Assembly: GCA_943787225.1 (NCBI GenBank)
Contig: CALSLP010000003.1
Span: 140,797 to 204,796 of the forward strand
Reading direction: 5' to 3'
DNA from: an uncultured Alphaproteobacteria bacterium
Lineage (GTDB): Bacteria > Pseudomonadota > Alphaproteobacteria > MPNO01 > UBA2964
DNA: 64,000 bases
Below the pieces are notes generated by a model. That model searched no databases, had not been told where the DNA came from, and saw nothing but the letters and a program-made list of their open reading frames with translations. A program made the translations under genes and the position numbers. Positions 1-64,000 of this stretch are shown here, piece after piece (the stretch's first letter is position 1; every line of letters begins with the position of its first letter).

Positions 1-85
1 AGATGGGCGGCAATCCAAAACATGTAAAGAAAACTGACACTTACCGATCAAAACGAGATGATCATCGGGGTAAAGAAATCTTCCC

Positions 86-1609
86 CTAGCGCAGAACAAA
101 CGGGTTTGGCACTTCCGTCGCAGTCGATATCCACACGCATTTCTGCTGTAGATATTCCTTGATCATCTCCTGTCCGCTTTCGCGGCCTAGGCCTGACTGC
201 TTATAGCCACCAAACGGCGACATATAGCTCACCGCGCGGTAGGTGTTGACCCAGACCGTGCCCGCTTCCAGCCGGTCGGCCATGATAATCGCGCGGCGGA
301 TATTCTGGGTCCAGACACCGGCGGCGAGGCCGTACACCACGTCATTACCGATCTCGATGGCTTCTTCTTCATCCTTGAACGGGATCACTGACAGTACAGG
401 ACCAAACACTTCCTCCTGCGCAATGCGCATGGAGTTCTTGACGCCAGTGAAAATTGTCGGCTCAACGAACCAGCCATCACCGCATTCCGGCGCGGTCGCC
501 TTGGCACCGCCGAGGGCGGCCTCTGCGCCCTCGCCTTTGGCGATATCGATATAATCGAGGATCTTTTCATATTGCGCGATATTGGTGACCGGCCCGACCT
601 GGGTATCCATGCTCATCGGATCGCCCATCTTTGCCGTCGCGGCCAGCGCCACCAGCTTTTCAACGAACTCGTCATGGATGCTCTCCTGCACCAGCAGGCG
701 TGAGCCCGCGATACAGGTCTGGCCAGTCGCGGCAAAAATGCCGGAGATCGCGCCTTTTACGGCGTTATCCATCTCGGCATCATCAAACACGATATTCGGC
801 GATTTGCCGCCAAGCTCCATCGTCACATGCTTCATGGTTTTCGCGGCTGCCTGGTAAATTTGCGAGCCGGTCGCGTCGGAACCGGTAAAAGCGACCTTGG
901 CGACCTTGGGATGCTCAACTAGCGGCCCGCCAACATCGGCACCGAACCCGGTGACAACATTGATGACACCCGGCGGAAAGCCTACTTTCTCGACGATTTT
1001 CATGAATTCCAGCGTCGAGACCGAGGTGTATTCGGAGGGCTTGATGACCGTCGTATTGCCCGCCGCCAGCAAAGGCGCGAGTTTCCAGGTCAGCAGCAGA
1101 AGCGGTGAGTTCCACGGGATAATACAGGCGACGACGCCGAGCGGTTCCCAAACCGTATAGTTCAACGTATCCGGCTTATCTATTGGAATAACCGAGCCTT
1201 CGATCTTGTCGCAGAGGCCGCCATAATAGCGATACCACTGGGTCAGATACTTGCACTGCACGCCCATCTCCGCGATCAGCTTACCGTTATCCTTGGTCTC
1301 CATCTCGCCAAGATGCTCGGCGGCTTCCATCAACGCATCGCCAAACTTGCACAGCAGCGCACCACGCGCTGACGCCGTCATTGAACGCCACTCGCTGCCC
1401 GGACGCCCTGCCTGATAGGCGGCCTCAACCGCCGCGTCGACATCTGCCGCGCCTGCTTTCGGCACTTTCGCCCAGGGTTCAGCTGTATAGGGGTTAAAGC
1501 TCTCAAAGGTCTCGCCACTGGCGGCATCGACCCACTGACCATTTATCACCATTTGAAATTTTTCAAGTTCGGCCATCGCGCCTACTCCTTTTGTAGAAAT
1601 CGAAAACAA
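86..1609 (-). CDS. NAD(P)-dependent aldehyde dehydrogenase (507 aa)
   Basis: Full-length ORF with conserved ALDH family blocks (GxxxxG Rossmann-like region, ELGGKSP, catalytic Cys region IAGSRLLVQ). It lies downstream of the split TPP-decarboxylase operon. Confidence 0.85.
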   Translation of the reverse strand: MFSISTKGVGAMAELEKFQMVINGQWVDAASGETFESFNPYTAEPWAKVPKAGAADVDAAVEAAYQAGRPGSEWRSMTASARGALLCKFGDALMEAAEHLGEMETKDNGKLIAEMGVQCKYLTQWYRYYGGLCDKIEGSVIPIDKPDTLNYTVWEPLGVVACIIPWNSPLLLLTWKLAPLLAAGNTTVIKPSEYTSVSTLEFMKIVEKVGFPPGVINVVTGFGADVGGPLVEHPKVAKVAFTGSDATGSQIYQAAAKTMKHVTMELGGKSPNIVFDDAEMDNAVKGAISGIFAATGQTCIAGSRLLVQESIHDEFVEKLVALAATAKMGDPMSMDTQVGPVTNIAQYEKILDYIDIAKGEGAEAALGGAKATAPECGDGWFVEPTIFTGVKNSMRIAQEEVFGPVLSVIPFKDEEEAIEIGNDVVYGLAAGVWTQNIRRAIIMADRLEAGTVWVNTYRAVSYMSPFGGYKQSGLGRESGQEMIKEYLQQKCVWISTATEVPNPFVLR

Positions 1610-1624
1610 TTCAGAATCTAGAAA

Positions 1625-2980
1625 TCAATGCGACGATTTTCGCAGCGCTTTCCATAAAAAATAGAATTTGTCGTTTTTTATTTCATCAGGCCCGGTCATC
1701 AATCCAGATATGTTGTCATACAAATCTTTGGAAAAATGGAAGCCCCCGAGGGCCGAAATTATCTTTCCAATATTTGGCGGCAATAAGCCTGAAAAAAGCG
1801 ATATACCGATAAAGGCAGATCCAAGCAAAACATCTCGTCCCAATTTCTTTCGGAGCGTTTTTTTATAATTCTTTGTGAAATTTTCTATCCGAGAAACCTC
1901 AGGAGCAACTAGATCGGCAAAAGCCTCCTGTATCTGACCCGCAGTAGAATTCTTGGAACTAGCCAACACAGAAGACAGCGAATGCTGGTATACAGCAAAT
2001 GCTTCCTGTTCGGCTTTACGTAACTTAACCAGCCCACCTGGATCCGCATACGGAAGTGTAGGCACCTTGTGGGACATTCCATCACTAATCCCTCTACTCC
2101 GCTCAGGTTCTTTCAAATTCGTGATCTTGTTGATAGTCCAAAAATCTACATCACGTTGGGTAAGGTAATTGGTGCCGAAATTTTTTGAATAATAATCCTG
2201 CCGGAGAATATCACTTATAATCGGGTCCACCTGACGATCAGCTAGACCCAAACCTTCAATTTGTTTTTGCTTTAAATTCTCTCCAACAAAACGTGAACGC
2301 TCATCATACATTGGAGAACGTTCGAATACCTCAAGGTACATAACACCATGCTCCACTAATTCTTCTGGACCAGAGTGTTTTACGGAAAGACAAATGTCAG
2401 AACTAGTTACGTTGTATTCAACTTCTTTCGAAAATCTCTTAATCAAATCGTTTCTAATGTTTTTAATCCGCGCCCGAAATTCGCTATCTCTATGATCAAC
2501 CAATTCATAGTAGCAATCGGGACATAGCCTGTAGTGCTGAGATTGTGCAAATTTAACCAACCCTTCCTCTATCAAAGGCCTCAGATAGAACAGCACCGAA
2601 ACATAGAAAACAATTTCTGAAACAAGGTGCTCCTCATCCGCATCACCCGACTGAAATAAAATTTCAAACGGATCAGGTATCAAGACCTCATTCGAGTAAA
2701 GTGCAGCGAATTGCGCTATGGAAACGACTTGCGAAAATCTGCACTCCAATGCCGCACACGGGTACGGAGCACCCGAAAGTGTGTCTGAACAAATGAAATT
2801 AAATGTTGAGTTCGATGGTGAGGTTTTATACGGAATACAATCAATAATATCTGCCAGAAATTGGACAGCATCATCCAAATCCCATTTTTCTGTTATTGTC
2901 TTGAAACCACGTTGGGTCTGCCGCTTTTTCCCAATGTCGCGGACTGCAAGATATTCAAACAGCTCATCAGACATATACAC
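1625..2980 (-). CDS. hypothetical protein (451 aa), strongly AT-rich orphan gene
   Basis: Long uninterrupted ORF whose base composition is visibly lower in GC than all neighbours. No recognisable catalytic motifs. There is a C-terminal hydrophobic stretch. It sits between the aldehyde dehydrogenase and the ComDE-like genes. Confidence 0.55.
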   Translation of the reverse strand: MYMSDELFEYLAVRDIGKKRQTQRGFKTITEKWDLDDAVQFLADIIDCIPYKTSPSNSTFNFICSDTLSGAPYPCAALECRFSQVVSIAQFAALYSNEVLIPDPFEILFQSGDADEEHLVSEIVFYVSVLFYLRPLIEEGLVKFAQSQHYRLCPDCYYELVDHRDSEFRARIKNIRNDLIKRFSKEVEYNVTSSDICLSVKHSGPEELVEHGVMYLEVFERSPMYDERSRFVGENLKQKQIEGLGLADRQVDPIISDILRQDYYSKNFGTNYLTQRDVDFWTINKITNLKEPERSRGISDGMSHKVPTLPYADPGGLVKLRKAEQEAFAVYQHSLSSVLASSKNSTAGQIQEAFADLVAPEVSRIENFTKNYKKTLRKKLGRDVLLGSAFIGISLFSGLLPPNIGKIISALGGFHFSKDLYDNISGLMTGPDEIKNDKFYFLWKALRKSSH

Positions 2981-3066
2981 CTACTACTTTTGACGAACAT
3001 CCATTCCGTTAAATCGACCTACAGTAGATTTTAGATGACACAATACACAACAAGTAATTGATTTTC

Positions 3067-3657
3067 TTATATTTGTCCCAGCAGGTTTTCGCGGAAGCGG
3101 TGTTTCAAGGTCGGGCCATCGCGCGGCGGCAGCGTCATCGACTGCGGTGAATCCGTCACTTTGATATCAATGAACACAGGCCCGGGTTGGCTGTGTAGCA
3201 CCGGAATGGCCGCGCTCAGCTCTTTCGCGGTATAAACGGTCAAAGCGGTTTGAAACCCTGCGCCTGCTGCCATCGCCGGCAGATCGACGCCGTGGGCGGT
3301 GTGGGTTTCCTGCATCCCGGTTTCGCCATAGCGCTGATTATCGATGATACAGATCGCCAGGTTGGAGGGCTTCTGCACCGCGACGGTCGCGAGACCTCCA
3401 ACGCCCATCAGCATCTCGCCATCGCCGGTCATCACCAGCACACGGCGTTTCGGCTGGGCCAGCGCCAGGCCAAGCCCGGTCAGCACGGCCCCGCCCATAC
3501 CGCCCCACAGATAGAAGTTATTGGGATGATCGCCGACCGCAGCGGCATCCCAGGTCGGCGCGCCGAGCCCGGTGACCAGCAGCAGATCGCCACGATCCTT
3601 GAGGAGTTGCCCGACTACTTTGCGGCGGTCGAGGGTAATTTTTCTGCGCGCTGCCAT
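3067..3657 (-). CDS. TPP-dependent decarboxylase beta subunit (ComE-like, C-terminal TPP-binding domain), copy 1
   Basis: Carries a GDG-x24-NN type thiamine-diphosphate binding motif (VLVMTGDGEMLMGVGGL...IIDNQRYGETG). Size of about 195 aa. Its start overlaps the upstream stop in a TAATG junction. Confidence 0.75.
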   Translation of the reverse strand: MAARRKITLDRRKVVGQLLKDRGDLLLVTGLGAPTWDAAAVGDHPNNFYLWGGMGGAVLTGLGLALAQPKRRVLVMTGDGEMLMGVGGLATVAVQKPSNLAICIIDNQRYGETGMQETHTAHGVDLPAMAAGAGFQTALTVYTAKELSAAIPVLHSQPGPVFIDIKVTDSPQSMTLPPRDGPTLKHRFRENLLGQI

Positions 3658-4184
3658 TATTTCGTCCAATCCTTGAAACCAACCACGCGCTGACCGATCA
3701 GCACCGCGACCATACGCCCGCCTTCAAAAGCCAGCTTGGCGGCGGCCTCAACGGTTTCAGCGATCTCTGACGGCTCATCGACACGATGGACAATCACACC
3801 GGAGGCTTCAAGGACGCTTTCCGTCGCCTGCCCCATCGGCACCTGCCACGGGTTGAACTCGCCCCATTCGCCGCGCATCGTCACCAGCATCAGCAGCGGA
3901 AACCGGCACTCATTGGCCATCCCCAGCATATTGATCACGTTGCCAACGCCGGAAGACTGCATCAGCAGAGCCCCGGCTTCACCACCGAGCCAGGCGCCCG
4001 CCAGAACCGCGACGCCTTCCTGCTCGGAGGTCAGCGATACCGGCTTGATCGCGTTATCGGCAATTGCCATCTTGATCAGCGATGTGTGCCCAGCATCCGG
4101 GACATAGGCGATCTGCTGAACATCGGCCTTCTTCAGGACCTTGAAAACATCCTTGGACCAGTCGGTCTTCTTTTTGGTCGCCAT
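3657..4184 (-). CDS. TPP-dependent decarboxylase alpha subunit (ComD-like, N-terminal pyrimidine-binding domain), copy 1
   Basis: 175 aa with a TPP-enzyme N-terminal domain signature (YVPDAGHTSLI...QSSGVGN). It is paired with the beta subunit. Confidence 0.75.
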   Translation of the reverse strand: MATKKKTDWSKDVFKVLKKADVQQIAYVPDAGHTSLIKMAIADNAIKPVSLTSEQEGVAVLAGAWLGGEAGALLMQSSGVGNVINMLGMANECRFPLLMLVTMRGEWGEFNPWQVPMGQATESVLEASGVIVHRVDEPSEIAETVEAAAKLAFEGGRMVAVLIGQRVVGFKDWTK

Positions 4185-4187
4185 ACT

Positions 4188-4787
4188 CTACGCACTTTCT
4201 CCGGTAACGGCGGCTCGGAACCGCCGGGAAACATAGGTGCCATCTTTCGGCGCGTTGATCCGGGGCGAGGTCTTGCTCACCACCTTGACCACCGCGAAAT
4301 ACGGACCGGGCTGGTTGTGAATACGCGGCAATTCGGCCTCAAGCTCGGCTTCGGTGGTGATCAGCGCGGTCTTCTTGAAGCCAGACGCCGCTGCGATCCC
4401 GACAAGATCAACGCCGCGGCCTGTATGAGTGTGCTGATTGCCGGTCGCGCCATAGGCCTGATTGTCGATCACGATGATCGACAGGTTCTTGGGTTGTTCG
4501 ACGCCGATGGTTGCCAGACTGCCAATGCCCGCCAAAAGCTCGCCATCGCCGGTAATTACCAGAATACGGCGCTTGGGCTGCGCCAACGCAACGCCAAACG
4601 CAACCATCGCCGCGCCGCCCATAATACCGGCGAGATACATGTTCTTCGGATCATCATTGGCTGAAGCGACATCGTGGACGGCATTGCCGATCCCCGTGAC
4701 AACCGCAGCATCGCCACGGTCTTCCAGGATACGCTGCACCACCTTGCGGCGCTGCAGCGTGTAGGGGGTTTTTGATTTCACAGCCAT
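4188..4787 (-). CDS. TPP-dependent decarboxylase beta subunit (ComE-like), copy 2 (paralog)
   Basis: 199 aa, clearly paralogous to 3067..3657 (ILVITGDGELLAGIGSL...VIDNQAYGATGNQ). TAATG overlap with the upstream alpha gene. Confidence 0.75.
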   Translation of the reverse strand: MAVKSKTPYTLQRRKVVQRILEDRGDAAVVTGIGNAVHDVASANDDPKNMYLAGIMGGAAMVAFGVALAQPKRRILVITGDGELLAGIGSLATIGVEQPKNLSIIVIDNQAYGATGNQHTHTGRGVDLVGIAAASGFKKTALITTEAELEAELPRIHNQPGPYFAVVKVVSKTSPRINAPKDGTYVSRRFRAAVTGESA

Positions 4788-5317
4788 TATCCCTGTCCTC
4801 CACTACCGGCAATGCGCTGCGAGAGCACGACAGCCACCGCGCGGTTGGCATCAAAGGCTAGCTTTGCAGCCGCTTCCACGGTCTCCGGCACTTTTTCCGC
4901 CTGATCCACATGATGGACAATCACCTTGGCGGCTTCCAGCGCCGGAATGGTGCTTTGACCCATCGGTACTTGCCACGGGTACTGCTCCCCCCATTCACCG
5001 CGCATTGAGACCAGCGACAACAGTGGAATTCGGCATTCCTGCATCATCGAGAGCATATTGATGCAATTGCCGACCCCACCGGACTGGGTCAGCAGCACGC
5101 CGCGCTGACCACCGAGCCACGCGCCGGCCATCTGGGCGACGCCTTCTTCCTCGGTCGTGAGAACAACCGAGCGCATCGATTTGTCGGCCTGAACCCGTTC
5201 AATCAATCTCGCAAGCCCGCCATCGGGGACGTAGGCAATTTGTTTAATGCCGATTTTTTTGAACAGCTGGTGCACATCTTGCGACCAGTGCCAACTCTTG
5301 GATTTTTTGCTTACCAT
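4787..5317 (-). CDS. TPP-dependent decarboxylase alpha subunit (ComD-like), copy 2 (paralog)
   Basis: 176 aa paralog of 3657..4184 (YVPDGGLARLI...QSGGVGN). Confidence 0.75.
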   Translation of the reverse strand: MVSKKSKSWHWSQDVHQLFKKIGIKQIAYVPDGGLARLIERVQADKSMRSVVLTTEEEGVAQMAGAWLGGQRGVLLTQSGGVGNCINMLSMMQECRIPLLSLVSMRGEWGEQYPWQVPMGQSTIPALEAAKVIVHHVDQAEKVPETVEAAAKLAFDANRAVAVVLSQRIAGSGGQG

Positions 5318-5571
5318 CAGTTTTTGTTATGCTCCGCCAAATTTTTTAGGGCTTCATCGAGCCAAATTACACGTCGTTTTGCTTCTGCCAAAGCGTCTTC
5401 CCGAACGGCAAAAACATCTTTTTCAAAATGTCCCGTTCGAAACCAGCCGGTCTTGGTTTCTGGATCCCGGCGGAATTCATCAAACCCGAAGGAGCCGTCT
5501 TCACGCTGGAAGATGTCGACACACCGGTCACCCTCGAAGGTTTCGATTGAAGACAAAACAACTGCAGACAT
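5317..5571 (-). CDS. small hypothetical protein (84 aa), first gene of the ComDE-like operon
   Basis: Its stop overlaps the start of the downstream alpha subunit (TGATG junction). No recognisable domain. Confidence 0.4.
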   Translation of the reverse strand: MSAVVLSSIETFEGDRCVDIFQREDGSFGFDEFRRDPETKTGWFRTGHFEKDVFAVREDALAEAKRRVIWLDEALKNLAEHNKN

Positions 5572-5781
5572 TGGTCGCTAATTCGTCCTTTTCCGTTGCC
5601 GCCAGAGTGAAACAAGCCGGCGCATCGCGCAAGGTTGGATATGCGCCAGAAATTAAAACGACTGGATTGCATTTGCCAGCCCGTGTCTTGAGTGGACGGG
5701 GTCGCTGGTAAGTCACATATTGAAAATGTGGATACCGGCGAGAAAGCTAGATTTCGACCCACTTAACCGGAGATACCGATT

Positions 5782-6306
5782 ATGCCTAAATACCTTCCCA
5801 TACTTCCCGCAGTCTCAGCCGTCGCCCTGTTGCTTGCCCTGCCCGCAACCAGCTCTGCCAATGACGGCCGGAGCCTCCAGCTGGCCCAGGCAGCAAAAAC
5901 CGATAAAGCCGAAACAGGCAAGAAAGCAAAAAAAACGCGGGTATCAAGACGCACGCAACGCTTTATGCGGCTTTATGATCTTAATGGCGATGGCAAAGTT
6001 GGCCCCAAGGAGATCGCCAACGACCAGGCGCGCATTCTTCGTGCCATGGATTTGAACAATGACAAGGGCCTGTCCGTCGACGAAATGCGCCGCCGTGGCC
6101 GTAGCCTGCAGATTTGGCAATCCGTAACGCTGTTCGACCTTCTCGACACCAACGGCGATCAGAAAGTGTCTGCCGCTGAACTCGAGGCCCCGATGCAGCG
6201 TTGGTTCAAACGCTATGACACCAATGGCGATGGCGTGATGGATGCCAGCGAAGTACCACAGAGTCACTGGCGCCGTGGTAGCCGCCGCGGTCACGGGCGT
6301 CGGTAG
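5782..6306 (+). CDS. secreted EF-hand calcium-binding protein
   Basis: N-terminal signal peptide (LPILPAVSAVALLLALPATSSA). Four canonical EF-hand loops (DLNGDGKVGPKE, DLNNDKGLSVDE, DTNGDQKVSAAE, DTNGDGVMDASE). Confidence 0.7.
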   Translation: MPKYLPILPAVSAVALLLALPATSSANDGRSLQLAQAAKTDKAETGKKAKKTRVSRRTQRFMRLYDLNGDGKVGPKEIANDQARILRAMDLNNDKGLSVDEMRRRGRSLQIWQSVTLFDLLDTNGDQKVSAAELEAPMQRWFKRYDTNGDGVMDASEVPQSHWRRGSRRGHGRR

Positions 6307-6334
6307 AGCCAACCCCTTGATAGCGGAGATATGA

Positions 6335-6952
6335 TTGTTGGACGGTAGTGTTCCCAAGAATTGGCCCCCCCCCCGTCCCGGGCCCATTGCGGGCGAGGCC
6401 GGTGCGTCTGATGACGCGCTCCTCGCCCAAATTGGCGCCGGGGATGTTGCTGCCTGGGAAGCCATTATCGACCGTCATCTACCTGCCGTCAGCCGCTATG
6501 CCGCCTATGTCCTCGGGGACAACGCCCAGGGTGAAGATGTCGCGCAAGAAACCTTCATCCGATTGATGAAGAAAGCCCAGACCTGGGAAGCAAATGGCTC
6601 CGGTTTAAAGAGCTGGCTGTTCCGGGTCGCGCGCAATTTATGCATCGATTATAAACGCAAGAAAAGACCAGAACCAATTGAAAATGCTGAGTTTATCGCT
6701 GATCCAATTGACCGACACGCCACCGACCGGCGCATCGATATTGCCAACACGATGGAACGCGCCCTCGCCGCATTGCCGGAACCCCAACAGACCGCGATCG
6801 TGCTGGTTCACTACGAAGGGTTTTCGGGCAGCGAAGCCGCCAACTTGCTGGATATCTCGGTTGAAGCCGTAGAGTCACTGCTGGCGCGCGCCCGCCGCAG
6901 CCTGCGACAGGCCCTGCAACCCGATGCGAGAGAATTACTAGGAGAAAGATGA
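6335..6952 (+). CDS. RNA polymerase ECF-type sigma-70 factor
   Basis: Sigma-70 region 2 and region 4 signatures (QETFIRLM..., WLFRVARNLCIDYKRKK..., SEAANLLDISVEAVESLLARAR). A TTG start is inferred. A C10 tract lies 10 codons into the ORF. Confidence 0.75.
   Translation: MLDGSVPKNWPPPRPGPIAGEAGASDDALLAQIGAGDVAAWEAIIDRHLPAVSRYAAYVLGDNAQGEDVAQETFIRLMKKAQTWEANGSGLKSWLFRVARNLCIDYKRKKRPEPIENAEFIADPIDRHATDRRIDIANTMERALAALPEPQQTAIVLVHYEGFSGSEAANLLDISVEAVESLLARARRSLRQALQPDARELLGER
6365..6374 (+). repeat. C10 homopolymeric tract inside the 5′ end of the ECF sigma ORF
   Basis: Ten consecutive C residues encode PPP(R) at codons 11-14 of the only in-frame start. Such tracts are slipped-strand mispairing hotspots. 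Confidence 0.6.
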
Positions 6953-7551
6953 TGACAGACCAAATCAAACCCCAAATCAAACCGATGACACAAGATCGCA
7001 TCCGGGAGCTGATTGAAGCCTATGGCGCTGCCCCGGAAAGATGGCCTGGCCGGGAACGCGACCTGGCTATGGTGTTTATTGCGACATCGGTCGAGGCTCA
7101 GGATCTCCTTAAAGAGGCCAGCGCACTGGATACAGCCCTCAACGCCTTGCCAATGTCTGAACCGTCACCGGCGCTGCGCCGTAGCGTTCTGGACGCCTTC
7201 ACCCCGCCCATACCGGTTGCGGCAAACGAAAATGATGGATTGGTCACGACCATCACTCAATGGCAGCCGCGATCAAACCGGTCCTGGCACAAAGCCGCTG
7301 CAGCGGCGGTCATGTTTGGTGTTTTATGTGGCGTCGGCATTTCACAAACCTTCGCGCCGGCCAGCACGGTTGTTTTAGCCCAGCAGCCTTCACCCGACTT
7401 CAATCAGCTTATTGTTGAGCCGGGGCTGGAGAGTAACGTTGCTGCGCTCTCACTGGGCGGGGAACTTCCCGCGATTATGAGAGATACCGCACCGCAAAAC
7501 GAAAACAGTAATGATGACGTCGGGGACGACTCAGACATCCCTCTGACTTAA
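6949..7551 (+). CDS. putative transmembrane anti-sigma factor
   Basis: ATGA start/stop overlap with the sigma gene. About 200 aa with a central hydrophobic helix (AAAAVMFGVLCGVGI). Typical sigma/anti-sigma pairing. Confidence 0.5.
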   Translation: MMTDQIKPQIKPMTQDRIRELIEAYGAAPERWPGRERDLAMVFIATSVEAQDLLKEASALDTALNALPMSEPSPALRRSVLDAFTPPIPVAANENDGLVTTITQWQPRSNRSWHKAAAAAVMFGVLCGVGISQTFAPASTVVLAQQPSPDFNQLIVEPGLESNVAALSLGGELPAIMRDTAPQNENSNDDVGDDSDIPLT

Positions 7552-7569
7552 ACCAATACTTTAAGTATT

Positions 7570-8382
7570 TTATTTACCGGTATATTTTGGTTTGCGTTTT
7601 TCGGCGAAAGCATCAATGCCTTCTTTATAATCCGCTGTCGAACGCAGCTTCTCATAAGAATGCCCTTCGATATCCATCGCCACTTTCAGGCTCGTATCAT
7701 AGACCGAGTTCAAGACCCGCTTGAGAGCGCGCAGCGCCAGCGGGCCCTTGGCATTCAAATTCGCCGCATAGTCTTCAACCAAAGCCGTCAGGGCCTCTGA
7801 ATCTTCAGCAACCTCAGTGATTAGCCCCCACTCCTTGGCTTGTGGTGCCGGGATGCGTTTACCGAGCATCACCATGTCCTTGGCCCGCGTCAGCCCTGCG
7901 ATCTTCACAACGCGCACACTACCGCCCGAGCCCGGCATTTCACCGAGATTGATTTCCGGCAAGGCAACCAGTGTTTCCTTTGTCGCGAGACGGAAATCGC
8001 AGGCCATTGCCAGCTCAAAGCCAACACCAAAGGCATATTTCTCCAGCGCGGCAATAACCGGCTTCGAGCAACGTTCCGGCGCGCCAATGTTCCAGGCCAG
8101 ATCAGACATGCCATCGAATGGAATATCGGGGAAACTTTTCACATCCCCGCCGGAGGTATAGGTACCACCCTCGCCACGGATCACGATCACGCCGACATCA
8201 TCGTCTTCATCCATCGCTTCGATGATGGCCCGGATTTGCGACCGTCCCGTATAGGACACGATATTCAGCGGCGGCCGGTCGAGGATCAGGTAGCCGATCT
8301 TTTTCTCCGCATCGACTTCAACCCGAAGTCCATCGAGGTCTTTCAACAAGGCGCCCCGTTCGGCGGCGTAATCTTTACCCAT
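7570..8382 (-). CDS. enoyl-CoA hydratase/isomerase family protein
   Basis: Crotonase-fold motifs (IAALEKYAFGVGFELAMACDFRLA). Confidence 0.8.
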   Translation of the reverse strand: MGKDYAAERGALLKDLDGLRVEVDAEKKIGYLILDRPPLNIVSYTGRSQIRAIIEAMDEDDDVGVIVIRGEGGTYTSGGDVKSFPDIPFDGMSDLAWNIGAPERCSKPVIAALEKYAFGVGFELAMACDFRLATKETLVALPEINLGEMPGSGGSVRVVKIAGLTRAKDMVMLGKRIPAPQAKEWGLITEVAEDSEALTALVEDYAANLNAKGPLALRALKRVLNSVYDTSLKVAMDIEGHSYEKLRSTADYKEGIDAFAEKRKPKYTGK

Positions 8383-8408
8383 AATCCTCTTTCCTTCGTA
8401 TCTAACCC

Positions 8409-9965
8409 CTAGAGGGTACTCTCAAAATTCGGCGACACGGCATAATCGCCATCTCGCAAATGCCGCCGCAACAATTTACCCGACGCCGATTTTGGCAAGG
8501 CCTCGACGAACACATAGGCCCGAGGCCGCTTAAACCGCGCAAGGGTCGACTCAGTACAAAACGCATCAAGCGCTTCGGCAGTGGCTTTTTCGCTGGCCGC
8601 TTCGATAAAGGCAACCACCTTTTGCCCCCAACGCTCATCTGGCAGCCCCACGACCGCCGCTGAGGACACCAGCTCACAATCTGACAACGTGTCTTCGACT
8701 TCTTCCGGGTGAATGTTCTCACCACCCGAAATGATCATGTCATCGGTCCGGCCCGCAAGAAACAACTCGCCATCTTCATCGACATAGCCAAGGTCGCCCG
8801 TGAAGTACCAGCCCTCGCGGATTGCTTTGGCATCAGCGTCAGGCCGGTTCCAGTATCCGGAAAACGCCTCCGGGCTCCTCATCGTCGCGATGATTTCGCC
8901 AATCTCATTCGGCCCTAAAACATCGTCCGGCGTTGCCGTGCCATCGGCATCAGCGCGTACTACCCGGATCATCTGGTTAATGCCCGGCCATCCAGCAGCA
9001 CCCGGCTTTTTGTCAAGGTGATCGCATACAGTAAAAGTAAATATTTCACTGGAACCATAATAGTTTGCAAAAACTTCCGGAGATAATAGATTAAGTAATC
9101 GCCGTTCCAGATCACTGGTCATCGACATCCCGGCATAGGCGACATTCCGCACCGAGGACACATCCGTTGCCGCAAAACTTTCATGGCCCAGCATGTCGTG
9201 AAACATGGTGGGCACCAGGAATAGCGAACTGATTTTCTCCGCTTCAATCAGCTGCAATGCCTCACCGGCGTTGAACCCCCGCATATTGACCAGCGCGCCG
9301 TTGATCATCGTCGAACACAACAGGATACGAATACCCATTGTATGGAACAGCGGCATGACGCCGAGGGGGCTGTCGCCAAACTGATAGCGTAAATGCGCAA
9401 TAACCGAGGCTGCTGCCGTACGTTCCGCCCGATGCGAGCGTGGCACACCTTTGGGACGCCCTGTTGTGCCTGAGGTATATAACATCAGACAAATTTCATT
9501 ATCGTCTGCGCCCGCAGGGCCTGTGACCGGGTTAGTACTCAACAAATCGGCAAAGCTGGTTCCCGGCAAACCCTCCCCGACGCTGATCAGGACATCGCTG
9601 GATATGCCACTGCCTTCCAAGGCAGCTTTAACGGCTTCACCTGCGGCGTCATCAAAGGCAATCAGCCGAGGGGCGGCATCTTCGAGCACAAAGGCGATAT
9701 CGTCCGCTGTGGCGCGCCAGTTAAACGGCGTAAAGACCGCCGCCAGCATCTGACAGGCCCAGTAAAGCGTTGCCATCTCATAGCGATTGGCCATGACACA
9801 GACGAGCCGGTCACCCCGCTTAAGGCCCATCGCCGATAAGCCACCGGCAACGCGCCGGATATCGTCCTGCCAGGATGCAAAATCGCGCCTAATCTCGCCA
9901 TCAACAAGGGCTAAAGCGGTCGGTTGCCGTGCAACCGAGGCGTCGAAGGCGGTTCCGAGATCCAT
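8409..9965 (-). CDS. AMP-dependent acyl-CoA synthetase/ligase
   Basis: AMP-binding motifs (YTSGTTGRPKGV, YGSSE, GWYFTGDLG). Confidence 0.85.
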   Translation of the reverse strand: MDLGTAFDASVARQPTALALVDGEIRRDFASWQDDIRRVAGGLSAMGLKRGDRLVCVMANRYEMATLYWACQMLAAVFTPFNWRATADDIAFVLEDAAPRLIAFDDAAGEAVKAALEGSGISSDVLISVGEGLPGTSFADLLSTNPVTGPAGADDNEICLMLYTSGTTGRPKGVPRSHRAERTAAASVIAHLRYQFGDSPLGVMPLFHTMGIRILLCSTMINGALVNMRGFNAGEALQLIEAEKISSLFLVPTMFHDMLGHESFAATDVSSVRNVAYAGMSMTSDLERRLLNLLSPEVFANYYGSSEIFTFTVCDHLDKKPGAAGWPGINQMIRVVRADADGTATPDDVLGPNEIGEIIATMRSPEAFSGYWNRPDADAKAIREGWYFTGDLGYVDEDGELFLAGRTDDMIISGGENIHPEEVEDTLSDCELVSSAAVVGLPDERWGQKVVAFIEAASEKATAEALDAFCTESTLARFKRPRAYVFVEALPKSASGKLLRRHLRDGDYAVSPNFESTL

Positions 9966-9991
9966 TGGGGTGTTTCGTTGTGTATACAGAG

Positions 9992-10549
9992 TTAGGTCGT
10001 TTGGGCAGACCCAGTCACTTTTACAAACCGGTCCAGCATGCCATCGAGCATTTTGTCGAGATCGCTGTCATTCAGCCCACCGTCCTCGTTAAAGGCCTTA
10101 TTAGCCTGCGCCAGTGAGAAACTGTCACCCGACAGCCACAGCCCCATGAAAGACAGAGCTGGCCGGAGCGCGATCAAGCCACGGGCACCGCCGACCATGC
10201 TTGGTGCTGCCGAGGCAAGAAAACAGATTTTGCCAATCGTTGGATAAGGCCGGATACGCGACAACCAATCAATGGCGTTCTTCAGCGGCCCAGGGACACC
10301 GTAATTGTATTCCGGAGAGACAATGACAATGGCATCCGCAGCCGTGATCCGGCTGGCCAATTCCTGCGTTCCGGCGGGGATACCGTCAGCGGCTTCGATG
10401 TCGCCATCATAGAGGGGCATGTCAAATTCCCGGAAATCAGCAAAATCGACCTCCGCGCCCAGAACATCCAATTTTCCGGAAATCACCGTGGCGAGTTTCT
10501 TGTTCACAGACTCTTTACGAAGCGATCCGGCAAATACGAGTATACGCAT
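9992..10549 (-). CDS. NADPH-dependent FMN reductase family protein
   Basis: MRILVFAGSLRKESVNKKL... with SPEYNYGVPGPLKNAIDW, typical of the flavodoxin-like FMN reductase family. Start chosen at the ATG with a GGGAGA RBS. Confidence 0.8.
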   Translation of the reverse strand: MRILVFAGSLRKESVNKKLATVISGKLDVLGAEVDFADFREFDMPLYDGDIEAADGIPAGTQELASRITAADAIVIVSPEYNYGVPGPLKNAIDWLSRIRPYPTIGKICFLASAAPSMVGGARGLIALRPALSFMGLWLSGDSFSLAQANKAFNEDGGLNDSDLDKMLDGMLDRFVKVTGSAQTT

Positions 10550-10675
10550 CAAAAATTCTCCCTGTTGGCTTTCTGGCGGTATCGTCAAACTTGCTGCACC
10601 ATAATCGTCCGGACACACAGGGTCTATGGCGGTCGCGCTTTCGGGTTCTCCGCAATGCGGCTAGAATATCAAGCC

Positions 10676-11110
10676 ATGACAGACATCCAGATTGATGAAA
10701 TTTCCTCAGAGGAAGACATGGAAGCGGCTTTCCACATTCGCCGCGTTGTGTTTTGCGATGAGCAAAAGGTCGATCCTAAAGAGGAATTCGATGGATTGGA
10801 TGAAGAATGCCGGCAATATCTTGCCCGGCGCAAGGGACGGATTGTCGGCACGGCCCGGCTGCGGGTCGACAGCCCGAGTAAAACCAAGATCGAACGAGTC
10901 GCCGTTCTCATGGAAGAACGCGGCCATGGGGTTGGAAAAGAGCTTATGTTTCGCACCATTGAGGATGCAATAGCAGACGACGCTGAAATGATCGTCATTC
11001 ATGCGCAGTGCCATGCTCGAACGTTCTATGAGGCTCTGAGGTTTGTTCAGGTTGGAGAAGAATTCGAGGAAGCCGATATTCCGCATATTTACATGGAATA
11101 CCGGCCTTAA
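10676..11110 (+). CDS. GNAT family N-acetyltransferase
   Basis: Acetyl-CoA binding motif region (RGHGVGKELM). About 145 aa from the MTDIQ start. An upstream ATG at 10655 is also possible. Confidence 0.65.
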   Translation: MTDIQIDEISSEEDMEAAFHIRRVVFCDEQKVDPKEEFDGLDEECRQYLARRKGRIVGTARLRVDSPSKTKIERVAVLMEERGHGVGKELMFRTIEDAIADDAEMIVIHAQCHARTFYEALRFVQVGEEFEEADIPHIYMEYRP

Positions 11111-11165
11111 CCTTGTACGCCAGAAATTACGTCGTAAACTGGGGGCACGACAGGGAAAATACCAA

Positions 11166-11792
11166 ATGCGCATAATCGAAGAGTATCTCGCCCCCAAAAA
11201 TACTGGTTGGGCCACGGAAATGAAGGCAGGACAAATCCTCCGCCTCACCGCCCGCACGATCATCGATTTCGTGGCGTTTGATCAATACGACTATGGCGAA
11301 GCGTTTGATCAGGCCCCTTCCAAAGAAGCCAATGGCTGCATCTATCTGAAAAAGGGCCACCAGATGTTATCGCGGCGCGGCGCCCCTTTGATGACCATGA
11401 TCACGGACGAATTTGACGGTATCGGGACGCATGACATGCAGTTCGGCATGTGTGGCCGCTCTCGTCACAAACGGGCCAAGGAAGAAGGCCGCCTCGGCGA
11501 GTATCTCCATGGCGCCGATATGGAGCTGCCGGACCATGGCTGCTCTGAAAACCTGACCTGGGCGCTGGAGCCCTGGGGCATCCCCTACGAAAACATCCCC
11601 AGCCCGGTCAACTTTTTCCAGAACATGGCGATAGATCAGCAAACCAGCACCATGAAACGCACCCAGATTCGCCCCGAAAAGCCGGTTAACCTGGAGTTGC
11701 GGGCCGAGCGCGACCTGCTGGTTGGATTTAGTGCCTGCCCCGATATGGCGTCGAAGACCCGGGGTCTTGATGTCGGCTGCCACCATATTTGA
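11166..11792 (+). CDS. DUF1989-like (urea-carboxylase-associated family) protein, paralog 1
   Basis: 209 aa with shared family blocks (GQILRLTARTIIDF, PLMTMITDEFDGIGTHDMQFGMC, RAKEEGRL). The family assignment comes from pattern memory, not a search. Confidence 0.55.
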   Translation: MRIIEEYLAPKNTGWATEMKAGQILRLTARTIIDFVAFDQYDYGEAFDQAPSKEANGCIYLKKGHQMLSRRGAPLMTMITDEFDGIGTHDMQFGMCGRSRHKRAKEEGRLGEYLHGADMELPDHGCSENLTWALEPWGIPYENIPSPVNFFQNMAIDQQTSTMKRTQIRPEKPVNLELRAERDLLVGFSACPDMASKTRGLDVGCHHI

Positions 11793-11855
11793 AGATTAGA
11801 CGAAACCATTTGAACGAAACCGCTTAAACGCAACCTGAAGACTGGGATCAAAGTC

Positions 11856-12398
11856 ATGAATGTCATCAGCGAAGAAACCGTCTCGCCGCAAAAGGGCTGG
11901 ATGGGAAATGTCGATAAAGGACAGATATTGCGGATCACCGGCCGCAGCGTGATCGATTTCAACGCCTTCAAACGCGACGATATCCGCGAATATTTCGATA
12001 CGGCGCGATCCCGCATCTATAACCTCAACATGTACCCAACCAAGGGGCATCGTCTGTTCAGCAAGCAGAACAACCCGATGATGCGGATCGTCGAAGATGG
12101 TTTTGCCGGTATCGGACTGCACGATTTGCAATCCGGCCATGGCTGCGCCGAGGGTATGCTCTCTGTTTTAAGCTCCCTCAAGATGACCTATCTGGATTTG
12201 CCGGACCCGATGGGGTTGTTCCGTAATCTCGATATCAGCCAGGATGGCCGCATTCGTCCCAAACCAAAGGGCCCGCCGGAGCCGGTTGCAATCGATCTTG
12301 AAGCAGAGATCGATCTGATCTGCGCCATCATGAACTGCCCGGCCTCGGAAACCTCTGCTTCTGGTGCCGACGCCACAATCACCATTCTACAGCCCTGA
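11856..12398 (+). CDS. DUF1989-like protein, paralog 2 (shorter, 180 aa)
   Basis: Shares the N-terminal blocks with paralogs 1 and 3 (GQILRITGRSVIDF, PMMRIVEDGFAGIGLHDLQSGHGC) but lacks the C-terminal half. Confidence 0.5.
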   Translation: MNVISEETVSPQKGWMGNVDKGQILRITGRSVIDFNAFKRDDIREYFDTARSRIYNLNMYPTKGHRLFSKQNNPMMRIVEDGFAGIGLHDLQSGHGCAEGMLSVLSSLKMTYLDLPDPMGLFRNLDISQDGRIRPKPKGPPEPVAIDLEAEIDLICAIMNCPASETSASGADATITILQP

Positions 12399-12420
12399 CC
12401 GGCCGGTAAGGAGAATAGAC

Positions 12421-13053
12421 ATGAAAATTATCAGCGACGAATTGGTACCGGCAAATAGCGGCTGGGGTGCCCCAATGCAAAAGGGCCAGGTTTTACGGCT
12501 CACCGCCAAAACCATCATCGATTTTGCCTGCATTAATCTGCACAACAATGATGAACGTTTCGACCAGGCTCGGACCAAGGTCTACAACATGAAGCTATGG
12601 ATCACGACGGGCGACGTCCTCTACAGCAAGCTCAACAATCCGATGATGACCATCACCGAAGATCAGTTTGCCGGAATGGGCTATCACGACCTGCAATACG
12701 GCACCTGCTCTGGACCGCGCTATGCCCGCGCCAAGGAAGAAGGGCGGTTAAACCAGTATCATCATGGCGATGACATTCCGGTACCCCCCCGCGGCTGCTG
12801 GGAAAATCTGATTGACGGGTTTAGCCAGTGGAATGTGCCGCCGGAATATATCCCGAGCCCGCTCAACGTGTTTCAGCATGTCGATATCGACACAACGTCC
12901 GGTGAAATTAAGCACACGCCAAACCGGCCAAAAGACCCGATTTATGTCGATTTCCGGGCGGAGATGGACCTTGCCGTCGCTGCCAGCGCCTGCCCCGATT
13001 TGGCAGCACCAGAGTTCGGTCAGCCCATTCAGGCGATGATTTACGAACCTTGA
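12421..13053 (+). CDS. DUF1989-like protein, paralog 3
   Basis: Strong AAGGAGA RBS. Blocks (GQVLRLTAKTIIDF, PMMTITEDQFAGMGYHDLQYGTC, RAKEEGRL) closely parallel paralog 1. Confidence 0.6.
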   Translation: MKIISDELVPANSGWGAPMQKGQVLRLTAKTIIDFACINLHNNDERFDQARTKVYNMKLWITTGDVLYSKLNNPMMTITEDQFAGMGYHDLQYGTCSGPRYARAKEEGRLNQYHHGDDIPVPPRGCWENLIDGFSQWNVPPEYIPSPLNVFQHVDIDTTSGEIKHTPNRPKDPIYVDFRAEMDLAVAASACPDLAAPEFGQPIQAMIYEP

Positions 13054-13907
13054 TTTAAGGCAGCGGCAGTGCGTCGGGCAAAGGTCTCAAAGTCTGTCGG
13101 CTCCCGGCCCAGAATCCAGCCAAGAGCTTTGTCGCTGCCGACCAGACCATGGTCGTCGTAATAGGGAAACATCTTGGCCATGGTCGCCAAAGTAAAGTCG
13201 CTGAAACCAAGGACCCGACCATGATCCAGAAAAGCATCTAGCGGTTCTTTTTCGGCAACGATCTCTGTGCCGAGGACCGATGACAGGATCGCTGCTTTTT
13301 GTCTGAGCGATATTACCGGTCCGGCAATCTCAAACATGCCATTTTCAAAACCGTCATCGGCGAAAACCTTCACCGCCGCCTCCGATACATCATCGAGATC
13401 GACCAGGCTCATCGGGGCATCTATATCATAGGCCATCCGATGAACACCGGTTTCGGCCATTTTGGTCCAGGCTGGCAGCATATTTTGCATATAGGAACCA
13501 ACCTGAAGAATGGTGAAAGGTAGTTTTGAGTTCAGGATAGACTGCTCGACGAAATGGCGTTCCCAATGATGTGGCAGGGCTTCTATCTGGGTGTGCAGAA
13601 CAGAATGAAAAACCAGCCGGGAAACCTTCGCCGATTGGCACGCGGCAATAATGTTATCGCCGTTTAAACGCTCATTTGGGTCCATATTGGGGGCGATATA
13701 ATAGACAGCGTCCACACCAGCCGTCGCGCGCAGGACATCTTCGGCGACCGCTAAATTCCCCGTCATGGCCTCCGCCACCCCGGCTTCTTTAACACTCTCC
13801 AAAGCACGATCGCTGCGGACCATTGCCCGAACGTCCTGTCCCGTTTTGACAAGCGCATCAATGATCGCCTTGCCGGTTTTGCCCGCCGCACAGGTAACCA
13901 AAATCAT
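13041..13907 (-). CDS. NmrA-like NAD(P)-binding oxidoreductase
   Basis: N-terminal Rossmann motif (ILVTCAAGKTGKAI). About 288 aa, typical of the NmrA/HSCARG family. Confidence 0.7.
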   Translation of the reverse strand: MILVTCAAGKTGKAIIDALVKTGQDVRAMVRSDRALESVKEAGVAEAMTGNLAVAEDVLRATAGVDAVYYIAPNMDPNERLNGDNIIAACQSAKVSRLVFHSVLHTQIEALPHHWERHFVEQSILNSKLPFTILQVGSYMQNMLPAWTKMAETGVHRMAYDIDAPMSLVDLDDVSEAAVKVFADDGFENGMFEIAGPVISLRQKAAILSSVLGTEIVAEKEPLDAFLDHGRVLGFSDFTLATMAKMFPYYDDHGLVGSDKALGWILGREPTDFETFARRTAAALNQGS

Positions 13908-14114
13908 TGCCCAACCCTCTACATCATTAGTTGAGCAGACAATAACCGCATTTTATCGGGCAAACACCTCCTTAGTTGGTCACGTAACGTGATAGCAGAG
14001 CGCGTATTAAATTTTGGTGTCACTACTTTACTTATTATTATCAAAACATTCGAATTCCAAGCCTCAACCCTTTTTCAACCAATGTTCTATAGCCTCGGCT
14101 CGCTTAACAGAAAC

Positions 14115-15728
14115 ATGTTGATTGGAGAGTTGAAAATTCCGGCAATAGCGCGGAAAACAGCTGTAAATCAATCACCAGCCGAAAACCTTGCGCTTTCGGC
14201 TGCTGTTGATGCACGCCAGAATGGCAAACTGGAAAAAGCGGACAAGCATATAAAACTAGCGCTAAAACGAAGCCCCAATGACCCAAACACGCTCCATCAG
14301 GCCGCCCTCATAGCCCGAGATCGAGGACGAAACAGCCGCGCTTTGCAGCTTATTGAGAAGGCTGCCGAAATTTTGCCGCATTCTGCCCCCATTCTTTGTG
14401 ATATGGGGCTTCTTTATAAATCCGAAGGCGATAACAACAAATCAATCGCCTGCCAAAGGCGCGTTTGCAGCATGTTGCCAGACTCCGCACCGGCCTGGTC
14501 TAACCTCGGCACGGCGCTTAATGCTGCTGGCCAGTATGACGAAGCCATTCGAGCGCTGTCCTGCGCCATCGACATCAATCCGCATGAACCGGAATTCCAT
14601 TTCAATCAGGCGAACGCTTATCTTGGCCAGGGCGATCTAAACCCGGCAATTGCATCCTTTGAGCGAACAATCGAACTCGCCCCCTATCATCTAAAAGCCC
14701 TGATCAACCTGGCATCAGCGCAAAAGGATATCGGACGCATATCCGATGCCGAGATAACCCTCGCAGCAGCGGCTCAGCTGGCACCGACAAATCCTGACGT
14801 GTTGTGGAATGAAGCCCTTATGATGTTGAGCCAGCAAGACTATCAAAACGGCTGGGCAGCCTACGAAGCGCGGCGCTCTATTCCAGGTTTTGCCATTCGT
14901 CACCAGGACAAGCCAAGCTGGGACGGCAGCGATCTCGAAGGTCGAAAACTGCTGATCCATGCTGAACAGGGTTTGGGCGACACCCTTCAGTTCTGCCGAT
15001 ACCTCGAACATTTTACCGAGCAGGACATCGACTTTGCCGTCGAGCTGCCGGAACGGTTACTGCCCCTTCTTTCCAGTCTACCCAGCAGCGACCATCATGT
15101 AGCCATCGGACAAAACACACGTTGCGACGTTCAAGCACCGTTGATGTCGTTGCCGCATCTGATTGGCCCGGCTGAACCATTCTACCCCGCCACTCGCGCT
15201 TATATTCCAGCTGAGGAGAACTCTGTCGCTCAGTGGCGCGAACGCCTTCCCTCTGATGGTACCCTGCGGATCGCCCTCTGCTGGCAGGGCAATACCGACT
15301 ACCGGGCGGATGCCAATCGTTCGATTCCGCTCGACGCCTTCTCCCCCATTGCCACGCTAGAAAACATCCAGTTGATCAGCTTGCAGCAGGGCGATTCAAC
15401 GGAGGATCTCGCCCGTCAATCATGGGGAGCCAATGTCCTTTCCCTCGGCAATGACATCGATACCGACGGTGCCTTTGTCGATTCCGCCGCGATTTTAAAG
15501 TCTGTCGACCTGCTGATCACATCCGACACCGCGATAGCCCATCTCGGCGGCGCTCTCGGTGTAAAGACATGGCTCGCCCTCGCCTTCGTCCCAGATTGGC
15601 GCTGGGGTCTCAGCGGCACAGAGACAAGCTGGTACCCCTCAATGACACTTTACCGCCAACCCCAACATGGCGACTGGGCTAGCATTTTTAAGAAAATAAC
15701 ACACGATCTAAAGGAGCAATATTCATGA
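14115..15728 (+). CDS. TPR-repeat protein with a C-terminal glycosyltransferase family 9 (heptosyltransferase-like) domain
   Basis: Multiple TPR units in the N-terminal half. C-terminal (GLGDTLQFCRYLEHF...ITSDTAIAHLGGALG) resembles the GT9 fold. The start is uncertain because the ORF is open from 13989 through an AT-rich promoter-like stretch. Confidence 0.6.
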   Translation: MLIGELKIPAIARKTAVNQSPAENLALSAAVDARQNGKLEKADKHIKLALKRSPNDPNTLHQAALIARDRGRNSRALQLIEKAAEILPHSAPILCDMGLLYKSEGDNNKSIACQRRVCSMLPDSAPAWSNLGTALNAAGQYDEAIRALSCAIDINPHEPEFHFNQANAYLGQGDLNPAIASFERTIELAPYHLKALINLASAQKDIGRISDAEITLAAAAQLAPTNPDVLWNEALMMLSQQDYQNGWAAYEARRSIPGFAIRHQDKPSWDGSDLEGRKLLIHAEQGLGDTLQFCRYLEHFTEQDIDFAVELPERLLPLLSSLPSSDHHVAIGQNTRCDVQAPLMSLPHLIGPAEPFYPATRAYIPAEENSVAQWRERLPSDGTLRIALCWQGNTDYRADANRSIPLDAFSPIATLENIQLISLQQGDSTEDLARQSWGANVLSLGNDIDTDGAFVDSAAILKSVDLLITSDTAIAHLGGALGVKTWLALAFVPDWRWGLSGTETSWYPSMTLYRQPQHGDWASIFKKITHDLKEQYS

Positions 15729-16147
15729 GTGCGCAATTTAAAACCCACTCCGATATGGTTGAATCTGTTCAGGTGGAGATTTCTCCCGGTGAGTTAATCG
15801 ACAAAATCACCATCCTCGAAATCAAGGAACAACGTATCCGCGACAAATCAAAGCTTGCGAATGTTCGCCGCGAGCTCGACGCCCTGTGCTCGGTGCGCGA
15901 TGCAACGATTGGTGAGAGTGCCGAACTCCATCGTCTGGAAACCGATCTCAAGGCGATCAATGTTAAGCTTTGGGATATCGAAGACGAAATTCGGGATCGC
16001 GAGCGGGACCTCGATTTCAACAAGAGATTCATTACCTGCGCCCGCGCCGTCTATAAAACCAACGACCGGCGGGCTGAATTAAAATATCAGATTAACGAAT
16101 TTCTGGGCGCGTCGATTACCGAAGAAAAGTCCTACCCGACTTACTAG
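15725..16147 (+). CDS. hypothetical coiled-coil protein (140 aa), translationally coupled to the TPR-GT gene
   Basis: ATGA overlap with the upstream gene. Charged, heptad-rich sequence. Confidence 0.45.
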   Translation: MSAQFKTHSDMVESVQVEISPGELIDKITILEIKEQRIRDKSKLANVRRELDALCSVRDATIGESAELHRLETDLKAINVKLWDIEDEIRDRERDLDFNKRFITCARAVYKTNDRRAELKYQINEFLGASITEEKSYPTY

Positions 16148-16152
16148 CCCGA

Positions 16153-16566
16153 CTATTCTGCGCCGCCGTCTTCCTTTTCCTGAAACTGGAGCGATACCGA
16201 ATTCATGCAAAAGCGCTGATATGTCGGCGACGGCCCATCGGGAAAGACATGTCCAAGATGGGCATCACATTTTGCGCAGACCACCTCTGTACGTTTCATA
16301 AACATGGCCCCGTCTTCACGCAGCTCAACCGCGTCCTTTGACAAAGGCGCAAAGAAGCTCGGCCAGCCGGTCCCGGAATCAAACTTGGTCTCGGAATCAA
16401 ACAGCGGATTGCCGCAACAGGAGCAAGCAAATGTCCCAGCGCCCTTGAAGGCATTGTATTCCCCGGAAAAGGGCCGTTCTGTACCTGCCTCGCGGCAGAC
16501 ATGAAACTGTTCCGGCGTCAGCTCAGCGCGCCATTCGTCATCGGATTTTTCAATCTTCTCGGTCAT
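16153..16566 (-). CDS. msrB: peptide-methionine (R)-S-oxide reductase
   Basis: SelR/MsrB zinc-binding CxxC pairs and the catalytic region ([11 protein letters not shown]...GWPSF...[12 protein letters not shown]). Confidence 0.9.
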
Positions 16567-16618
16567 TTTTCTTACTCCATTCTGTCAAACCGGATGCTGC
16601 CGGAAATAACCGAACAGA

Positions 16619-17041
16619 TCAATCATCGCCTCGCACCCGGCCGCGATTGGTTTTGATATTGCTATGCCGACGCTTGCTATCAAGACGTCGCTTTTTGACG
16701 CCTTTGCTAACGCGTGTTGGTCGACGAAATTTCGGCGTCACGGCGGCATCACGGATTAACGCGATCAACCTGTTCATTGCATCGCGACGATTGAGCTCCT
16801 GCGTTCTAAACTGGTTTGCGGTGATGACGATGACGCCGTCCTTTGTCATACGCCTGCCCGCCAGCGTCTTGAGGCGCAGGAAAACCGCATTCGATAGGGC
16901 CGGGCTCGTTCGGGCGCTATAGCGGAGCTGAACGGCACTTTCCGTCTTATTTACTTTTTGCCCACCCGCCCCAGGAGAACGCATGAATTGTTCGCTGATT
17001 TCATGTTCTTCAATGCTGATGGACGGGGTGATTTCGATCAT
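16619..17041 (-). CDS. arfB: alternative ribosome-rescue factor ArfB (peptidyl-tRNA hydrolase, RF-1 domain)
   Basis: GGQ motif (SPGAGGQKVNKTESAVQLRY) followed by a basic C-terminal tail. About 140 aa. Confidence 0.8.
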   Translation of the reverse strand: MIEITPSISIEEHEISEQFMRSPGAGGQKVNKTESAVQLRYSARTSPALSNAVFLRLKTLAGRRMTKDGVIVITANQFRTQELNRRDAMNRLIALIRDAAVTPKFRRPTRVSKGVKKRRLDSKRRHSNIKTNRGRVRGDD

Positions 17042-17256
17042 GGCTGCTGATTTTGGCTTGGGTTGAGTCGAGACAGGAACGGTTTTAATTTGCCTATCCG
17101 GTCGACGGGCAGTCAGATATCACACAAGACGCTCATGGGCTCGTTTAAATTGCCTCGTTGCGGTATAGACGAGCAACAGGATAGCAGGACAATTGCGCCG
17201 GTCAGCCGGAAAATCCGGGCTGGGTTTGCATATAGGTTTGAGTGCTTCGATAGACA

Positions 17257-18417
17257 ATGACAGAAAATGCACAGAGGCCTCTGGTCGTCCATATCATTGA
17301 CCGACTGCTTGTCGGCGGTATGGAGAACGGTATTGTCAACATCCTCAACCATTCGCCGCCAGGTCGCTATCGCCATGCCATTATTTGTCTGCGTTATTTC
17401 TCTGAATTTCGGAACCGGATTGATGACGACACTGTCGAGGTTTATGCCCTCGACAAAAAAGACGGTAAGAATCCAGGCTACTATTTTCGATTATGGCGAT
17501 TGCTTCGCCAATTACGGCCTGAAATCGTTCACACGCGAAACCTCCCAACGATCGATCTCGTTCCCATCATTGCTCTTTCAGGGGTGCGTCACATCGTTCA
17601 TGGCGAACACGGCAGAGACCTTCTGGAAGTGCACGGCGAGAACCGAAAATACAATCGAATTCGCCGTCTCATGTCACCCTGGGTCGACCGTTATATTACG
17701 GTGTCCCGGGACCTCCAGACATGGCTAAGTGACACGGTCGGCATCCCCGTGAACAAGATCAGCCAAATATACAACGGCGTGGACACAAAGAAGTTCTCGC
17801 CCCCGCCAAAAGAAAAACCTCTTCTCCCTGCCGAAGCCGGCCAACCCGACCACGCCTTTGTCATCGGCACTGTTGGGCGGATGGAAGGCATCAAGGATCA
17901 GATCACCCTGGTTCAGAGCTTCATCCAGCTTTGCCAACGTCAGAGCGACAATAGAAAATCTCCCTTTCTCGTCCTCGTCGGAGACGGCTCGCTGCGGAAA
18001 CCTGCGAGAAACTTGTTCCAGGAAGCCGGACTGCTCGACAAAGCATGGCTCGCCGGTAGCCGAGACGACGTGCCTGAAATCTTGCCAGCCCTGGACCTTT
18101 TCGTCCTCCCCTCCATCAACGAAGGTATTTCCAATACAATCATCGAAGCGATGGCGACCGGCTTACCGGTGGTCGCCACACAGGCCGGTGGAAACCCCGA
18201 GCTCGTTCTGCCCGACAAAACCGGTATGCTGGTGCCGCCGCAGGATGTCGAGGCGATGGCCACAGGTCTCGATCTATATTTTACGAGCCCTGACCTATGC
18301 CAGGAACATGGCAGCGCTGGACGCACCCGCGTTCTCAACCAATTCAGCTTGCAGGCCATGATCGACAGCTATTTATCAATTTATGACCAGCTTCTGTCAG
18401 GTCCGACAAAATCATAA
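17257..18417 (+). CDS. glycosyltransferase family 4 (GT-B)
   Basis: C-terminal EGISNTIIEAMATGLPVVAT motif typical of GT4. Confidence 0.8.
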   Translation: MTENAQRPLVVHIIDRLLVGGMENGIVNILNHSPPGRYRHAIICLRYFSEFRNRIDDDTVEVYALDKKDGKNPGYYFRLWRLLRQLRPEIVHTRNLPTIDLVPIIALSGVRHIVHGEHGRDLLEVHGENRKYNRIRRLMSPWVDRYITVSRDLQTWLSDTVGIPVNKISQIYNGVDTKKFSPPPKEKPLLPAEAGQPDHAFVIGTVGRMEGIKDQITLVQSFIQLCQRQSDNRKSPFLVLVGDGSLRKPARNLFQEAGLLDKAWLAGSRDDVPEILPALDLFVLPSINEGISNTIIEAMATGLPVVATQAGGNPELVLPDKTGMLVPPQDVEAMATGLDLYFTSPDLCQEHGSAGRTRVLNQFSLQAMIDSYLSIYDQLLSGPTKS

Positions 18418-18525
18418 CGTCGGGCGGAACGTGCATTCCAACGACGCGCTCGCCATTCGGGTAAACGACCATTTAATCTGGCCAGCGCCCCTAGCGCCCG
18501 GTGTCCACGGGACCTATAACGAACC

Positions 18526-19449
18526 ATGCAAGTTTTCCAACCCTTAGGTGCTTGGTTCGATTCCCTGCCGGGTGCGGTCCGGGCGGGGTTCTGGATTACC
18601 TGTGCCGGCGCTTGTTTCACGAGCATGATGACAATCGCCCGCACCTTATCGCCTGAACTTTCAATTTTGGTTATTGTATTCTTCCGGGCAACCTTTGGCC
18701 TGATGTTCCTGCTACCTACTGCATTCTCGAATGGCGGCGCAAGATTACGAACCAAGAAAATGCCGATGTACGCCATCCGTGGCATCTCCGCCTATCTCAG
18801 CGTCACCTTCTTCTTTTTAGCGGCGACCTATATCCCGCTGGGCGACATTGCCGCCATCGGCTTTACCCGTCCCGTCTTCGCCTGTATTGCCGCCATCCTG
18901 ATCCTCGGTGAACTGGCCCGCACCCGTCGCTGGATTGCGATTGGCATTGGCGTTGTCGGTGCCCTGATCGTCGTCCGCCCAGGGCTACAGGAAATCAACC
19001 TCGGTATCATCTTCGCGATCACCGCGGTTTTATTAAGCGTCTGTAACTCAATCATGATCAAGTATCTGTCGCGAACGGAACATCCTGACAGTATCGCCAT
19101 CTACCAGGCAGTCTTTGTCGCGCCCTATGCTTTGGCGGTCGCGGTCTTTGTCTGGAAAACACCGACGTTGGAGCAATTTGCCTGGCTGATATTGATTGGC
19201 GCTTTTGGCGCGCTCACGCAACGTGCCCTGGCGCGTTCCTTCCATGCCGCTGATGCAACTGTGGTCATTACGCTGGACTTCATCCGCCTGCCGGTCGCTG
19301 CCCTCATTGGGCTGGCCGTGTTTGGTGAATGGCCAGAAATATGGGTTTGGATTGGCAGCATTGTGATCGTCGCGTCCTCCTTCCTGCTCACGAAAAAAGA
19401 AGTGGACGACAAAGAAGTCAACAAACCGACAAGCAACGGGCCGGGCTAG
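18526..19449 (+). CDS. DMT superfamily (EamA-like) transporter
   Basis: About ten predicted TM helices in a duplicated EamA arrangement. Confidence 0.75.
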   Translation: MQVFQPLGAWFDSLPGAVRAGFWITCAGACFTSMMTIARTLSPELSILVIVFFRATFGLMFLLPTAFSNGGARLRTKKMPMYAIRGISAYLSVTFFFLAATYIPLGDIAAIGFTRPVFACIAAILILGELARTRRWIAIGIGVVGALIVVRPGLQEINLGIIFAITAVLLSVCNSIMIKYLSRTEHPDSIAIYQAVFVAPYALAVAVFVWKTPTLEQFAWLILIGAFGALTQRALARSFHAADATVVITLDFIRLPVAALIGLAVFGEWPEIWVWIGSIVIVASSFLLTKKEVDDKEVNKPTSNGPG

Positions 19450-19455
19450 ATCAGA

Positions 19456-20694
19456 TTACGCGCGTTTCTCGTAATGGCTATCGACATACGTCTCGACGAT
19501 CTGCTGGAATTCTTCCGCAATACCAGGCCCCCGCAAAGTCATCGCCTTTTCACCATCGATAAAGACCGGTGCCGCGGGTTCTTCACCAGTTCCCGGTAGG
19601 CTGATCCCGATATTGGCATGCTTGCTTTCACCGGGCCCGTTCACGATGCAGCCCATGACGGCTACCGCCATATCTTCGACCCCGTCATAATTCTCACGCC
19701 ATGCCGGCATCTGTACGCGGATGTAGGTCTGGATCTTGCTGGCGAGTTCCTGAAACACCGTGCTGGTGGTCCGACCACAGCCAGGACAGGCCGTCACTAA
19801 CGGAACAAACGAGCGCAGCCCCATCACCTGAAGCATTTCCTGCGCCACGATCACTTCATTGCGTGCGATCACCACCGGGTTCCGGCGTCAGCGAAACTCG
19901 AATGGTATCGCCAATCCCCTGCTGCAACAAAACGCCCATGCCGGCGGTCGAGGCAACAATGCCTTTGGAGCCCATCCCCGCTTCGGTAAGGCCAAGATGC
20001 AGGGCATAGTTACAACGCTGCGCCAGCTCGCCATAGACACCGATCAAATCCTGAACTTCTGAGACCTTACAGGAGATAATAATTTTCTCCGGCCCCATGC
20101 CTAATTCATGCGCGCGCTCCGCCGAGAGCAACGCCGACTGGATCATCGCTTCGCGGGTAATCTCGGTTGCCTCGCGCGGCTTTCAGCCTTGGCGTTTTCA
20201 TCCATCAAATGGGTGAGGAGTTCCTGATCGAGACTGCCCCAGTTCACACCAATTCGAACCGGACGATCATATTTCAACGCTACCTCAATCATCGTTGAGA
20301 ATTGCAGATCGCGTTTTTCACGAAAACCGACATTGCCGGGATTAATGCGATATTTTGCCAGCGCCTCGGCACAGTCCGGATACTTGGTCAGAAGTTGGTG
20401 GCCAATATAGTGAAAATCGCCAACCAGCGGGACATCAATGCCCTGCTTGTCGAGCGCTTCCCGAATATGCGGAACGGCAGCAGCGGCCTCTTCGCGATCA
20501 ACCGTTATCCGGACAATTTCCGACCCGGCTTTGGCAAGCTGCGCCACCTGCTCCGTCGTCGATGCGACATCGGCTGTATCGGTATTGGTCATCGACTGGA
20601 CAACCACTGGCGCACCACCGCCAATGATCACATTTCCGACTTTTACCGGCACGCTATCGCGACGCTGAATACCGTTTACCCTTTTGGTCATCAC
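19456..20694 (-). pseudogene. ispG: 4-hydroxy-3-methylbut-2-enyl diphosphate synthase (IspG/GcpE) split into three ORFs by two frameshifts (near 19875 and 20150)
   Basis: The three collinear ORFs 20143..20694, 19856..20146 and 19456..19875 together reconstitute a full IspG ([30 protein letters not shown]). It is essential in MEP-pathway bacteria, so the shifts are probably sequence errors. Confidence 0.8.
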
Positions 20695-20797
20695 TCAATC
20701 CGTTTGATACAAAGATAGCTGATCCACTGTGTCAGACTGCTGACACAGATCCATATCCCTTACATAGCGGGAATCAAATAAAAACGGTAGCGCGGAG

Positions 20798-21733
20798 TCA
20801 CTCCGCCGCCGCGTGCGCCTTATCCTGAGCGTCCCTATCGACGAGATCAGCCGCCACGGTCGTCTCCGCGAGCATGCCCCAGCTTCGGATCCATTCATAG
20901 GAACGCGCAAGCTCCGCTTCCGGGATGGGACCTGGTTTCTGAACAATTAACCGGCTCGGGCGCAAATCATCGACCGTCAAAGCGGCACCAATCTCAGGAT
21001 CACGATCTTTATAATAATCGATGAAATAATGCATGTAGCTGTGCTTGGCGGCATTGATCCGCCGCACAGCCTCCGTGACCGCACGATTAAACGCGGCATA
21101 GGTTTCAACATCAACCTTATCGGACACGACCTCGGTGCCATGAAACGATGCTGCGGCAAGCACCCGGCAGCCCTGTTTCTCGGCCAGCGAGATATAGGGT
21201 TCGGTCAGGCAAGCACCGTCATAATCGCCCCGCAACAGCGCGTCATACTGACGACGCGACCCGTTTGGTGTCTTACAGGTCTTGATCTGGTCACGCGGCA
21301 AAAATCCTTCGAGCATCAACAGCGTCAGAAAATGAGTGCCAAAATAATAAGGTAACCCGACAACCTTGCCGGCCATTTGTTGTGGCGTATAGGCGCTAGA
21401 ATCCGGCGGCACCACCAACGCACCGAAGGCAACAATAGCGCGACGGCCCACCTGGCGGCCGCCCATATCGGAATCCTGAACGCGACAGTAATTGCCCCAC
21501 TCGCAGGCGTTATACATATCCGCCTTGCCCTGCTCGAACAGCTTGCCATGGCTGGCAAACGGATCGATTCCGACGGGGCTGTTCACATCTTTCTGAGTAT
21601 CAGGCTTGGGGCCGGCATCGCGATCAGCCCAGGCAACTTCTATCCCCTCTGCTTCGAACAACCCTTCATCATAGGCGACAAGTTCCGGCAGCCCTTGAAA
21701 AGGGGCTGTCGTTTCAAGGGTAAGCTTCTTCAT
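20798..21733 (-). CDS. NMT1/THI5-like (SsuA/TauA periplasmic-binding-protein fold) protein without signal peptide, paralog A
   Basis: 311 aa with no N-terminal hydrophobic segment. N-terminal G-[LF]-[FL]-E-A-E-G-I-E-V block and a GKADMYNACEWGNYCRVQD block characteristic of the fold. RBS GGGAAGAG. Confidence 0.6.
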   Translation of the reverse strand: MKKLTLETTAPFQGLPELVAYDEGLFEAEGIEVAWADRDAGPKPDTQKDVNSPVGIDPFASHGKLFEQGKADMYNACEWGNYCRVQDSDMGGRQVGRRAIVAFGALVVPPDSSAYTPQQMAGKVVGLPYYFGTHFLTLLMLEGFLPRDQIKTCKTPNGSRRQYDALLRGDYDGACLTEPYISLAEKQGCRVLAAASFHGTEVVSDKVDVETYAAFNRAVTEAVRRINAAKHSYMHYFIDYYKDRDPEIGAALTVDDLRPSRLIVQKPGPIPEAELARSYEWIRSWGMLAETTVAADLVDRDAQDKAHAAAE

Positions 21734-21762
21734 CTTGCTCTTCCCATTACTCGAGCCTGAAG

Positions 21763-22695
21763 CTATTCAGCCGCCGCGTGCGCGCCCTGCTGAACTTCCA
21801 TATTAATCAACTCAGCCGCTTCATCCGTTTCCGCCAGCATGCCCCAGCTTTTGATCCAGGCAGCGGTCCGGTCAGCTTCCTCTTGCGGAATAGGCGCCGG
21901 ATCAACAACCACAACACGGGATTCCATCAAATCACTGACATCCATTGCGGCGATCCGAGGGTCCTTGTCTTTGTAGTAGTCCAGGAAGTAATGCATGTAA
22001 GCAGAACGATCCGCGTTGATGCGTCTTACCGCTTCCTTTACCGCCCGGTTGAACTTCGTATAGGTTTCGGTATCGACCTTGTCGGAGGCCACTTCAGTGC
22101 CATGCAGGAATGACGACGTAACCAGACGGCAGCCTTCCTTCTCGGCCAACGAGGCATAGGGCTCTGTCAGACAGGTCGCTTCATATTCTCCCGCCATCAA
22201 GGATTCAAAACGGAAACGCGAACCGTTCGGGGCCTTCACCAGTTTGATCTGCTCACGCTTCATAAAGCCTTCAAGCATATGCAGAATGAGATAATGGGTG
22301 CCAAAAAAGAACGGTGCGCCGATATCCTTATCAACCAGCTGCTGTGCCGTATAAACTTCTGAGTCCGGACGGACATACAACCCGGCAAAGCACACGATGG
22401 CCCGGCGGCCAAGCTGACGACCACCTTGCCCGGTATCCTGAACGCGACAATAGTTACCCCATTCGCAGGCGTTATACATATCGGCTTTACCCTCTTCGAA
22501 GAGCTTGCCATGACTGGCAAATGGATTGACGCCTTCCGGGCTCGTCACGTCCTTCTGGACTGTTTTATCGACGCCCTTTTCGCGATCCGCCCATTCGATT
22601 GTTATTCCTTCTTTTTCGAAAAGACCTTCACGATCCGCTACGAGCTCTGCCAGCCCCTGAAACGGCGCTGTTGTTTCTAAAACCAACTTCTTCAT
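21763..22695 (-). CDS. NMT1/THI5-like cytoplasmic protein, paralog B
   Basis: Roughly 65-70% identical by eye to paralogs A and C. AGGGAGG RBS before the MKKLVLETTAPF start. The ORF track extends 12 codons further upstream. Confidence 0.6.
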   Translation of the reverse strand: MKKLVLETTAPFQGLAELVADREGLFEKEGITIEWADREKGVDKTVQKDVTSPEGVNPFASHGKLFEEGKADMYNACEWGNYCRVQDTGQGGRQLGRRAIVCFAGLYVRPDSEVYTAQQLVDKDIGAPFFFGTHYLILHMLEGFMKREQIKLVKAPNGSRFRFESLMAGEYEATCLTEPYASLAEKEGCRLVTSSFLHGTEVASDKVDTETYTKFNRAVKEAVRRINADRSAYMHYFLDYYKDKDPRIAAMDVSDLMESRVVVVDPAPIPQEEADRTAAWIKSWGMLAETDEAAELINMEVQQGAHAAAE

Positions 22696-22766
22696 AACAA
22701 CCTCCCTGTAAAGGCGAATGGGTGGAGACATGCGCCCCCACCCATAATTCGAAGTAGCGTCAACTA

Positions 22767-23702
22767 TTATTCAGCCGCGGCGTGGGCGCCTTCTTGAACT
22801 TCCATATTGACCAAATCCGTATGATCGTCGGTCTCGGTCAACATGCCCCAGCTCTTGATCCAGTCGGCTGTGCGGGCCAGTTCATCGGCAGGAATCGGCG
22901 CCGGGTCGACAACCACGATGCGGCTGGCCTGCAGATCAGCAATTGTCAGCTCACCAATGTCGGGGTCTTTGTCCTTATGACAATCGATGAAGTATTGGAG
23001 ATACTTGGCCTTGTCGGCATTGATCCGAATAACGGCCTCTTTAACTGCACGGTTGAACTTGGCATAGGTCTCGGTGTCGACCTTGTCCGATGCCACTTCC
23101 GTGCCGTGATAGAATGCCGTCGCAACAACCCGGCAACCATTCTTCTCGGCCAGAGACAAATAAGGCTCAGTGAGCGTTGTCGCCTCCAGCTGACCTGACA
23201 TCATGGCGTCATAGCGCATACGGGAGCCGTTCGGCGCACTGCAGACATTGATCTGATCGCGCGGCAGGAAACCTTCCAGCATATGCAAAGCGAGATAATG
23301 CGTTCCAAAATAGAACGGTACACCAACCAGTTTGCCGGCCAGCTGCTGTGGTGTGTAAACGTCCGACTCTGCGCGGACGACGAGACCGGCAAAAGTCACA
23401 ATGGCACGGCGACCAATCTGACGACCGGATTGTACACTGGTGTCCTGTACGCGGCAGTAGTTACCCCATTCACAGGCGTTATACATATCCGCCTTACCCT
23501 GTTCGAACAGCTTGCCATGGCTCGAATGGGGATCCAGCTCATCAGGGCGGGTGATATCGGTACGAACCTCTTTCTTGACGCCCGCGTCGCGATCCACCCA
23601 TTCGATATGAATGCCTTCCTTTTCAAACAGGCCTTCTTTATCGGCAACGAGCTCTGCAAGTCCCTGGAAAGGCGCTGTATTTTCAAGTCTTAGTGTGATC
23701 AT
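22767..23702 (-). CDS. NMT1/THI5-like cytoplasmic protein, paralog C
   Basis: Same conserved blocks as A and B. AGGGGA RBS. First gene of the three-gene array. Confidence 0.6.
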   Translation of the reverse strand: MITLRLENTAPFQGLAELVADKEGLFEKEGIHIEWVDRDAGVKKEVRTDITRPDELDPHSSHGKLFEQGKADMYNACEWGNYCRVQDTSVQSGRQIGRRAIVTFAGLVVRAESDVYTPQQLAGKLVGVPFYFGTHYLALHMLEGFLPRDQINVCSAPNGSRMRYDAMMSGQLEATTLTEPYLSLAEKNGCRVVATAFYHGTEVASDKVDTETYAKFNRAVKEAVIRINADKAKYLQYFIDCHKDKDPDIGELTIADLQASRIVVVDPAPIPADELARTADWIKSWGMLTETDDHTDLVNMEVQEGAHAAAE

Positions 23703-23783
23703 GGTTAAGTCCCCTGTATTAGATCAAAATACTCAGAATTCTACGAATTATTGAATGATGTTAGAGCTATTCTGGCGAACTCA

Positions 23784-23804
23784 ATAGATAATAGCGAATT
23801 CTAT
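23784..23804. promoter_or_regulatory. LysR-type T-N11-A dyad (ATAGA-N11-TCTAT) in the divergent intergenic region
   Basis: Perfect 5-bp inverted half-sites separated by 11 nt, read directly from the sequence between the NMT1-like array and the LysR gene. Confidence 0.35.
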
Positions 23805-23842
23805 TATGTTCTAATTCCATACCCAAATGTTATACTTCAACC

Positions 23843-24742
23843 ATGCGGATGAACCTGAGACAGATCGAAGCTTTCCGCGCCGCGATGGAGTTTGGCTCCG
23901 CCACGGCAGCGAGCGAAGTCCTGCATGTCACGCAACCCGCCGTTAGCCGCCTGCTGGCCGACCTCGAAACCAATGTCGGATTCCAGCTATTTGAGCGCCG
24001 GGCGCGTGGACTTGTTCCAACGCAGGATGCCCACGCGCTCTACGAGGAAGTAAAACGCTCGTTCATCGGTCTGGACCGGATTGGCCAGGTTGCAACCGGT
24101 ATTCGCGAAAAAGCGACCGGCACCGTGCGTGTAATTGCCTTGTCCAAATATGCCGATGGTTTTGTCGCCAGTATCATCGGTCAATTTCTTAAAGATAATC
24201 CCGGCATTATGGTTGAGCTCGAAAGCTCGGGCACCGCTGGCGTGGTCGAAGGCATCGCCTCTCAGACTTACGATGTCGGCATTGCTTCAGCGACGGTATC
24301 CGATGCTTTGATCAAGGCGGAACCGCTCTTTGAAACCAGCGTCTTGGTGGCCATGGGAGCAGACGATCCATTAGCAACTCAAAAGGTTATCAATTTGCGA
24401 GAGCTTAACGGGCGACGCATGGTCGTTCTTCCCGAAGATAGCGAATATGGGTCGGTAATTTGGAAGGCGCTCCGCAAACAGAAGGTCGAGCCCATCGTGG
24501 TCGGCGAAGCGCGCACCCACGCGTCACTTTGCAAAATGGTCGAAGCCGGTGCGGGTATTACCCTCGTGGACCGCACAACCGCCACAGACTTTCCCAATGG
24601 GAATATTGTCTTTCGCCCGACCGCCCCGCCAATAACGCGCGTCGTCGCCACGCTGGTCAATACACGGGTGGCGCAATCAATCGCCACCAATTCATTTCTC
24701 AACGCCTTACGCAACAACGTCCACGACGCGGTAGACAGCTAG
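23843..24742 (+). CDS. LysR family transcriptional regulator
   Basis: N-terminal HTH (LRQIEAFRAAMEFGSATAASEVLHVTQPAVSRLLADLE) plus a substrate-binding domain. Divergent from the NMT1-like array. Confidence 0.85.
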   Translation: MRMNLRQIEAFRAAMEFGSATAASEVLHVTQPAVSRLLADLETNVGFQLFERRARGLVPTQDAHALYEEVKRSFIGLDRIGQVATGIREKATGTVRVIALSKYADGFVASIIGQFLKDNPGIMVELESSGTAGVVEGIASQTYDVGIASATVSDALIKAEPLFETSVLVAMGADDPLATQKVINLRELNGRRMVVLPEDSEYGSVIWKALRKQKVEPIVVGEARTHASLCKMVEAGAGITLVDRTTATDFPNGNIVFRPTAPPITRVVATLVNTRVAQSIATNSFLNALRNNVHDAVDS

Positions 24743-24743
24743 C

Positions 24744-26108
24744 CTAATCCGCCAGGAAATACCCGCTCGTCACAGCATCATGCCATAGCTGAGCAACAGA
24801 CGGTGCTATACCGCTAGGTAGCTCATCTTCCGACCACCAATAGGAATGTACTCCGGCCTGAAAATGGACCAGAGCAGTCTTAGGTGCTGGGTCCATCTCC
24901 GCAAACATCGGCATGACCAGCGATTTATAACTTTCCGCACCGTGGTCGCGGCTATCCTTTGAAACACAAAACAACACGGGCGGCACCGGCTTCACGTCCG
25001 GACCTTCCAATTCACGCCCATAGCTCAGGAACTGTTTGACCAGAGCTTCGGTTTCATCTGTGTCGAGCCCCATCCGCTCGGCGCAAACGCGGGCACCTTC
25101 TTCCAGTGATTCTTCGATATGGGTACTTACCGTGTATTCGCACTTGAATTGAGGTTCCATTTTCGCCCCCTCCCAAGCCGCCATAACTTCCTCCATCAGC
25201 GATGGCAAACGCATCAACGCGACGGGCCCATCCTGACCAAGTTTCTCCGGACCGATGTAGCGCGCTTTGTCCCGCCAGGTCCGGATATAAAGCTCAAAGA
25301 ACGGATCAGTACGTTTGGTTTCGGTGACGACTTTCTCAAAATCACCAATTGCGCCGAGAGAGCCCTGTTTAGCCAGCTTGGCTTTATTGATATAGCCAAA
25401 GGCGGAATTCTCCACCGCCATAACACCGGCGACGTTTGGCACTCGCTGCGAAAGCATAAAGACGAATGGTCCGCCAGTTGAGTGGCCATGTACATAGATA
25501 GAATACTCGTCTTCGGGCATGTTCCGCGCCATCGCCTCAATTCCGCCGCGTTCAAATGCTGCTGGCCAACCCGCCATGCGGTACCAGAATGTACTCCCAG
25601 GCTTGGCATGCAAGACGGTGCGCGTGCCATAACGTTCACTAAGCGACGTGTCGGTGATGACCTCATACTGGTCGGGCATAATATGTTCGCCGGTCAACCA
25701 TTGCGGTGTGCGGATTGTCCCATCTGCATTGATCGTATCTCTCGGCCAGTGCCGTGACGCATCATCGAGATAGAGCCGCCCAGGATAGGTCATGGTTGTG
25801 ACTTTAAATCCAAACTTACCGCACAGCAGCTTGGCGACCGGCGCCATGGTTTTAAAATCACCATCACCGCCGGATAGCAGATAGACGCCGATTTTTTTAC
25901 CATCAGCGCCGATTGCTATCTTTGATGGGTCGGACGGTTCATAGATCTGCGCGCCGATATCCCATTCCATTCCGACGGCTTCAATGCGGAACAGATCCTC
26001 ATGTTCGGTGAAAGGAATGTCAGGCCGCGCCGCAATGTTGTCTGACTCCGCGACACATTGCGCGCGTTCTATTTCCTCGGGCGGTGTCCAGTTCTTGCTG
26101 TCTGCCAT
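24744..26108 (-). CDS. alpha/beta-hydrolase-like protein of unknown family (454 aa)
   Basis: Nucleophile-elbow GHSTGG (VHGHSTGGPFVF). No further family recognised. Confidence 0.5.
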   Translation of the reverse strand: MADSKNWTPPEEIERAQCVAESDNIAARPDIPFTEHEDLFRIEAVGMEWDIGAQIYEPSDPSKIAIGADGKKIGVYLLSGGDGDFKTMAPVAKLLCGKFGFKVTTMTYPGRLYLDDASRHWPRDTINADGTIRTPQWLTGEHIMPDQYEVITDTSLSERYGTRTVLHAKPGSTFWYRMAGWPAAFERGGIEAMARNMPEDEYSIYVHGHSTGGPFVFMLSQRVPNVAGVMAVENSAFGYINKAKLAKQGSLGAIGDFEKVVTETKRTDPFFELYIRTWRDKARYIGPEKLGQDGPVALMRLPSLMEEVMAAWEGAKMEPQFKCEYTVSTHIEESLEEGARVCAERMGLDTDETEALVKQFLSYGRELEGPDVKPVPPVLFCVSKDSRDHGAESYKSLVMPMFAEMDPAPKTALVHFQAGVHSYWWSEDELPSGIAPSVAQLWHDAVTSGYFLAD

Positions 26109-26148
26109 GGTCGTCTACCTGAGTTTTTCATTTTTCTAAATTTTGTAT

Positions 26149-27063
26149 TTATAGTCCGATTTGCGCCAGCAGCGCTTTGGTACACGGCTCGTCCGGATAA
26201 ATCAGGTCCGGCATTGAGGCGAAATGATGCTTGCCAGCGAATTCCATAGTCTGACACGGCCAGCCGCGGGACTGCCAGGCAATCCGATAGAGATCAGATT
26301 GGCGTTTAAACTCATCCGTTTCATTCTCGCCCCACGCGATGATGATCGGGCACGGAATTTTCGGCAGGTGATGCACCGGGCTGTTACGATAGGCCGCTTC
26401 CTTGTCGAGGTTGGCCCATTCATTAACGTTGGAAAGCCGCACCGGCTCCAGGTCGAACAAACCGGACAGCGCACAGGCGCTTTTGATTAGATCGTCCGGT
26501 AAACCGAAATCCTCACGCCAGCCATCAGCCAGCATCATCCCGGTAAGATGGCCTCCTGCTGAGCGGCCAACCACATGGACGTTATTAGGATCGCCATTAA
26601 AGCTCGCGGCATTTTTATAAGCCCAGGCCAACCCGGCGCGGCACTGACGCACGATTTCATCAATCGTCGCCTCCGGCGCCAGAAGATAATTCACGGAGAC
26701 ATAGGCGCAGCCGGCAGGCACCAGCGCCTCGGCATACAAATCGACATCTTTCTGACTTGATGATCGCCAGTATCCGCCATGAATAAAATAGACAATCGGT
26801 GAGCCGGGCTTCTCCGCGGGAAAGACATTCACCACTTCCGCCGCAGTCGGACCGTAGGGTACATCTATCCGGCATTCCATCTCATCACGCACCCGCGCGC
26901 TGTTTTCAGAAATGAAGTTGCGATACTTGTCGCCATCAGGAGCGGTACCGCGCGCGCTATACTGAACGTTTAGTTCAGCCTGCGTGTAATCACGGTACAC
27001 GCATTTCGATTTGAAAAACTTGTTGTTCTCACTTGTCGACACAGCGGAGCCTCCCTCACACAA
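26149..27063 (-). CDS. alpha/beta hydrolase fold-3 esterase/arylformamidase-like
   Basis: HGGYW oxyanion motif and GRSAGGHL nucleophile elbow. Confidence 0.7.
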   Translation of the reverse strand: MCEGGSAVSTSENNKFFKSKCVYRDYTQAELNVQYSARGTAPDGDKYRNFISENSARVRDEMECRIDVPYGPTAAEVVNVFPAEKPGSPIVYFIHGGYWRSSSQKDVDLYAEALVPAGCAYVSVNYLLAPEATIDEIVRQCRAGLAWAYKNAASFNGDPNNVHVVGRSAGGHLTGMMLADGWREDFGLPDDLIKSACALSGLFDLEPVRLSNVNEWANLDKEAAYRNSPVHHLPKIPCPIIIAWGENETDEFKRQSDLYRIAWQSRGWPCQTMEFAGKHHFASMPDLIYPDEPCTKALLAQIGL

Positions 27064-27114
27064 AACCTTAAAGAAGTTTAGCAGGCCGTATCGCCAAGCG
27101 CGACCAATGTCCTT

Positions 27115-28290
27115 CCCCCCTAAAACTGGGCCATTATTTTGGCATGGAAAGGGGATTTGTGATGGCTCGGAAACGACATTCGGACGAGGACATACTGAAG
27201 CTGCTGCGTGAGATTGAAGTGAAGTTGTCGAACGGCAGCGACGTAGCGTCGGCGTGTCGTGGCGTGGGTATCAGCGACGCTACGTATTATAACTGGCGCA
27301 AGCGGTTTGGCGGGATGGGTCGGTCGCAGTTGTCGGAGATGCGTTCTCTCGAGAAGGAGAATACGCGGTTGAAGAAGATTGTGGCTGAGCTCGAACTGGA
27401 CAAGCTGATCCTCAAGGAAAGCCTGAGCTACCTAAAGCCCAGGGCCTGACGACCGAGCATCTTCGTCAGGCCGTTATCCATACACGCCAGAAGCTTGCTA
27501 CGTCGGAGCGACGGACCTGCCGGGTTATTGGTCTGGCCCGCAGTTCCCTGCAATATCGACCAGATCCCAAAGATGACAATGCTCTGCGGTTGGCACTGAT
27601 CCGGCTGGCGAAGCAGTATGGGCGCTACGGTTATCGCAAGATTGCCGTCCTGCTGCGTATCGAAGGGTGGAAGGTGAACCACAAGAAGGTTGAGCGGATC
27701 TGGCGCGAAGAAGGACTTCAGCTGCCGCAACGAGACAAGAAGCGCCGGCGGCTCTATCACAAGGACAGCTCGATCATTCGGTTGCGGCCAACCCATCCCA
27801 ATCACGTCTGGGCCATCGACTTCGTGCACGACAAGCTCGACAACGGTCGGAGCTACAAGATGCTGACTGTCCTGGACGAGTACACCCGCCAGGTGCTGGC
27901 TGTGACGGTTCGCACCCGGATGAGGGCTGACGATGTGCTTGAGGCGCTATACCCACTCCTGCTGCGCCACGGCACCCCGGAATACATCCGCTCGGACAAT
28001 GGTCCCGAGTTCATCGCACAGGCGATGCAGGACTGGCTGGCAAGGGTCGGCATCAAACCCATCCGGATCTATCCCGGATCACCCTGGGAGAACGGATACA
28101 ACGAACGCTTCAACGGAACCCTGCGCCGCGAGGTTCTCAATGCCGAGTGGTTCACCACGACTAAGCAGGCTCAGATCGTCATCAACCAGTGGCTCAGACA
28201 GTACAACCACATCCGTCCACATCAGGCACTGAACATGCGACCGCCAATACCAGAAACTCTAATCAGGAATGGCACAGAACTTGGGGGCTA
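27115..28290 (+). mobile_element. IS3-family insertion sequence (about 1.15 kb), copy 1
   Basis: OrfA (HTH) and orfB (DDE integrase core) lie in a -1 frame relationship. Imperfect terminal inverted repeats (CTGgGCCATT / AATGGCaCAG) with TG..CA ends near 27128 and 28277. The boundaries are approximate. Confidence 0.75.
27162..27449 (+). CDS. IS3 family transposase OrfA (HTH)
   Basis: MARKRHSDEDILKLL...ATYYNWRKRF... leucine-zipper tail. Confidence 0.8.
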   Translation: MARKRHSDEDILKLLREIEVKLSNGSDVASACRGVGISDATYYNWRKRFGGMGRSQLSEMRSLEKENTRLKKIVAELELDKLILKESLSYLKPRA

Positions 28291-28291
28291 G
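27590..28291 (+). CDS. IS3 family transposase OrfB (integrase catalytic core, DDE)
   Basis: rve-domain blocks (NHVWAIDFVHDKL...LTVLDEYTRQVL...HGTPEYIRSDNGPEF). The frame is open upstream to about 27422, overlapping orfA in the -1 frame, consistent with an OrfAB fusion by ribosomal frameshift. Confidence 0.8.
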   Translation: MALIRLAKQYGRYGYRKIAVLLRIEGWKVNHKKVERIWREEGLQLPQRDKKRRRLYHKDSSIIRLRPTHPNHVWAIDFVHDKLDNGRSYKMLTVLDEYTRQVLAVTVRTRMRADDVLEALYPLLLRHGTPEYIRSDNGPEFIAQAMQDWLARVGIKPIRIYPGSPWENGYNERFNGTLRREVLNAEWFTTTKQAQIVINQWLRQYNHIRPHQALNMRPPIPETLIRNGTELGG

Positions 28292-28730
28292 ACAGCTCCG
28301 CGCAGCTCACCAGAAAGAGCTGCTCATTCCAGCCTGGGTTCCACACCATGCGCTTTGCCATGCTAGTAATAGAGATCCGCGCCGGCCTGGGGCGGAATTC
28401 CTGCCAATCTTCGGAAGTATCCCGCGCAGATTTAAGCAGGATAAATTCAATACGCGGCGAAGGCGCAATCCTATCAAAGAAACGCCATGAAGGAATTAGA
28501 GCCGGTAAGAGTAGCTTGAAGCTGTGCAGCAAAGTTTCAGGTTTCAGCCGGTGCGGGAGCCACTTATTATTCTTCCTTGCTTCTGAAGATCGATCACGAG
28601 AAAGCGTAAGTAGGGCAATAAGCCGAGTCAACGCCGTTATAAAAACGCTGTAGTACCGCCCTTATCAGTAAGATTAGGACCGATAAGTATTCTCTGTGGT
28701 TTCCGCACGCGATCCATCTTCATTAAACAG

Positions 28731-28753
28731 GGGTTGCATATGCAACCCTGCTT
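28731..28753 (-). terminator. near-perfect palindrome (CAGGGGTTGCATATGCAACCCTG) immediately downstream of the tRNA 3′ end
   Basis: Stem-loop followed by a TTTAATG stretch on the minus strand. Plausible tRNA transcript terminator. Confidence 0.35.
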
Positions 28754-28795
28754 CCGCGCAGGACCCGTTTCATCAAAATATCTTTAAAGGAAAAA

Positions 28796-28872
28796 TGGTA
28801 GCGGGAGAGGGACTTGAACCCCCGACACGCGGATTATGATTCCGCTGCTCTAACCAGCTGAGCTACCCCGCC
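28796..28872 (-). tRNA. tRNA-Met (anticodon CAT), 77 nt; a lysidine-modified tRNA-Ile cannot be excluded
   Basis: Reverse complement reads GGCGGGGTAGCTCAGCTGGTTAGAGCAGCGGAATCATAATCCGCGTGTCGGGGGTTCAAGTCCCTCTCCCGCTACCA. It has a cloverleaf with a CAT anticodon and an encoded CCA end. Confidence 0.85.
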
Positions 28873-28930
28873 ACATTTTGGGTATCCGAGAACGAGCCGT
28901 ATAGGACTTCCGGCCCCTACTCGTCAAGTA

Positions 28931-30058
28931 TTACGCGGCCTCAATTGCAGATTTTTCACGCTGTATCCAACCACCGCCAAGCACCCTCTCGCCGTCATAG
29001 AAGACACAGGCCTGTCCCGGCGCCACACCATGCTCGGCAGCGGCCAGGTCGACAGTCGCGGCACCATCACCTGTCAGGCGCACAGAAGCCACAACAGGCG
29101 GCCGCATAGAGCGAACTTTGACCTCGCATTCGATGACTTTGCCGACGGTGATGTCACCGCCCAGCCAATTCACGTTATTGAGGTGAACCGTGGTGATTGC
29201 CAGCGCCTCACGCGGGCCGACGATGACCTGTTTGGCATCGGGATCTATCCGAATGACATAAAGCGCCTCCTCTGCTGCATCGAGATGCAGCCCACGGCGC
29301 TGGCCAATCGTGTAATGAATAATGCCATCATGCTGGCCCAGCACGTTGCCATCAAGATCAACAATGTCGCCCGCCTTTGCCGCATCCGGCCGTATCTTGA
29401 GAACGACATCGGCATAACGGCCCTGCGGCACGAAACAGATATCCTGGCTATCAGGCTTTGCCGCGACCGGTAGATCAAAGCGTGACGCCAGCTTGCGGGT
29501 TTCGTCCTTGGTCAGCTCACCCAGCGGAAAACGCAGATAATCGAGTTGCTCACCTGTCGTCGCGAACAGGAAATAGCTTTGATCCTTACTCTCATCAGCG
29601 GCACGATGAAGCTCCACGCCGCCCTCGGTCTCCACACGTCGGATATAGTGCCCCGTCGCCAGCGCATCAGCACCGAGATCATGCGCCACACCCAGGAGGT
29701 CGCGGAATTTGACAGTCTGATTACACAGCACGCAGGGTATGGGGGTTTCACCCCGCACATAGGCATCGGCAAAGACATCGATGACTTCTTCACGGAACCG
29801 GCTCTCATAGTTGAGGACGTAATGCGGAATACCAATGCTCTCAGCGACCCGGCCGGCATCGGCAATATCCTGCCCCGCGCAGCAGGCACCTTTGCGGCTG
29901 ACCGCCGCGCCATGGTCATAGAGCTGCAGCGTCACACCAACGACGTCATAGCCTTGCTCTGCCAGCAAGGCAGCCGTCACTGACGAATCCACGCCGCCAG
30001 ACATGGCAACGACGATCCGCGTATCCGCCGGGGCTTTATTGGTCACCAGAGTGTTCAT
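28931..30058 (-). CDS. mnmA: tRNA-specific 2-thiouridylase MnmA
   Basis: PP-loop SGGVDSS motif and conserved MnmA blocks. Confidence 0.9.
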
Positions 30059-30120
30059 GCGGCGGAATATAGAGTGCCACAGGCTCAGGGAAAGGATTTT
30101 TTTAGGGGCAGGGCGACGGA

Positions 30121-30453
30121 TTAGCCGTCGAGCAGATTACGCGTCTCTGTTGGGAGGCTGACAACGAGCCCATCCAGGGCGTCGGTGACAGTGATCTGGC
30201 AGCCTAAACGGGAGGTTTCGGAGAGTCCCCAGGCGAGATCGAGCATTTCCTCTTCCTCTATGCCAGGGTCGGCAAGCTTACCAATCCAGTCCGGATCGAC
30301 AATCACATGACAGGTTGAACAGGCCATCACGCCCCCACAAGCTCCTTCAACATCGAGACCATTATCCCACGCGACCTCAAGCAGGGATTTGCCCTCTTCA
30401 ACCGTGAAATCACGGCGGGCCCCATCTGCGAGAACAAAGGTCACTACTGGCAT
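30121..30453 (-). CDS. 2Fe-2S ferredoxin (adrenodoxin-type)
   Basis: Cys pattern C-x5-C-x2-C ... C ([12 protein letters not shown] ... LGCQ). Confidence 0.8.
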
Positions 30454-30461
30454 TTTAGCCT

Positions 30462-31571
30462 CTAGCTTTTGCCAAGCTTGCGATCATGGAGTTTCTGCCA
30501 GCCGGCGATAAAGCCGTCGATGTCTGCCGGCGTCGTTGTCCAGCCAAGGCTGATCCGCACGGCACAAAGGCCTATTTCATCGGGTATGCCCATCGCCGCG
30601 AGAACGTAGGGCGTCTCAACCCGCCCCGCCGAACAGGCTGAACCAGCGCTGATTGACGCCCCATCGAGATCGAGCCCCATAACCTGAACCTCACTGGTAA
30701 GGCCTTTGGTCGCGAACTTCGATGTATTGGGCAGCCGATCGAGACCTTTGCCAAAAATGACGGCAGAAGGCTCAATGGCGAGAACATGTTCTTCAAGCGC
30801 ATCACGCAAATTGGCCAAAGCGCCGAAATCATTCAACCCGGCCAAGGCGCATTCTGCGGCAACGCCATAGCCAACAATACCCGGGACATTCTCTGTCCCT
30901 GCCCGCAGGCCACTCTCCTGACCACCACCATGGACAAATCTCGGCATCATGGAGGGCGTTTTGCAAATTAACGCGCCCACACCTTGCGGCCCACCTATCT
31001 TGTGGGCCGAAAGCGCCATGCTATCGACGCCAAGCGCCTTCATGTCGACAGGGATTTTACCGGCGGCTTGCACCGCATCGCAATGGAACAGCGCACCGGC
31101 ATTATGAGCCAGCTGCGTTGCTTCTGCGACCGGCTGCACGATACCGGTTTCATTATTGGCCAGCATGATCGACACCATCGTCGACTTTTCGCTTTCCTCC
31201 AATAGCCTCGCCAAAGCGTCTAAATCTACGAGCCCTTCTGGGGTAACCGGACACACAACCGCGTCAGGCCGGGCCTGCAAGACAGATTCATGTTCAACCG
31301 CCGAAACAATGATGCGTTCGATGTTGTCGCAGCGCAGGGCCTGGTTATTGGATTCTGTCCCGCTACCGGTAAAAATGACACCGGTAGCATCGGCGCCAAC
31401 CAGCGTGGCAACATGCTGACGTGCCTTTTCAACACGAGCGCGCGCCGCTCGTCCATCGGCATGGACGGAAGAGGCGTTGCCACCTTCTCGCATCGCCTCG
31501 GCGACCGCATCAATGACTTCCGGCCTGGTTGGCGCGGTTGCGTTAAAATCCAGATAACTGCGGGAAGTCAC
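30462..31571 (-). CDS. cysteine desulfurase (NifS/IscS family)
   Basis: PLP-lysine region (SAHKIGGPQGVGAL) and the catalytic Cys loop (SAGSACS). Confidence 0.85.
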   Translation of the reverse strand: MTSRSYLDFNATAPTRPEVIDAVAEAMREGGNASSVHADGRAARARVEKARQHVATLVGADATGVIFTGSGTESNNQALRCDNIERIIVSAVEHESVLQARPDAVVCPVTPEGLVDLDALARLLEESEKSTMVSIMLANNETGIVQPVAEATQLAHNAGALFHCDAVQAAGKIPVDMKALGVDSMALSAHKIGGPQGVGALICKTPSMMPRFVHGGGQESGLRAGTENVPGIVGYGVAAECALAGLNDFGALANLRDALEEHVLAIEPSAVIFGKGLDRLPNTSKFATKGLTSEVQVMGLDLDGASISAGSACSAGRVETPYVLAAMGIPDEIGLCAVRISLGWTTTPADIDGFIAGWQKLHDRKLGKS

Positions 31572-31586
31572 GCGCGTCCGATATCG

Positions 31587-32039
31587 TTAACTGGCTGCAG
31601 CGCGACGCGCGGCAACCTGCAAGTCTGATTGCCCAGCAGGCTCAATACGGCGTTCGCAAACATCTGCAACTGAGATAGAGCTGAGAAAACCGAATACCTG
31701 GTTCCCCAAAGCTTCCCACAAGGCCACTGTTTCTGATCCATCGTTTGCGCTTTTGGACGCAGATTTGCGTTCACGTGTTGTCGGCACCTCAACGGCAGCA
31801 ATAATATCCGAAACTAGGATTTTATCTGCGGTTCTGCTCAGCATATAGCCGCCACCGGGACCACGGACGCTCTTAACGAGCCCGGCACGCCGTAATTTGG
31901 CAAATAGCTGCTCAAGATATGACAAGGAAATTTCGTGGAGGCTCGCAATATCTGCCAAAGGCATCGGCATTCTCTTATCCTGCTGGGCCAAAAATATCAC
32001 GGCAGTGACTGCGTATCTTCCCTTACTACCCACTCTCAT
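31587..32039 (-). CDS. Rrf2-family transcriptional regulator (IscR-like)
   Basis: N-terminal Rrf2 HTH (KGRYAVTAVIFLAQQ...SLSYLEQLFAKLRRAGLVKSVRGPGGGY). Confidence 0.8.
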   Translation of the reverse strand: MRVGSKGRYAVTAVIFLAQQDKRMPMPLADIASLHEISLSYLEQLFAKLRRAGLVKSVRGPGGGYMLSRTADKILVSDIIAAVEVPTTRERKSASKSANDGSETVALWEALGNQVFGFLSSISVADVCERRIEPAGQSDLQVAARRAAAS

Positions 32040-32272
32040 AACGCCTAATTATCCTCACTTAATGTACGAAATTTAAAACTAAAACCAAATATTTTAGGGC
32101 CCTGTTATCGAGAAGCTTGTATTTTGATGGCGCTATTCACTATATTCGCGCGCTTAATGCTTATTGGCTTATTCGAGTTAATTTGCGCCGGGAATGTATG
32201 TGGCCCAACCGGGTGCGTCAATAACCGGTTTGTGCTCTAGCCGGTATAATTTTTCCAGGAGATTTCTTCTTC

Positions 32273-32938
32273 ATGCCTGAGGTCATTTTTAACGGTCCAG
32301 ACGGGCGGCTCGAAGGCCGTTATCACCATTCGCGCGTTGAAAATGCGCCGATTGCGCTCATCCTGCATCCGCACCCCCAACAGGGCGGCACGATGAATAA
32401 TCGAGTCGTTTTTGAAGTCTATCAAACCTTCGCGAGACGCGGATTTTCGACTCTGCGATTCAATTTTCGCGGCGTTGGCCGATCTCAAGGCGAATATGAC
32501 GAGGGTATGGGCGAACTGAGCGATGCCGCAGCAGCCCTTGATTGGCTGCAAACAGCGAACGCCGATGCATCTCAGTGCTGGGTTGGCGGCTTTTCCTTCG
32601 GTGCCTGGATTTGTATGCAGCTTTTAATGCGTCGTCCCGAGATTGACAGTTTCGTTGCCCTGGCACCACCGGCCAACAAGTATGATTTCACCTTTCTTGC
32701 GCCCTGCCCGGCCTCTGGTCTCTTTGTCCATGGTGCGGATGATACGATGGTGCCGGAAGAGTCGGTCGAGACTTTGGCCAAGAAGCTACAGTCACAGAAG
32801 CGGATTACCATCGATTACAAGATTGTCGATGGCGCCAATCACTTCTTCCACGATCGGGTCGATGAATTGACGACCCATGTGGATGCCTATCTGGAAACCC
32901 AGATTCCGGCAATTGAGGCGGCGTCGACCACCATTTAA
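32273..32938 (+). CDS. alpha/beta hydrolase family protein
   Basis: GFSFG nucleophile elbow. 221 aa. Confidence 0.6.
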   Translation: MPEVIFNGPDGRLEGRYHHSRVENAPIALILHPHPQQGGTMNNRVVFEVYQTFARRGFSTLRFNFRGVGRSQGEYDEGMGELSDAAAALDWLQTANADASQCWVGGFSFGAWICMQLLMRRPEIDSFVALAPPANKYDFTFLAPCPASGLFVHGADDTMVPEESVETLAKKLQSQKRITIDYKIVDGANHFFHDRVDELTTHVDAYLETQIPAIEAASTTI

Positions 32939-32948
32939 CGTCGGCAAC

Positions 32949-34025
32949 TCAGGGTTTCGGGAAAAAGACGCCCCCTGTTTGGGGCGTAAGGACACCTGTC
33001 GTCCCCGGAAGGGTGAGCGGCAGACCCTTCCGACTGCGCACCCCGAGATAGGCAAAGGCTTGCGCCTCTAGCGCATCACCCTGCCAGCCGACGCTTTCAA
33101 CGGGGTCCACTGCCACATCAAGAGCCCGCCTGAGCTGCTCCATCATGAACATGTTGTGTCTGCCACCACCTGTGACCAGCCATCGTTTCGGCGACGCTGG
33201 CAAATGATCAACTGCCCGGACAATGGAGTCGGCTGTAAAGGCTGTCAGCGTCGCGGCACCATCCTCAGCTGATAAGCCCTGCACGGGATCTGTATCAAAC
33301 TCATCCCGGTCGAGTGACTTTGGCGGGGGGCTATCGAAATAAGGCGAGCTTAACAATTGCTTCAATACGGCCTCTGACACGCTGCCTGTCGCCGCAAGTT
33401 CGCCACCCTCATCATAAGCTTTGCCGAGCTTACGATTAACCCAATCATCAATCAGGGCCCCACCAGGACCAGTATCGAAAGCAACAAGCGATGCTTCATC
33501 TCCATCGAGATAGGTTACATTCGCCACCCCGCCGATATTCAACACAGCCAGCGGGGTCTCCAGGCCCGCGGCAAGAGCGAGATGATATACCGGCACCAAA
33601 GGGGCGCCCTGCCCGCCCTGCGCGACGTCATTGCTGCGAAAGTCACAGACAACATCGATCCCGGTTGCTTTCGCGAGATAGGCACCATCTCCGATCTGCC
33701 AGGTTCTCGATTGAGCGGGGTCATGCTGCACCGTATGGCCATGAAACCCGATCAGATCGACCTCATCAGGTTTAAGACCTGCCTGGGAGATGAGCATCAG
33801 CACAACGTCGGCATGAAGCTGCGTCAACGCCCGCTCTACCTTCTCAATCTGTCCGACTCCGCCCAACACGGAACGCAAATGTTCGCGAAAGCCATTTTCG
33901 TAAGGAACACTTATATGCGGACCGGTTTCGACAATAGTGCCGCCATCCGTCCGCACCAACGCGGCATCGATACCATCAAGCGATGTCCCGCTCATGAGTC
34001 CGAGCGCCAAAAGGGGCTTATTCAT
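32949..34025 (-). CDS. anmK: anhydro-N-acetylmuramic acid kinase
   Basis: N-terminal LMSGTSLDGIDAALV signature. Start chosen at MNKPLLALG. The ORF track extends 17 codons upstream. Confidence 0.85.
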   Translation of the reverse strand: MNKPLLALGLMSGTSLDGIDAALVRTDGGTIVETGPHISVPYENGFREHLRSVLGGVGQIEKVERALTQLHADVVLMLISQAGLKPDEVDLIGFHGHTVQHDPAQSRTWQIGDGAYLAKATGIDVVCDFRSNDVAQGGQGAPLVPVYHLALAAGLETPLAVLNIGGVANVTYLDGDEASLVAFDTGPGGALIDDWVNRKLGKAYDEGGELAATGSVSEAVLKQLLSSPYFDSPPPKSLDRDEFDTDPVQGLSAEDGAATLTAFTADSIVRAVDHLPASPKRWLVTGGGRHNMFMMEQLRRALDVAVDPVESVGWQGDALEAQAFAYLGVRSRKGLPLTLPGTTGVLTPQTGGVFFPKP

Positions 34026-34110
34026 ATTACCAACTGCCGATTGCATTCTGAGCCATTGGACCCGATAGTATGTCATTGTTCAAACTGAAATCACTGGATC
34101 GGTTAAATCT

Positions 34111-35155
34111 ATGGCCACTACAGTCTTGGATAGACCTTTTGAATCCGTGGCGGGCTGGAAAGGCCCCGAGCTCGCAAACACCAGCGACTGGATTTATGTG
34201 CTCACGGATGATGATATTGCCGAACTCGACAACGCCCTCGCGCATGTCAAATCCCTTGGGCTGGAGATTCCCAATATTACAAAAGCCGACTTCCCGCTGC
34301 CCCGGCTGTCAGCCATGCTTTCCGACGCCCTCAACGAGCTGGAACACGGCAGAGGTGTCAAATTAATCCGGGGCCTCCCGGTCGAACGGCTCGGCAACAA
34401 AGACGCCACGACGATTTATTGGGGACTTGGAACCTATCTTGGCAATGCCGTTGCCCAGAACATGATGGGCGAGCTGCTCGGCCACGTCAAAGCTGTCGGC
34501 GCCAACTGGGATCAAAATTTTAATCTCCGAGGGTATCAGACACCGGTTCACCTGCCATTTCATTGCGACAAGTCTGATGTCGTTGGGTTGCTATGCCTTC
34601 AAACGGCAAAATCTGGCGGTACAAGTTCTTTTGCCAGCGCCATCGCCATCCATAACGAAATCCTCCGGACACGCCCTGACCTATTACCAGAACTCTATAA
34701 ACCGTTCTGCGTCGATCATCGCGGCGAGGAATTTGAGGGTGAAGACCCGTTTTACGTTGCGCAGGTTTTCACCATTCACAATGACAGGTTCTTCGGACGT
34801 TTCGGACAAAAATATGTCGAAAGCGCACAACGCTTTCCTCAGGTGCCTCGGCTGACTGACGCTCAGACGGAAGCAATGAATTTATTCAGCAAGCTGGCTT
34901 TAAGTGATCAGATCCGGCTCGATATGGAATTCGAACGTGGCGACATGCAGTTTCTTGAACAATCACTACACTGTCCATAGTCGAACTGATTATCAGGATT
35001 ACGAAGAAGACGAACGCCGTCGGCATCTCATACGCTTGCTGCTCTTTACACCGTCCTATGACGATGTGCCGGAAAATACGGCCAATTTAAATGCCTTTAT
35101 AAAACGCTGGGGTGAAGAGCCGCGTGAGACCGTCCTCTCCGTGGATAACGGCTAA
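34111..35155 (+). pseudogene. TauD/TfdA-family Fe(II)/2-oxoglutarate dioxygenase with a +1 frameshift in a T-run near 34958
   Basis: HxD facial-triad motif (HCDKSD). The C-terminal GDMQFLNNHYTVHSR block is restored only by joining ORFs 34111..34980 and 34904..35155. Confidence 0.65.
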
Positions 35156-35243
35156 CGACGTTTCCGCTCTCGCCAGAGCCGGTGCCCCTATGTTAAACAC
35201 CGCCGCGACAACTGGCATAGGTGGCTATTCATTAGCCTGAAAT

Positions 35244-36504
35244 ATGATGACGACATATAAATCAGAATTCCTCCGGATAATTTCCGAACGCGGCTTTATT
35301 CATCAATGCACTGATGAAGCGGCCCTCGATAAAATATTAGCGGGAGACGACGTCGCCGTCGCCTATGCAGGTTTTGACTGCACGGCAGACTCTCTCCATA
35401 TCGGGCATTTAATGCCGATCATGACTCTGCGCTGGTATCAGCATTGCGGTCACAAACCTATCGCGTTGATGGGGGGCGGCACCACTAAGGTTGGCGATCC
35501 ATCCGGCAAAGATGAGTCTCGTCAAATCCTCACCGAAGAAACCATCGCCACCAACATTCAGGGCATCCGCGGCACATTTGAAAAATTCCTGAGTTTTGGT
35601 GATGCCCCAACCGATACGCTGATGGTCAATAATGCCGATTGGTTGGATGCATTAGAATACATTCCGTTTTTACGTGAATTCGGCAAGCATTTTTCAGTCA
35701 ATCGGATGCTCTCATTTGATTCTGTGAAACTTCGCCTCGAACGCGAGCAGCCTCTCAGTTTCCTGGAATTCAATTACATGATCCTCCAGGCCTATGACTT
35801 CCTGGAACTGTCACGTCGCGACAATTGCGTGTTGCAGATCGGTGGCTCGGATCAATGGGGCAATATCGTCAACGGCGTTGAGCTTGGTCGCCGGGTCGAT
35901 GGCACGGCACTTTATGGTCTAACCTCGCCCCTGATCATGACCTCTGCCGGAGAGAAGATGGGCAAAACCGCTGGCGGGGCTGTGTGGCTAAACAGCGACA
36001 GACTATCGCCCTATGAGTATTTCCAGTTTTGGCGAAATACCGCGGATGCCGATGTCGGGCGTTTCCTCCGTCTGTTTACTGAGTTACCGCTTGATGAAAT
36101 CGCGAAGCTCGAGGCGCTGCAAGATGCAGAGATCAACGAAGCCAAAAAGATTCTCGCCCATGAGGCCACCAAGCTGTGCCATGGCGAAGCTGCAGCGCTT
36201 GAGGCCGGGGAAACCGCAAAGGCCACCTTCGAAGACGGCACTCAGGGAACCGCCCTGCCCACCGTCGATATCGCAGAAAGCGGATTTAGCCGCTGGCATA
36301 CCGGCATTTGAGGCAATGGTGAAAGCTGGGCTTGCCAACAGTAATGGCGAAGCCAGGCGCCTTATCAGAGGTGGCGGTGGCCGCGTAAATGACGTGGTGA
36401 TCTCTGACGAAAGCCAAACAATCAGCACGGCGGACATCAATGCTGATGGCGCGATCAAGTTCTCCGCCGGCAAAAAGCGTCACGTACTCGCAAAGCCGGT
36501 TTGA
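35244..36504 (+). CDS. tyrS: tyrosyl-tRNA synthetase (apparent frameshift near 36290, likely sequence error)
   Basis: HIGH-type motif (SLHIGHLMP) and KMSKS-like motif (KMGKT). The C-terminal S4 domain ([15 protein letters not shown]) is in the adjacent frame. Confidence 0.85.
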
Positions 36505-36510
36505 CGTCTT

Positions 36511-39500
36511 CTAGTTAGGATCAACAATCTCGCTGGTCGGCGGCTTACCTTCGGACTTCGTACCGAGAATGCCAATCAGGTTTCTTAAGAAACCAGGTGC
36601 CAGAGCGGCAAGCGGATTAACCGTAATTTCCGGTTTGGCGAGATCACCCGAAAGCTGATACGTCGCAGCGAAAACACCGCCCCCTTTTTGTCCGGTAAAG
36701 ATTCGTCCGATAAGAGGGATATTTCCAAGAGCGCTATTGATTGAATAGGCCGGAACAATCGTTCCCCGAATAGTCGCCGTTTTCTTATCCAAATTCAGAG
36801 TACCCTCAGCTGTAAGACCAAGCTGCGACCCTACCGCACGCGCATTACGGATGTCGGCTTTTCCATCAATATATGAAAACGGAATATTTAATTGGGCAAA
36901 GCTGATCCCTTTTCCACTCAATGTGTTCACAATCCCGGTCAAGGACGCCAAGGTCAAAACACTCGCGAGGTTCGGGGCTCCCACAATAGAATAGTTTGAT
37001 ATCGATAGACTACCTAGCCACGGATTAAGTTTGCCCCGTTTTTTGTCAGCTGTGAGGACGAGTTTTCCACCTCGGAAGGTGTCAGCGATATCCAGGCCAG
37101 CGAGGACGCCGCCCGCATCCTCTGCTTGAAGTGTAAAGCGTCGCTTATCTGCGACCGGCTTCAAATTGAACGTGAAGGGCTGGTTTTGCCCAACGACACC
37201 GCTGAGGTTTGTGGTTTCCCAATCCTCACCATCATGGGACAGAGTTCCTTTTAAGGCCTTCACCGGCACCTTAGGGTCAAACCAAACCGTCTGAACGTCT
37301 GTTGTTAAGCTAATTCGGGGAAACGACGACTTCTCATCAGAATCAGCCTGAGCCAGGAACGGAACGAGATCCAGCACTGTCCCTTTCAAAGCAGCATTAT
37401 AACTTCCATCTGCCTGTGCTTTAACCCAACCGCTAATATTTGTTCGACCAAGTTGAAGCTGTTTAACCTGGGCTTCAATAAACTTGCCCGTCCCGTCAAA
37501 TCGCAACCCCGTCTTAGCCCGCAGCCCCTGAGCCTGAATGTCCAAGCTTTTTATATCCTTGGCGCCATCAGGTTTGACGACAAGAGACACCCACACTACT
37601 CCGGCGCCACCAGGCTTCTTGCTCCAGCCAAAGGCAGGCATATTAAGAGTTGCTTCAGTCAGAGATCCTTTTGCAGCGATCTCCTTGTTCCCGGTTAACC
37701 TCTCAATCAGAGATAAATCGAGATCTACCGGCCCCGTAACGTATGGCGCCAGTTCCGGCAAATCCAAAACTTGCTTTCGCGCCGCTCCATCCATCTTTCC
37801 GCGAAGCTCATATCGTCTGACAAATTTTCGTTCTGCTTCGAACCGCTCTTCCCATTTCAGCTTTACAGGCGTCTCCGCAACGGTCGCGTCGCCACTGAGG
37901 AGCAGCCGTGAACCGTCAATCTGCAGTTCAAAATTTCCAGCGCTTATCGGTTTACCAAGTGGAGATTGAGGCAAGAGCGCATTAACGATCCGCGACTTTG
38001 CACCAATTCTGACATCTGAAAGCTCCAAAGCGCCTGATAGCGGAAATTTAAAATTCAGGTCGGTTTCTGACCAACCTTTGACCGTCCCCGCGTCGATGCC
38101 AAACTTAGATACCAATTGCAACGGTTTGTTGTCCGTTATTGTTAGGGCGGTCTTTAGCGCCCCAGAGACTCTCACATCAATGTCGGCATGCTCTTTATCG
38201 GTATCCAAGCCCAGCAAGCGAACTTGGCCAGAAATAACATTGAGATCTTTTAATACCCCCGAAGCAATTGATGCTACGAAACGATCTTTGGCAAATACCG
38301 CTGTCGCCTCAATCTTCTCCACATTGGGGAAGTTATTGTTATAACGAATAGTTGTGTTTCGCAGGCGTAACTTCCCAGCAAAAGAATCCACCAGAACAGC
38401 CGATTTTTCCGTGTCTGGTATTCGAACTGAAATCGATGCTTGGACGTTTTCCACCTCCCCTTGCCGCATATTTCCTAAAACCCACCTGCGCGCAACTTTC
38501 CCGAAGCCCTTTGGCCAAAAGTCCTTAAGACGCCCCAACTGAATACTTTTAACGCCCGCGCGCCCGACGATGGTCACCTGATCGCCAACGCCAATTACGG
38601 ACCCCGAAAGAGAAATCGTCGGACCGCCAACGTTGAGGTCAAATTTCTCTATTTCGAGCGAGGCCGGGTTGTTTTCAAACCTCGCCTTGAAATCCAACCG
38701 CTTTATCGGAACGTTCTTCTCCCAAAGATCACCCTTTTCAATATGGCCTGAGGTTCCGGTAAAAGCGAATTTCGCGCTCTGAACAACACCATCAAGGGAA
38801 ATGCGTGTTGCCACATCTCCACTCACAGCAACGCGAATTGATTTCAAAACCTCTAGCCCTGGTAGGGTTGCCGCCAATCGATCGATTGGCAATTTTTCAA
38901 TCGCCAGATCGACCCCAACGATCTGAGCACCAGAACGTAGACTTGCCTTTGCGACGAGGCGTGCAGCTTTGCCAGCAGCATCAATATCGGAAAATAGCGA
39001 CGCCCGGATCTCATCATCGTCACGGGTCACGACCAAATCAGCCTGCGGCGCCCCCCAGTTAATACCGGTAACGCGATCATCCACGACAAGCTTAGCATTG
39101 AGAATGCTAACCTGCTTGAGATAACGGAGGACGCCTTTATCCTGCTTTGGGGCGCTAAGAGCAGCGAACACCCCACCTAGGGCATCTGTTGGCAAACTGG
39201 CAGTTTCTTCCAGTGCCAAAGAGAATTTTCCACCCTCGTTCCTAACCACCTGGAGTCGCGGACCGATCAGATCAAGATTGGTGGGCGCGACAATTCCCCG
39301 CAAGAGGGCTCGTAGACTAAAGCTGACAGACATCTCCGGGACTCTGGCGATTGCAGCCCCATCGGCACCAACAATCTTTGTCCCCATGACCCGAATGTCG
39401 AGCGTTCGCTCCCACCCTGCCCATGCAAGGTTGGTGCCTTGGACAGAAACCCGTACCGGACGAACCATATCATTGAGAGCGTTCTCAACATGACTCGTGA

Positions 39501-39621
39501 GAAAGTTGAGCGGCACAGGACCCTGCGATAATCGCCAGGTCGCAACGCCGGTTAGCAGAAGCAGCGCAAGCGCCGTAAGGGCTGCTACCTCAAATAATAT
39601 CCGGGTACATCGTCCTAGCAT
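36511..39621 (-). CDS. AsmA-family / DUF3971 large envelope-biogenesis protein (1036 aa)
   Basis: N-terminal TM anchor followed by a long beta-rich region. Position upstream of glnE is typical of proteobacteria. Confidence 0.65.
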   Translation of the reverse strand: MLGRCTRILFEVAALTALALLLLTGVATWRLSQGPVPLNFLTSHVENALNDMVRPVRVSVQGTNLAWAGWERTLDIRVMGTKIVGADGAAIARVPEMSVSFSLRALLRGIVAPTNLDLIGPRLQVVRNEGGKFSLALEETASLPTDALGGVFAALSAPKQDKGVLRYLKQVSILNAKLVVDDRVTGINWGAPQADLVVTRDDDEIRASLFSDIDAAGKAARLVAKASLRSGAQIVGVDLAIEKLPIDRLAATLPGLEVLKSIRVAVSGDVATRISLDGVVQSAKFAFTGTSGHIEKGDLWEKNVPIKRLDFKARFENNPASLEIEKFDLNVGGPTISLSGSVIGVGDQVTIVGRAGVKSIQLGRLKDFWPKGFGKVARRWVLGNMRQGEVENVQASISVRIPDTEKSAVLVDSFAGKLRLRNTTIRYNNNFPNVEKIEATAVFAKDRFVASIASGVLKDLNVISGQVRLLGLDTDKEHADIDVRVSGALKTALTITDNKPLQLVSKFGIDAGTVKGWSETDLNFKFPLSGALELSDVRIGAKSRIVNALLPQSPLGKPISAGNFELQIDGSRLLLSGDATVAETPVKLKWEERFEAERKFVRRYELRGKMDGAARKQVLDLPELAPYVTGPVDLDLSLIERLTGNKEIAAKGSLTEATLNMPAFGWSKKPGGAGVVWVSLVVKPDGAKDIKSLDIQAQGLRAKTGLRFDGTGKFIEAQVKQLQLGRTNISGWVKAQADGSYNAALKGTVLDLVPFLAQADSDEKSSFPRISLTTDVQTVWFDPKVPVKALKGTLSHDGEDWETTNLSGVVGQNQPFTFNLKPVADKRRFTLQAEDAGGVLAGLDIADTFRGGKLVLTADKKRGKLNPWLGSLSISNYSIVGAPNLASVLTLASLTGIVNTLSGKGISFAQLNIPFSYIDGKADIRNARAVGSQLGLTAEGTLNLDKKTATIRGTIVPAYSINSALGNIPLIGRIFTGQKGGGVFAATYQLSGDLAKPEITVNPLAALAPGFLRNLIGILGTKSEGKPPTSEIVDPN

Positions 39622-39711
39622 TTAACTCGACAGTCTCAATTTCGCACCGCTTGACCGGCACATCACCTTGCCGCAGTGTGCGGCAAAATGGAGCCAGATG
39701 GAACGTAACAA

Positions 39712-42682
39712 TTGGTAGACAAGGCAGAAAAAGGGATCGAACTTTCCAATCCAATGCCACTTCCTGGCAATATGGATGCCGTAGCTTCGGGATGGGACCG
39801 TTGGCACGATGCCGCTGACCGCAATGATGATAAAAATCTCAAATCTTTTATCATCAAAAGCTCCAATGAAGGCGCTCTGAAATCTCTAATCGATGGGGTT
39901 TTTGGCAATAGTCCCTTCCTCAGCCACACGCTGATCAATGATTGGGAATTCACGCACCAGGTTTTCGAGGACGGCCCCAGATCCGCTTTTGACGGCATCA
40001 TAAAAACCGTCAGTGACCCGATGCTCATCACAGAAGATCAGGCATCCATAATGAAGGTGCTTCGAATCGCCCGCCGTCGCTGCGCCTTCGCAATAGCCTT
40101 GGCAGACCTGACCGGGCAATGGCCTTTGACAGAAATCATCGAAGCCTTAAGCAAATTTGCCGAGGCCTCGATAAGTGCCGCCGTATCGCATCTTCTTCAT
40201 CACGGGCAGAAAACAGGAGAGATTGAGCTTTCCGACCCGTCCCAGCCCTCTTGTGACTCGGGCTTTATCGTCCTTGGCATGGGGAAGCTCGGCGCAAAAG
40301 AGCTGAACTATTCAAGCGATGTCGATTTGATCCTGTTATTCGACAATGAACAATCCCAATACACCGGCAAACGGACAGCGCAGGAGTTCTTTGTTCGACT
40401 AGCACGTGATTTAGTCAAAATTCTGGAAGAACGAACCACCGACGGCTACGTCTTTCGTACCGATCTACGACTACGGCCTGATCCCGGTTCAACACCCCCA
40501 GTTCTTTCGACTCTCGCCGCAGAAACATACTACGAAACGGCAGGGCAGAACTGGGAACGGGCCGCCATGATCAAAGCCCGACCTATTGCCGGCGACATAG
40601 AGGCCGGCAATAGCTTCCTCGACTATCTGCGTCCCTTTATCTGGCGCCGTAATCTCGATTTCGCAGCTATCGAAGATATTCACTCAATCAAGCGACAGAT
40701 TAATGTTCATCGCGGCGGCAGCGAAATTGCCGTGGCTGGCCATAATGTAAAACTTGGCCGAGGCGGTATTCGTGAAATTGAGTTTTATGCCCAAACGCAG
40801 CAATTGATCTGGGGTGGTCGCGACACGACCTTGCGGACCAAGAAGACTTGCGACGCCCTTCCCTTACTTGCGGAGGCGGGACACTTCGCCGGCGAAGTCG
40901 CAGAACAACTTGAACAAGCCTATGAATTTTTGCGGCGCGTCGAACATCGGCTGCAGATGATCGATGACCAGCAAACCCATGAGGTCCCCTCCGACTCCGA
41001 AAAGCTCGAAGCCTTCGCAAAATTTATGAGCTTCGAGAATACTGAAGGGTTTGCCCAGGCGTTATCCAAACAACTCCACACCGTTGAACAACATTACGGC
41101 GCTTTGTTTGAAGAATCCGCGGATCTCAGCGGTCCTGGAACGTTGGTCTTTACAGGGGGAGAGGATCACCCCGACACCCTGGAAACATTGAGCTCTCTCG
41201 GCTTTAAAGACCCGTCAGTCATATCGTCGATTATTCGCACCTGGCATCATGGTCGCTATCGCGCGACACGCAGTACCCGGTCAAAGGAACTGCTCACCGA
41301 ACTGATGCCGGGATTGTTAATGGCATTTTCGCAAACCGGAAACCCAGATACGGCTCTGCGAGGATTCGATGAGTTTTTACAAGGCCTCCCCGCCGGCGTT
41401 CAGCTGTTCTCATTATTTTACAGCAATCCAAGGCTGCTGGAATTACTGGCAGAAATCATGGGAGGCGCCCCGCGAATTGCCGATAGTTTACGACGACACC
41501 CAATCCTGTTTGATGCCGTTCTGACCGCCGATTTTTTTGACCCGCTGCCTAACCGGCAAAAAATCTACGGCTGAAATTGAGATCGAACTCAAACAAAGAG
41601 CTCAGGATTTTCAAGATGTTCTTGATATTGTCCGGCGCCAAGTCAATGACCGACTGTTTCAGGTCGGCGTGCAAATCATACGGCATCACATAACGCCCGA
41701 AACCAGCGGGCTGGCCATCTCCAATATCGCCGATGCCGCCATCAATACGCTGTGCCCAGCCGTCAAAGAGGAATACGCCACCCGGCATGGCCAGTTCCCA
41801 AATGGCGATATGGCCGTTGTCGCCTTGGGCAAACTTGGTGGTCGAGATATGACCATTGAATCGGACCTCGACCTGCTTTTCATATATGAAGCTGAAGGGG
41901 ATCAGTCAGATGGCGAGAAACCACTGACAGCAATTCCCTATTTTACCCGTCTGGGACAACGTTATCTGAGCGCCCTAACCGCCCCGACGGCGGAGGGTCC
42001 GCTCTATGAAGTCGATATGCGTCTGCGACCATCGGGCAATGCTGGCCCCCTCGCCAGCGCTCTGCAATCCTTCGTACAATATCATCAAAACGATGCGTGG
42101 ACCTGGGAGCGTATGGCGCTGACGCGTGCCCGCATCATTTATTCGAGCGATGCACTCCAAGCCAAGCTCGAAGCCGCGATTAAAACGGTCCTAACAACGC
42201 CGCAAAATCCAGCGACGCTCCTCAAAGACGTCGCAGCCATGCGGGTTCGATTGATGGAAGGTCGATCTCCGTCTGGTCCTTGGGACATCAAGAATATTCG
42301 TGGTGGGTTGATCGACATTGAATTTATCGCGCAGTATCTACAGCTCCTGCATGCCTCGGAAAACCCTGAAGTTCTGAGCCAAGATACGGGCACTGCATTG
42401 CAAAACATCCGAATGTGCGGCGCCCTGGGTGATGAGCCGGCAGACCAACTCATTGATGCTCTGCAGCTCTGGCGCAATATTCAAGGTATCATCCGACTGA
42501 CCGCCGGCGACAACTTTGATGATCAAACGGCAACCAGCGGAAACTGCGCAATGCTCCTGGCCGCTTGCGAAGCAGATAACCTGGCAACCCTAAAGGAACA
42601 GGTCTCTGATACCGCCGCGACAATATTCCGTCTGTACCAGGAAATTATCGAGCCCCCCGCCGCAGAACTGCTAGACAACTGA
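39712..42682 (+). CDS. glnE: bifunctional glutamine synthetase adenylyltransferase/adenylyl-removing enzyme (apparent frameshift in an A6/T7 run near 41560)
   Basis: Two nucleotidyltransferase halves (GMGKLGAKELNYSSDVDL and LGKLGGRDMTIESDLDL). The combined length of about 990 aa matches GlnE. Confidence 0.85.
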
Positions 42683-42872
42683 CAAGCATCGCCACTGTTT
42701 CGCTCGGCGAATTTAATGACATAATGATTTCAACAGCGAGGGTGTTGCCCGCGCCTTTGGAAAGGATCTTTATATGTCTAATGCTTGTCTGCCGTCAGCG
42801 CCTATGGAACAAATTAGGCTGATTGTATAAGGGAGGATTTCTGGTTCATCGTAGTGACCGAAGGGAACGAAG

Positions 42873-43247
42873 ATGAGACAGAAATCGCAGACACGACAGA
42901 CGGGTGGAGACAAGGCCATCAAGGACATTCGCCGGGCGACCCGCAAGCAGTATTCAGCGGAAGAAAAGATCCGCATTGTGCTGGATGGGTTACGCGGTGA
43001 AGAAACCATTGCCGAGCTTTGTCGGATAGAAGGCATCGCGCAGAGTATCTATTACAAATGGTCGAAGGAGTTTATGGAAGCTGGCAAGCGGCGGCTTGCT
43101 GGTGATACAGCTCGGGCGGCCTCAACGGGTGAGGTGACCGCCCTGCGCCGTGAAACACATGAGTTAAAAGAAGTGGTCGCCGAGCAAACCTTGGAACTGA
43201 GGTTGCTCAAAAAAAGCATGATCGGGGGTGGGGGAGACGACGAATGA
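42873..43247 (+). CDS. IS3 family transposase OrfA
   Basis: HTH_Tnp-like N-terminus (YSAEEKIRIVLDGLRGEETIAELCRIEGIAQSIYYKWSKEF) with a coiled-coil tail. Confidence 0.8.
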   Translation: MRQKSQTRQTGGDKAIKDIRRATRKQYSAEEKIRIVLDGLRGEETIAELCRIEGIAQSIYYKWSKEFMEAGKRRLAGDTARAASTGEVTALRRETHELKEVVAEQTLELRLLKKSMIGGGGDDE

Positions 43248-44224
43248 GATACCCTGCCTCTGAGAAACTTGAGATCATCCGCCTTGTTGAACGGTCTCAT
43301 CTGCCAGTCAAGCAGACGCTGGATAAGTTGGGCATCCCTCGCACCACGTTTTATCGCTGGTATGGCCGCTATCAAGTTGCTGGCCCGGAAGCTCTGGAAG
43401 ATCAATCGCCTCAGCCATCACGGGTCTGGAATCGCATTCCCGATGATGTTCGCCAGCGCATCGTTGACCTGGCTCTGGATGTGCCGGAGCTATCTCCCCG
43501 CGAACTGGCGGTACGCTTCACAGACACAGAAAAATACTTTGTCTCAGAGGCTTCCGTCTATCGCCTGCTCAAATCCCTTGATCTTATTACCAGCCCTGCA
43601 TTCATCGTCATCAAGGCGGCTGATGAGTTCAGGGATAAGACCACGGCGATCAATCAACTGTGGCAGACCGACTTCACGTACCTGAAGGTCATTGGCTGGG
43701 GCTGGATGTATCTGTCGACGATCCTCGATGATTACTCGCGTTACATCATTGCCTGGAAGCTGTGCACGACCATGAAGACGAGTGATGTGACTGAGACACT
43801 GGATCTCGCCTTACAGGCATCAGGCTGTGATCAGGCCCATGTCGTGCACAAACCGAGGCTGCTATCGGACAACGGCTCAAGCTACGTCTCTGGTGAGCTG
43901 GCAGAATGGTTGGGTGACAAGAAAATGGGACACGTCAGGGGCGCGCCATATCACCCGCAAACACAGGGCAAGATCGAACGATGGCATCAGACCCTGAAAA
44001 ACCGCATCCTGCTGGAGAACTACTTCTTCCCGGCAGACCTCGAAGCGCAGATCGAGGCGTTCGTCGATCATTACAATCATCAGCGATACCACGAGAGCAT
44101 CAATAATCTCACACCCGCAGACGTCTACTTCGGGCGTGGGCAGGCTATTTTAAAACAACGGGAAAGGATCAAACTGAAAACGATGGAGACCCGGCGCTTG
44201 CAATACCGCAAATACGCCGCTTAA
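43244..44224 (+). CDS. IS3 family transposase OrfB (HTH plus DDE integrase core)
   Basis: rve-domain blocks (WQTDFTYLKV...LSDNGSSY...HPQTQGKIERWHQTLK). Confidence 0.8.
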   Translation: MRYPASEKLEIIRLVERSHLPVKQTLDKLGIPRTTFYRWYGRYQVAGPEALEDQSPQPSRVWNRIPDDVRQRIVDLALDVPELSPRELAVRFTDTEKYFVSEASVYRLLKSLDLITSPAFIVIKAADEFRDKTTAINQLWQTDFTYLKVIGWGWMYLSTILDDYSRYIIAWKLCTTMKTSDVTETLDLALQASGCDQAHVVHKPRLLSDNGSSYVSGELAEWLGDKKMGHVRGAPYHPQTQGKIERWHQTLKNRILLENYFFPADLEAQIEAFVDHYNHQRYHESINNLTPADVYFGRGQAILKQRERIKLKTMETRRLQYRKYAA

Positions 44225-44259
44225 TATCTTGAACCAGATGAACCAGATCCTCTCTTAGA

Positions 44260-45329
44260 TCAGGCCGCTACGTGTTCCAATTTATATGACGACGGACAGC
44301 GCTTAATCGCAGCGGCTCCCGCAGCGACACGCAAGGTATATAGGAGTGCGAGCGTCATCACATCGGCGGTGAACACGCTTTTCAAATAGAAAGAATAGGC
44401 ATTTGTGATAACGAAATAGGCTGCGAGAACCCAGCTAAAAACACCAGGCAACAGAATTAGGCTCAAACAAAAGGCGATAATAGGTAGACCAATCGCTCCC
44501 AGGACGCCAACCGGAATGGACAACGCACCAGAGGCAAGCGGGCGGTTACGTTTCGTCGGATGACGTCTATCCGCCTCCTGATCCAGCAGATCATTCAGGA
44601 AATAAGCACCAGAGGCGCATAGACAAAATGAGACGAATGCCAATAGGACCGTCATCACGTTAGAGATTTCCGCGTAGGCGTGAGAAGTCAGTAGAGGCAC
44701 AAAGATAAGGATGTTCTTGGCATACTGATGCGGTCGCATCTCTTCCACAAAAGCCCGCAACGTAGACCTTTCAGAAACAATCACCAATTCGTCCTTCTCT
44801 GTATTTCGAGCGTAATTGAGATCATGACGTGGTGCATTGACCAGAATATTCGCCGCCGCCTGTTCCCATATAGGCACGATCGGCCGAACTATCGCCGGCA
44901 TAGGCGAATGGAGCATTCCCTGACATACGCCCGTATAGCCGCCAGTTTCTGCGGGCCCTTCAGATTGATTCCCGGCATCCGTTGCGAGGACATCATCGAA
45001 GATGCCCAAATAAGCGGCAACTTTTCTCTGCATATAAACGGTGTGACGCGGTCGCCAGGACAAGGCGCTTGCCAGCGAGTCCTTCTGAGCCTTCAGATAA
45101 TCCACAAGTGAAGGCTCATACGGCAGAGTTGAGCGGCCTCAATTTCAATTAGACCGGCAACACGCTGCTTGGCAAAAGCCTTCCCTTTCAACAACCAGAA
45201 CACGACCCGGAAGATATTTATGGGGTTTTGTTTCACCAATCGTAATACGGCTTCGAAAAACAGATCCGTACGGACCAGGGTCCCGTCGAGGTCCACGAAT
45301 ATGTGTTCGATTTTGTCGTTCAATTGCAA
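44260..45329 (-). pseudogene. HAD-like phosphatase fused to a UbiA-family prenyltransferase; frameshift near 45100 and 3′ truncation at the IS3 boundary
   Basis: HAD motif I (FVDLDGTL) in ORF 45093..45329. UbiA first Asp-rich motif (NDLLDQEADRRH) in ORF 44260..45105. Only about 105 aa follow the motif, where about 200 are expected. The stop codon sits 2 bp from the IS right end. Confidence 0.6.
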
Positions 45330-45667
45330 ACATCCTCTCTACGGACGGGACCCAAATCGAAGCCAAAAAAATCAGCATCGTACAGAGGCATCGTTCATTT
45401 TATCCAAGGTACACAATCCTGCACAACACACGCTATGGCGGTTCTTCATAGCATTACGGCGATCAATCTGTCCAAGCAAGCAAAGCGACAAGACATACCA
45501 GCGGAAGAAAGTGAAACCAACCACTTGGACTTTTACTTCAACGTTATGCGACCCCCATGAGTTTGTTAAACAATCTCAGAAATGCTAAAAAGCGAATGCA
45601 CCAAAATCAGGTAGTCATTCATAAAATTTGAATGACTTTTCGATTATGAAAAAACAGGGAACAAAAA

Positions 45668-46138
45668 ATGGCGGAACTTGCCGTTGGGTCACAGGCACCT
45701 AATTTTACTTGCAAAACAGATGGCGACGCGACTACTTCGCTAAAGGACTTCAAGGGCAAAAAGATCGTCCTGTATTTTTATCCCAAAGACATGACACCCG
45801 GTTGTACGACCGAAGCCTGTGAGTTCCGCGACACGCATCCCGACTTTTCCAAAATCAATACGCTGAGATTATCGGCGTCTCCAAAGACAGCGTTAAACGA
45901 CACGATAAATTCAAGGAAAAGTACGAGTTGCCTTTTACCCTTGCCGCTGATGAAGACGGCAAAATGTGCGAAGCCTATGGTGTCTGGCAGGAGAAAAAGA
46001 ACTACGGCAAGACTCTATATGGGGATCGTGCGTTCAACCTTTCTGATAGATGAGAAAGGCAAAATCGCTGCGGTATGGCGTAACCTGCGAGTCAAAGGTC
46101 ATGTCGAAAAAGTTCTCGAAGAGGCACAAAAGCTCTGA
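45668..46138 (+). CDS. bcp: peroxiredoxin Bcp (thiol peroxidase) with two apparent frameshifts (near 45850 and 46018)
   Basis: Peroxidatic-Cys motif ([13 protein letters not shown]). The central part ([42 protein letters not shown]) is in the alternate frame. The second shift sits in a G4 run. Confidence 0.7.
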
Positions 46139-46159
46139 CGGAAACGAATTCCCTTGAAC

Positions 46160-46950
46160 TTGATTGTTCATCCCTGTCCGCTGCAGCGGTCTCGGTACTT
46201 GACCTGTGCTAGATGCCGACGACAAAGCCGCTCTTGCCCAGCAGTTAGCCGGGGCATGGCATGAAGGTGCATCTCAAGCATCGGGCGCACACCTGCGCCA
46301 GATCGTCCGGCGCGTCCTGCTAAACCTGCGTTGATGGCGCCCCGCGATATGCCAAAACGCGGTAAGGCCGGCAGCCCAACCGGTCGTATCGCCCTTCTTC
46401 ATGCCCTCGCCCATATTGAATTGAATGCTGTCGACCTCGCCTGCGATATCATTGCAAGGTTTTCGACGCTCGACCTGCCCCGTAATTACTACGATGACTG
46501 GGTAAAGGTCGCCTCCGAAGAAGGTCTGCATTTCTCGCTACTATCCAAACGCCTTCGCGATCTCGACAGTTTTTATGGGGAGCTGCCCGGGCATGATGGT
46601 CTGTGGGAAGCTTCTCAAGAAACCGCTCATGATTTGCTCGCACGATTGGCAATTGTCCCCCTCGTCCTGGAAGCCCGCGGCTGGATGTTACACCCACGAT
46701 GATAAAGAACCTGCGCAAAGCCGGTGATATCCCGAGCACCGAAATCCTCGAACGAATTTACAGTGATGAGATTGGTCATGTTGCCATTGGCCATCGATGG
46801 TTCCTGCATATTTGCAATGAACGCGGCGTTCCACCGGAAACAACCTGGCAGGGGTTGGTCAGAAAACATTTCAAAGGCGCGCTAAAACCACCCTTTAACG
46901 ACGAAGCGCGTCAATTGGCCGGGGTTCCCTTGTCCTATTACACCCTCTGA
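46160..46950 (+). pseudogene. DUF455 (ferritin-like) family protein fragmented by at least three frameshifts
   Basis: Collinear segments in three frames (VLDADDKAALAQQLAGAWHEG; RIALLHALAHIELNAVDLACD; SDEIGHVAIGHRWF) rebuild a DUF455-like protein. Confidence 0.5.
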
Positions 46951-47005
46951 ACCCCAATAGGGTCATCACTTTACTTAGCAACATCAAGTTCAGTTATACT
47001 GAGTT

Positions 47006-47950
47006 ATGTCTCGCCCGCTCAGAATCGAATATCCCGGCGCTGTTTACCATGTAACGGCGCGCGCCAATGGTCGGCAGCAGCTTTTCACCCATATCGATGA
47101 CGGCAGCTATTTTATTGAATTACTGGCACGGGAAATCGCTCAGCATAAATGGCTGTGCCACGCCTACTGCCTGTTGGAAGATCATTACCATCTGGTCATA
47201 GAGACACCTGAGGCTAATCTCGGACGCGGCATGGGCCGCCTAAACATGGCTTATTCTCAATGGTTTGGCCGAGAACATGACCTGAGGGGCCATCTGTTTC
47301 ACGGTCGATACAAATCGATCATTTTGCAAAAAGAGCGTCATTTGCTGGAGGTCTGTCGTCACGTCGTCCTGAACCCGGTTCGTGTGCAGGCGGTAAATCG
47401 CGCCGACCACTGGAAATGGTCCAGCTACCGCCCCCTCGCCTTTGAAGAACCCGAGCCGGAATGGCTCCATCGAGATTGGCTTTTACAACACCTCGCCTCA
47501 GACAACAGCGATCGCTCGGCTGCCTGGCGAGATTATGTCGAAGAAGGAATGAACATCCCTTCACCCTGGGAGAAATTACGAGCCGGGCATTATCTTGGCG
47601 ATGAAGCCTTCCTCAGAGATATAACCGACCGCATTCGCCATTTGCCGTTAGACCAGGTTCCAGCAAAAATCACTAACCCGGCGAGACCCACAGCGGAAAA
47701 AGTTCTGCAAACCGTGGCAGCAGTATCGGGTACATCTCAAGATCTTTTGCTTGATCGAAAAGCCGCCGCAGATGCCTTTCAGGCCACCGTCTATCTGCTG
47801 CGGCGGGCAAGTAACCTTCCCTTGCGTGAGGTCGCTGAGCTTGCTGACGTCTCACAGGGGCGGATATCCCAGATACAGCGAAAGATTGAAGACAATGGCG
47901 GAATCAGCGCGTCATTCCCCTGGGGAAATGAGCTAACAAGTCTTTTGTAA
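47006..47950 (+). CDS. IS200-like Y1 (HUH) transposase domain fused to a DnaA C-terminal-type HTH domain
   Basis: HuH motif (HYHLVIE) and a catalytic Tyr region (HLFHGRYKS) in the N-terminal half. The C-terminal region resembles the DnaA domain IV HTH. Confidence 0.6.
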   Translation: MSRPLRIEYPGAVYHVTARANGRQQLFTHIDDGSYFIELLAREIAQHKWLCHAYCLLEDHYHLVIETPEANLGRGMGRLNMAYSQWFGREHDLRGHLFHGRYKSIILQKERHLLEVCRHVVLNPVRVQAVNRADHWKWSSYRPLAFEEPEPEWLHRDWLLQHLASDNSDRSAAWRDYVEEGMNIPSPWEKLRAGHYLGDEAFLRDITDRIRHLPLDQVPAKITNPARPTAEKVLQTVAAVSGTSQDLLLDRKAAADAFQATVYLLRRASNLPLREVAELADVSQGRISQIQRKIEDNGGISASFPWGNELTSLL

Positions 47951-47952
47951 GC

Positions 47953-48270
47953 TCAATGCGCTTTATTCGCGCCCATGCAGTCAGGTGAGTCTAAAACGAC
48001 ACCAGCACGTTTTTGCCATTCTTCACCGGTATGCGCCTGAATGGACAGCGCGTGAACGGGACCGGCAATTTCATCGGCCAGGATCCCGTTAATCAGCTGA
48101 TGGCGTGCAACACGGCTTTGCCCACCAAAACTCTCAGACACGACGATCACTTTAAAATGGGTCTCAGAATTTACCGGCACACTATGCATGTGGCTTTCAT
48201 TCAGCACCTGGCAGTATGACGGCTGCAATTGGCCATGGAGTTTCTCTTCGATCGATTTTTGTACAATCAT
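47953..48270 (-). CDS. BolA family protein
   Basis: About 105 aa with a BolA-type fold signature ([24 protein letters not shown]). Confidence 0.7.
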
Positions 48271-49398
48271 TCCGTTGCCTCTGCTTCCTCGTCGGCGTTG
48301 ACCCCAACCCGCTGAGCCAATGACGCCGCCATAAACTCATCAAGATCGCCATCCAACACTCCCTGAGTGTTGCTGGTTTCAATCTCAGTCCGTAAATCCT
48401 TCACCATCTGATAAGGCTGCAAGACGTAAGACCGTATCTGATGCCCCCAGCCGATGTCCGTTTTGGCTTCATGTTCAGCCTGCGCTTGGTCTTCACGAAT
48501 CTGCAGTTCACGCTCATACAGGCGGGCCCGAAGCATATCCATCGCGGCGGCGCGATTGCGGTGTTGCGAGCGATCATTCTGGCACTGTACAACAATACCG
48601 GTTGGAAGATGGGTAATACGGATGGCGCTGTCGGTTTTGTTCACATGCTGGCCACCAGCACCCGACGCACGATAGGTATCAACCCGCAAATCCTTATCCT
48701 CGACGTCGACTTCAATCGAATCATCTATGACAGGATATACCCAGGCACTTGAAAAACTGGTGTGACGCCGCGCGGCGGAATCATAGGGCGAAATCCGAAC
48801 CAATCGATGGACACCACTCTCGGTCTTCAACCAGCCATAGGCGTTATGGCCTGAAATCTTGATTGTCGCCGATTTAATACCGGCCTCCTCGCCGGCACTC
48901 TCTTCCAGCCATTCAACCTTGTAGCCATGGGCATCTGCCCAGCGCACATACATCCGGGTAAGCATCTGCGCCCAATCCTGCGACTCTGTGCCGCCAGCCC
49001 CGGCATGGACTTCGAGGAAGCAATCATTGCTATCGGCCTCACCGGACAGGAGTGTCTCGAGCTCACGCTTGGCAGCACGTACACGCAATGGCTCCAGCGT
49101 AGCGTCTACTTCATCCAGGACGCTGTCATCACCCTCGGCTTCACCAAGCTCGATGAGTGTCATGCTGTCTTCGAGCTCCTGCTCGATTGCCGTCACTTCT
49201 TCAATTGATTGTTCGAGCTGCGTGCGCTCTCGCATGATGCCTTGCGCTTTAGCTTGGTCCGACCAAAGTTCGGGATCTTCAGCGATAGCATTAAGCTCAT
49301 CAAGACGTCTTAGGGCATTATCCCAGTCAAAGATGCCTCCTTAGCAGCACAACCGACTGCTGGATTTCATCAATTAGTGTCTGGGTTTCTGCACGCAT
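48267..49398 (-). CDS. prfB: peptide chain release factor 2, with the programmed +1 frameshift site
   Basis: ORF0 is [23 protein letters not shown], followed by CTT TGA C (plus strand 49326..49332) with an AGGAGG SD-like element 3 nt upstream. The downstream frame carries the GGQ and SPF-containing RF2 body. Confidence 0.9.
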
Positions 49399-49457
49399 AA
49401 ACTTCCTACCCTGTAAAATTAAATCTTAATCGGCACGCAAGCCCGTGGCGCTGCAAG

Positions 49458-51950
49458 CTAGTATAAACCTCTGACATCGCCAACCGGTGGTGTCGAAGTT
49501 TTTGGCCTGGTTGGCAAGCCTGGTACACTTGGCGACGTCACCGTGGTCGTCCCGACAACGGAAGGCTCCCGGTAAACTGTTTCGGCTTTAGGCTCCGTTC
49601 CTGCTTTAAAGGCCTCGAAAATGACATTTCGTTCCCCCGCTCGGGCAAGTTTTCCCGTAGTCGCATTGACGCGCACCAGACGGACACCTTTGGGGATACG
49701 GAAGGGCACTGGCGGCAGGTCCTTCAACGCGGCAGCCATAAAATCTCGAAAGATCGGGACCGCAACTGACGACCCCGTTTCGCGCCGCCCTAAGGAACGC
49801 GGTTTATCAAACCCCGCAAAGACGCCAACGGCCAGATCCGGAGAAAACCCGATAAACCAGGTATCAAAGCTTTGATTAGTGGTGCCGGTTTTACCGCCAA
49901 GTGGCTTGCCTACTGCCTTGATCCGCCGTCCAGTACCGCGTTCGACAACACCTTCAAGCATCGAAACTACTTGATAGGCGCTCACAGCGTCGGCGATCGT
50001 TTCGCGGTTATCCGGAATCACAGGCACTGGTTGGCCGTCCCACTCAAGGTTACTACAGGAGGAACACAAGCGGCGTTCATGACGGAACACTGTCCGTCCA
50101 TGACGGCCTTGAATGCGGTCAATCAACGTCGGGGTGATACGCTTGCCGCCATTCACCAACATCGCGTATGCCGTCGTCAAATTGAGCAACGTCGACTCAA
50201 CCGCGCCCAACGACGAAGACAAAAGCTCTGGCATGTTCTGAACAATACCAAACTTTTCGCCATAATCCGAAATCTTGTCCATCCCGATAACCTGGGCCAA
50301 CCGCACGGTCATTAGGTTGCGTGATTTCTCAACACCGAGACGAAGCGGGCTCGGCCCGTAAAATTTCTTGGTATAGTTGGCAGGCTTCCACAGACCGATC
50401 CCCGGCCCCTGATCGATAACGAAAGGCGCGTCCAAGACGATACTCGACGGCGTATAGCCATTATCCATTGCCGCCAAATAAACGAAGGGCTTGAAAGCTG
50501 AACCTGACTGACGCTTTGCCTGCGTCGCCCGATTATACTCGCTCCTGCCATAAGCAAATCCGCCGCTCATCGCCAGCACCCTGCCGGTATGCGGATTCAT
50601 CGCAACGACAGCACCATCAATGTTGGGTATTTGCCGCAGAACAAACGCTCCCTTTGCTGGCTTCTTGCCTTTCGCGTCAGGTGAAAGCTTCTCAACCAAC
50701 ACCACGTCCAAAACCTTTAAGACCTCACCCGGCACCTTAATGCCCGGCCCGCGTTTCTGGTCCTTGAGCCACGCCCTGCCCCATTTTAGTTGAGCAAGGG
50801 GGATATGGCCCCGTGCCCCATCGGCAAACCCGATATCAGCTTTTACTGCATCAAGAGCAAGCACGACCGCCTTGCGCCATGCCGGACGGGCGTCAGCAAG
50901 CCCTTCTGGAAAGGGGACTTTATCCAACTTCTTTCGCCAATCACCTGCCGAGTCCAGTCTAGCCACCGGGCCGCGCCAACCGTGACGCCGGTCATAGGCA
51001 ATCAAGCCCTCCCGCAAGGACGTTTCGGCGATCTTTTGCAACCGGGGATCAAGAGTCGTACGAACAGAAAGACCGCCGCCATAAAGTCGTTTGTCACCGT
51101 AGCGATCCGTCAGCTCGCGGCGGACTTCTTCAACAAAATAATCCGCCTGAGCAACGGCAGCACCGCTACGCTTTCGGACGATAAGCGGCGCTTCCTTTGC
51201 CGCTTCAGCAGCATCTGGCGTAATATAGCCATCAGAGAGCATACGCCCGACAACGTAATTTCGCCTTATTTTAGCGGCATCTGATTTCCGTGTTGGATGA
51301 TAATTATTCGGTGCTTTTGGCAGACCGGCGATATACGCAATTTCCGGCAGAGTGAGCTCATCGAGCGAGCGGTCAAAATAATTCAAGGCTGCAGCCGCTA
51401 AACCGTATGAGCCAATCCCAAGATAAATTTCGTTTAGATAAAGTTCGAGGATTCTATCTTTCGATAACGCACGCTCAATTCTAAAAGCGAGGATCGCCTC
51501 CTTAACCTTGCGGTCAATAGAAACTTCATTCGTCAGAAGGAAATTCTTTGCAACCTGCTGCGTAATCGTTGACGCCCCTACGAGCCGCTGACCGCTCCCC
51601 ATGCGCCTTAAATTGGTGATAATCGCGCGCGCGACACCAAAAAAATCCACACCAGCATGTTCATAAAATTTCTTGTCTTCTGCAGAGAGGAAAGCCTTCA
51701 CCACCATCTTCGGAATGGAACCGATCGGTACAAACACACGCTTCTCTCTGGCAAACTCGGCCAGAAGGCTTCCATCACCGGCATGAATCCGGGTGACAGT
51801 CGGCGGCTCATAGCTGGCAAGCTGTTTGTAATCGGGCAACCCTTGGCCATAATGCCAGAACACGCCAACAATGACGGCGACGCCAAGCACGCCCATAACG
51901 AGCGTGAGCGCGCCGAGTGCCGCTAAAATTTTAAAGAGCTTCTTCATCAA
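49458..51950 (-). CDS. mrcA: penicillin-binding protein 1A (bifunctional transglycosylase/transpeptidase)
   Basis: GT51 motifs (EDKKFYEHAGVD, RKVKE) plus a transpeptidase SxxK (SAFKPF) and a KTGT motif. Confidence 0.9.
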   Translation of the reverse strand: MMKKLFKILAALGALTLVMGVLGVAVIVGVFWHYGQGLPDYKQLASYEPPTVTRIHAGDGSLLAEFAREKRVFVPIGSIPKMVVKAFLSAEDKKFYEHAGVDFFGVARAIITNLRRMGSGQRLVGASTITQQVAKNFLLTNEVSIDRKVKEAILAFRIERALSKDRILELYLNEIYLGIGSYGLAAAALNYFDRSLDELTLPEIAYIAGLPKAPNNYHPTRKSDAAKIRRNYVVGRMLSDGYITPDAAEAAKEAPLIVRKRSGAAVAQADYFVEEVRRELTDRYGDKRLYGGGLSVRTTLDPRLQKIAETSLREGLIAYDRRHGWRGPVARLDSAGDWRKKLDKVPFPEGLADARPAWRKAVVLALDAVKADIGFADGARGHIPLAQLKWGRAWLKDQKRGPGIKVPGEVLKVLDVVLVEKLSPDAKGKKPAKGAFVLRQIPNIDGAVVAMNPHTGRVLAMSGGFAYGRSEYNRATQAKRQSGSAFKPFVYLAAMDNGYTPSSIVLDAPFVIDQGPGIGLWKPANYTKKFYGPSPLRLGVEKSRNLMTVRLAQVIGMDKISDYGEKFGIVQNMPELLSSSLGAVESTLLNLTTAYAMLVNGGKRITPTLIDRIQGRHGRTVFRHERRLCSSCSNLEWDGQPVPVIPDNRETIADAVSAYQVVSMLEGVVERGTGRRIKAVGKPLGGKTGTTNQSFDTWFIGFSPDLAVGVFAGFDKPRSLGRRETGSSVAVPIFRDFMAAALKDLPPVPFRIPKGVRLVRVNATTGKLARAGERNVIFEAFKAGTEPKAETVYREPSVVGTTTVTSPSVPGLPTRPKTSTPPVGDVRGLY

Positions 51951-52017
51951 CCAACTCTATCGCACGACCCAACTCTGGCTCCTGACCAACATAGTACACT
52001 ATCAGATATTGGCCATT

Positions 52018-53304
52018 TTATGGCTGTCTTAAAGCCTGTTGGCGAGAAAAATAACTATCAATCGCCCGAACAATTGCACCGGCAATTTTACGTCGATGAG
52101 AGGTCCGGCGCAGAAGCCGTTCATCCTGCAGGTTAGATAGATATCCCAACTCGATCAAAACAGATGGAATTTCCGGACCTTTGAGAACTGCAAATCCCGC
52201 AAACCGGTGCTTTCGTCGCAACATACGGGTCTTTTTGCTGAGTTGGCTCACCAATGTCTTTGCAAAAGCCACAGAATCATTTTTGGTAAGCCGTTGCCGC
52301 AGATCGATAAGAATTTTGGCAACGGTCTTGCTCTGATCATTAAGATCAACACCGGCGATGATATCGGATTTATTTTCCCGACGTGCCAATGCTTCTGCTT
52401 CCTTATCCGAAGCCCGTTCCGACAAGGTATAAACTGACCCACCGCGGATATGACGGTTTCCAATTGAATCAGCATGGAGCGATATAAACAAATCGCCGCC
52501 CGCTCGATGAGCAATCGCAATGCGTTCGCGCAACCTAACAAAAATATCCCGTGATCGGGTCATCACCACGCGATAACGGCCCGTGGCCAGCAATTGACGC
52601 CGCAATTCCTTAGCCTGATTGAGAACCAGGCTCTTTTCTAAAGTCCCCCTTTTCCCGCGAGCCCCAGGATCGACCCCGCCATGCCCGGGATCGAGAACGA
52701 TTAGCGGTCGAAGCGCTTTGCGGCGCTTTTTGGGTTTCTTTATTGGGGGAGGCGGTGCCCGAACGACAGGAGACTCATTCGGTCTGGAGGAACGCGTTAC
52801 CGGCCGACGTTTTTGCAGCACCGAAAACATGGCAGGCGATATTTCGGTAATATCGAGAACAAGCCGGTGTCCCCGTTTACTGTTTGCCGGAAGAGTAAAT
52901 GAGTTTGTGACTTTAATTGGTGACTTGAAATCGATAACCACACGGGACTGGCCGGGCCGAAAAAGCCCAAAACGGTATCCCGTAATTCGTTTGCCCCGTG
53001 GAACCGCATCCGGCTTTATGCGCCATGCTACTTCTGGGAGTTCGACAACAACCCGATAGGGCGAACCGAGCGTAAAAACATTGAATTTAATCGGCTTGTC
53101 AAACTCTATCACAAATCGAGTTTTTTCGGGATAATCGCCAATCCGCACGGAGTCGACAACCGGCATCGCCGATGCGCCAGAGGCAATTGCGCAGAACAAC
53201 GCCACAACCCAGATGAACTGAGCGAATGTTTTGCGTGAACCAGGTATGTTGTGGCTTCTTGCCATAGCGCCGCCAGATATAGGGTTATTTGGGCGAAACA
53301 TCAA
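52018..53304 (-). CDS. N-acetylmuramoyl-L-alanine amidase (AmiC-like: AMIN domain plus Amidase_3)
   Basis: Signal peptide, an N-terminal AMIN-like beta domain, and a C-terminal Amidase_3 domain (LDPGHGGVDPGA...SLHAD). Confidence 0.8.
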   Translation of the reverse strand: MMFRPNNPISGGAMARSHNIPGSRKTFAQFIWVVALFCAIASGASAMPVVDSVRIGDYPEKTRFVIEFDKPIKFNVFTLGSPYRVVVELPEVAWRIKPDAVPRGKRITGYRFGLFRPGQSRVVIDFKSPIKVTNSFTLPANSKRGHRLVLDITEISPAMFSVLQKRRPVTRSSRPNESPVVRAPPPPIKKPKKRRKALRPLIVLDPGHGGVDPGARGKRGTLEKSLVLNQAKELRRQLLATGRYRVVMTRSRDIFVRLRERIAIAHRAGGDLFISLHADSIGNRHIRGGSVYTLSERASDKEAEALARRENKSDIIAGVDLNDQSKTVAKILIDLRQRLTKNDSVAFAKTLVSQLSKKTRMLRRKHRFAGFAVLKGPEIPSVLIELGYLSNLQDERLLRRTSHRRKIAGAIVRAIDSYFSRQQALRQP

Positions 53305-53710
53305 TCAATATACGATACCATGGCCCGTAGAATGCGGAGATCAATCTCGAGTGATCGTGAAAATAATATACTGATTGTAGTATTTGATTGGGGCGCGTAT
53401 CCTGTTAGCGTTGCGAACGGCCGCGAACATCTGACCTGCCAAACAAAGGCATGGTTAGGAGCGCGACAATCGGGCGAGACGGCAAAACCCGTTACGACCT
53501 GTGAGATTGCGCTTTGAATTCGCGGTTATTTTTGTAGAAACTTGAGGCTCGTCGCGGCTGCATAAGCGCGTCCCCCTTGGAAAGACCGTAACCGGCTTTC
53601 CAATTCAAAGTTGGGTTGACGCAGGCGCCGCCGGCTTTGAATAACAGCGGTCTGATGCCGCCCGATGTTCGCACGGGCTGTCAGCATCGGACCGTGGAGA
53701 TACAGTTTCA
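53305..53710 (+). promoter_or_regulatory. long structured 5′ leader of rne (candidate autoregulatory UTR)
   Basis: About 400 nt non-coding stretch with repeated CCGGCTTT-containing stem-loops immediately upstream of rne. Feedback-regulated rne leaders are established in proteobacteria. Confidence 0.35.
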
Positions 53711-56233
53711 ATGACGAAACGAATGTTAATTGACGGCACCCACCCGGAAGAGGTTCGGGTGGTGATCACGAATGGCAACCGACTAGATGAATACGATGTC
53801 GAAACGTCAACAAAAACCCAGCTCAAAGGCAATATATACCTCGCAAAGGTGACACGGGTTGAACCATCGCTTCAGGCTGCCTTTGTTGATTACGGCGGGA
53901 ACCGACACGGCTTCCTCGCCTTTAGCGAAATTCATCCAGATTATTATCAGATTCCAGTCGAAGATCGCGAAGCGCTGAAACGTGACGTCGCACAGTTTGA
54001 AGCAAACGCGACTGCCGCTCAGGCCCATGTCGACCAAATTGATGGTGACGTCGAGGTCATCGATTCCACAATTAATTTAGAGGACGACACAGCCGAAGTT
54101 AGCGGGACCGACGAAGCTCCCTCTTCAGAGGATGACAACGACGCCGAAATCTCTGGAGAAGAAGAATCCAGCGAGGCGCAGGCCGCAGCCGCCGAAGAAA
54201 AAACGACTGAAGATTCTGCCGAGAACAACGCAGACGACAGTGACCCTGAAGAGAGCATAGCCGCTTCTGAGGAAACCGCCGAAGACAGCACAGCTGATTC
54301 TGAGACTGACTCAGAAGAAGCATCCGACACGGCGGAGACCTCAGCAAAAGAAGATGGCGGCAACGCAAAAAGATCAGAGCGCCGCGACAATCCAATGCGC
54401 CGCTATAAAATCCAGGAAGTTATCAAGCGGCGACAGATATTGCTGGTGCAGGTCGTCAAGGAAGAACGCGGCAATAAGGGCGCTGCGCTAACCACGTATA
54501 TGTCACTCGCCGGACGTTACTGCGTATTAATGCCCAACACGTCACGGAGTGGCGGTGGCGTCTCCCGTAAAATCACCAGTACGGCAGACCGCCGGCGGTT
54601 ACGTGACTTGCTGAAAAACCTGAACGTTTCAGAGGGTATGGGCGTCATCATGCGTACCGCTGGTATGGAACGGAACAAATCCGAGATCAAACGCGATTTC
54701 GACTACCTGACAAAGCTTTGGGAAGATGTTCGTGAACTAACCCTGCAATCGGCAGCACCTGCTTTAGTCTATGAAGAAGGCGACTTGATTAAGCGCGCCA
54801 TTCGCGATCTGTACTCGCGGGAAATCGAAGAAATTTTCGTTGAAGGCAACGATGCCTACACCGCGGCTAAAAAGCTGATGCGGATGATGATGCCGAGTCA
54901 TGCCAAGCGCGTTCAACCCTATCGCGATGAGACGATCCCACTGTTTCACCGATATCAGGTCGAAGCCCAGCTTGAATCGATGCACAGCCCCGTAGTTCAA
55001 CTGAAGTCTGGCGGCTATCTCGTTATTAACCCAACTGAAGCTTTGGTTGCGATTGACGTCAACTCCGGACGCTCGACTCGCGAACGAAATATCGAAGAAA
55101 CCGCCTACAAGACAAACCTTGAAGCCGCCAGCGAAGTCGGGCGCCAACTTCGACTGCGTGATCTCGCCGGTCTCATCGTTATCGACTTTATCGATATGGA
55201 TGTTTCACGCAATCAGCGTGGTGTCGAACGGCGCCTTAAAGAAGCCGTTAAGACCGACCGGGCCCGTATTCAACTCGGACGGATTAGCAATTTCGGTCTA
55301 TTTGAATTATCCCGTCAGCGCATGCGGCCAAGCATCGTCGAAAACAGCACCGAGACATGTATTCATTGCGACGGCACCGGTGTCGTCCGGTCTACTGAAT
55401 CGACCGCCGTCCATGTCCTTCGCTCCGTCGAAGAAGAAGGCATTCGAAACCGCAGCAGCGAAATCACGGTGACGGTCCCGACGCCTATCGCGCTTTATAT
55501 TCTCAATCAAAAGCGAGATTCATTGACCCAAATCGAAGCCCGGTACAGCTTTCGGGTAAATGTGCTGGGTGACGATAGCTTGATCCCACCAGATATGCGG
55601 CTCGAGCGAATAGAAGCGCGCACCACATCAGGAGAGACTGAAGAAGTCATCCGTGATGCTATCGTCATTGAGCCAGCCAGAGACGACGCAGTTGACGATG
55701 CTGACAGCGCACCCAAAGAAAACGCACGGAAGCGTCGCCCAAGACGGCGGCGCAAAACGAGCGATGCCGCCAAACCGAATGGTGAGGACAACGAGGCCAC
55801 CACTGCCGACACCGATCAAGTGCAGAGCGCTGACGCTTCTCCAGCAGAAGGATCTGAAACCGACGGTGACGCTACCGGTGAACAAGCCGCACCACGGCGT
55901 CGCAGACGCGGTAGACGCGGCGGTAGACGCCGCAATCCGCGCACGCCAAATTCTGATGCAGCCGATGAGAATGCCGCGAGCGACCAAACGGCAAACGGTA
56001 ACAAGGGCGACGCCTTGGTCGAGGCTAATGCTAGCAACGCGACGTCGACACAGCCGTCGGCTCCGTCGAGTTCCAGTGAAAGCGAGAACGCTCCCGTTGT
56101 AGCTGCCGCAAAAAGTAAAGCGGAGACCGTAACGGAACCGACAGCAAATAGTTCAAACGGCGCAGCAGAGCCGACCGGAAATTCGGAAGCATCACCACCC
56201 AAGCGCGGCTGGTGGAAACGCATCACGCAGTAG
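53711..56233 (+). CDS. rne: ribonuclease E
   Basis: N-terminal S1/catalytic domain (MLIDGTHPEEVRVV...AFVDYGGNRHGFL) with a DNase I-like region. Acidic and Arg-rich C-terminal scaffold segments. Confidence 0.9.
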   Translation: MTKRMLIDGTHPEEVRVVITNGNRLDEYDVETSTKTQLKGNIYLAKVTRVEPSLQAAFVDYGGNRHGFLAFSEIHPDYYQIPVEDREALKRDVAQFEANATAAQAHVDQIDGDVEVIDSTINLEDDTAEVSGTDEAPSSEDDNDAEISGEEESSEAQAAAAEEKTTEDSAENNADDSDPEESIAASEETAEDSTADSETDSEEASDTAETSAKEDGGNAKRSERRDNPMRRYKIQEVIKRRQILLVQVVKEERGNKGAALTTYMSLAGRYCVLMPNTSRSGGGVSRKITSTADRRRLRDLLKNLNVSEGMGVIMRTAGMERNKSEIKRDFDYLTKLWEDVRELTLQSAAPALVYEEGDLIKRAIRDLYSREIEEIFVEGNDAYTAAKKLMRMMMPSHAKRVQPYRDETIPLFHRYQVEAQLESMHSPVVQLKSGGYLVINPTEALVAIDVNSGRSTRERNIEETAYKTNLEAASEVGRQLRLRDLAGLIVIDFIDMDVSRNQRGVERRLKEAVKTDRARIQLGRISNFGLFELSRQRMRPSIVENSTETCIHCDGTGVVRSTESTAVHVLRSVEEEGIRNRSSEITVTVPTPIALYILNQKRDSLTQIEARYSFRVNVLGDDSLIPPDMRLERIEARTTSGETEEVIRDAIVIEPARDDAVDDADSAPKENARKRRPRRRRKTSDAAKPNGEDNEATTADTDQVQSADASPAEGSETDGDATGEQAAPRRRRRGRRGGRRRNPRTPNSDAADENAASDQTANGNKGDALVEANASNATSTQPSAPSSSSESENAPVVAAAKSKAETVTEPTANSSNGAAEPTGNSEASPPKRGWWKRITQ

Positions 56234-56240
56234 CGCGGAT

Positions 56241-57398
56241 TTAGCCGGTCTTTGTCATCCAGTGCTGTAGACGCTCAACAGCTTCGGTAATTCCGGTGGT
56301 CGGACCAGAAAACGAGAACCGGACATAGGCGTTGCCGCGTCCCTGGTCAAAATCTGTGCCTGGCGTCGCGGCAACACCAGTTTCATCCAGCATGCGCCGG
56401 CAAAAAACTTCGCTATCATTCGTCAGGCTCGAAATATCGGCATAGACGTAAAATGCACCATCGACCGGCGCCAGACGGTCAAACCCGGCCTTGGGCAACC
56501 CTGACAGCAAAATCTGTCGGTTCTGCGCATAGCGCGCCACATTTAGGTTCAGCTCTTCGGTACAATCAAAGGCCGCGCCAGCGCCATATTGAGAAAGCGT
56601 TGGTGCAGAAATAAAAAGATTCTGCCCGAGGCATTCAACGCTTCTGACAAGATCGGTTGGAACGACCATCCAGCCAACACGCCAGCCCGTCATTGAGAAG
56701 TATTTCGAGAAACTGTTAATTACCACGGCATTTTCATCAAACCGCAATGCCGACACACCGGGTTGTTCATAGGTTATCCCGTGATAGATCTCATCTGAGA
56801 TCAGCCGCACACCCCTATCTCCACAATAGGCGCTTAACGCCTGCACCTCATCTTCGCCCAACATCGTCCCCGTAGGGTTCGATGGGCTGGCAACGATCAA
56901 ACCATCGAGTTTTCCATCAATCTTATCCAACAGCTCAGGGGTCGGCTGAAAACGTGTTTCAGGCCCTGTCGGCACAAGAACCGGCTCAACGCCCAGCCCT
57001 AGCAAAATATTACGGGATCCCGGGTAACCGGGGTCTGCTATCGCGACGCGGTCGCCAACGTCAAATGCGGCCGTAAAGGCAAGGACAAAACCACCGGACG
57101 ACCCCGTGGTAATCATAATGCGTTCGGGATCAACGTTTATATTATGTAATTGCGCGTAATATTCCGATATTCGTTCCCGTACGGATAGGACACCGAAAGC
57201 TTCTGTGTAGCCGAGCAAATCATCGTCCAGCCTCTGATGGGCTGCCGCTATAACGCCGGACGGTGCCCCGGTTGCAGGTTGCCCAAGCTCAAGATGAAGG
57301 ACATCTTTGCCTTCCGCTTGACGGCGATTGGCTGCCCGCAAAACGTCCATGACAATAAATGGCGGAATTTGGCCACGCTTGGAAACCTTAAGCGCCAT
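56241..57398 (-). CDS. class I/II pyridoxal-phosphate-dependent aminotransferase
   Basis: PLP-lysine region (SFSKYFSMTGWRVG). 385 aa. Confidence 0.8.
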   Translation of the reverse strand: MALKVSKRGQIPPFIVMDVLRAANRRQAEGKDVLHLELGQPATGAPSGVIAAAHQRLDDDLLGYTEAFGVLSVRERISEYYAQLHNINVDPERIMITTGSSGGFVLAFTAAFDVGDRVAIADPGYPGSRNILLGLGVEPVLVPTGPETRFQPTPELLDKIDGKLDGLIVASPSNPTGTMLGEDEVQALSAYCGDRGVRLISDEIYHGITYEQPGVSALRFDENAVVINSFSKYFSMTGWRVGWMVVPTDLVRSVECLGQNLFISAPTLSQYGAGAAFDCTEELNLNVARYAQNRQILLSGLPKAGFDRLAPVDGAFYVYADISSLTNDSEVFCRRMLDETGVAATPGTDFDQGRGNAYVRFSFSGPTTGITEAVERLQHWMTKTG

Positions 57399-57401
57399 TG
57401 T

Positions 57402-58850
57402 TCAAAGCTCCGAGTTCACACCATAGGCGGCTGTCCGGGGATCTGTCCGAACCACACAATTTGCCGGTCGGATAACAATACCTCTATCGCAATACATGAG
57501 ATTTACCTGACCAATACTCTTACGGGTAAACGTTTGCAGCCCTTTACGAACCAATTCATCAAGAATTTTTGGTGCCTGCGATTGCTCAAGCAAAACATCG
57601 GCCGCCCCCACGCCTGGAGCGTAGCGTGGTTTTGCAAGTGCTTCTTCGGGCGATACTTTACCGTCAATCAGATGCATCAATGCCGATGCTAACGCAACGC
57701 CCGCATACCGATCGCCGGCTGCCGTTGCAGCTAGATAGGCCTGTGAAACGTTGTGATTCGCCATAACGACCGGCGCGATATTCAATCCTGTTCCAGCAAC
57801 CGCTGGAGCTGCCTGGATGATCCCGGTTTCCCCCGCTGTGACCCCCCGACCAAATGGACGGTTCATCGTCACGACACATGATGTCGCATTACCAGCAATA
57901 TCCATCGCAAAGAATCCAGCCGACCCGCCGCTACCAGCCCATTCCGCACCGCCAACATTACGGGCAGCAGCGGTTATGAGCGCCGCCTGACCAGCAGCAT
58001 CAGAAGACGAAAATCCTTTTTTATTCCCGACCTGTTCCCAGATACCGGTGGTAAGTTCCGTCCCTAACGATTTTGAAAAAGGAAAATGGAGAATATGATT
58101 GCCGGCTTCTGTCTTTACAGTCGCTTTCCAAATCGGCCGATACGCCCTTAAATCCTCGATGGTCAGCCACCCGCCAGCCTCTTTAACGCCGCTTAGGTAT
58201 ACCTGCGCCAAACGACCGGAATAAAAATCCCCCGGGCCGAGGCTGCGAATAATGCCAAGCGTCCCCGCCAGGCCAAATTGTTCGACAGTCTGCCCTGACG
58301 ACAGAACCTTCCCTTTTGAATCGGTAAACAGCTTTTGCGTACGGATGTCCTTGATTGCCTTGCTGCCGTGTTCCTTTAGCGCTCCGACAAGCCCTTTTGA
58401 AACAGGCCAACCAAACCGGGCCGCGCGTTCCGCGGGTTGCACAAGCTGTTCCCAGCGGAGCTTTCCAAAGCGGGCATGCAACGCAAATAAACCACGAAAA
58501 CTACCAGGAACGAGCGCTGGCCACCGACCTTTCGGAGGGACCGTAATCGGTAAGTGCGGAAAGAACTCAAGCGTCTCCGCTTTGTTCGTTTGATTGTCGT
58601 AATGCACACAAACGCCACCACCACCGGGGCCTGCGGCATCTGGTCGGCTCACCATTAGCGCGAAGGCCATAGAGACGGCAGCATCCGCCGAAGAACCGCC
58701 GGCAGACAATGCATCTCGCCCCACAAGCGCCGCACGTGCTTCATCCGCAGCGACACCCCCAAAATATGAATTCACGTGTCCGACAGTGCCAACGGGTTGT
58801 GGATCACTTCCTGAGCAAGCAGCCGCGAAAAAAACAACAGCAGCGCTCAT
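57402..58850 (-). CDS. ggt: gamma-glutamyltransferase family protein
   Basis: Lipoprotein-type signal (MSAAVVFFAAAC). Autoprocessing Thr region (GGTHHITV-like ... TTH). Start chosen at the ATG preceding the signal peptide. The ORF track extends upstream into the divergent gene. Confidence 0.75.
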   Translation of the reverse strand: MSAAVVFFAAACSGSDPQPVGTVGHVNSYFGGVAADEARAALVGRDALSAGGSSADAAVSMAFALMVSRPDAAGPGGGGVCVHYDNQTNKAETLEFFPHLPITVPPKGRWPALVPGSFRGLFALHARFGKLRWEQLVQPAERAARFGWPVSKGLVGALKEHGSKAIKDIRTQKLFTDSKGKVLSSGQTVEQFGLAGTLGIIRSLGPGDFYSGRLAQVYLSGVKEAGGWLTIEDLRAYRPIWKATVKTEAGNHILHFPFSKSLGTELTTGIWEQVGNKKGFSSSDAAGQAALITAAARNVGGAEWAGSGGSAGFFAMDIAGNATSCVVTMNRPFGRGVTAGETGIIQAAPAVAGTGLNIAPVVMANHNVSQAYLAATAAGDRYAGVALASALMHLIDGKVSPEEALAKPRYAPGVGAADVLLEQSQAPKILDELVRKGLQTFTRKSIGQVNLMYCDRGIVIRPANCVVRTDPRTAAYGVNSEL

Positions 58851-58908
58851 ACATTGACGCAGTGCTCTACCGTACCTACTTTTCCGATTCACCCTAGGGG
58901 AACCAATC

Positions 58909-60261
58909 GTGCAAATACGCAAATCTATTCTTCCAGTTTTCGGCATGTTCTTCCTAGCAACTGTGTGCCTTACGGGACCGGGATTATCAAGAGCAGAAGC
59001 GGTTCCCTTAATCCGCGATACAGAAATTGAAACTACCATTCGCCTCTATTCAGCGCCACTCCTGACGGCAGCAGGGCTCGAAGACGAAGCCTTTAGTATC
59101 CATATCGTTAAAAGCTCTGCCTTAAACGCCTTTGTTGCGCGCGGCCAAAGATTGTTTCTAACCACCGGGTTGCTTAGGCACAGCAAGAATGCAGGACAGG
59201 TTCTCGGCGTCATGGCCCATGAGATCGGCCACATTTCTGGCGGTCACCTTGCGCGACTTCACGGTGCTATTGAAAGAGCAGGAACAACGGCCTTTATAAC
59301 GACAATTTTAGGGCTTGCCGTCGGTGCCCTGTCTCAGAATGCTGCCGGTGCAGCAGCGATTGTCTCAGGCGGACAACACGCAGCGACTCGATCATTTCTC
59401 AATTACAGCCGTGGCCAGGAGCAATCCGCAGATCAGGCTGCCGCTTTATACCTGGACCGTATTGGGGTTTCTGGAAAGGGCCTTCTTGAGTTTCTCAACA
59501 TTCTATCAGGCCAGGAATTTCTACAAACCACGAGCCAGGACCCTTATGTGAGAAGCCATCCGCTGACCCGGTCTCGGATTAGTTTCATGGAAAATCATGT
59601 CGCGAAATCGCCAGCGACCAACAAAGAACTGCCGCCAAACTTCGTCGAAAGACATCGCCGGATGGTGGCCAAGCTGGACGGGTTTCTCGATCCACCAGAA
59701 AAAACACTAAAAAAATACAAAGAAAATGACACATCATTTTCCGCCCGTTATGCCAGAGCTATTGCGATGTATCGTTTGGCCGACCTTAGCAAAGCGCTAC
59801 CGCTTGTGGAGACACTGATCTCCGCCTCACCGAAGAACCCCTACTTCGTCGAACTTAAGGCTCAGATGTTATTCGAAAACGGGCGCCTGGAAGAAGCGAT
59901 GAAGAGCTATCAGGAAGCTGTGCGGCTTCTACCTGGTGCCCCGCTCATCAGAACAAGTCTCGCTCACGTTATTCTCGAGATGAATCGACCAGACCTTAAC
60001 GACCTGGCCTTGGCCAACATCAAGCAGGCGTTGCGGGTCGAACGGTTCATGCCGCTTGCCTGGCGCCTTGCGGGCACCGCCTATGGCCGCAAAAAGCAGT
60101 TTGGCCTCTCTGCCTGGTCATTGGCAGAGTACAATGTGCTTATAGGCCGAAAACGTTTGGCGGGCGTCCAAGCTGACCGAGCCCTCAGACTTCTCAAGGT
60201 TGGTTCGCCGGGCTGGCTACGGGCGCAGGATATTAAAAATCAAATTGATCGCAAAAAGTAG
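58909..60261 (+). CDS. M48-family zinc metalloprotease with TPR repeats (BepA-like)
   Basis: Signal peptide, HEIGH zinc motif (MAHEIGHISGGH), C-terminal TPR units. GTG start with a GGGGA RBS. Confidence 0.8.
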   Translation: MQIRKSILPVFGMFFLATVCLTGPGLSRAEAVPLIRDTEIETTIRLYSAPLLTAAGLEDEAFSIHIVKSSALNAFVARGQRLFLTTGLLRHSKNAGQVLGVMAHEIGHISGGHLARLHGAIERAGTTAFITTILGLAVGALSQNAAGAAAIVSGGQHAATRSFLNYSRGQEQSADQAAALYLDRIGVSGKGLLEFLNILSGQEFLQTTSQDPYVRSHPLTRSRISFMENHVAKSPATNKELPPNFVERHRRMVAKLDGFLDPPEKTLKKYKENDTSFSARYARAIAMYRLADLSKALPLVETLISASPKNPYFVELKAQMLFENGRLEEAMKSYQEAVRLLPGAPLIRTSLAHVILEMNRPDLNDLALANIKQALRVERFMPLAWRLAGTAYGRKKQFGLSAWSLAEYNVLIGRKRLAGVQADRALRLLKVGSPGWLRAQDIKNQIDRKK

Positions 60262-60310
60262 ACACGCCCGAGCCTAACAAAGTCCCATTCCATAACAATC
60301 AGCACCGAAA

Positions 60311-60961
60311 TCAAGCAATATCCGCGGCTTCAGGCTGTTTCGCGGGTTGAGCTGCATCGAACGCCTCATGTTCCATACAAGCGGCAAAGACGCGTTCAAT
60401 TGTCGGATAAGGTGACAGATCGCAATTAAACCGCTGCGCATTGAACACCTGTGGTACCAGGCAGATATCGGCCAACCCCGGAGTATTCCCATGACAGAAC
60501 AGCCCCGTCTCGGCACTCCCGGCGAGCAGAGGCTCAACAGCATTGAAACCCTCCACCACCCAATGACGGTACCAGGTCGTTTTTTGCTCATCACTCGCCG
60601 ATAAAGGCCCGGAGAGATAGTTTAGGACAGCAAGGTTATTTAGCGGATGAATATCGCAGGCAATGATATTGGCAAGCGCCCTCACCCGCGCCCGAGCTTC
60701 TGCACCTGCAGGCAAAAATGCCGGGTTCGGATGGGTCTCTTCCAAGTATTCCATTATCGCGGGTGACTGCAAAAGGACGGTGTCATTGATGACCAACGCC
60801 GGGACGCGTCCCTGAGGATTAACACGTCTGAATTCTTCGGATAGGTGTTGCCCCGTCGACAGATTCACCAGCTCGGTATCATAGGCTAAACCTTTAAGGT
60901 TGAGCGCAATGCGGACCCTGAAAGCCGCAGAAGACCGAAAATAGCCATATAGTTTCATCAT
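60311..60961 (-). CDS. maiA: maleylacetoacetate isomerase / zeta-class glutathione S-transferase
   Basis: MKLYGYFRSSAAFRVRIALNLKG N-terminal zeta-GST signature. Confidence 0.75.
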   Translation of the reverse strand: MMKLYGYFRSSAAFRVRIALNLKGLAYDTELVNLSTGQHLSEEFRRVNPQGRVPALVINDTVLLQSPAIMEYLEETHPNPAFLPAGAEARARVRALANIIACDIHPLNNLAVLNYLSGPLSASDEQKTTWYRHWVVEGFNAVEPLLAGSAETGLFCHGNTPGLADICLVPQVFNAQRFNCDLSPYPTIERVFAACMEHEAFDAAQPAKQPEAADIA

Positions 60962-61038
60962 TTGTCCTAATTCTCGTTTATATTTGCAAGCCTACGAAGG
61001 TCGTAAAGCTTAAAGGTGCTGAATAAGCGTGTCGACGT

Positions 61039-62184
61039 TCAGATATAATACTCTTTCAGCGGCGGGAATCCATTAAACCCTACCGACGAATAGCTGGCGG
61101 TATAAGCGCCCGTGCTTAAAACCTCGATCCGATCACCAACTGCCAGGTCCAACGGCAGTTCGTATCCCGCCGCATCATAGATAACATCAACCTCGTCACA
61201 TGTCGGCCCGGCTAAAATGACCGGGCCGGTCTCAACGCCATCATGCGGCGTCCGAATGCGATACTGTATTGCCTCATCGAGCACTTCGGGTAACCCACCG
61301 AACTTGCCAATATCCAAATAAACCCACCGCTTCTCCGCGTCCGGCGATTTTCGAGAAATCAAAACGACCTCGCTTTGAATAACGCCTGCGTCACCCGGAA
61401 TATAACGCCCAGGCTCGGCGATAATCCGTGGCAGGTCATCGCCAAAATGGCGTTTCAAACTAAGCTTGATGGCATCGGTATGAACGGGCAACTCAGACAT
61501 CGGCGTACGATAATGCGACGGGAAACCGCCACCCAAGTTTAGCATCGAAAGCTCAATGCCACGCCCGGCGGCATCAGAATAAATTCTAGCGGCTGTGGAC
61601 AAAGCAGCGTCCCAGGCTCCAGCATTCCGTTGCTGAGACCCAACGTGAAAAGAGACTCCAGAGGGGATCAAACCAAGATCAGCGGCGTTGCAAAGAAGCT
61701 CTACCGCGTAGTCTGGGTTGCACCCAAATTTCTCTGAAAGCGGCCAATCGGCGCCATCATTCGGGGTGAGGTATCGGCAATAAACGGAAGCACCAGGCGC
61801 CGCCCTTGCGAGTTTCTCCAACTCCTGAATACTGTCAAAGGCAAATTGACGGATACCAGTATCAAAGGCGCGCCGTATATGGCTCTCTTTTTTGACAGTG
61901 TGGCCGAATGAAAGCCTGTCCGGCGTGATATCGAGCGCGAGACATTGTTCGATTTCATAAATGCTGGCCGCGTCAAACTTGCTGTCCAAGTCACGCAACA
62001 AAGCTAAAACAGGCTCAGCCGGATTGGCTTTAACAGCATAATATATTTCTGTGTCCGGCAACTCGTCACAGAGCCGCCGATAGTTTTGTGCGACGATATC
62101 AAGATCAACAACCAGGCAGGGTGTGTCAGGCTGACTTTCTGCAAAAAACTGTTCAATCTTAGGTGTCATTATTTCGTGTCTCAA
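61039..62184 (-). CDS. fold-type III PLP-dependent decarboxylase (eukaryotic-type ornithine/lysine decarboxylase)
   Basis: PLP-Lys (YAVKAN), a GGG loop (NLGGGFP), and a C-terminal Cys region (GPTCD) typical of ODC. Confidence 0.85.
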   Translation of the reverse strand: MRHEIMTPKIEQFFAESQPDTPCLVVDLDIVAQNYRRLCDELPDTEIYYAVKANPAEPVLALLRDLDSKFDAASIYEIEQCLALDITPDRLSFGHTVKKESHIRRAFDTGIRQFAFDSIQELEKLARAAPGASVYCRYLTPNDGADWPLSEKFGCNPDYAVELLCNAADLGLIPSGVSFHVGSQQRNAGAWDAALSTAARIYSDAAGRGIELSMLNLGGGFPSHYRTPMSELPVHTDAIKLSLKRHFGDDLPRIIAEPGRYIPGDAGVIQSEVVLISRKSPDAEKRWVYLDIGKFGGLPEVLDEAIQYRIRTPHDGVETGPVILAGPTCDEVDVIYDAAGYELPLDLAVGDRIEVLSTGAYTASYSSVGFNGFPPLKEYYI

Positions 62185-62288
62185 AAACGCCGCCCGAAAG
62201 GCTGGACGCTCTATGGCGCCGCGCGCTTGTACACATAGAAATGATTTTGCGGAAGAAAAATCGTCAGCCCATGGGGCTTATAAATCGG

Positions 62289-62705
62289 CTACCGAAAGAT
62301 GGTGATGTGTTGCAGACCAAATAAAGCGCCGAGCCCGACAATCACAATAATCGAAAGGATGATCAGGGGCATTGCAATGCCTGATTTCTTTTTCTTTTTA
62401 ACCGGGCGTTTGCCTTTGCCGGTGCGTCCCTTGGCTCCCTTACGGCGTGCGGTCTTCTTGGCCTCGTCCTTGACCTCCCGTTGAATCACGGAGGCCTGTT
62501 TTTCAGCACGTCCCCCCTTATATAGCGTGCGCGTAACCGTTTCGTTGCTCGATTCGTTAAAATTTTCTTCGATTACACGCACCCCAGAATAGCGCGAGCT
62601 TTCATCCATCCGGCGAGCTTCAAAAAGAGCGAGCTCCTTGTCGTCGAAGACGGAATCAATTTTCCACTTACCGCCCCGGAACGTATGTATTTCGAATGCT
62701 CTCAT
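62289..62705 (-). CDS. small membrane-anchored protein (138 aa), paralog 1
   Basis: Conserved N-terminal 60-aa domain (MRAFEIHTFRGGKWKIDSVFDD...GVRVIEENF), a Lys/Arg-rich linker, and a C-terminal TM helix. Confidence 0.5.
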   Translation of the reverse strand: MRAFEIHTFRGGKWKIDSVFDDKELALFEARRMDESSRYSGVRVIEENFNESSNETVTRTLYKGGRAEKQASVIQREVKDEAKKTARRKGAKGRTGKGKRPVKKKKKSGIAMPLIILSIIVIVGLGALFGLQHITIFR

Positions 62706-62741
62706 AGTTACTCATGCAAGCCCATGCCCTATGGCACCAAC

Positions 62742-63269
62742 TCAATCCTCCATAACTTCCCGGCAATTCACTGCTCCCAGAAGTCCACTGATTGTTTCAC
62801 CGTCATCACTCATTGGGAGCAAGATGCTCCGGTAGAGGACCCTGGTACCGTCAATCTTCATGAACTCGTCGCCGTGAGACATCGGCACCCCCTTACGCAG
62901 GACATCCCGCGTATGGCTAACCGCAACGCCTATCAATGTATCCGGTGTCCAGAAAGAAACAGGTGTTCCGATTAGCGAATCAGCTGAATGGCTCATAATC
63001 TCACCACCCGCGGCCCGAAATACGGGATCTTCTTCGTGGCCGATGACCTCTAGAACAAAACAGTTATGCCACATATCCGGCATATTTTCCGGTACAACCT
63101 CGGAGAAAGATGGGTAGTCACGGTCACCACAGATCGCACGCCAATGAGTAAGAAGCCGCAAGACCAACCGTCGCTCCATACCCTGGGGCAGTTCGTCTTC
63201 AACTTTCTCGCGTGCGACGCCGTCAGGCATATTTTCGGTCATTACTTTCCACAATTCATGAATCTGCAA
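62742..63269 (-). CDS. stand-alone PAS-like domain protein (175 aa)
   Basis: PAS-fold-like pattern assigned by resemblance. No output domain. Confidence 0.5.
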   Translation of the reverse strand: MQIHELWKVMTENMPDGVAREKVEDELPQGMERRLVLRLLTHWRAICGDRDYPSFSEVVPENMPDMWHNCFVLEVIGHEEDPVFRAAGGEIMSHSADSLIGTPVSFWTPDTLIGVAVSHTRDVLRKGVPMSHGDEFMKIDGTRVLYRSILLPMSDDGETISGLLGAVNCREVMED

Positions 63270-63340
63270 ATAGGGTTACTTATTTACCTTAACAACGGGT
63301 AAACGCCCTGCTGAACAAAAGCAAAAAACAGACGGAAAAC

Positions 63341-63763
63341 TCAGGAAAAGCTCAAAAGCCCGCCCAACCCCAACAATGTAGCTACACCGCCAATGAGAAG
63401 AACAAGCGCAAATACCACTAGAGTCTTAACCGGGCTCCCGCTTTTCTTTTGCACTTGCTTGTGCCGGGCTGACCGCCGAGGAACACCCTGTGCTCCAGTC
63501 GGCTGAGGATTACTGCGCGCTATTTTCTGGGTAGTTTTGCGTCCTTGATCCAGGGCCCTGGTATTGCGCCTCCGTGTATATATTACGTCGCAGGTGGCGA
63601 TATTTGAGTCTTGATCATAGTGCTCCTTTAGAACCCGAACTCCCTGGATACGGATATCTGCTGCAAGCTGTTCAGCATCAGACATCGCGGTATCACGATC
63701 ATCAAAATAGGAGTCGAACTCCCATTTTCCTCCTTTAAACAGCTGTATCTCATATGAGCGCAT
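63341..63763 (-). CDS. small membrane-anchored protein (140 aa), paralog 2
   Basis: Same architecture as 62289..62705 (MRSYEIQLFKGGKWEFDSYFDD...GVRVLKEHY, a basic linker, a C-terminal TM). Confidence 0.5.
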   Translation of the reverse strand: MRSYEIQLFKGGKWEFDSYFDDRDTAMSDAEQLAADIRIQGVRVLKEHYDQDSNIATCDVIYTRRRNTRALDQGRKTTQKIARSNPQPTGAQGVPRRSARHKQVQKKSGSPVKTLVVFALVLLIGGVATLLGLGGLLSFS

Positions 63764-64000
63764 AAGGCGTTCCGACCCTCATGTTGGCCGAGGTCCAATT
63801 GTAAAATCGGGTTTAGTTAAAACTTAAGACTATATTTATGCGGGAAATGGTTAATTTTTCCTAAAATTGATTCGTTTCCTTTGTCGTATAGACTATGGGA
63901 ACAATACATACGGTCATTGCGCATAGCGCTATGGTGAGATAACCGTTAATTGACACGAATTTTTAATGCACAAGCAATCTGTCTGCTGAAATGCCAAAGA

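Follow-up and report, generated by a model that had tools for sequence, protein, structure and literature searches.

What is the function of three tandem proteins that share the fold of transport binding proteins and carry neither a signal peptide nor a transporter partner? The genes, from a marine alphaproteobacterium, lie on the minus strand of a 64-kb window, by which we mean the whole stretch of DNA analysed. We use T as shorthand for the leaderless SsuA/NMT1-fold protein that they encode and for its homologues. The promoter-proximal copy 1 (22767..23702, 311 aa) is followed by copy 2 (21763..22695, 310 aa) and copy 3 (20798..21733, 311 aa), and all three end in AHAAAE, so that the co-directional paralogs, their lengths and their C-termini are as the preliminary description of this DNA had reported. 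The length of copy 2 is counted from MKKL. Its open reading frame reaches 22731, but the start at 22695 is favoured by the conserved N-terminus MKKLVLETTAPF and by an AGGGAGG Shine-Dalgarno sequence 6 nt upstream. A purine-rich motif of this type precedes each of the three starts, in line with the ribosome-binding sites noted earlier.

The three copies are not an assembly artefact of one gene, because they are too diverged, with identities of ~65-70% (70% between copies 1 and 2; 65% to the first-aligned copy), and because the triplet recurs in 10 species-level MAGs and in 4 more metagenome contigs. Across the triplet-bearing genomes copy 2 forms a clade of its own, as does copy 3, the most diverged paralog; copy 1 groups with single-copy marine versions and with a phage clade. 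Purifying selection is strong on each of the three copies, with dN/dS values of 0.014-0.036 overall, 0.027-0.035 for copy 2 and 0.014-0.032 for copy 3, in which every family motif is intact. The triplet consists of old, diverged and individually maintained paralogs. This selection excludes dosage amplification in the manner of THI5, and the precedent that had been seen in the THI5 copies does not apply here. Nor is it at all probable that T is a THI5-like single-turnover HMP-P synthase, present in several copies since each molecule is consumed. The copies are diverged paralogs instead of dosage repeats. In THI5, Lys62 binds PLP and His66 is the substrate residue. In an alignment anchored on GK[VA]DM to what we take to be the THI5 sequence, these positions are occupied by Ala76 and Gly80 of T, and the Lys/His dyad appears to be absent. 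Moreover, the THI5 profile alignment spans only residues 13-43 of T, and no thi genes occur among the T neighbours. Rfam searches of the window and of 7 related loci returned tRNAs and neither a TPP nor any other riboswitch, and we rejected a link to thiamin or to another cofactor riboswitch on this ground.

A second answer is the one given by the source annotations. NCBI and JGI label T as 'NitT/TauT substrate-binding protein' or 'nitrate ABC transporter substrate-binding protein', and SsuA is its nearest fold, which would suit an ordinary periplasmic binding protein whose transporter partners are encoded elsewhere. We regard this as extremely improbable. In the AlphaFold (AF2) model, residue 2 of T already opens beta-strand 1, which is made by the N-terminus MKKLVLETTAPF. 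A hydrophobic N-terminal run is missing in 97 of 98 family members, in which neither a signal peptide nor a lipobox was found, and the lone exception is a mis-called long ORF; in the window, the ORFs of copies 1 and 3 offer no earlier in-frame start. As for partners, all frames of the whole window are free of LSGGQ-type ABC signatures, no ABC gene lies within 10 kb on either side of the identical locus L002, and a same-strand adjacent ABC ATPase is found in none of the 154 core-family loci (74 from genomes and 80 from metagenomes). The sole pairing of T with an ABC ATPase is on a viral contig, L023, and involves the ATPase only; close relatives of its T protein are missing from the JGI metagenome collection (best identity 64%), and recurrence of the pairing was rejected. 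Two distant T relatives are found in transporter operons. In phage genomes the gene stands alone. Finally, the window proteins score 17-27 bits against TIGR01728 (SsuA_fam) and TIGR01729, far below the respective cutoffs of 163.5 and 304. T proteins are not transporter components, as had been proposed from the missing leader and the missing ABC partners.

What remains of the likeness to transport proteins is the fold. The AlphaFold model shows the two alpha/beta lobes of the SsuA-topology class II solute-binding fold and, together with profile searches, indicates that T is a remote branch of the SsuA/TauA/NrtA-NMT1 fold and does not belong to an unrelated family. Membership of the NMT1/THI5/SsuA fold, proposed earlier, is thus borne out at the level of predicted structure; the profile scores fall under every curated family cutoff. 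For Pfam NMT1 (PF09084) and NMT1_2 (PF13379), the window proteins reach 17.3-21.3 bits against cutoffs of 20.5 and 24.7, and it takes more distant relatives to reach an NMT1-type Pfam cutoff, as 13 of 24 do (best 5e-13, with PF09084 also as a precomputed match). Searched against PDB sequences, a single T protein had no significant match, and only the family profile reaches SsuA and TauA. Compared with these proteins, which bind aliphatic sulfonates and taurine, T lacks the leader, permease and ATPase, contains an extra insertion of ~20 residues (~residues 38-60) and has its own Cys-Glu-Trp-Gly motif, which together with Arg84 is invariant in the wider family. The invariant Cys77 (motif N-A-C-E-W-G) is predicted to sit at a strand-to-helix turn. 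The anion cradle of TauA is partly retained, and TauA Glu106 is not conserved. DszB, the 2'-hydroxybiphenyl-2-sulfinate desulfinase, carries its catalytic set in the cleft, Cys27 with His60 and Arg70. T is 14-15% identical to DszB, and Cys77 and Cys27 occupy different sequence positions. The operon partners of DszB are dszA, an LLM gene, and dszC, which is acyl-CoA-dehydrogenase-like; no neighbours of these types occur at the 74 core T loci, and LLM and ACAD genes were found only near distant relatives in L114 and L117. The idea of a cytoplasmic enzyme or binding protein fits leaderless, partnerless proteins with this fold, but the fold itself is nearer to transport binding proteins than to THI5, DszB or MqnD.

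The triplet faces a divergent LysR-type regulator gene (23843..24742, plus strand), as the preliminary description had it, with HTH_1 (3.5e-19) and LysR_substrate (2.2e-34) domains; its best NCBIfam match, PRK11013, stays at 187.6 bits, below the cutoff of 288. Between the two lies the palindrome ATAATAG-CGAATT-CTATTAT (7-6-7; 23788..23807), a candidate LysR operator. Its midpoint is ~96 nt from the T start and ~45 nt from the LysR start, upstream of both. Across 13 aligned orthologous intergenic regions, its left arm is kept in 12 and its right arm in ~10. The perfect ATAGA-N11-TCTAT dyad described earlier does exist (23784-23804) and overlaps this palindrome, but it is perfect only in the present genome, and the conserved element is ATAATAG-N6-CTATTAT. 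LysR is the divergent partner of T in 14 of the 74 loci, with intergenic lengths of 93-140 nt except for 212 nt in L077 and one mis-called locus. Judged by its sequence features, with both LysR domains, a divergent gene and a conserved intergenic dyad, this appears to be a LysR-regulated divergent operon, and the triplet is probably co-transcribed from a promoter under LysR control through the palindrome. A scan for promoter and terminator signals was uninformative, as it gave fewer matches than shuffled controls and none above them.

Downstream of LysR, and convergent with it, the two alpha/beta-hydrolase genes noted earlier form a separate minus-strand pair. The first (24744..26108) encodes a divergent 454-aa protein without Pfam, NCBIfam or PDB-sequence matches. 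It is an alpha/beta-hydrolase only by its predicted fold (AF2 pLDDT 82.7; all top Foldseek matches are alpha/beta-hydrolases, E ~4e-7) and its GHSTGG elbow. The second (26149..27063) encodes an esterase of the Abhydrolase_3/hormone-sensitive-lipase type, supported by Pfam BD-FAE and Abhydrolase_3, with PDB matches to 9n8r (6e-30), 2pbl and kynurenine formamidase 4e11 (3e-9). Found no more than 5 kb from T at 20 of the 74 loci, this esterase is the T neighbour most widely common to marine lineages.

LysR, the triplet and the two hydrolases could be read as a single inducible pathway for catabolism or salvage, with the hydrolysis of an ester or amide supplying the substrate of T. The order of 454-aa hydrolase, LysR and two or three copies of T is kept in 12 loci, preceded by the esterase or by two SDR genes. 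The esterase, which has an HGGYW motif and matches kynurenine formamidase over its full length, lies next to T on the same strand, 70-139 nt away in most loci, also in single-copy lineages without LysR. However, the arrangement is seen only in a single marine Rhodospirillaceae-like group, whose loci also share ispG, EamA and MsrB synteny, and is explained by shared ancestry. In half of the triplet loci the esterase gives way to two SDR genes, the hydrolase genes converge on LysR, and in phages T manages on its own. We therefore consider such a pathway rather unlikely: the proposed module finds only partial support, its conservation being limited to a single lineage. The link between T and the 454-aa hydrolase is confined to that lineage, and this protein was rejected as a general T partner, its distant homologs lying elsewhere. 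A 458-aa gene downstream of T in phages was likewise rejected as its homologue (BLASTP E > 1); it corresponds to phrog_1462, annotated without a function.

Outside the triplet lineage T is single-copy and at least 67% identical, and hundreds of further bacteria carry it, in gene neighbourhoods without relation to one another. The family comprises ~4,200 clusters at 90% identity, with 439 matches among GTDB species representatives. With neighbourhood ORFs chosen by a GC3-GC2 criterion, including those of high-GC loci, the neighbours of single-copy T genes are esterases, Rieske dioxygenases, GMC oxidoreductases, CoA ligases or TctC receptors; frequent operon-like coupling is with oxygenases and TctC, not with ABC systems. 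T also stands alone between the capsid and tail genes of pelagimyophage-like phages, ~79% identical to the window protein. On the 108-kb contig L007 the order is gp23, T, gp3-like, uvsY and uvsW, and the phage gp23 is 75% identical to that of Pelagibacter phage Mosig. Further carriers are L024-L030 and 14 IMG/VR contigs, and a single phage T variant was seen in 215 sample blocks. With hallmark genes on both sides, a long viral contig and a close cellular homolog, T has the marks of a host-derived auxiliary gene. Its carriers are uncultured phages, as a tblastn search of INPHARED gave no match in cultured ones. T is absent from PADLOC (defence systems) and from PHROGs, and we found the family undescribed in the literature searched on NMT1-type phage auxiliary genes, solute-binding-fold enzymes and K02051 in viruses, and in a pelagimyophage survey (PMC7029224). 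Because the same highly conserved protein occurs in unrelated contexts and in phages, T probably acts on its own, as an enzyme or as a binder of a ligand.

As a binder, T would be a non-catalytic cytoplasmic protein. It might be a free-standing counterpart of the NrtC/CmpC domain that senses an intracellular anion and modulates a NitT/TauT-type ABC ATPase or another partner, or else a metabolite buffer or chaperone; phages might use it to override host uptake control. We take this as the main, if somewhat unlikely, alternative. Fusion or coupling to a NitT/TauT ABC ATPase was found neither in the window nor in the 154 loci, and the pairing in L023 is a singleton. The regulatory domain at the C-terminus of NrtC/CmpC differs from T, which is a separate protein with an ATPase hardly ever beside it, and their sequence relation is just an N-terminal match of 20-30 residues (E 0.1-1). 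In addition, an invariant Cys-Glu at the predicted cleft strand-to-helix turn would be unusual for a pure binder, and the frequent coupling to oxygenases and TctC, instead of ABC systems, also speaks against this reading.

Our best explanation, held tentatively and at slightly less than an even chance, is that T is a cytoplasmic cysteine-dependent enzyme acting on an anionic small molecule; here we infer that T is catalytic, what kind of substrate it takes and what part Cys77 plays. Each protein would close its two lobes around the substrate. The candidates are sulfonates, sulfinates and aromatic or heteroaromatic carboxylates, and the retained anion cradle of main-chain amides would hold the molecule. 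Cys77 would act on it, helped by Arg84, His135 and Glu179, and the three paralogs may differ in substrate detail or build a hetero-oligomer. Against an enzyme, the fold is closest to non-catalytic binding proteins, it would be strange for a catabolic enzyme with a specific substrate to be so highly conserved across such different contexts, and no benefit to phages is apparent. The ATPase pairing in L023 and the two distant relatives in transporter operons fit a regulatory binder equally well. A bolder version, which we think improbable, is that T represents a new class of cofactor-independent cysteine-dependent enzymes on a sulfonate-binding scaffold, plugged into many operons and serving phages as an auxiliary metabolic gene. 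Such an enzyme, for instance a desulfinase, a desulfonase or a decarboxylase whose substrate is an abundant anionic metabolite, would offer generally useful chemistry to soil and marine Alphaproteobacteria in many catabolic operons, and abundant pelagimyophage-like phages would use it to reprogramme the organosulfur or aromatic-acid metabolism of their hosts during infection.

To our knowledge, solute-binding folds turned cytoplasmic enzymes (THI5, DszB, MqnA/MqnD) are rare, and they are mechanistically instructive. Everywhere T is annotated as part of a transporter, and wrongly so; knowledge of its ligand would put thousands of annotations right and could uncover a reaction new to organosulfur or aromatic-acid turnover. 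Since T is also carried by widespread marine T4-like phages, relatives of SAR11 and OM43 phages, it would extend the metabolism shared by ocean viruses and their hosts by one uncharacterised auxiliary gene.

The three genes for T, a family of leaderless proteins with the SsuA/NMT1 fold, are consecutive on the minus strand of the window (copy 1, promoter-proximal, 22767-23702, 311 aa; copy 2, 21763-22695, 310 aa; copy 3, 20798-21733, 311 aa). These ORF calls bear out the preliminary description of co-directional paralogs that all end in AHAAAE. The copies are about 65-70% identical to each other (copies 1 and 2, 70%). An alternative start of copy 2 is possible at 22731; we favour 22695 as the probable one, since it gives the N-terminus that is conserved in the family (MKKLVLETTAPF) and has AGGGAGG 6 nt upstream. 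SD-like motifs also precede the starts of copies 1 and 3. The same triplet was found again in 10 species-level MAGs and 4 more metagenome contigs, which rules out an assembly artefact as the source of the three copies. Of note, ispG/gcpE (19456-20694, minus strand) is split into three overlapping ORFs in the window, whereas the near-identical locus L003 has the whole gene (411 aa); in the related locus L001, ispG is broken and the third T copy truncated. This pattern suggests indel errors of long-read assembly, a pseudogene being less likely.

Pfam NMT1 and NMT1_2 score the window proteins at 17-21 bits, below gathering, SsuA_fam gives 17-27 bits (cutoff, 163.5), and a PDB search with a single T sequence returned no significant match. 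The AF2 model of copy 1 (pLDDT 87) predicts an unambiguous class II binding-protein fold. Its highest fold comparison figure is with SsuA (23.9), followed by NrtA and the cytoplasmic regulatory domain of CmpC/NrtC (22.3 each), TauA (21.3) and ThiY (20.7). THI5 (17.9), DszB (17.2) and MqnD (16.5) score lower than the transport proteins, and Foldseek agrees. In shape, the model thus resembles transport proteins more than it does the fold's known enzymes. In addition, a family profile including relatives of ~30% identity matches SsuA (E 3.6e-8) and TauA (4e-6) in the PDB, and 13 of 24 relatives at about 30% identity pass NMT1. Altogether, the T family is a remote branch of the SsuA/NMT1 clan, and the fold originally assigned holds. 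In the copy 1 model, strand 1 starts at residue 2, and a hydrophobic N-terminal run is absent from 97 of 98 family members. T is leaderless, so the proposed cytoplasmic location stands as well, and an ordinary periplasmic role is nearly excluded.

In a neighbour-joining tree, the sequences from triplet-bearing species group by copy, one clade for each. Measured against four orthologous genomes, all three copies have a dN/dS within 0.014-0.036, with synonymous sites near saturation, and the family motifs are intact in all copies. The triplet is an old, stably kept paralog set, which implies subfunctionalisation or a heteromer. The copies have diverged and are separately conserved, so the suggested analogy with multi-copy THI5 fails and a THI5-like dosage amplification is ruled out; a THI5-like role in general is nearly excluded. 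T doublets occur independently in a few other lineages.

Control of the triplet by LysR, as first proposed, is supported by a divergent gene (23843-24742) encoding HTH_1 and LysR_substrate domains, and remains the probable arrangement. The ATAGA-N11-TCTAT dyad noticed in the divergent promoter (23784-23804) does exist; among 13 orthologous LysR-T intergenic regions, it is perfect in this genome only. The element conserved in their alignment is instead an overlapping palindrome, ATAATAG-CGAATT-CTATTAT (23788-23807). A second block (about 23825-23834; TATAACATT when read on the T-oriented strand) lies 8-17 nt ahead of the LysR start and is kept in 13/13 of these regions; it may be a translation signal or another regulator site. 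Beyond LysR and convergent with it lie genes for a 454-aa protein (24744-26108, minus strand) and an Abhydrolase_3 esterase (26149-27063, minus strand). The 454-aa protein has no Pfam, NCBIfam or PDB-sequence match. Its AlphaFold model (pLDDT 82.7) matches only alpha/beta-hydrolases and its family has an invariant GHSTGG elbow, so the two hydrolases were correctly recognized. It represents an unannotated alpha/beta-hydrolase family of its own, with many invariant residues and 1,680 homologs at 57-89% identity among the matches listed. None of its distant homologs lies near T; therefore, the link between both genes reflects lineage synteny. Directly adjoining the esterase gene is an IS3-type transposase whose two frames encode HTH_Tnp_1 and then rve (27144-28291, plus strand), followed by a tRNA gene (28799-28872, minus strand); such a transposase also occurs in L001 and the identical locus L002.

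At 90% identity, the T family comprises about 4,200 clusters. In a library clustered at 50% identity it has just 715 representatives; two full-length clusters lie above about 58% identity, with nothing between these and about 35%. GTDB species representatives gave 439 matches, the best 80 nearly all from Alphaproteobacteria plus two Binatia. We called and clustered ORFs in 80 loci and named partner genes by Pfam and NCBIfam. The triplet with LysR and the 454-aa hydrolase occurs only in one marine Rhodospirillaceae-like lineage, which also has the common ispG, EamA and MsrB synteny. The original observation is confirmed and its interpretation partly supported; the idea of a self-contained LysR-hydrolase-T module does not hold. 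In 60 loci T is single-copy, with an identity to the window protein of 67% or more. Recurring contexts are esterase, then T, then ispG; a PaaK-like CoA ligase followed by T, a choline-dehydrogenase-type GMC oxidoreductase and a HAD hydrolase; T followed by a TctC receptor (gaps 6-45 nt, several loci); T followed by UbiD; and GntR divergent from T, then benzoate/anthranilate-type Rieske alpha and beta subunits (gaps 6-53 nt, several loci). Near the latter clusters are a class III extradiol dioxygenase, an MhpA-like hydroxylase and another gene for a leaderless protein of the binding-protein fold (330-340 aa; L103 6295-7287 and homologs), with weak Phosphonate-bd and TauA matches. This gene recurs beside the extradiol dioxygenase, and hence these clusters encode two distinct cytoplasmic proteins that share the fold. 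An oxygenase, decarboxylase or ligase lies within 5 kb of T in 35/74 loci. In single-copy marine lineages, the esterase-T pair is immediately preceded by a gene for a BLUF blue-light sensor or for an FMN-dependent 2-hydroxy-acid dehydrogenase (L042 8454-8870; L050 7598-8953).

Down to about 30% identity, C77, G80, R84, G133, P180, A185 and G189 are invariant and E78, W79 and E179 nearly so. In the copy 1 model, Cys77 is the last residue of strand 73-77, and helix 80-85 follows closely; this is predicted to be a classic ligand-contact place in this fold. Gly133 aligns in the family profile with Thr132 of TauA, where backbone amides of Thr132, Gly61 and Gly79 cradle the sulfonate (PMC6906117). 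Several additional invariant Arg residues in the close family suggest an anionic ligand. Distant T-like genes occur within SsuABC-like operons and have genes for luciferase-like and acyl-CoA-dehydrogenase-like flavoenzymes as neighbours, which is the setting in which DszB works. Taken together, these features lead us to favour, tentatively, a putative cytoplasmic, Cys-dependent enzyme that would act on an anionic substrate. The main rival, somewhat less likely, is that T has no catalytic role and instead is a cytoplasmic sensor or binds NitT/TauT ATPases as a partner, much as the regulatory domain of NrtC/CmpC does; this would also explain whole-protein conservation across unrelated contexts. 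The window has no LSGGQ-type ABC signature in six frames. ABC ATPases are almost absent near T, with one present at 7/74 genome and 2/80 metagenome loci, in none adjoining T on the same strand. On the viral contig L023 (6001-7735; IMGVR_UViG_3300044674_002913), there is a divergent T (61% identity) for which the metagenome collection has no close relative. It overlaps a NitT/TauT-type ABC ATPase gene at the start of the latter, and no permease ORF follows.

Beyond the reach of the preliminary description, and in our view of greater interest, is the carriage of this mis-annotated family by phages. A leaderless, motif-complete homolog (79% identical) lies on long T4-like viral contigs, 14 of them in IMG/VR, where it is flanked by gp23, which encodes the major capsid protein, and a gp3-like tail gene. 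This capsid protein shares 75% identity with its counterparts in Pelagibacter phage Mosig and Methylophilales phage Melnitz. No T gene was found in cultured phages (tblastn, INPHARED), and a pelagimyophage survey (PMC7029224) does not mention it. The gp23-gp3 junction of pelagimyophage-like phages is a cargo hot-spot (L007 10001-10924; L024 7373-10301; L027 4162-5712), carrying T alone, pyrB (above the TIGR00670 cutoff) with T and phrog_1462, or an HNH endonuclease with T. In L024, uvsY is followed by genes for a radical-SAM protein and for two 2OG-Fe(II) oxygenases. The GC content of phage T genes is phage-like (37-39%, vs 53-56% in the window), which points to their having long been resident there and strongly constrained. 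In the neighbour-joining tree, the phage clade has the clade of marine single-copy and copy-1 sequences as its sister, and one phage variant (P0107) is indexed in 215 sample blocks. The T family is thus large, very conserved and mis-annotated, and abundant marine phages carry it as well.
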